A stretch of DNA of 5,526 nucleotides from the UHGV virus genome UHGV-0397512. One strand, 5' to 3'. Source of the stretch: a virus. The translations under genes were made by a program, and so were the position numbers. Below are positions 1 to 5,526 of this stretch, piece by piece (the stretch's first letter is position 1; each line of letters opens with the position of its first letter). The notes beneath the pieces were generated by a model. The model saw only the letters and a list, made by a program, of their open reading frames with translations. It made no database searches and had not been told where the DNA came from.

Positions 1-846
1 GCAACAGGAGCTACAGGAGCAGGATCAGCAGCCGATCCGAATATGCAGCTGCAGGCATTGATGTCATTGCGACAGGTGCGGATGAACGAACGAAAGAACG
101 AGGCAGAAATCAACCTGCTCAATACGCAAGCAGAAGCACTCAAAGCAGAAGCGGGCAAAAACAAAGAAGAAACCACATCAATAATCGAAAAGAGAATATG
201 GCAGGTAAAACAGGAAATGTTCGAAGGCTGGAAAGGCTTTATCAACACAGCAAATCAACTATGGGACCAGATGGTAAAATGGCAACCCACAAAAAAAACG
301 ACGATCGACGGCAAAGAAATCGAGATACCTAAATACTTCGAAATAGAGGACGATAAATTCGGAAAGATCGTATTCGGTGAAGAATCATTCCAGGGCAATA
401 TGATGAAAGCCGAAAAACAAATCCTCGAAGGAACAGCAGCAATCAAAACTCTGGAAAGCATATATGCAGACGAAAAACTATCGACAGAAATTAAAAAAAT
501 AAACGCGGACGCATGCAGCGCAATGGCCCAAGCGGCTTACTTCTACGCAGCAGGCGAAACCCAAAAAGCAGAAGCAAAAGTACTCGAAGCAAAAAAGAAA
601 ACCGAAGAAGCAACCGCAGACCTGCGAGAACTCCAATATTGGACCGAAATAGCGAATACAATCATCAAGCTGGCACAATTAGTGGGAAACCTGGCAATCG
701 GAGGAAAAACAGGGAAAGCAATCAGAGAATACACGGAAAAAAGAATGAGCGAAACACCCCCCAAGAATTCATCGACAGTAACACAACACTACGATCCAGA
801 GATGAAATTTAAAGGAGTAGATAAGACCGTAACAACAAAATGGTAG
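1..846 (+). CDS. Minor capsid / DNA pilot protein (VP2-like), C-terminal portion. The reading frame is open from base 1. It appears to be the in-frame continuation of the ORF that runs off the window end at 5526.
   Basis: Frame 1 is open from nt 1 with no upstream stop (ATGATGAGSAADPNMQLQ...). The protein is a long Glu/Lys/Ala-rich predicted helical region, with a hydrophobic helix TEIANTIIKLAQLVGNLAIGG at about nt 640-705. The stop is TAG at 844-846. Position immediately upstream of the Rep gene, and composition, match Microviridae VP2/H-type pilot proteins. The Gly/Ala/Thr-rich N-terminal stretch continues seamlessly from the Gly-rich end of the ORF at 5164..5526. Confidence 0.72.
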   Translation, partial: ATGATGAGSAADPNMQLQALMSLRQVRMNERKNEAEINLLNTQAEALKAEAGKNKEETTSIIEKRIWQVKQEMFEGWKGFINTANQLWDQMVKWQPTKKTTIDGKEIEIPKYFEIEDDKFGKIVFGEESFQGNMMKAEKQILEGTAAIKTLESIYADEKLSTEIKKINADACSAMAQAAYFYAAGETQKAEAKVLEAKKKTEEATADLRELQYWTEIANTIIKLAQLVGNLAIGGKTGKAIREYTEKRMSETPPKNSSTVTQHYDPEMKFKGVDKTVTTKW

Positions 847-884
847 AAAAATGATTTTAAAAGGGAAAATTTCAATTAAAAGCA

Positions 885-1742
885 GTGTGTCTATATCCAA
901 GTATCATAGAGAATCCAAAGTACGCCAAATCGAATAAAAACGCCAAAGGAACAAGAGACCGTCGTCTGAGATGGATTCAAATTCCATGCGGACACTGCGA
1001 AGAATGCAGACGCGCAAAAGCAAATGAATGGAGAGTAAGATTGATGGAAGAAATAAAATATAATCCGAAAAATACTATATTTGCCACGCTGACATTCTCC
1101 GAAGAAAGCCTAAAAAAATTAGAATATGACGAAAACGAACCAAACAAAGCACCTCAAAAAGCAGTCAGCCTATTTAGAAAACGATGGTGGAAAAAGTATA
1201 AAGAACCACTCAAACACTGGCTAATCACAGAAATGGGACACGACAATACCAAAAGAATACATCTACACGGCATCGTATGGACGGAATTAACAGAGGAACA
1301 ATTCGAAAAAGAATGGGGGTACGGGTGGATATTCTTCGGGTATGAAGTAAATGAAAAAACAATAAACTACATCATAAAATACATAACGAAAAAAGACGAA
1401 AACAACCCTGAATTCAACGGAAAAATATTCACCTCGAAAAAAATCGGAATAAACTACATAAACAAAAACACACTCTACAGGCATAGATATCAAGATAAAT
1501 TCACAGAAGAAACATACAGAACAAATTCAGGAATAAAAGTAGCACTACCAACATACTACAGGCAAAAAATATGGACGGATCAAGAACGCGAAGCCCTCCG
1601 GATCATAAAAGAGGAAAAACAAGTAAAATACTACAACAAAACTCCTATCGAAGTAAAAACAATAAAACAATACGAAGAGTATGTACACGCAGTAAGATAT
1701 TGGCAATCAATCAAAAAGTATGACGGAAAGAGAAAAAAGTGA
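885..1742 (+). CDS. Rolling-circle replication initiation protein (Microviridae VP4 / phiX A-like HUH endonuclease), 285 aa.
   Basis: The N-terminus MCLYPSIIENP and the cysteine cluster PCGHCEEC (CxxCxxC) are typical of gokushovirus-type VP4. HUH motif I is IFATLTF (nt 1077-1097). Motif II is RIHLHGIVW, with HLH at nt 1260-1268. Motif III is NYIIKYITKK with two catalytic Tyr (nt 1368-1394), of the same type as phiX174 gpA YVAKYVNK. The first in-frame start after the upstream stop (858-860) is GTG at 885. There is no ATG until residue 54. Confidence 0.92.
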   Translation: MCLYPSIIENPKYAKSNKNAKGTRDRRLRWIQIPCGHCEECRRAKANEWRVRLMEEIKYNPKNTIFATLTFSEESLKKLEYDENEPNKAPQKAVSLFRKRWWKKYKEPLKHWLITEMGHDNTKRIHLHGIVWTELTEEQFEKEWGYGWIFFGYEVNEKTINYIIKYITKKDENNPEFNGKIFTSKKIGINYINKNTLYRHRYQDKFTEETYRTNSGIKVALPTYYRQKIWTDQEREALRIIKEEKQVKYYNKTPIEVKTIKQYEEYVHAVRYWQSIKKYDGKRKK

Positions 1743-1917
1743 AATATGCAAAGGATATGCAGACCTAATCATAAAAAAAGAAAAACTAATTCGTGAAATA
1801 TGGGAAACAGAATTTGCGATCAAAAAAATAGAGAATATATTGACGCGAAACAGAATAATAAAGACTACGAATGTAGAGGAGACATCGGAGACAGGTCTAC
1901 CAATCTCACAAGACTAA
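1720..1917 (+). CDS. Hypothetical small protein (65 aa), predicted helical and Glu/Lys/Ile-rich. Its start overlaps the 3' end of the Rep gene.
   Basis: An ATG at 1720 lies inside the last 23 nt of Rep. The protein-like composition (MTEREKSEICKGYADLIIKKEKLIREIWETEFAIKKIENIL...) is not the Arg/Ser-rich pattern of off-frame reading. It overlaps the next ORF by 118 nt, so only one of the two may be real across the overlap. Confidence 0.4.
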   Translation: MTEREKSEICKGYADLIIKKEKLIREIWETEFAIKKIENILTRNRIIKTTNVEETSETGLPISQD

Positions 1918-2156
1918 TCGGTGCAGAAAGAGTATCTCGACGAGACTTCAAATACGAGGGAACATACTACGTAACAGAAGATGGAGAAACATTCGACAAA
2001 GAATACGTAGAAACTCAAAAACCACAAAGAACCGGCGTCAACTTCTACGAAGTAAGCAACTGGATGTACAACGAAAAAAAACAAATGTACGAACCTGTTA
2101 TCAGAAGAATAGTAATGATCAAAAAAACCAACATTCAATTATCAATGGACCTATGA
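1800..2156 (+). CDS. Hypothetical protein (118 aa). The C-terminal two-thirds are aromatic-rich and protein-like.
   Basis: This is the first ATG after the frame-3 stop at 1791-1793. The non-overlapping part, 1918..2156 (GTYYVTEDGETFDKEYVETQKPQRTGVNFYEVSNWMYNEKKQMYEPVIRRIVMIKK), has balanced, protein-like composition. Its TGA stop (2154-2156) overlaps the ATG of the next ORF (2153-2155) in an ATGA arrangement, suggesting translational coupling. Confidence 0.5.
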   Translation: MGNRICDQKNREYIDAKQNNKDYECRGDIGDRSTNLTRLIGAERVSRRDFKYEGTYYVTEDGETFDKEYVETQKPQRTGVNFYEVSNWMYNEKKQMYEPVIRRIVMIKKTNIQLSMDL

Positions 2157-2323
2157 ATGAAAAAGTAAAAAAAATCGTAAAATGGATCGCGGTAATAGCA
2201 GCTGCAATCGGCGCTGCAGCCGCCGTAATCATGGAACAAGGATGCACTCACAAGCACTGCCTCAAAGCAAACGGCATCAAAATCGACACGATCGAAGTAT
2301 CAACATCAACAAAAATCAAGTAA
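2153..2323 (+). CDS. Small single-pass membrane protein (56 aa). It is not in the supplied ORF track. Candidate lysis or membrane-targeting protein.
   Basis: Manual translation of frame 2 gives MNEKVKKIVKWIAVIAAAIGAAAAVIMEQGCTHKHCLKANGIKIDTIEVSTSTKIK, with TAA at 2321-2323. It has a short basic N-terminus, one roughly 18-20 residue hydrophobic helix (WIAVIAAAIGAAAAVIM), and a polar C-tail containing C-x-H-x-H-C. Ala codons gca/gct/gcc match the usage in VP1 and Rep. The overlapping frame-1 ORF 2182..2394 reads the same Ala-rich stretch as Arg/Ser/Cys, an off-frame signature. The start is coupled to the upstream ORF by an ATGA overlap. The downstream ORF starts 2 nt after its stop. Confidence 0.5.
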   Translation: MNEKVKKIVKWIAVIAAAIGAAAAVIMEQGCTHKHCLKANGIKIDTIEVSTSTKIK

Positions 2324-2324
2324 C

Positions 2325-2630
2325 ATGGATAAAAGATTCAGAAATCAGCTACTTGCTGAAAGCGGAAAAAGAGAGGAAGAAATCGAAAGCGTAAACCTCG
2401 AAATCGAAGAAAGAGAAGTATCGGAAAACGGCCCGTTCGTGCTGATCCGCAACAAAAAAAACAAATGGGTAATCACGATGTGCGGCTCGCTCATAAACGG
2501 GAAAGAGTTCGACACTAAAGAGGAAGCTGAAGAACACATAGCTAAAAAAGAGTGGGACGACATCCTAACTGCAACACTCGTATTCATCTTACACGTAAAC
2601 AATGAATTGGAAAACACTCAAAAAAAATAA
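2325..2630 (+). CDS. Hypothetical protein (101 aa), with an acidic N-terminal half and a hydrophobic C-terminal segment.
   Basis: The ATG at 2325 follows the previous stop at 2321-2323 directly. The sequence is MDKRFRNQLLAESGKREEEIESVNLEIEEREVSENGPFVLIRNKKNKWVITMCGSLINGKEFDTKEEAEEHIAKKEWDDILTATLVFILHV... The stop at 2628-2630 lies 3 nt before the VP1 start. No recognisable family. By position and size it could be a scaffolding or DNA-binding accessory protein. Confidence 0.5.
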   Translation: MDKRFRNQLLAESGKREEEIESVNLEIEEREVSENGPFVLIRNKKNKWVITMCGSLINGKEFDTKEEAEEHIAKKEWDDILTATLVFILHVNNELENTQKK

Positions 2631-2633
2631 GCC

Positions 2634-4679
2634 ATGAAAAAAACATTAGGAGGAGACAGAATCCGAAGCGAAAGCAAAATGGAAGTATATCTGCCCAATT
2701 TCGGTAGATCATCGCATAACGTAGGAAAAATAATCCGAACATCGCAAGCGTGCGGCACAATCGTTCCCTATTGGTGCCAAATAGGTATGGACGGAACGAC
2801 ATTTTACATCGATATCACAACAAAAGTAAAAACGCTGCCGACAACCGGACCTGTATTCGGCAGTTTCAAACATCAAATCGACGTATTCGTAATTCCGATC
2901 AGACTCTATATAGCAGCGCTGCATAATAACGCTTTAGGAGTAGGATTGAACATGAGTAAAGTACTACTACCACAATTTCAAGTGTACACAGCCAATGCAT
3001 CGATCTACGAAAACGACACCAATAGAGGGCAAGTCAATCCGAGCTCGCTGCTCTCATACCTGGGGATCAAGGGGTTCGGGCGATCCGATGTAAATCAATA
3101 CTTCCGAAGATTTCCTGCAATATTCAATCTGGCATACTGGGACATATTCAAAAACTATTACGCCAACAAGCAAGAAGAAAACGCATACGTAGTCACCGGA
3201 ATAAACCATATTTGGAAGAAAATCAGCGCAGGAGATGGAGTTGCTTGGAATAGAGAGTGGACAGAAAACTTAAGTGAAGCATACCCACTAAATCCGTCAA
3301 GTCAAGCGCCGAGTTTCATCAAACTGGAATTCGAGGAAAAAATATCACCCGAGGAAGTCAATGAAATACAATTCTTAACAAATGATCCGGAAAAACCTAC
3401 ACAAAATATCAACAAACTAACAAAACTCGGAGATGCCTTCATATTCGAGCGAACAGACCCGGAAGCAATGGGACTAAAGAAACCAGAAAACCCGAAAAAG
3501 GCAACCAACATTTACGTGTACCAAGTCAAGAAGCCAATCAAAATTGCATACAATCTAAACATAGCAGGAAATAACTTCTTGACAATGCCGGACAACCAAA
3601 AAATCAAACTAACACCATTTCCATTAAAAAACATCGACGACGAACGAACTTCAATCTTAGCGGCACCCAGCTCCGCGGCATATATGTTAGACCATGCAAA
3701 AATGCCATACAAGGCAGCATCGGGGACTATAAACCTGCCGAGTTATGATCGGAAAAAAACATATCACAGCTCAAATGCATGGTACTCACAAGCGGGATTA
3801 GCGGTAAAAACACACCTTAGCGACAGGTTCAATAACTGGCTGAACACCGAATGGATCGACGGAACGACCGGAGGGATCAACGCGATTACAGCGGTAGATG
3901 TGAGCGACGGAAAACTCACGATGGATGCTCTGATCCTCCAGAAGAAAATCTTCAACATGCTGAACCGCGTAGCTATTACAGACGGCACTTATCAGGCGTG
4001 GAGAGAGGCAACGTACGGGATCAGAAGTACAACACTACCCGAATCTCCTATCTTCTGCGGCGGAATGCAGAGCGAAATCGCATTCGACGAAATCGTATCG
4101 AACTCAGCAACAGAGGAGGAGCCATTAGGAACACTTGCCGGCCGAGGAGTCGCAACCATGTACAAATCCGGAAGGGGCTTAAAGATCAAATGCACGGAAC
4201 CAAGCATGATCATGGCCTTAGGATCGATTACTCCTCGAGTCGATTACAGTCAAGGCAACAAGTGGTGGACGAGACTGCAAAATATGGATGACTTCCATAA
4301 GCCGACATTGGACGCAATCGGATTTCAAGAGCTGATAGCAGAAGAAGCAGCTGCATGGAGTACAGAAACCACTGAAAACTACACACACAAGTACCAATCA
4401 TTAGGAAAACAACCTTCATGGATCGAATACACAACGGATGTAAACGAAACGTACGGCGAATTTGCCGCGGGAATGCCTTTAGCATTCATGTGTTTAAACA
4501 GAGTATACGAAGAAGGTACAGATGGAACAATTTCTAACGCATCGACGTACATCGATCCGACAATATATAACAATATATTCGCAGAGTCGAGACTGAGCTC
4601 GCAAAACTTCTGGGTACAAGTAGCGTTCGACGTAACAGCACGTCGAGTAATGTCAGCAAAACAAATTCCAAATTTATAA
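2634..4679 (+). CDS. Major capsid protein (Microviridae VP1 / F-protein family), 681 aa.
   Basis: The N-terminal region LPNFGRSSHNVGKIIRTSQACGTIVPYWCQIGMDGTTFYIDITTKVKTLPTTGPVFGSFKHQIDVFVIPIRLY follows the conserved VP1 pattern (R-S-x-H...T...G-x-L-x-P......D-T-F......FFVP-x-R-L-W/Y). The C-terminus ...FWVQVAFDVTARRVMSAKQIPNL also matches the VP1 tail pattern. It is the longest ORF in the genome. An alternative start is Met16 at nt 2679. Confidence 0.92.
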   Translation: MKKTLGGDRIRSESKMEVYLPNFGRSSHNVGKIIRTSQACGTIVPYWCQIGMDGTTFYIDITTKVKTLPTTGPVFGSFKHQIDVFVIPIRLYIAALHNNALGVGLNMSKVLLPQFQVYTANASIYENDTNRGQVNPSSLLSYLGIKGFGRSDVNQYFRRFPAIFNLAYWDIFKNYYANKQEENAYVVTGINHIWKKISAGDGVAWNREWTENLSEAYPLNPSSQAPSFIKLEFEEKISPEEVNEIQFLTNDPEKPTQNINKLTKLGDAFIFERTDPEAMGLKKPENPKKATNIYVYQVKKPIKIAYNLNIAGNNFLTMPDNQKIKLTPFPLKNIDDERTSILAAPSSAAYMLDHAKMPYKAASGTINLPSYDRKKTYHSSNAWYSQAGLAVKTHLSDRFNNWLNTEWIDGTTGGINAITAVDVSDGKLTMDALILQKKIFNMLNRVAITDGTYQAWREATYGIRSTTLPESPIFCGGMQSEIAFDEIVSNSATEEEPLGTLAGRGVATMYKSGRGLKIKCTEPSMIMALGSITPRVDYSQGNKWWTRLQNMDDFHKPTLDAIGFQELIAEEAAAWSTETTENYTHKYQSLGKQPSWIEYTTDVNETYGEFAAGMPLAFMCLNRVYEEGTDGTISNASTYIDPTIYNNIFAESRLSSQNFWVQVAFDVTARRVMSAKQIPNL

Positions 4680-4683
4680 TACC

Positions 4684-5007
4684 ATGAAAACAGCAAAAAA
4701 TAGAAAGGGATGTATCGATAATCCGAACCTTACCTACGAGGCAGAACCGAGGGAAGTGAAACTAAGAAAGATAATCAGCGGAGAAGCCAGTAATATGGAG
4801 GATGGAGTATTCCCAATAATCTACACGGAAAAAAAAGATGGAGTACAACCCGAATACGACATAAGAACAGATCGATTCGAAGTAGCGATAGACGCAATAG
4901 ATAAAATCAACCAAAGCACAGCAAGCCAAATCGCAAAAAACAAGGGCGAAACCGAAGCTGCGAAAAATTTCGAGACAGAAGGAAAAACCGATCCCGAAAA
5001 AAGCTAA
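4684..5007 (+). CDS. Hypothetical protein (107 aa), encoded between VP1 and VP2. Possible scaffolding-like accessory protein.
   Basis: The ATG lies 5 nt after the VP1 stop. The composition is protein-like (…GVFPIIYTEKKDGVQPEYDIRTDRFEVAIDAIDKINQSTASQIAKNKGETEAAKNFETEGKTDPEKS), not an off-frame pattern. It is followed 30 nt downstream by a strong hairpin plus T-tract. Confidence 0.55.
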   Translation: MKTAKNRKGCIDNPNLTYEAEPREVKLRKIISGEASNMEDGVFPIIYTEKKDGVQPEYDIRTDRFEVAIDAIDKINQSTASQIAKNKGETEAAKNFETEGKTDPEKS

Positions 5008-5036
5008 AGCAGTCGTATAAAGCTCTACCAAAACTC

Positions 5037-5069
5037 AAAGAGGGGGGATATTTCCGCCCCCCCTCTTTT
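5037..5069 (+). terminator. Perfect GC-rich hairpin followed by a T-tract: an intrinsic-terminator-like element. Alternatively an ssDNA origin or priming stem-loop.
   Basis: AAAGAGGGGGG (5037-5047) pairs with CCCCCCTCTTT (5058-5068). The core is G6/C6 with loop ATATTTCCGC, and the stem runs into TCTTTT. It sits in the only large non-coding region, after the VP1/ORF107 block and before VP2. Confidence 0.55.
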
Positions 5070-5163
5070 AACCCTCGTAAATACATGTAGCACAGGGCGG
5101 TAGACGTTTATACATATATAACAAGAACATAGGTATAAATTCTTTTAGAAAAAAGAACGAAAA
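5070..5163 (+). promoter_or_regulatory. AT-rich intergenic leader upstream of the VP2 gene. Putative promoter or regulatory region.
   Basis: This is the only non-coding stretch longer than 40 nt in the genome. It is AT-rich (…GTTTATACATATATAACAAGAACATAGGTATAAATTCTTTTAGAAAAAAGAACGAAAA). It contains TATAAA and TATATA elements but no clean sigma70 -35/-10 pair and no Bacteroides TAnnTTTG. The promoter assignment rests on position only. Confidence 0.25.
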
Positions 5164-5526
5164 ATGGACTTTAAAAAACTATTAGAATTACTCGAAAAAG
5201 GAGAGGATGTTATGAACCCTTTATCGGGAATCATGGGTAAAGCATCAGGAATCCTCAACATGCTGGGCATAGGCAGGAGGAAACAGATAGAGCAACAAAA
5301 AGAAATGGTGGAGAACGCAGCCCAAATAAATTACAAATATGGAGAAATGGCTGCGAATAACGCATTCGAAAGACAGCAAGTGTTATATAACAGAACCTAT
5401 CAAGACCAAAGCTACGCCAACCAAGTCGCACAAATGGATGCGGCGGGATTATCTCCCGGCTTAATGTACGGCAAAGGAGGTGCCGGAGGCGGAGGAGCCG
5501 GTTCGACAACCGGTGCTCCAATGGGT
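5164..5526 (+). CDS. Minor capsid / DNA pilot protein (VP2-like), N-terminal portion. The ORF runs off the window end with a complete codon and continues in frame at nt 1.
   Basis: Translation gives MDFKKLLELLEKGEDVMNPLSGIMGKASGILNMLGIGRRKQIEQQKEMVENAAQINYKYGEMAANNAFERQQVLYNRTYQDQSYANQVAQMDAAGLSPGLMYGKGGAGGGGAGSTTGAPMG. The GLSPGLMYG motif followed by a Gly-rich tract is characteristic of microvirus VP2 N-terminal regions. 363 nt equals 121 complete codons, so the frame is phase-continuous with frame 1 at nt 1. An alternative start is Met at 5212, preceded by GGAGAGG (5200-5206) with 5-nt spacing. Confidence 0.7.
   Translation, partial: MDFKKLLELLEKGEDVMNPLSGIMGKASGILNMLGIGRRKQIEQQKEMVENAAQINYKYGEMAANNAFERQQVLYNRTYQDQSYANQVAQMDAAGLSPGLMYGKGGAGGGGAGSTTGAPMG

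Follow-up and report, generated by a model that had tools for sequence, protein, structure and literature searches.

The window, by which we mean the whole 5,526-nt stretch of DNA analysed here, carries genes for a capsid protein, a DNA pilot protein, and a rolling-circle initiator, together with four or five conserved small ORFs and a single intergenic region of 156 nt. All conserved ORFs lie on the plus strand, as a reading of the sequence alone had held for VP4 and VP1 relative to VP2, and the coding density is 96%. The strand shown has a strongly asymmetric base composition (A 41%, T 18%), an indirect hint only toward packaged single-stranded DNA. The features, with their principal support, are as follows:

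1 to 846, plus strand: C-terminal 281 codons and stop of VP2, the DNA pilot protein (ORF, PHROG, tblastn, intact homologues)
885 to 1742, plus strand: VP4/Rep, HUH rolling-circle initiator, 285 aa, GTG start (PF23343, phrog_942, conserved motifs)
1720 to 1917, plus strand: orf65, whose 5′ part overlaps Rep and whose 3′ part overlaps orf118 (ATG and open frame retained in all close relatives)
1800 to 2156, plus strand: orf118, accessory ORF (open in all relatives)
2153 to 2323, plus strand: orf56, with one hydrophobic helix, IVKWIAVIAAAIGAAAAVIM (conserved; gene called in all relatives)
2325 to 2630, plus strand: orf101, accessory ORF (conserved; 13, 9, and 24 variable sites at first, second, and third codon positions)
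2634 to 4679, plus strand: VP1, major capsid protein, 681 aa (PF02305, phrog_514)
4684 to 5007, plus strand: orf107, directly 3′ of VP1 (conserved; 3, 7, and 16 variable sites by codon position)
5037 to 5068, plus strand: GC-rich hairpin whose 10-nt loop separates arms AAAGAGGGGGG and CCCCCCTCTTT, with TTTT after the 3′ arm (fold)
5099 to 5127, plus strand: 29-nt motif GGTAGACGTTTATACATATATAACAAGAA (near-invariant among relatives)
5140 to 5157, plus strand: T-run/A-run palindrome, TTCTTTTAGAAAAAAGAA, shortly before the ATG of VP2 (fold)
5164 to 5526, plus strand: N-terminal 121 codons of VP2 (ORF arithmetic, PHROG pilot families, contiguous with base 1 in a public contig)

The two ends of the window join within the VP2 gene. 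Specifically, the frame opened by the ATG at 5164 reaches base 5526 in exactly 121 codons (...GSTTGAPMG), and frame 1 has no stop between base 1 (ATGATGAGSAADPN...) and the TAG at 844–846; once base 5526 is joined to base 1, the two frames form a single fused VP2 ORF of 1,209 nt and 402 aa with no interruption, bearing out the proposal of one ORF of about 400 aa. The fused protein matches eight PHROG 'pilot protein for DNA ejection' families (best E=1.2e-6), with the best stretch crossing residue 121 in seven of the eight, and matches annotated 'DNA pilot protein' genes in tblastn down to E=3e-19; no Pfam model matches VP2. Single tblastn HSPs to deposited complete circular microvirus genomes also cross the junction (VP2 residues 15–275, 38–251, and 16–198). 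More than 120 database proteins are exactly 402 aa long, 92–96% identical at 100% coverage, and intact on 5.5–5.7 kb contigs, and the 402-aa homologues align gap-free between residues 121 and 122, showing that the fused product is a pilot protein with no residues missing at the junction. Among relatives, variable sites fall mainly at third codon positions on both sides of the junction (12, 11, and 37 by codon position in the N-terminal part; 9, 6, and 56 in the C-terminal part).

The VP1 product matches PF02305 (E=1.6e-10; 40.9 bits, cut-off 25) and phrog_514 (E=6.6e-40), and is an F-type jelly-roll capsid protein. It matches 423 phage records, all microviruses among the matches listed, and weakly matches the gokushovirus capsid 8DES (E=1.5e-6, residues 429–595). 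Rep matches PF23343 (E=1.4e-11; 45 bits, cut-off 27.8) and phrog_942 (E=1.8e-32, covering residues 1–269), and contains the motifs FATLTF (1080–1097), HLH (1260–1268), and YIIKY (1368–1382), as well as a Cys cluster (C35/C38/C41). In particular, H126-L-H128 and Y162/Y166 (YxxxY) are invariant in the Rep alignment. The GTG start and the MCLYP N-terminus are kept in all close relatives, and in distant relatives Rep begins ATG-MCLYP at the same place. An HUH Rep on a small, circular molecule would also fit a non-viral rolling-circle plasmid that merely carries microvirus-like genes; we consider this reading exceedingly improbable, because the full-length F-type capsid gene and the pilot gene are under purifying selection, as judged from variable sites among relatives, and the architecture is identical to that of deposited microvirus genomes.

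The small ORFs are inferred to be coding from a third-position excess of variation and from conserved starts among relatives. The set named in the sequence-only reading is present and conserved, but two of its members overlap each other, and the reading is corrected in this respect. In orf65, third codon positions hold most of the variation across 1743–1799. The fastest-evolving part of the genome is orf118, which is annotated as a 118- or 119-aa gene in relatives, and across the lineage variation is concentrated in VP1 and in 1743–2152. No Pfam or PHROG model matches orf118 or any other small ORF. From its single hydrophobic helix, orf56 (2, 3, and 11 variable sites by codon position) is a candidate membrane or lysis protein. 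tblastn matches to orf101 are present in a distant lineage at 33% identity. A counterpart of orf107, about 45% identical, occupies the same position in distant lineages, and an ORF of its size also follows VP1 in PQ006946, MG945452, and PQ007273. The ORF position after VP1 has been proposed for a VP3-like internal scaffolding protein (PMC3394797), and by analogy orf107 may be such a scaffold.

The intergenic region folds more stably than shuffled sequences (z = −4.65) and contains three elements rather than the one hairpin initially described: that hairpin, at 5037–5068, is present, but the region also holds the 29-nt motif and the T-run/A-run palindrome. The hairpin stem has 12 pairs, 7 of them G-C; within the lineage the stem is almost invariant and the loop variable, and distant relatives have a GC hairpin of other sequence at the same place. 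A terminator scan flags it as terminator-like only on the minus strand, and we read it as a terminator on the plus strand because TTTT follows the 3′ arm; it probably acts as an intrinsic terminator at the end of the VP1-orf107 unit. Palindromes of the TTTTTTTTAAAAAAA type occur in distant relatives at the place matching 5140–5157.

In the window, the 29-nt motif follows closely on the GC hairpin and precedes VP2 by about 36 nt; it is nearly identical, and always about 35–50 nt upstream of VP2, in lineages with only 41–56% VP1 identity. Its segment 5107–5127 is the second-longest invariant run among 25 genomes. Conservation and position make the motif the best candidate for a Rep origin or a VP2-Rep promoter element. 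A sigma-70 promoter scan returned sites no more frequently than in shuffled sequences, and the phiX174 origin core CTTGATA is missing from the plus strand and occurs on the minus strand only. The more specific proposal that the motif is the plus-strand origin (the putative Rep recognition and nick site) of a large non-phiX clade of gut microviruses is tentative, and we think it somewhat doubtful; if true, the origin would be intergenic, unlike the intragenic origin of phiX174. The literature searched here revealed no defined replication origin for microviruses outside the phiX174 group.

A public SPAdes contig (L001; ENA ERZ807472 NODE_121; 5,581 nt, coverage 250x) reveals how the window closes. 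The ends of this contig share an exact, direct 55-nt terminal repeat, equal to the SPAdes k-mer size, which leaves 5,526 nt of unique sequence, the length of the window; terminal redundancy, of which none was found within the window itself, is thus present in the source contig. Rotating L001 so that it begins at its position 225 reproduces the window except for two substitutions (5358 T/G and 5481 T/G), so the two sequences represent either different haplotypes or different assemblies of one virus. Inside L001, the last 40 bases of the window run directly into its first 40. About 100 related contigs, drawn from ENA, IMG/VR, and a set of 80 human-gut metagenome contigs, are cyclic permutations opened at many different positions: their unit is 5,521–5,535 nt, with a single outlier of 5,506 nt; their terminal overlaps equal assembler k-mers (43, 54, 55, 77, 99, 109, 115, 127, and others), the 55-nt overlap being present in 43 of the 80 human-gut metagenome contigs; and two contigs of about 10 kb each (L002 and L012) are wrap-arounds of roughly 1.8 units.

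Repeats alone can give a terminal k-mer overlap, and the junction lies within a low-complexity, Gly/Ala/Thr-coding stretch, so the apparent circle could in principle be an assembly artefact (a fragment of a larger molecule, a collapsed repeat, or a chimera) with bases missing or duplicated at the join. We give this almost no weight: the window and L001 were opened at different places (window 1 and window 5303) and each is contiguous over the other's ends; dozens of independent assemblies, made with varied assemblers and k values, agree in unit length to within about 7 nt, and in them VP2 is intact and exactly 402 aa long; and the window contains no internal repeat longer than 31 nt.

Junction, gene set, and permuted relatives all agree with the proposal of an entire circular Microviridae genome cut inside VP2. 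The window has an F-type jelly-roll capsid protein, a DNA pilot protein, an HUH initiator with HUH and YxxxY motifs, and a circular genome with all genes on one strand within the class range of about 4.4–6.3 kb, as is characteristic of Microviridae; and about 5.5 kb is indeed a complete microvirus size, circular relatives of 5,528–5,728 nt matching in size and gene order. We conclude, with a probability of about 0.95, that the window comprises exactly one unit of the 5,526-nt circular genome of an uncultivated human-gut microvirus (Microviridae, non-Bullavirinae); circularity is read from assembly signatures and from the permutations, a pattern that tandem concatemers would yield as well. We are equally confident that the linear cut point, between VP2 codons 121 and 122, is arbitrary. 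The lineage is common in human-gut metagenomes, and the genome is a biologically ordinary one of a known kind.

The window could instead be, or be cut from, a prophage integrated in a gut bacterium, that is, a temperate microvirus that uses host XerC/D, like the BMV proviruses of Bacteroidetes. Temperate Bacteroidetes microviruses lack an integrase and have been proposed to rely on the host's XerC/D at dif-like sites (PMC3091885), so the absence of an integrase here is uninformative; the argument that a genome with no integrase must be a free phage is therefore weak, while its non-prophage conclusion stands because of the circular permutations. Four longer contigs (L026, L123, L137, and L185) join a relative of the virus to Bacteroidota-like DNA. 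However, the joined contigs break the virus at differing window sites (307, ~5495, 5346/5387, 2370/2454, and 2177/2222), and every break falls inside a gene. The left flank of L137 is a 99.4% match to an empty-site contig of 263 kb, but its right flank is not a continuation of that contig and is a patchwork of three gene fragments, indicating that L137 is a chimera; another contig (L044) joins the virus to tailed-phage genes. These few longer contigs look like assembly chimeras. A scan of one genome for each of 185,579 species revealed no integrated copy, its sole find being a separate scaffold of 5.7 kb within an Acinetobacter assembly. None of these contigs showed the virus flanked on each side by host DNA at a recurring attachment site, and no dif-like site was found at three or fewer mismatches to a bacterial dif consensus. 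Integration is largely refuted for the window by its exact closure as a circle and the roughly 100 free permutations, and we regard it as very unlikely.

The virus appears to have a non-integrating lifestyle. Microviridae carry single-stranded DNA in a tailless T=1 icosahedral virion. By established microvirus biology, the A-rich strand shown would be the packaged plus strand. After VP2-mediated entry, the host would synthesize a double-stranded replicative form, Rep would nick the plus-strand origin and start rolling-circle replication, and progeny single-stranded DNA would enter VP1 procapsids, possibly with orf107 as a scaffold. The VP1-orf107 transcript would probably end at the GC hairpin, and the 29-nt motif may serve as the Rep origin or the VP2-Rep promoter. 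Shine-Dalgarno motifs are absent, and neither the species scan nor comparison with the Bacteroides phage phiHBP1 provided a host link; from the Shine-Dalgarno absence, which is suggestive at most, and the gut source, Bacteroidota is no more than a guess for the host phylum.

The closest relatives belong to the same lineage and comprise contigs from the human gut and UViGs from IMG/VR (for example IMGVR_UViG_3300030365_000010 and ENA OROL01007303), which are 83–95% identical in nucleotide sequence, have the identical gene set, the 402-aa VP2, and the 5,521–5,535-nt unit, and are strain- or species-level variants. The closest named phage is bajarodmic virus 724 (PQ006946.1; 5,528 nt, circular, rodent faeces), with 56% VP1 identity; related faecal microviruses are MG945452 (5,728 nt), bajarodmic virus 18, and Dulem virus 222, and the deposited circular genome PQ007273 (5,665 nt) also matches the window in gene order and size. 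As in the window, the gene order of bajarodmic virus 724 and these relatives is VP1, an ORF of about 110 aa, the intergenic region, pilot, Rep, and two or three small ORFs, and they share the one-strand genes, the size class, the Rep MCLYP N-terminus, the intergenic GC hairpin, and the GGTAGACG..ACAAGAA motif. Differences include VP1 identity of 47–56%; pilot identity of 27–35% over the whole protein, reaching about 40% at most in local tblastn segments; DNA that is essentially unalignable (megablast gives a 56-nt stretch only); an ATG rather than a GTG start for Rep; and a source in animals, not humans. None of the nearest named records is labelled with a subfamily.

The VP1-VP2-VP4 order fits that described for Suborder III microviruses (PMC9239249). 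The window shares this order, the large VP1, and the human-gut source with Alpavirinae, the BMV proviruses, and 'Family 5' of Kirchberger et al. 2022, and as in Alpavirinae, VP1, VP2, and VP4 are the only genes that can be recognised, and the ORF after VP1 is unassigned (PMC3394797, PMC9239249). Gene content and order thus fit the description of Alpavirinae, a feature not exclusive to that group; of the Bacteroidales association of Alpavirinae, the species scan and the dif comparison gave no prophage copy, no dif-like site, and no other link to Bacteroidales, and the genome is smaller than BMV1 (5.5 kb versus 6.3 kb). Gokushovirinae were rejected: Pfam and PHROG revealed no VP3 (scaffold, PF09675) or VP5 match among the window ORFs, and VP1 matches 8DES only weakly. 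Bullavirinae (phiX174-like) were also rejected, there being no Pfam or PHROG match to external scaffold D, spike G, or DNA-binding J families and no CTTGATA on the plus strand.

Among more distant systems, phiHBP1 (PV598014), the sole cultured Bacteroidota microvirus, likewise comes from the gut and encodes a capsid protein, a pilot protein, and a Rep (PMC13064476). It differs in its length of 6,319 nt and in carrying an M15 peptidase, absent from the window; VP1 identity is about 22%, and Rep similarity is limited to the N-terminal Cys motif. phiX174 shares the replication logic of the window, an HUH Rep with two catalytic tyrosines (YxxxY). Its capsid is likewise of the F type, it too has a pilot protein and overlapping genes, and its genome is a circle of about 5.4 kb; its origin lies inside gene A, whereas the best candidate here is intergenic.

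Comparison of the window with public assemblies reveals that the viral genome is a circle of about 5.52–5.53 kb, and that the window is one exact copy of it. An exact look-up of the VP1 protein (major capsid protein) identified one public contig, ENA ERZ807472 NODE_121_length_5581_cov_249.79 (L001), in which the first 55 nt are identical to the last 55 nt and the unique length, 5,526 nt, equals that of the window. Identical 55-nt ends are what SPAdes leaves when it assembles a circle at k=55. Terminal redundancy, which the sequence-only reading had suggested seeking in the source contig, is thus present in L001; within the window itself, neither terminal redundancy nor an internal repeat longer than 31 nt was found. 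The window is a rotation of the L001 unit, with window base 1 corresponding to L001 base 225, and differs from it at only two positions: 5358 (T/G; L001 56), which produces N65K in VP2, the DNA pilot protein, and 5481 (T/G; L001 179), which is synonymous. L001 contains the window's last 40 and first 40 bases as one uninterrupted stretch, and the ends of L001 fall within the window at about 5303–5357; since L001 holds the window junction and the window holds the L001 ends, each sequence bridges the cut of the other. The base that differs at 5358 lies directly 3′ of the 55-nt terminal repeat of L001, suggesting that a strain-variant bubble at this position set the point at which the assembler opened the circle.

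The junction lies within VP2, as the sequence-only reading had proposed from an ORF starting at 5164 and a frame 1 open from the first base, both of which are present. Specifically, the 5′ part of VP2 runs from the ATG at 5164 to base 5526, comprising exactly 121 codons and ending ...GSTTGAPMG; the 3′ part stays open in frame 1, starting at base 1 (ATGATGAGSAADPN...), until the TAG at 844–846; and joining base 5526 to base 1 yields a 1,209-nt ORF encoding 402 aa. The fused protein matches eight PHROG families annotated as pilot protein for DNA ejection, and in seven of these the best stretch spans residue 121 (e.g., 64–334 and 65–181). Searches of the fused protein against homologues likewise returned pilot/VP2 matches across the junction: single tblastn segments (residues 15–275, 38–251, and 16–198) span it in deposited circular, annotated microvirus genomes, and map to genes annotated "DNA pilot protein" or "VP2". 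In a collection of 5.8 billion proteins, over 120 are exactly 402 aa long and 92–96% identical to fused VP2 across 100% of the query; nearly all come from source contigs of 5.5–5.7 kb. Their alignment with fused VP2 is gap-free at 121|122, with no extra residues at the junction. Together, these matches show that the fused ORF is a real gene. In annotation, VP2 should be joined across the window ends.

Independent assemblies of the lineage are circularly permuted relative to one another. Contigs with 93–94% identical VP2 from several human-gut projects (PRJEB14847, COST17, FENG15) have identical gene content and cyclic gene order, with cut points in different genes; most have exact terminal overlaps of 55, 88, 109, 115, or 127 nt, which leave units of 5,522–5,526 nt, and two 10-kb contigs are wrap-arounds of about 1.8 units. 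Dozens more relatives in IMG/VR have units of 5,522–5,535 nt at 83–87% nucleotide identity. A metagenome scan revealed 80 further contigs, labeled "human gut metagenome" where the record names state a source; 43 of the 80 show a 55-nt overlap, with units of 5,521–5,532 nt and one of 5,506 nt. The terminal repeat of L001, the mutual bridging of cuts, and the cyclic permutations among independent assemblies together bear out the claim of an entire circular genome: the observation is confirmed, and the interpretation as a complete circular microvirus genome is supported. In biological terms the genome is unremarkable, a complete one from an uncultivated microvirus that is abundant in public human-gut data, and the window can be used as a complete, correctly closed viral genome.

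The sequence-only reading had further concluded that the genome is free or episomal rather than a prophage. This conclusion holds, but its argument from the lack of an integrase does not, since temperate Bacteroidetes microviruses also lack an integrase and probably rely on the XerC/D recombinases of the host, acting at dif-like sites (PMC3091885). No dif-like XerC/D site was found in the window at ≤3 mismatches to a bacterial dif consensus. A scan of 185,579 species, each represented by one genome, revealed no integrated copy; the only hits were a partial MAG match and a stand-alone scaffold of 5,673 nt in an Acinetobacter lwoffii isolate assembly (L019; NZ_JACWEU010000076.1), a complete relative at 85% nucleotide identity that probably reflects contamination of the sample or run and not a host association.

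Integration could nevertheless be proposed from five longer contigs that join a relative to other DNA (L026, 5543–11646; L044, 1–4620; L123, 1–7178; L137, 1–9820 and 15270–16110; L185, 5486–7169). In these contigs the virus part is about one unit or part of one, and the partners are Bacteroidota-like chromosomal or tailed-phage DNA. In particular, L026 is joined at a G-rich stretch of VP2 to Bacteroidota-type integrase genes, and L044 is joined to tailed-phage genes; IMG/VR lists both as viral genomes. The breakpoints differ, each falling inside a gene (window 307, about 5495, 5346/5387, 2370/2454, and 2177/2222). L137 most resembled an insertion, in a polysaccharide locus: its left flank continues a 263-kb contig with an empty site (L186) at 99.4% identity. 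The right flank does not continue it and is a patchwork of three unrelated gene fragments, showing L137 to be chimeric. We read all five contigs as assembly chimeras.

Every conserved ORF is on the + strand; together they account for 96% of the sequence. Besides VP2, they include:

885–1742, + strand: Rep (VP4), the HUH rolling-circle initiator; matches PF23343 and, over residues 1–269, phrog_942
1720–1917, + strand: orf65; open in relatives
1800–2156, + strand: orf118; open in relatives
2153–2323, + strand: orf56; 56 aa, one hydrophobic helix, well conserved among members of the lineage
2634–4679, + strand: VP1; 681 aa, matches PF02305 and phrog_514

The Rep motifs FATLTF, HUH (H126-L-H128), and YIIKY (Y162, Y166) are invariant across relatives at 46–51% identity. 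Rep starts with a GTG at 885–887 that is kept in all close relatives; its frame opens only at 861, with no ATG before the conserved MCLYP...CGxCxEC N-terminus, and in distant relatives the homologous MCLYP start reads ATG-TGY-CTN-TAT-CCA. Automatic and public gene calls take internal ATGs, shortening Rep to 232 or 250 aa, and the annotated start should be set at the GTG.

Among relatives that are about 90% identical, variable sites are concentrated at third codon positions in VP2, Rep, VP1, orf56, orf101, and orf107. The small ORFs have no match in Pfam or PHROGs. Read in different frames, orf65 and orf118 share 118 nt; their region (1720–2156) varies more than any other in the genome, with 35% invariant sites, and the conserved portions lie N-terminally in orf65 and C-terminally in orf118. 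A programmed −1 frameshift from orf65 to orf118 at the A7 run (1822–1828) was considered and rejected because the run is not conserved in relatives (AIKKIE → ATRKVE); a simple gene overlap is the preferred reading. The orf56 product is possibly a membrane or lysis protein, the lysis role being a guess. The orf107 product is about 45% identical in distant lineages, and a VP3-like scaffold has been proposed for Alpavirinae at the position where orf107 sits (PMC3394797). Scans of the window for tRNAs and Rfam families found none.

The intergenic region 5008–5163 folds far better than shuffled sequences (z = −4.65) and holds three elements:

5037–5068: GC hairpin with an 11-bp stem and a 10-nt loop, followed by TTTT
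5099–5127: 29-nt motif, GGTAGACGTTTATACATATATAACAAGAA
5140–5157: T-run/A-run palindrome, conserved in kind

Within the lineage, the stem of the GC hairpin is almost invariant and its loop is variable; viruses at 41–56% VP1 identity also carry a GC hairpin downstream of their orf107 homologue, in the equivalent position but unrelated in sequence (L016, about 2443–2474; L017, about 4350–4375; L081, about 314–335). That the structure is kept while the sequence is not suggests that the hairpin is functional, the simplest reading being a putative intrinsic terminator. Neither a sigma-70 promoter scan nor a terminator scan showed enrichment over shuffles, and only this hairpin stood out. Between the hairpin and the motif, a small palindrome at 5076–5085 varies among strains (CGTAAATACA, CGCAAATGCG, CATAAATATG), with T-A to C-G changes at paired positions and with pairing broken in some strains.

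Across 25 genomes, where only 56% of sites never vary, the last 21 nt of the 29-nt motif (5107–5127) rank second in length among the invariant runs. The motif is nearly unchanged in lineages at 41–56% VP1 identity, always about 35–50 nt upstream of VP2; such conservation of non-coding DNA far beyond that of the proteins points to a cis-acting site. We favor either a Rep recognition/nick site (origin) or a promoter element as candidate functions. The phiX174/pC194 nick core CTTGATA was rejected as an origin signal, being found on the minus strand only and at chance frequency, and a literature search on replication origins of non-phiX microviruses returned nothing relevant. The motif is a testable candidate for the replication origin or a key promoter of gut microviruses, and is the sole feature of the genome worth follow-up. 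The longest invariant run among the 25 genomes, 27 nt at 4647–4673 (GTAATGTCAGCAAAACAAATTCCAAAT), is found at the 3′ end of VP1, and some of its positions are synonymous; its DNA is also highly conserved in relatives with about 50% VP1 identity, and a cis element overlapping VP1 is possible.

In human-gut metagenomes the lineage is widespread, represented by hundreds of contigs from several cohorts, yet its best named relative among deposited phages has 56% capsid identity, making it a reasonable candidate for formal description. No near-identical deposited phage was found, megablast returning only a 56-nt stretch. Searches for a host link found none. No Shine-Dalgarno-like sequence is present in the 25 nt upstream of any of the eight gene starts, where the sequence is A-rich (A makes up 41% of the + strand and T 18%); this absence is compatible with, and no proof of, a Bacteroidota host. 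The only cultured Bacteroidota microvirus, phiHBP1 of B. fragilis (PV598014; PMC13064476), is very distant, at about 22% VP1 identity with the window, and so gives no guidance on the host. Among deposited phages, the closest are microviruses from the faeces of rodents, civet, and lemurs, which have 47–56% VP1 identity, the same gene order, and sizes of 5.5–5.9 kb, and the features of the window fit published descriptions of Alpavirinae and Suborder III microviruses (PMC3394797, PMC9239249).

What the first reader, a model, noticed from the sequence alone, without database searches (positions are those of the whole stretch)
2153..2323. Unlisted 56-aa single-pass membrane protein: candidate single-gene lysis (amurin-like) or membrane-targeting factor
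Frame 2 encodes MNEKVKKIVKWIAVIAAAIGAAAAVIMEQGCTHKHCLKANGIKIDTIEVSTSTKIK. This was found by manual translation; it is below the ORF-track length cutoff. It has a positively charged N-terminus, one Ala/Ile/Val-rich helix of about 18-20 residues, and a short polar tail with a C-x-H-x-H-C cluster. Its start codon overlaps the stop of the upstream ORF (ATGA at 2153-2156), and the next ORF begins 2 nt after its stop, which argues that it is translated. Outside phiX-like E proteins, microviruses of this type lack an identified lysis gene. A small N-terminal-TM protein is the architecture of known single-gene lysis proteins such as phiX174 E. It shows no sequence resemblance to E as far as I can judge.
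Basis: partly seen in the sequence, partly recalled or inferred. Interest (0 to 1): 0.65.

Follow-up and report, generated by a model that had tools for sequence, protein, structure and literature searches.

The report
Conserved small membrane/lipoprotein-like gene in gut microvirus
The 56-codon gene is real and strongly conserved, is an offshoot of a large unannotated family of tiny lipoprotein-like proteins in gut microviruses, and sits where related viruses carry cell-wall-cutting enzymes, so it is a good but unproven candidate for how these viruses burst their host.

Summary
The ORF at 2153-2323 exists exactly as described. It is intact and 56 codons long in 34 of 34 close relatives. dN/dS is 0.08 overall, and 0.02 for the first 31 codons. 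The ATGA and TAA-N-ATG junctions are conserved.

Two corrections apply. The "C-x-H-x-H-C cluster" is private to this genome: C36 occurs in 2 of 103 variants, and only C31 is invariant. The protein is also not an orphan. Profile comparisons link it to at least 3,596 clusters of 60-100-aa proteins on about 5.5-6 kb microvirus contigs and Bacteroidales prophages. All of the 120 best hits carry a canonical lipoprotein signal with lipobox and Cys.

The window's lineage has a degenerate lipobox ([MLI]-E-Q-G-C). Its hydrophobic helix is better conserved than its tail, which suggests an uncleaved anchor with a small-xxx-small motif.

No known family matches it (phiX174 E, colicin lysis, spanin, entericidin, PHROGs, PDB).

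Across relatives, this gene occupies the same slot upstream of VP1 as peptidoglycan peptidases with small TM ORFs, DUF5675 lysin-like genes, or a two-helix membrane protein. No genome carries two of these modules.

I favour a lysis effector (about 0.45). Superinfection exclusion or another accessory membrane role remains open.

The parts
2153..2323 (+). 56-codon CDS plus TAA stop: small exported membrane/lipoprotein-like protein
   Evidence: Intact in 34/34 relatives with dN/dS 0.08. 190 protein clusters at 82-98% identity.
2153..2156 (+). ATGA start/stop overlap with the upstream 118-aa ORF (translational-coupling geometry)
   Evidence: TATGA is present in 34/34 relatives.
2153..2182 (+). Basic n-region, MNEKVKKIVK (net +3)
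   Evidence: dN/dS 0.011. Charge count.
2183..2233 (+). Hydrophobic core W11-M27 with the small-xxx-small motif A16-x3-G20-x3-A24
   Evidence: KD15 2.69. A16 in 101/103, G20 in 100/103, A24 in 95/103. Abundant synonymous change at invariant Ala codons. AF2 helix 3-29.
2234..2245 (+). E28-Q29-G30-C31: degenerate lipobox position with the invariant Cys
   Evidence: E in 102/103, Q in 102/103, G in 103/103, C in 103/103. The Cys aligns with the lipobox Cys of relatives. The motif fails PROSITE PS51257 only at position -3 (pattern check, regex).
2246..2320 (+). 25-residue polar tail with the HK motif and an amphipathic strand G-I-K-I-D45-T-I-E-V; D45 (2285-2287) is invariant
   Evidence: dN/dS 0.17. 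D45 in 103/103 and invariant across subfamilies. hhalign pairs HCLKANGIKIDTIEV with YMLHKKGLHADSVEV.
2258..2260 (+). Codon 36 (TGC, Cys in this genome only): hypervariable site
   Evidence: 8 residues among 34 loci. 11 residues among 103 proteins, with C in 2.
1800..2156 (+). Context: upstream 118-aa ORF carrying the conserved 'Y-V-x-E/D-D-G' motif of the pre-VP1 gene set
2325..2630 (+). Context: downstream 101-aa ORF, the conserved gene that directly precedes VP1 throughout the clade
   Evidence: 36-genome cluster. Synteny.

Best explanation
This is a real late gene of a Bacteroidales-type (Alpavirinae-like) microvirus. It encodes a 56-aa protein that is inserted into the inner membrane.

Topology and anchoring. 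The basic N-terminus stays in the cytoplasm, and a 25-residue strand-forming tail faces the periplasm.

Origin. The protein descends from a very large family of tiny microviral lipoproteins: a signal peptide, a lipobox Cys, and a 25-36-aa mature peptide. In this lineage two things have changed. The lipobox has degenerated to [MLI]-E-Q-G-C. The hydrophobic helix, which carries an A16xxxG20xxxA24 packing motif, has become the most constrained part. The protein therefore probably stays anchored by its own uncleaved helix.

Most likely function: the virus's lysis effector. It would be co-translated with the structural genes and accumulate in the envelope. It would cause lysis without any enzyme of its own. 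The mechanism would be either helix-helix binding to a host envelope-biogenesis membrane protein (the protein-antibiotic mode of phiX174 E and LysM) or colicin-lysis-protein-like envelope destabilisation.

What is shown: the gene is real and conserved; it is hydrophobic; it belongs to this family; its synteny is as described.

What is inferred: topology, lack of signal cleavage, Bacteroidota host, the lysis function and its target.
For: Gene reality:
- 34/34 intact, dN/dS 0.08, other frames closed, junctions conserved.

Family membership:
- A W-family HMM hits group B at E=1.4e-4 in a 7,650-ORF local database, and iteration reaches groups A, A' and C, including prophages.
- hhalign W vs B gives 78.8% (E 1.7e-5). 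W vs A/A'/C gives 89.7% (E 1.8e-6). The Cys is in register in both.
- The joint profile finds 3,596 clusters, almost all on 5-6 kb contigs. 120/120 of the best have a PS51257-type lipobox.
- A member lies 3 nt upstream of VP1 in a prophage between lon and aspS on a 199-kb contig.

Host:
- VP1 relatives are integrated in Dysgonomonas, Phocaeicola and Paludibacteraceae contigs.

Anchor rather than cleaved signal:
- In the W lineage, pre-Cys identity is 0.91 against 0.70 post-Cys. In canonical-lipobox groups the order is reversed (0.73/0.87, 0.72/0.96, 0.87/0.91).
- Position -3 is always acidic.

Lysis:
- The genome has no peptidase and no other hydrophobic ORF.
- In relatives, the same slot upstream of the conserved gene pair before VP1 holds one of four things: this family; a two-helix membrane protein; an M15/LAS peptidase plus an adjacent small TM ORF; or DUF5675, a C82-like lysin candidate (bioRxiv 10.64898/2026.04.11.717860).
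- No genome among 58 carries two modules. Fisher p is 0.026 and 0.0023, uncorrected for phylogeny.
- The cultured Bacteroides microvirus phiHBP1 has the M15 peptidase and no family member.
Against: - There is no experiment of any kind.
- 26 of 58 near-complete relatives, 10 of 31 VP1 lineages, and the closest GenBank relative L001 carry none of the four modules. An unrecognised lysis route therefore exists in the clade and could operate here too.
- The mutual exclusivity is confounded by phylogeny, and the slot could simply be a hot spot for accessory genes.
- Known single-gene lysis proteins are usually poorly conserved and often embedded in other genes. This one is a free-standing gene under very strong constraint.
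- Phage-encoded lipoproteins with a known single-gene role are mostly superinfection-exclusion proteins or spanin subunits (own knowledge).
- The link between the window's subfamily and the canonical lipoproteins rests on moderate profile scores (79-90%) that include a compositionally biased hydrophobic segment.
Confidence: 0.45

Rival explanations
1. It is a superinfection-exclusion or receptor-masking envelope protein. The small lipoprotein or anchored peptide would be exported to the periplasm or outer membrane. There its beta-strand tail would bind the virus's receptor or entry channel. This would block secondary infection, or stop progeny being inactivated on cell debris, as T5 Llp and phi80/N15 Cor do.
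For: - The family has lipoprotein-signal architecture.
- Its distribution among relatives is patchy, and it is absent from L001.
- It is retained in integrated prophages.
- The exposed tail has one hypervariable site, position 36, and other variable positions.
- Bacteroides phage susceptibility is known to depend on surface lipoproteins and capsules (cited in PMC13064476).
Against: - The mature part is only 25-36 residues, against about 60-80 for Llp and Cor (own knowledge).
- There is no HMM match to any such family.
- The gene is embedded and translationally coupled inside the late/structural block, not placed as a moron with its own promoter.
- Positional replacement by peptidase cassettes is not expected for an exclusion gene.
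- In the window's lineage the helix, not the exposed tail, is the constrained part.
Confidence: 0.2
2. It is a non-lytic accessory membrane factor, comparable to the 56-aa membrane-associated, non-essential phiX174 protein K. It would tune burst size, anchor replication or assembly at the membrane, or assist DNA delivery. Lysis would be done by something else, for example a moonlighting structural protein as in Qbeta A2.
For: - Many relatives lack every recognisable lysis module, so an unidentified lysis mechanism exists in the clade.
- Strong purifying selection on a specific helix face fits a stable protein-protein interaction.
- Small membrane proteins in microviruses are not necessarily lysis proteins (phiX174 K; own knowledge).
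Against: - There is no positive evidence for any such role.
- It shares a slot with cell-wall hydrolases.
- The exported tail with an invariant Cys and Asp points to a periplasmic rather than cytoplasmic site of action.
Confidence: 0.2
3. It is the outer-membrane half of a spanin-like system, or a holin that needs a partner enzyme. It would not be an autonomous effector.
For: It is small and has a lipoprotein-like signal, like Rz1-type o-spanins. In relatives, small TM ORFs sit next to peptidases.
Against: - The genome encodes no endolysin-like domain.
- It encodes no second membrane protein that could act as an i-spanin.
- There is no C-terminal TM segment as in unimolecular spanins.
- Family members and peptidases never co-occur.
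Confidence: 0.08
4. It is a chance ORF that is not expressed.
For: The ORF is short, below usual gene-calling cut-offs, and unannotated in GenBank relatives.
Against: - dN/dS is 0.08 with many synonymous changes.
- 34/34 relatives keep it intact, and the alternative frames are closed.
- It is a hydrophobic ORF on an A-rich, T-poor strand.
Confidence: 0.01

Closest known systems
phiX174 protein E (amurin; Pfam Microvir_lysis)
   Same: A small microvirus-encoded protein with a single N-terminal hydrophobic helix, no enzymatic domain, and a candidate single-gene lysis role. The helix is the most constrained part, as in E (the comparison with E is from own knowledge).
   Different: - No sequence or HMM similarity.
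- No conserved Pro in the helix.
- A free-standing gene, not embedded in a scaffold gene.
- 56 aa against 91 aa.
- Predicted N-in/C-out with a periplasmic tail, whereas E has a cytoplasmic C-domain that needs SlyD (own knowledge).
- It descends from a lipoprotein-signal family.
Colicin lysis proteins / bacteriocin release proteins (Pfam Lysis_col) and entericidin B
   Same: Tiny precursors (45-56 aa) made of a lipoprotein signal plus a roughly 25-30-aa mature peptide. They cause (quasi-)lysis without enzymatic activity. In BRPs the stable signal peptide itself contributes to lethality (own knowledge). This parallels the strongly conserved helix here.
   Different: - No HMM match. The only hit is a sub-threshold match (E 0.015) of a relative's signal peptide to entericidin B.
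- Those proteins are plasmid- or chromosome-encoded in Enterobacteria, not viral.
- The window's own lipobox is non-canonical (E at -3).
ssRNA-phage single-gene lysis proteins (MS2 L, LysM, and the diverse Sgls of PMC7693330)
   Same: Short membrane peptides that differ between lineages and stand in for a holin-endolysin cassette in minimal genomes.
   Different: Those are mostly poorly conserved, de novo, embedded genes. None is described as a lipoprotein. This family has thousands of members with a conserved Cys, Asp and strand motif.
Phage lipoproteins Rz1 (o-spanin), T5 Llp and Cor
   Same: Phage-encoded lipoprotein signals that deliver a small product to the periplasmic side of the envelope.
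   Different: There is no i-spanin partner and no endolysin. The mature part is much shorter than Llp or Cor. There is no family match.
phiX174 protein K
   Same: A 56-aa hydrophobic microvirus protein associated with the membrane (own knowledge).
   Different: K is encoded in overlapping frames, is non-essential, and has no signal- or lipobox-like organisation. I did not test homology directly; no Pfam hit appeared.

Membership tests
phiX174 E / Microvir_lysis (amurin) | Sequence match to the family profile | tested here: not met
   Pfam hmmscan at E<=0.1 returned no family. PHROGs returned none. PDB returned none at E<=10.
phiX174 E / Microvir_lysis (amurin) | Gene embedded out of frame in a scaffold gene; TM helix with an essential proline | tested here: not met
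   The gene is free-standing between two ORFs. There is no Pro in residues 1-31 in any of 103 variants.
phiX174 E / Microvir_lysis (amurin) | Lysis through inhibition of MraY | not testable with these tools
   This needs expression and resistant-mutant mapping.
Bacterial lipoprotein precursor (PROSITE PS51257 rule) | K/R in the n-region, an uncharged h-region, and Cys between residues 15 and 35 | tested here: met
   K4, K6 and K7 are present. W11-M27 is uncharged. The Cys is at position 31.
Bacterial lipoprotein precursor (PROSITE PS51257 rule) | Lipobox [LIVMFWSTAG]2-[LIVMFYSTAGCQ]-[AGS]-C | tested here: not met
   The window has M-E-Q-G-C. E at -3 violates the pattern and is fixed in the lineage (E 102/103, D 1/103). 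Relatives in other subfamilies meet it, 120/120.
Bacterial lipoprotein precursor (PROSITE PS51257 rule) | Actual diacylglyceryl modification and signal peptidase II cleavage | not testable with these tools
   This needs labelling, globomycin treatment or mass spectrometry. No LipoP or SignalP was available.
Small lipoprotein-like family of Alpavirinae-like microviruses (defined here) | Profile similarity with the Cys and the D-[ST]-[IV]-x-[IV] strand in register | tested here: met
   HMM E 1.4e-4. hhalign 78.8% and 89.7%. C31 and D45 are the only invariant columns across subfamilies. Support is moderate, not decisive.
Small lipoprotein-like family of Alpavirinae-like microviruses (defined here) | Location in the small-gene block between Rep and VP1, on the virion-gene strand | tested here: met
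   In the window the order relative to the 'DxDG' gene is swapped.
Colicin lysis protein / BRP; entericidin | Match to the family profile | tested here: not met
   No Pfam or NCBIfam hit for the window protein.
Two-component or unimolecular spanin | Partner i-spanin with an N-terminal TM segment and a periplasmic coiled coil, or a C-terminal TM segment in the same chain; an endolysin in the genome | tested here: not met
   There is no other hydrophobic + strand ORF. There is no hydrolase domain. The tail has no TM segment.
Holin | Small TM protein encoded next to an endolysin | tested here: not met
   The window has no endolysin. By contrast, relatives with M15/LAS peptidases do have adjacent small TM ORFs.
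Superinfection-exclusion lipoproteins (Llp, Cor) | Family profile match; a folded mature domain of about 60-80 aa that binds the receptor | tested here: not met
   There are no profile matches. The mature part would be 26 residues. Receptor binding is not testable here.

The most novel reading that the evidence does not exclude
The window's gene and its thousands of relatives would be a previously unrecognised class of single-gene lysis effectors in Bacteroidales-infecting microviruses. They would be tiny lipoproteins, or lipoprotein-derived signal-anchor peptides, that kill from the periplasmic side of the envelope. They would be functionally interchangeable with endolysin-holin cassettes. 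This would supply the missing lysis gene of Alpavirinae-like viruses. It would also provide a large natural library of peptides that target envelope biogenesis in Bacteroidota.
Probability: 0.35. Interest if true: 0.8.

Novelty: new variant of a known kind. Interest (0 to 1): 0.6.

Why it matters
- How microviruses other than phiX174-like ones lyse their hosts is an open question. phiX174 E has no homologue in Alpavirinae (PMC3091885), and only some genomes carry M15 peptidases (PMC3394797).
- This analysis turns one short unannotated ORF into a defined and very large family: at least 3,596 clusters, with no Pfam, PHROG or NCBIfam model and no description in the searched literature.
- The family has clear invariant residues (Cys, Asp), a lipoprotein-type export signal, and a genomic slot shared with cell-wall hydrolases.
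- That makes the lysis question directly testable with a few expression constructs and point mutants.
- If confirmed, it would give new peptide inhibitors of envelope biogenesis in Bacteroidota, a dominant gut phylum.
- If the role is instead superinfection exclusion, it would be the first such function described for a microvirus of this group.

Tried and rejected
- tblastn of the 56-aa protein against 50,697 GenBank phage records found no match. Subfamily A and B queries found only 6 and 1 records, all hypothetical or unannotated. One 'similar to VP5' label belongs to a different overlapping ORF.
- Pfam, PHROGs and NCBIfam scans of the window protein and of eight relatives gave only sub-threshold hits to lipoprotein signal peptides.
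- The PDB sequence search found nothing.
- A library-wide profile search of the window's subfamily (1.84 billion representatives) returned only itself, fragments and chimeras. It also returned one Cys-rich repeat protein, P0132, which I judge to be chance.
- The minus-strand control for the lipobox pattern was uninformative. The complementary strand is T-rich and produces hydrophobic Cys-containing ORFs in 18/83 genomes.
- Sigma-70 and Bacteroides-type (TAnnTTTG) promoter scans were at chance level.
- The metal-binding Cys/His cluster idea was rejected.
- Signal peptidase I cleavage was rejected because there is no small residue at -3 before C31.
- I attempted host assignment from two longer contigs holding this lineage (L070, L071). 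They are joined to foreign DNA at the Gly-rich VP2 region or to other phage-like genes. I could not tell integration from chimeric assembly.
- Lineage-level clustering shows that the module exclusivity is not independent of phylogeny.

Full report
WHAT THE WINDOW IS. The 5,526-nt window is a complete, circularly permuted microvirus genome with all genes on the + strand.
- The pilot protein VP2 wraps from 5164 through the end of the window to 846.
- Rep lies at 885-1742. Four small ORFs follow, at 1720-1917, 1800-2156, 2153-2323 and 2325-2630.
- The major capsid protein VP1 (681 aa) lies at 2634-4679, followed by a 107-aa ORF at 4684-5007.
- Its nearest GenBank relatives are faecal microviruses with 50-57% VP1 identity.
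- More distant VP1 relatives (37-44%) are integrated in Dysgonomonas, Phocaeicola and Paludibacteraceae contigs.
- I therefore treat it as an Alpavirinae-like virus of Bacteroidales. This host assignment is an inference.

The ORF, its translation, the ATGA overlap at 2153-2156 and the TAA-C-ATG junction are as stated.
- The uncharged core W11-M27 has a Kyte-Doolittle 15-mer value of 2.69. AlphaFold2 models residues 3-29 as a helix (pLDDT 85-89) and the tail as a low-confidence hairpin.
- The coding strand is 41% A and 17.6% T. This is the only small hydrophobic reading frame on it.
- All 34 close relatives with a full-length match keep a 56-codon ORF.
- Pairwise NG86 dN/dS is 0.08. For comparison, Rep is 0.095, VP1 0.25 and the upstream 118-aa ORF 0.49. 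It is 0.011 for codons 1-10, 0.023 for codons 11-31 and 0.17 for the tail. Invariant Ala codons use three or four synonymous codons each, and both other frames contain stops in all 34.
- Both gene junctions are conserved in 34/34.
- It is a real gene.

ONE DETAIL DOES NOT HOLD. Position 36 is the most variable site in the protein. Cys occurs there in 2 of 103 unique variants. H33 and H35 are replaced by N and Y in many variants. 100 of 103 variants have a single cysteine, C31. There is no conserved Cys/His cluster.

IT IS NOT AN ORPHAN. Small + strand ORFs with a basic start, a hydrophobic stretch and a lipobox-type Cys occur in 20 of 83 diverse relatives, against 0-2 in shuffles. Several lines link the window's subfamily (W) to them.
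- An HMM of W finds subfamily B (FTSC|SASYMLHKKGLHADSVEVWIKTKTNNAAY) at E=1.4e-4 in a local database of 7,650 ORFs. Iteration then reaches subfamilies A, A' and C, the last including prophage copies.
- hhalign gives W vs B 78.8% (E 1.7e-5) and W vs A/A'/C 89.7% (E 1.8e-6), with the Cys in register. B vs A gives 98.3%.
- Across the subfamilies only C31 and D45 are invariant.
- A joint profile retrieves 3,596 clusters at E<=1e-3 from 5.8 billion proteins. Nearly all are 60-100 aa on 5-6 kb contigs, with no Pfam domain and no informative name. All 120 best hits satisfy the PROSITE PS51257 lipobox pattern (FTSC, LTSC, TTGC and others).
- One member lies 3 nt upstream of VP1 in a prophage flanked by lon and aspS on a 199-kb contig.
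- By contrast, W alone finds nothing beyond itself in 1.84 billion representatives.

THE WINDOW'S LINEAGE IS AN ATYPICAL MEMBER. Two observations set it apart.
- Its lipobox position reads [M/L/I]-E-Q-G-C. An acidic residue at -3 is fixed in 103/103 variants, which violates the lipoprotein rule.
- In canonical subfamilies the post-Cys peptide is better conserved than the signal: 0.87 vs 0.73, 0.96 vs 0.72, and 0.91 vs 0.87. That is the pattern expected of a cleaved signal peptide. In W the order is reversed, 0.70 vs 0.91.
- The W helix also carries a near-invariant A16-x3-G20-x3-A24 motif.
- I infer that in this lineage the hydrophobic segment is retained and is itself functional.

NO KNOWN FAMILY FITS. 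No significant match was found in Pfam (including Microvir_lysis and Lysis_col), PHROGs, NCBIfam or the PDB. The literature library has no description of small lipoproteins in microviruses. Krupovic and Forterre found no homologue of E in the Bacteroidetes proviruses (PMC3091885). Roux et al. proposed M15 peptidases as endolysins for a minority of genomes (PMC3394797).

FUNCTION. The window encodes no hydrolase domain and no other membrane protein. The strongest indirect evidence is positional.
- Throughout the clade a conserved pair of genes precedes VP1: a 57-81-aa 'D-x-D-G' protein and a 91-127-aa protein that corresponds to the window's 101-aa ORF.
- Just upstream of that pair sits a variable module. 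It is one of four things:
  - this lipoprotein-like family;
  - a two-helix membrane protein;
  - an M15/LAS-type peptidase with an adjacent 32-46-aa TM ORF (PHROG endolysin E 1.3e-19; Hedgehog/DD-peptidase fold E 2e-4);
  - DUF5675, which a 2026 preprint groups structurally with C82 peptidases as a lysin candidate.
- Among 58 near-complete genomes the counts are 18, 5, 5 and 4 respectively. 26 have none, and no genome has two. Fisher p is 0.026 against hydrolases and 0.0023 against any other module.
- The cultured Bacteroides fragilis microvirus phiHBP1 has the M15 peptidase and no family member.
- In the window itself, the gene lies between the D-x-D-G gene (the 118-aa ORF) and the 101-aa gene, rather than upstream of both.

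CAVEATS.
- The exclusivity is not corrected for phylogeny. At the level of VP1 clusters (at least 60% identity) there are 14 family-only, 4 hydrolase-only, 2 two-helix-only, 1 mixed and 10 empty lineages.
- The closest GenBank relative, L001, has no hydrophobic small ORF at all.
- The slot could be a general accessory hot spot.
- Known single-gene phage lipoproteins are mostly exclusion factors or spanin subunits (own knowledge).
- I therefore give lysis about 0.45, superinfection exclusion or receptor masking about 0.2, another accessory membrane role about 0.2, and a partner-dependent spanin or holin role below 0.1.

VERDICT.
- The gene is best described as a new variant of the single-gene small-membrane-effector theme. 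It belongs to a large, previously undescribed family of microviral lipoprotein-like peptides.
- The finding is worth experimental follow-up.

Noticed in passing
window 5037-5068: A perfect 12-bp G/C-rich hairpin (AAAGAGGGGGGG-loop-CCCCCCCTCTTT) lies in the only sizeable non-coding region, 5008-5163. It could be a terminator or a replication or packaging signal.
   Followed up: no
window 5164-5526 joined to 1-846: The VP2 pilot gene wraps around the ends of the window. The break lies in a Gly-rich stretch (GAGGGGAGSTTGAP). Contig L070 is joined to foreign, bacterial-like DNA (integrase, AAA ATPase, zeta-toxin-like) at about the same place. This is either a chimeric assembly or an integration junction, and I did not resolve which.
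   Followed up: partly
L040 697-879; L041 2213-2365; L051 2888-3070; L060 3744-3902; L108 4679-4831: A separate family of 50-60-aa proteins with two hydrophobic helices and a P-T-x-N/K-N-W motif occupies the same slot upstream of VP1 in related microviruses.
   Followed up: partly
L084 (M15-like, then a 37-aa TM ORF), L091 468-899 + 901-999, L105 366-722 + 688-828: LAS/M15-type peptidase genes are immediately followed by 32-46-aa single-TM ORFs. These look like miniature endolysin-holin cassettes in microviruses.
   Followed up: partly
L081 488-991, L111 692-1147, L042, L050, L107: DUF5675 proteins (a C82-like lysin candidate per a 2026 preprint) are encoded in several related microviruses. 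In L081 and L111 a 57-aa two-TM ORF is embedded in another frame.
   Followed up: partly
L062 (NZ_JACWEU010000076.1, 5,673 nt): A stand-alone scaffold in an 'Acinetobacter lwoffii' assembly is a complete genome of this same virus lineage (VP1 91%, with the 56-aa ORF present). It is most likely a contaminant of that assembly rather than evidence for the host.
   Followed up: no
window 2258-2260 (codon 36): A single hypervariable codon, with 11 different residues among 103 variants, is flanked by nearly invariant positions. Diversity at this site is about what neutrality would give. Positive selection was not tested formally.
   Followed up: partly
L001 (PQ006946.1): The closest GenBank relative (VP1 56%) keeps the neighbouring small genes. 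It has no hydrophobic small ORF anywhere on the coding strand.
   Followed up: yes
P0132 (769 aa): A Cys-rich, Pro/Thr-linker repeat protein of eukaryotic appearance matches the tail motif (LKVNGVCVDTIQVS) five times in the library-wide search. I judge this to be a chance resemblance amplified by the repeats.
   Followed up: no
P0169: This protein has a subfamily-B signal region fused to a subfamily-A-type mature peptide. It is a natural intermediate or recombinant, and it supports common ancestry of the subfamilies.
   Followed up: no
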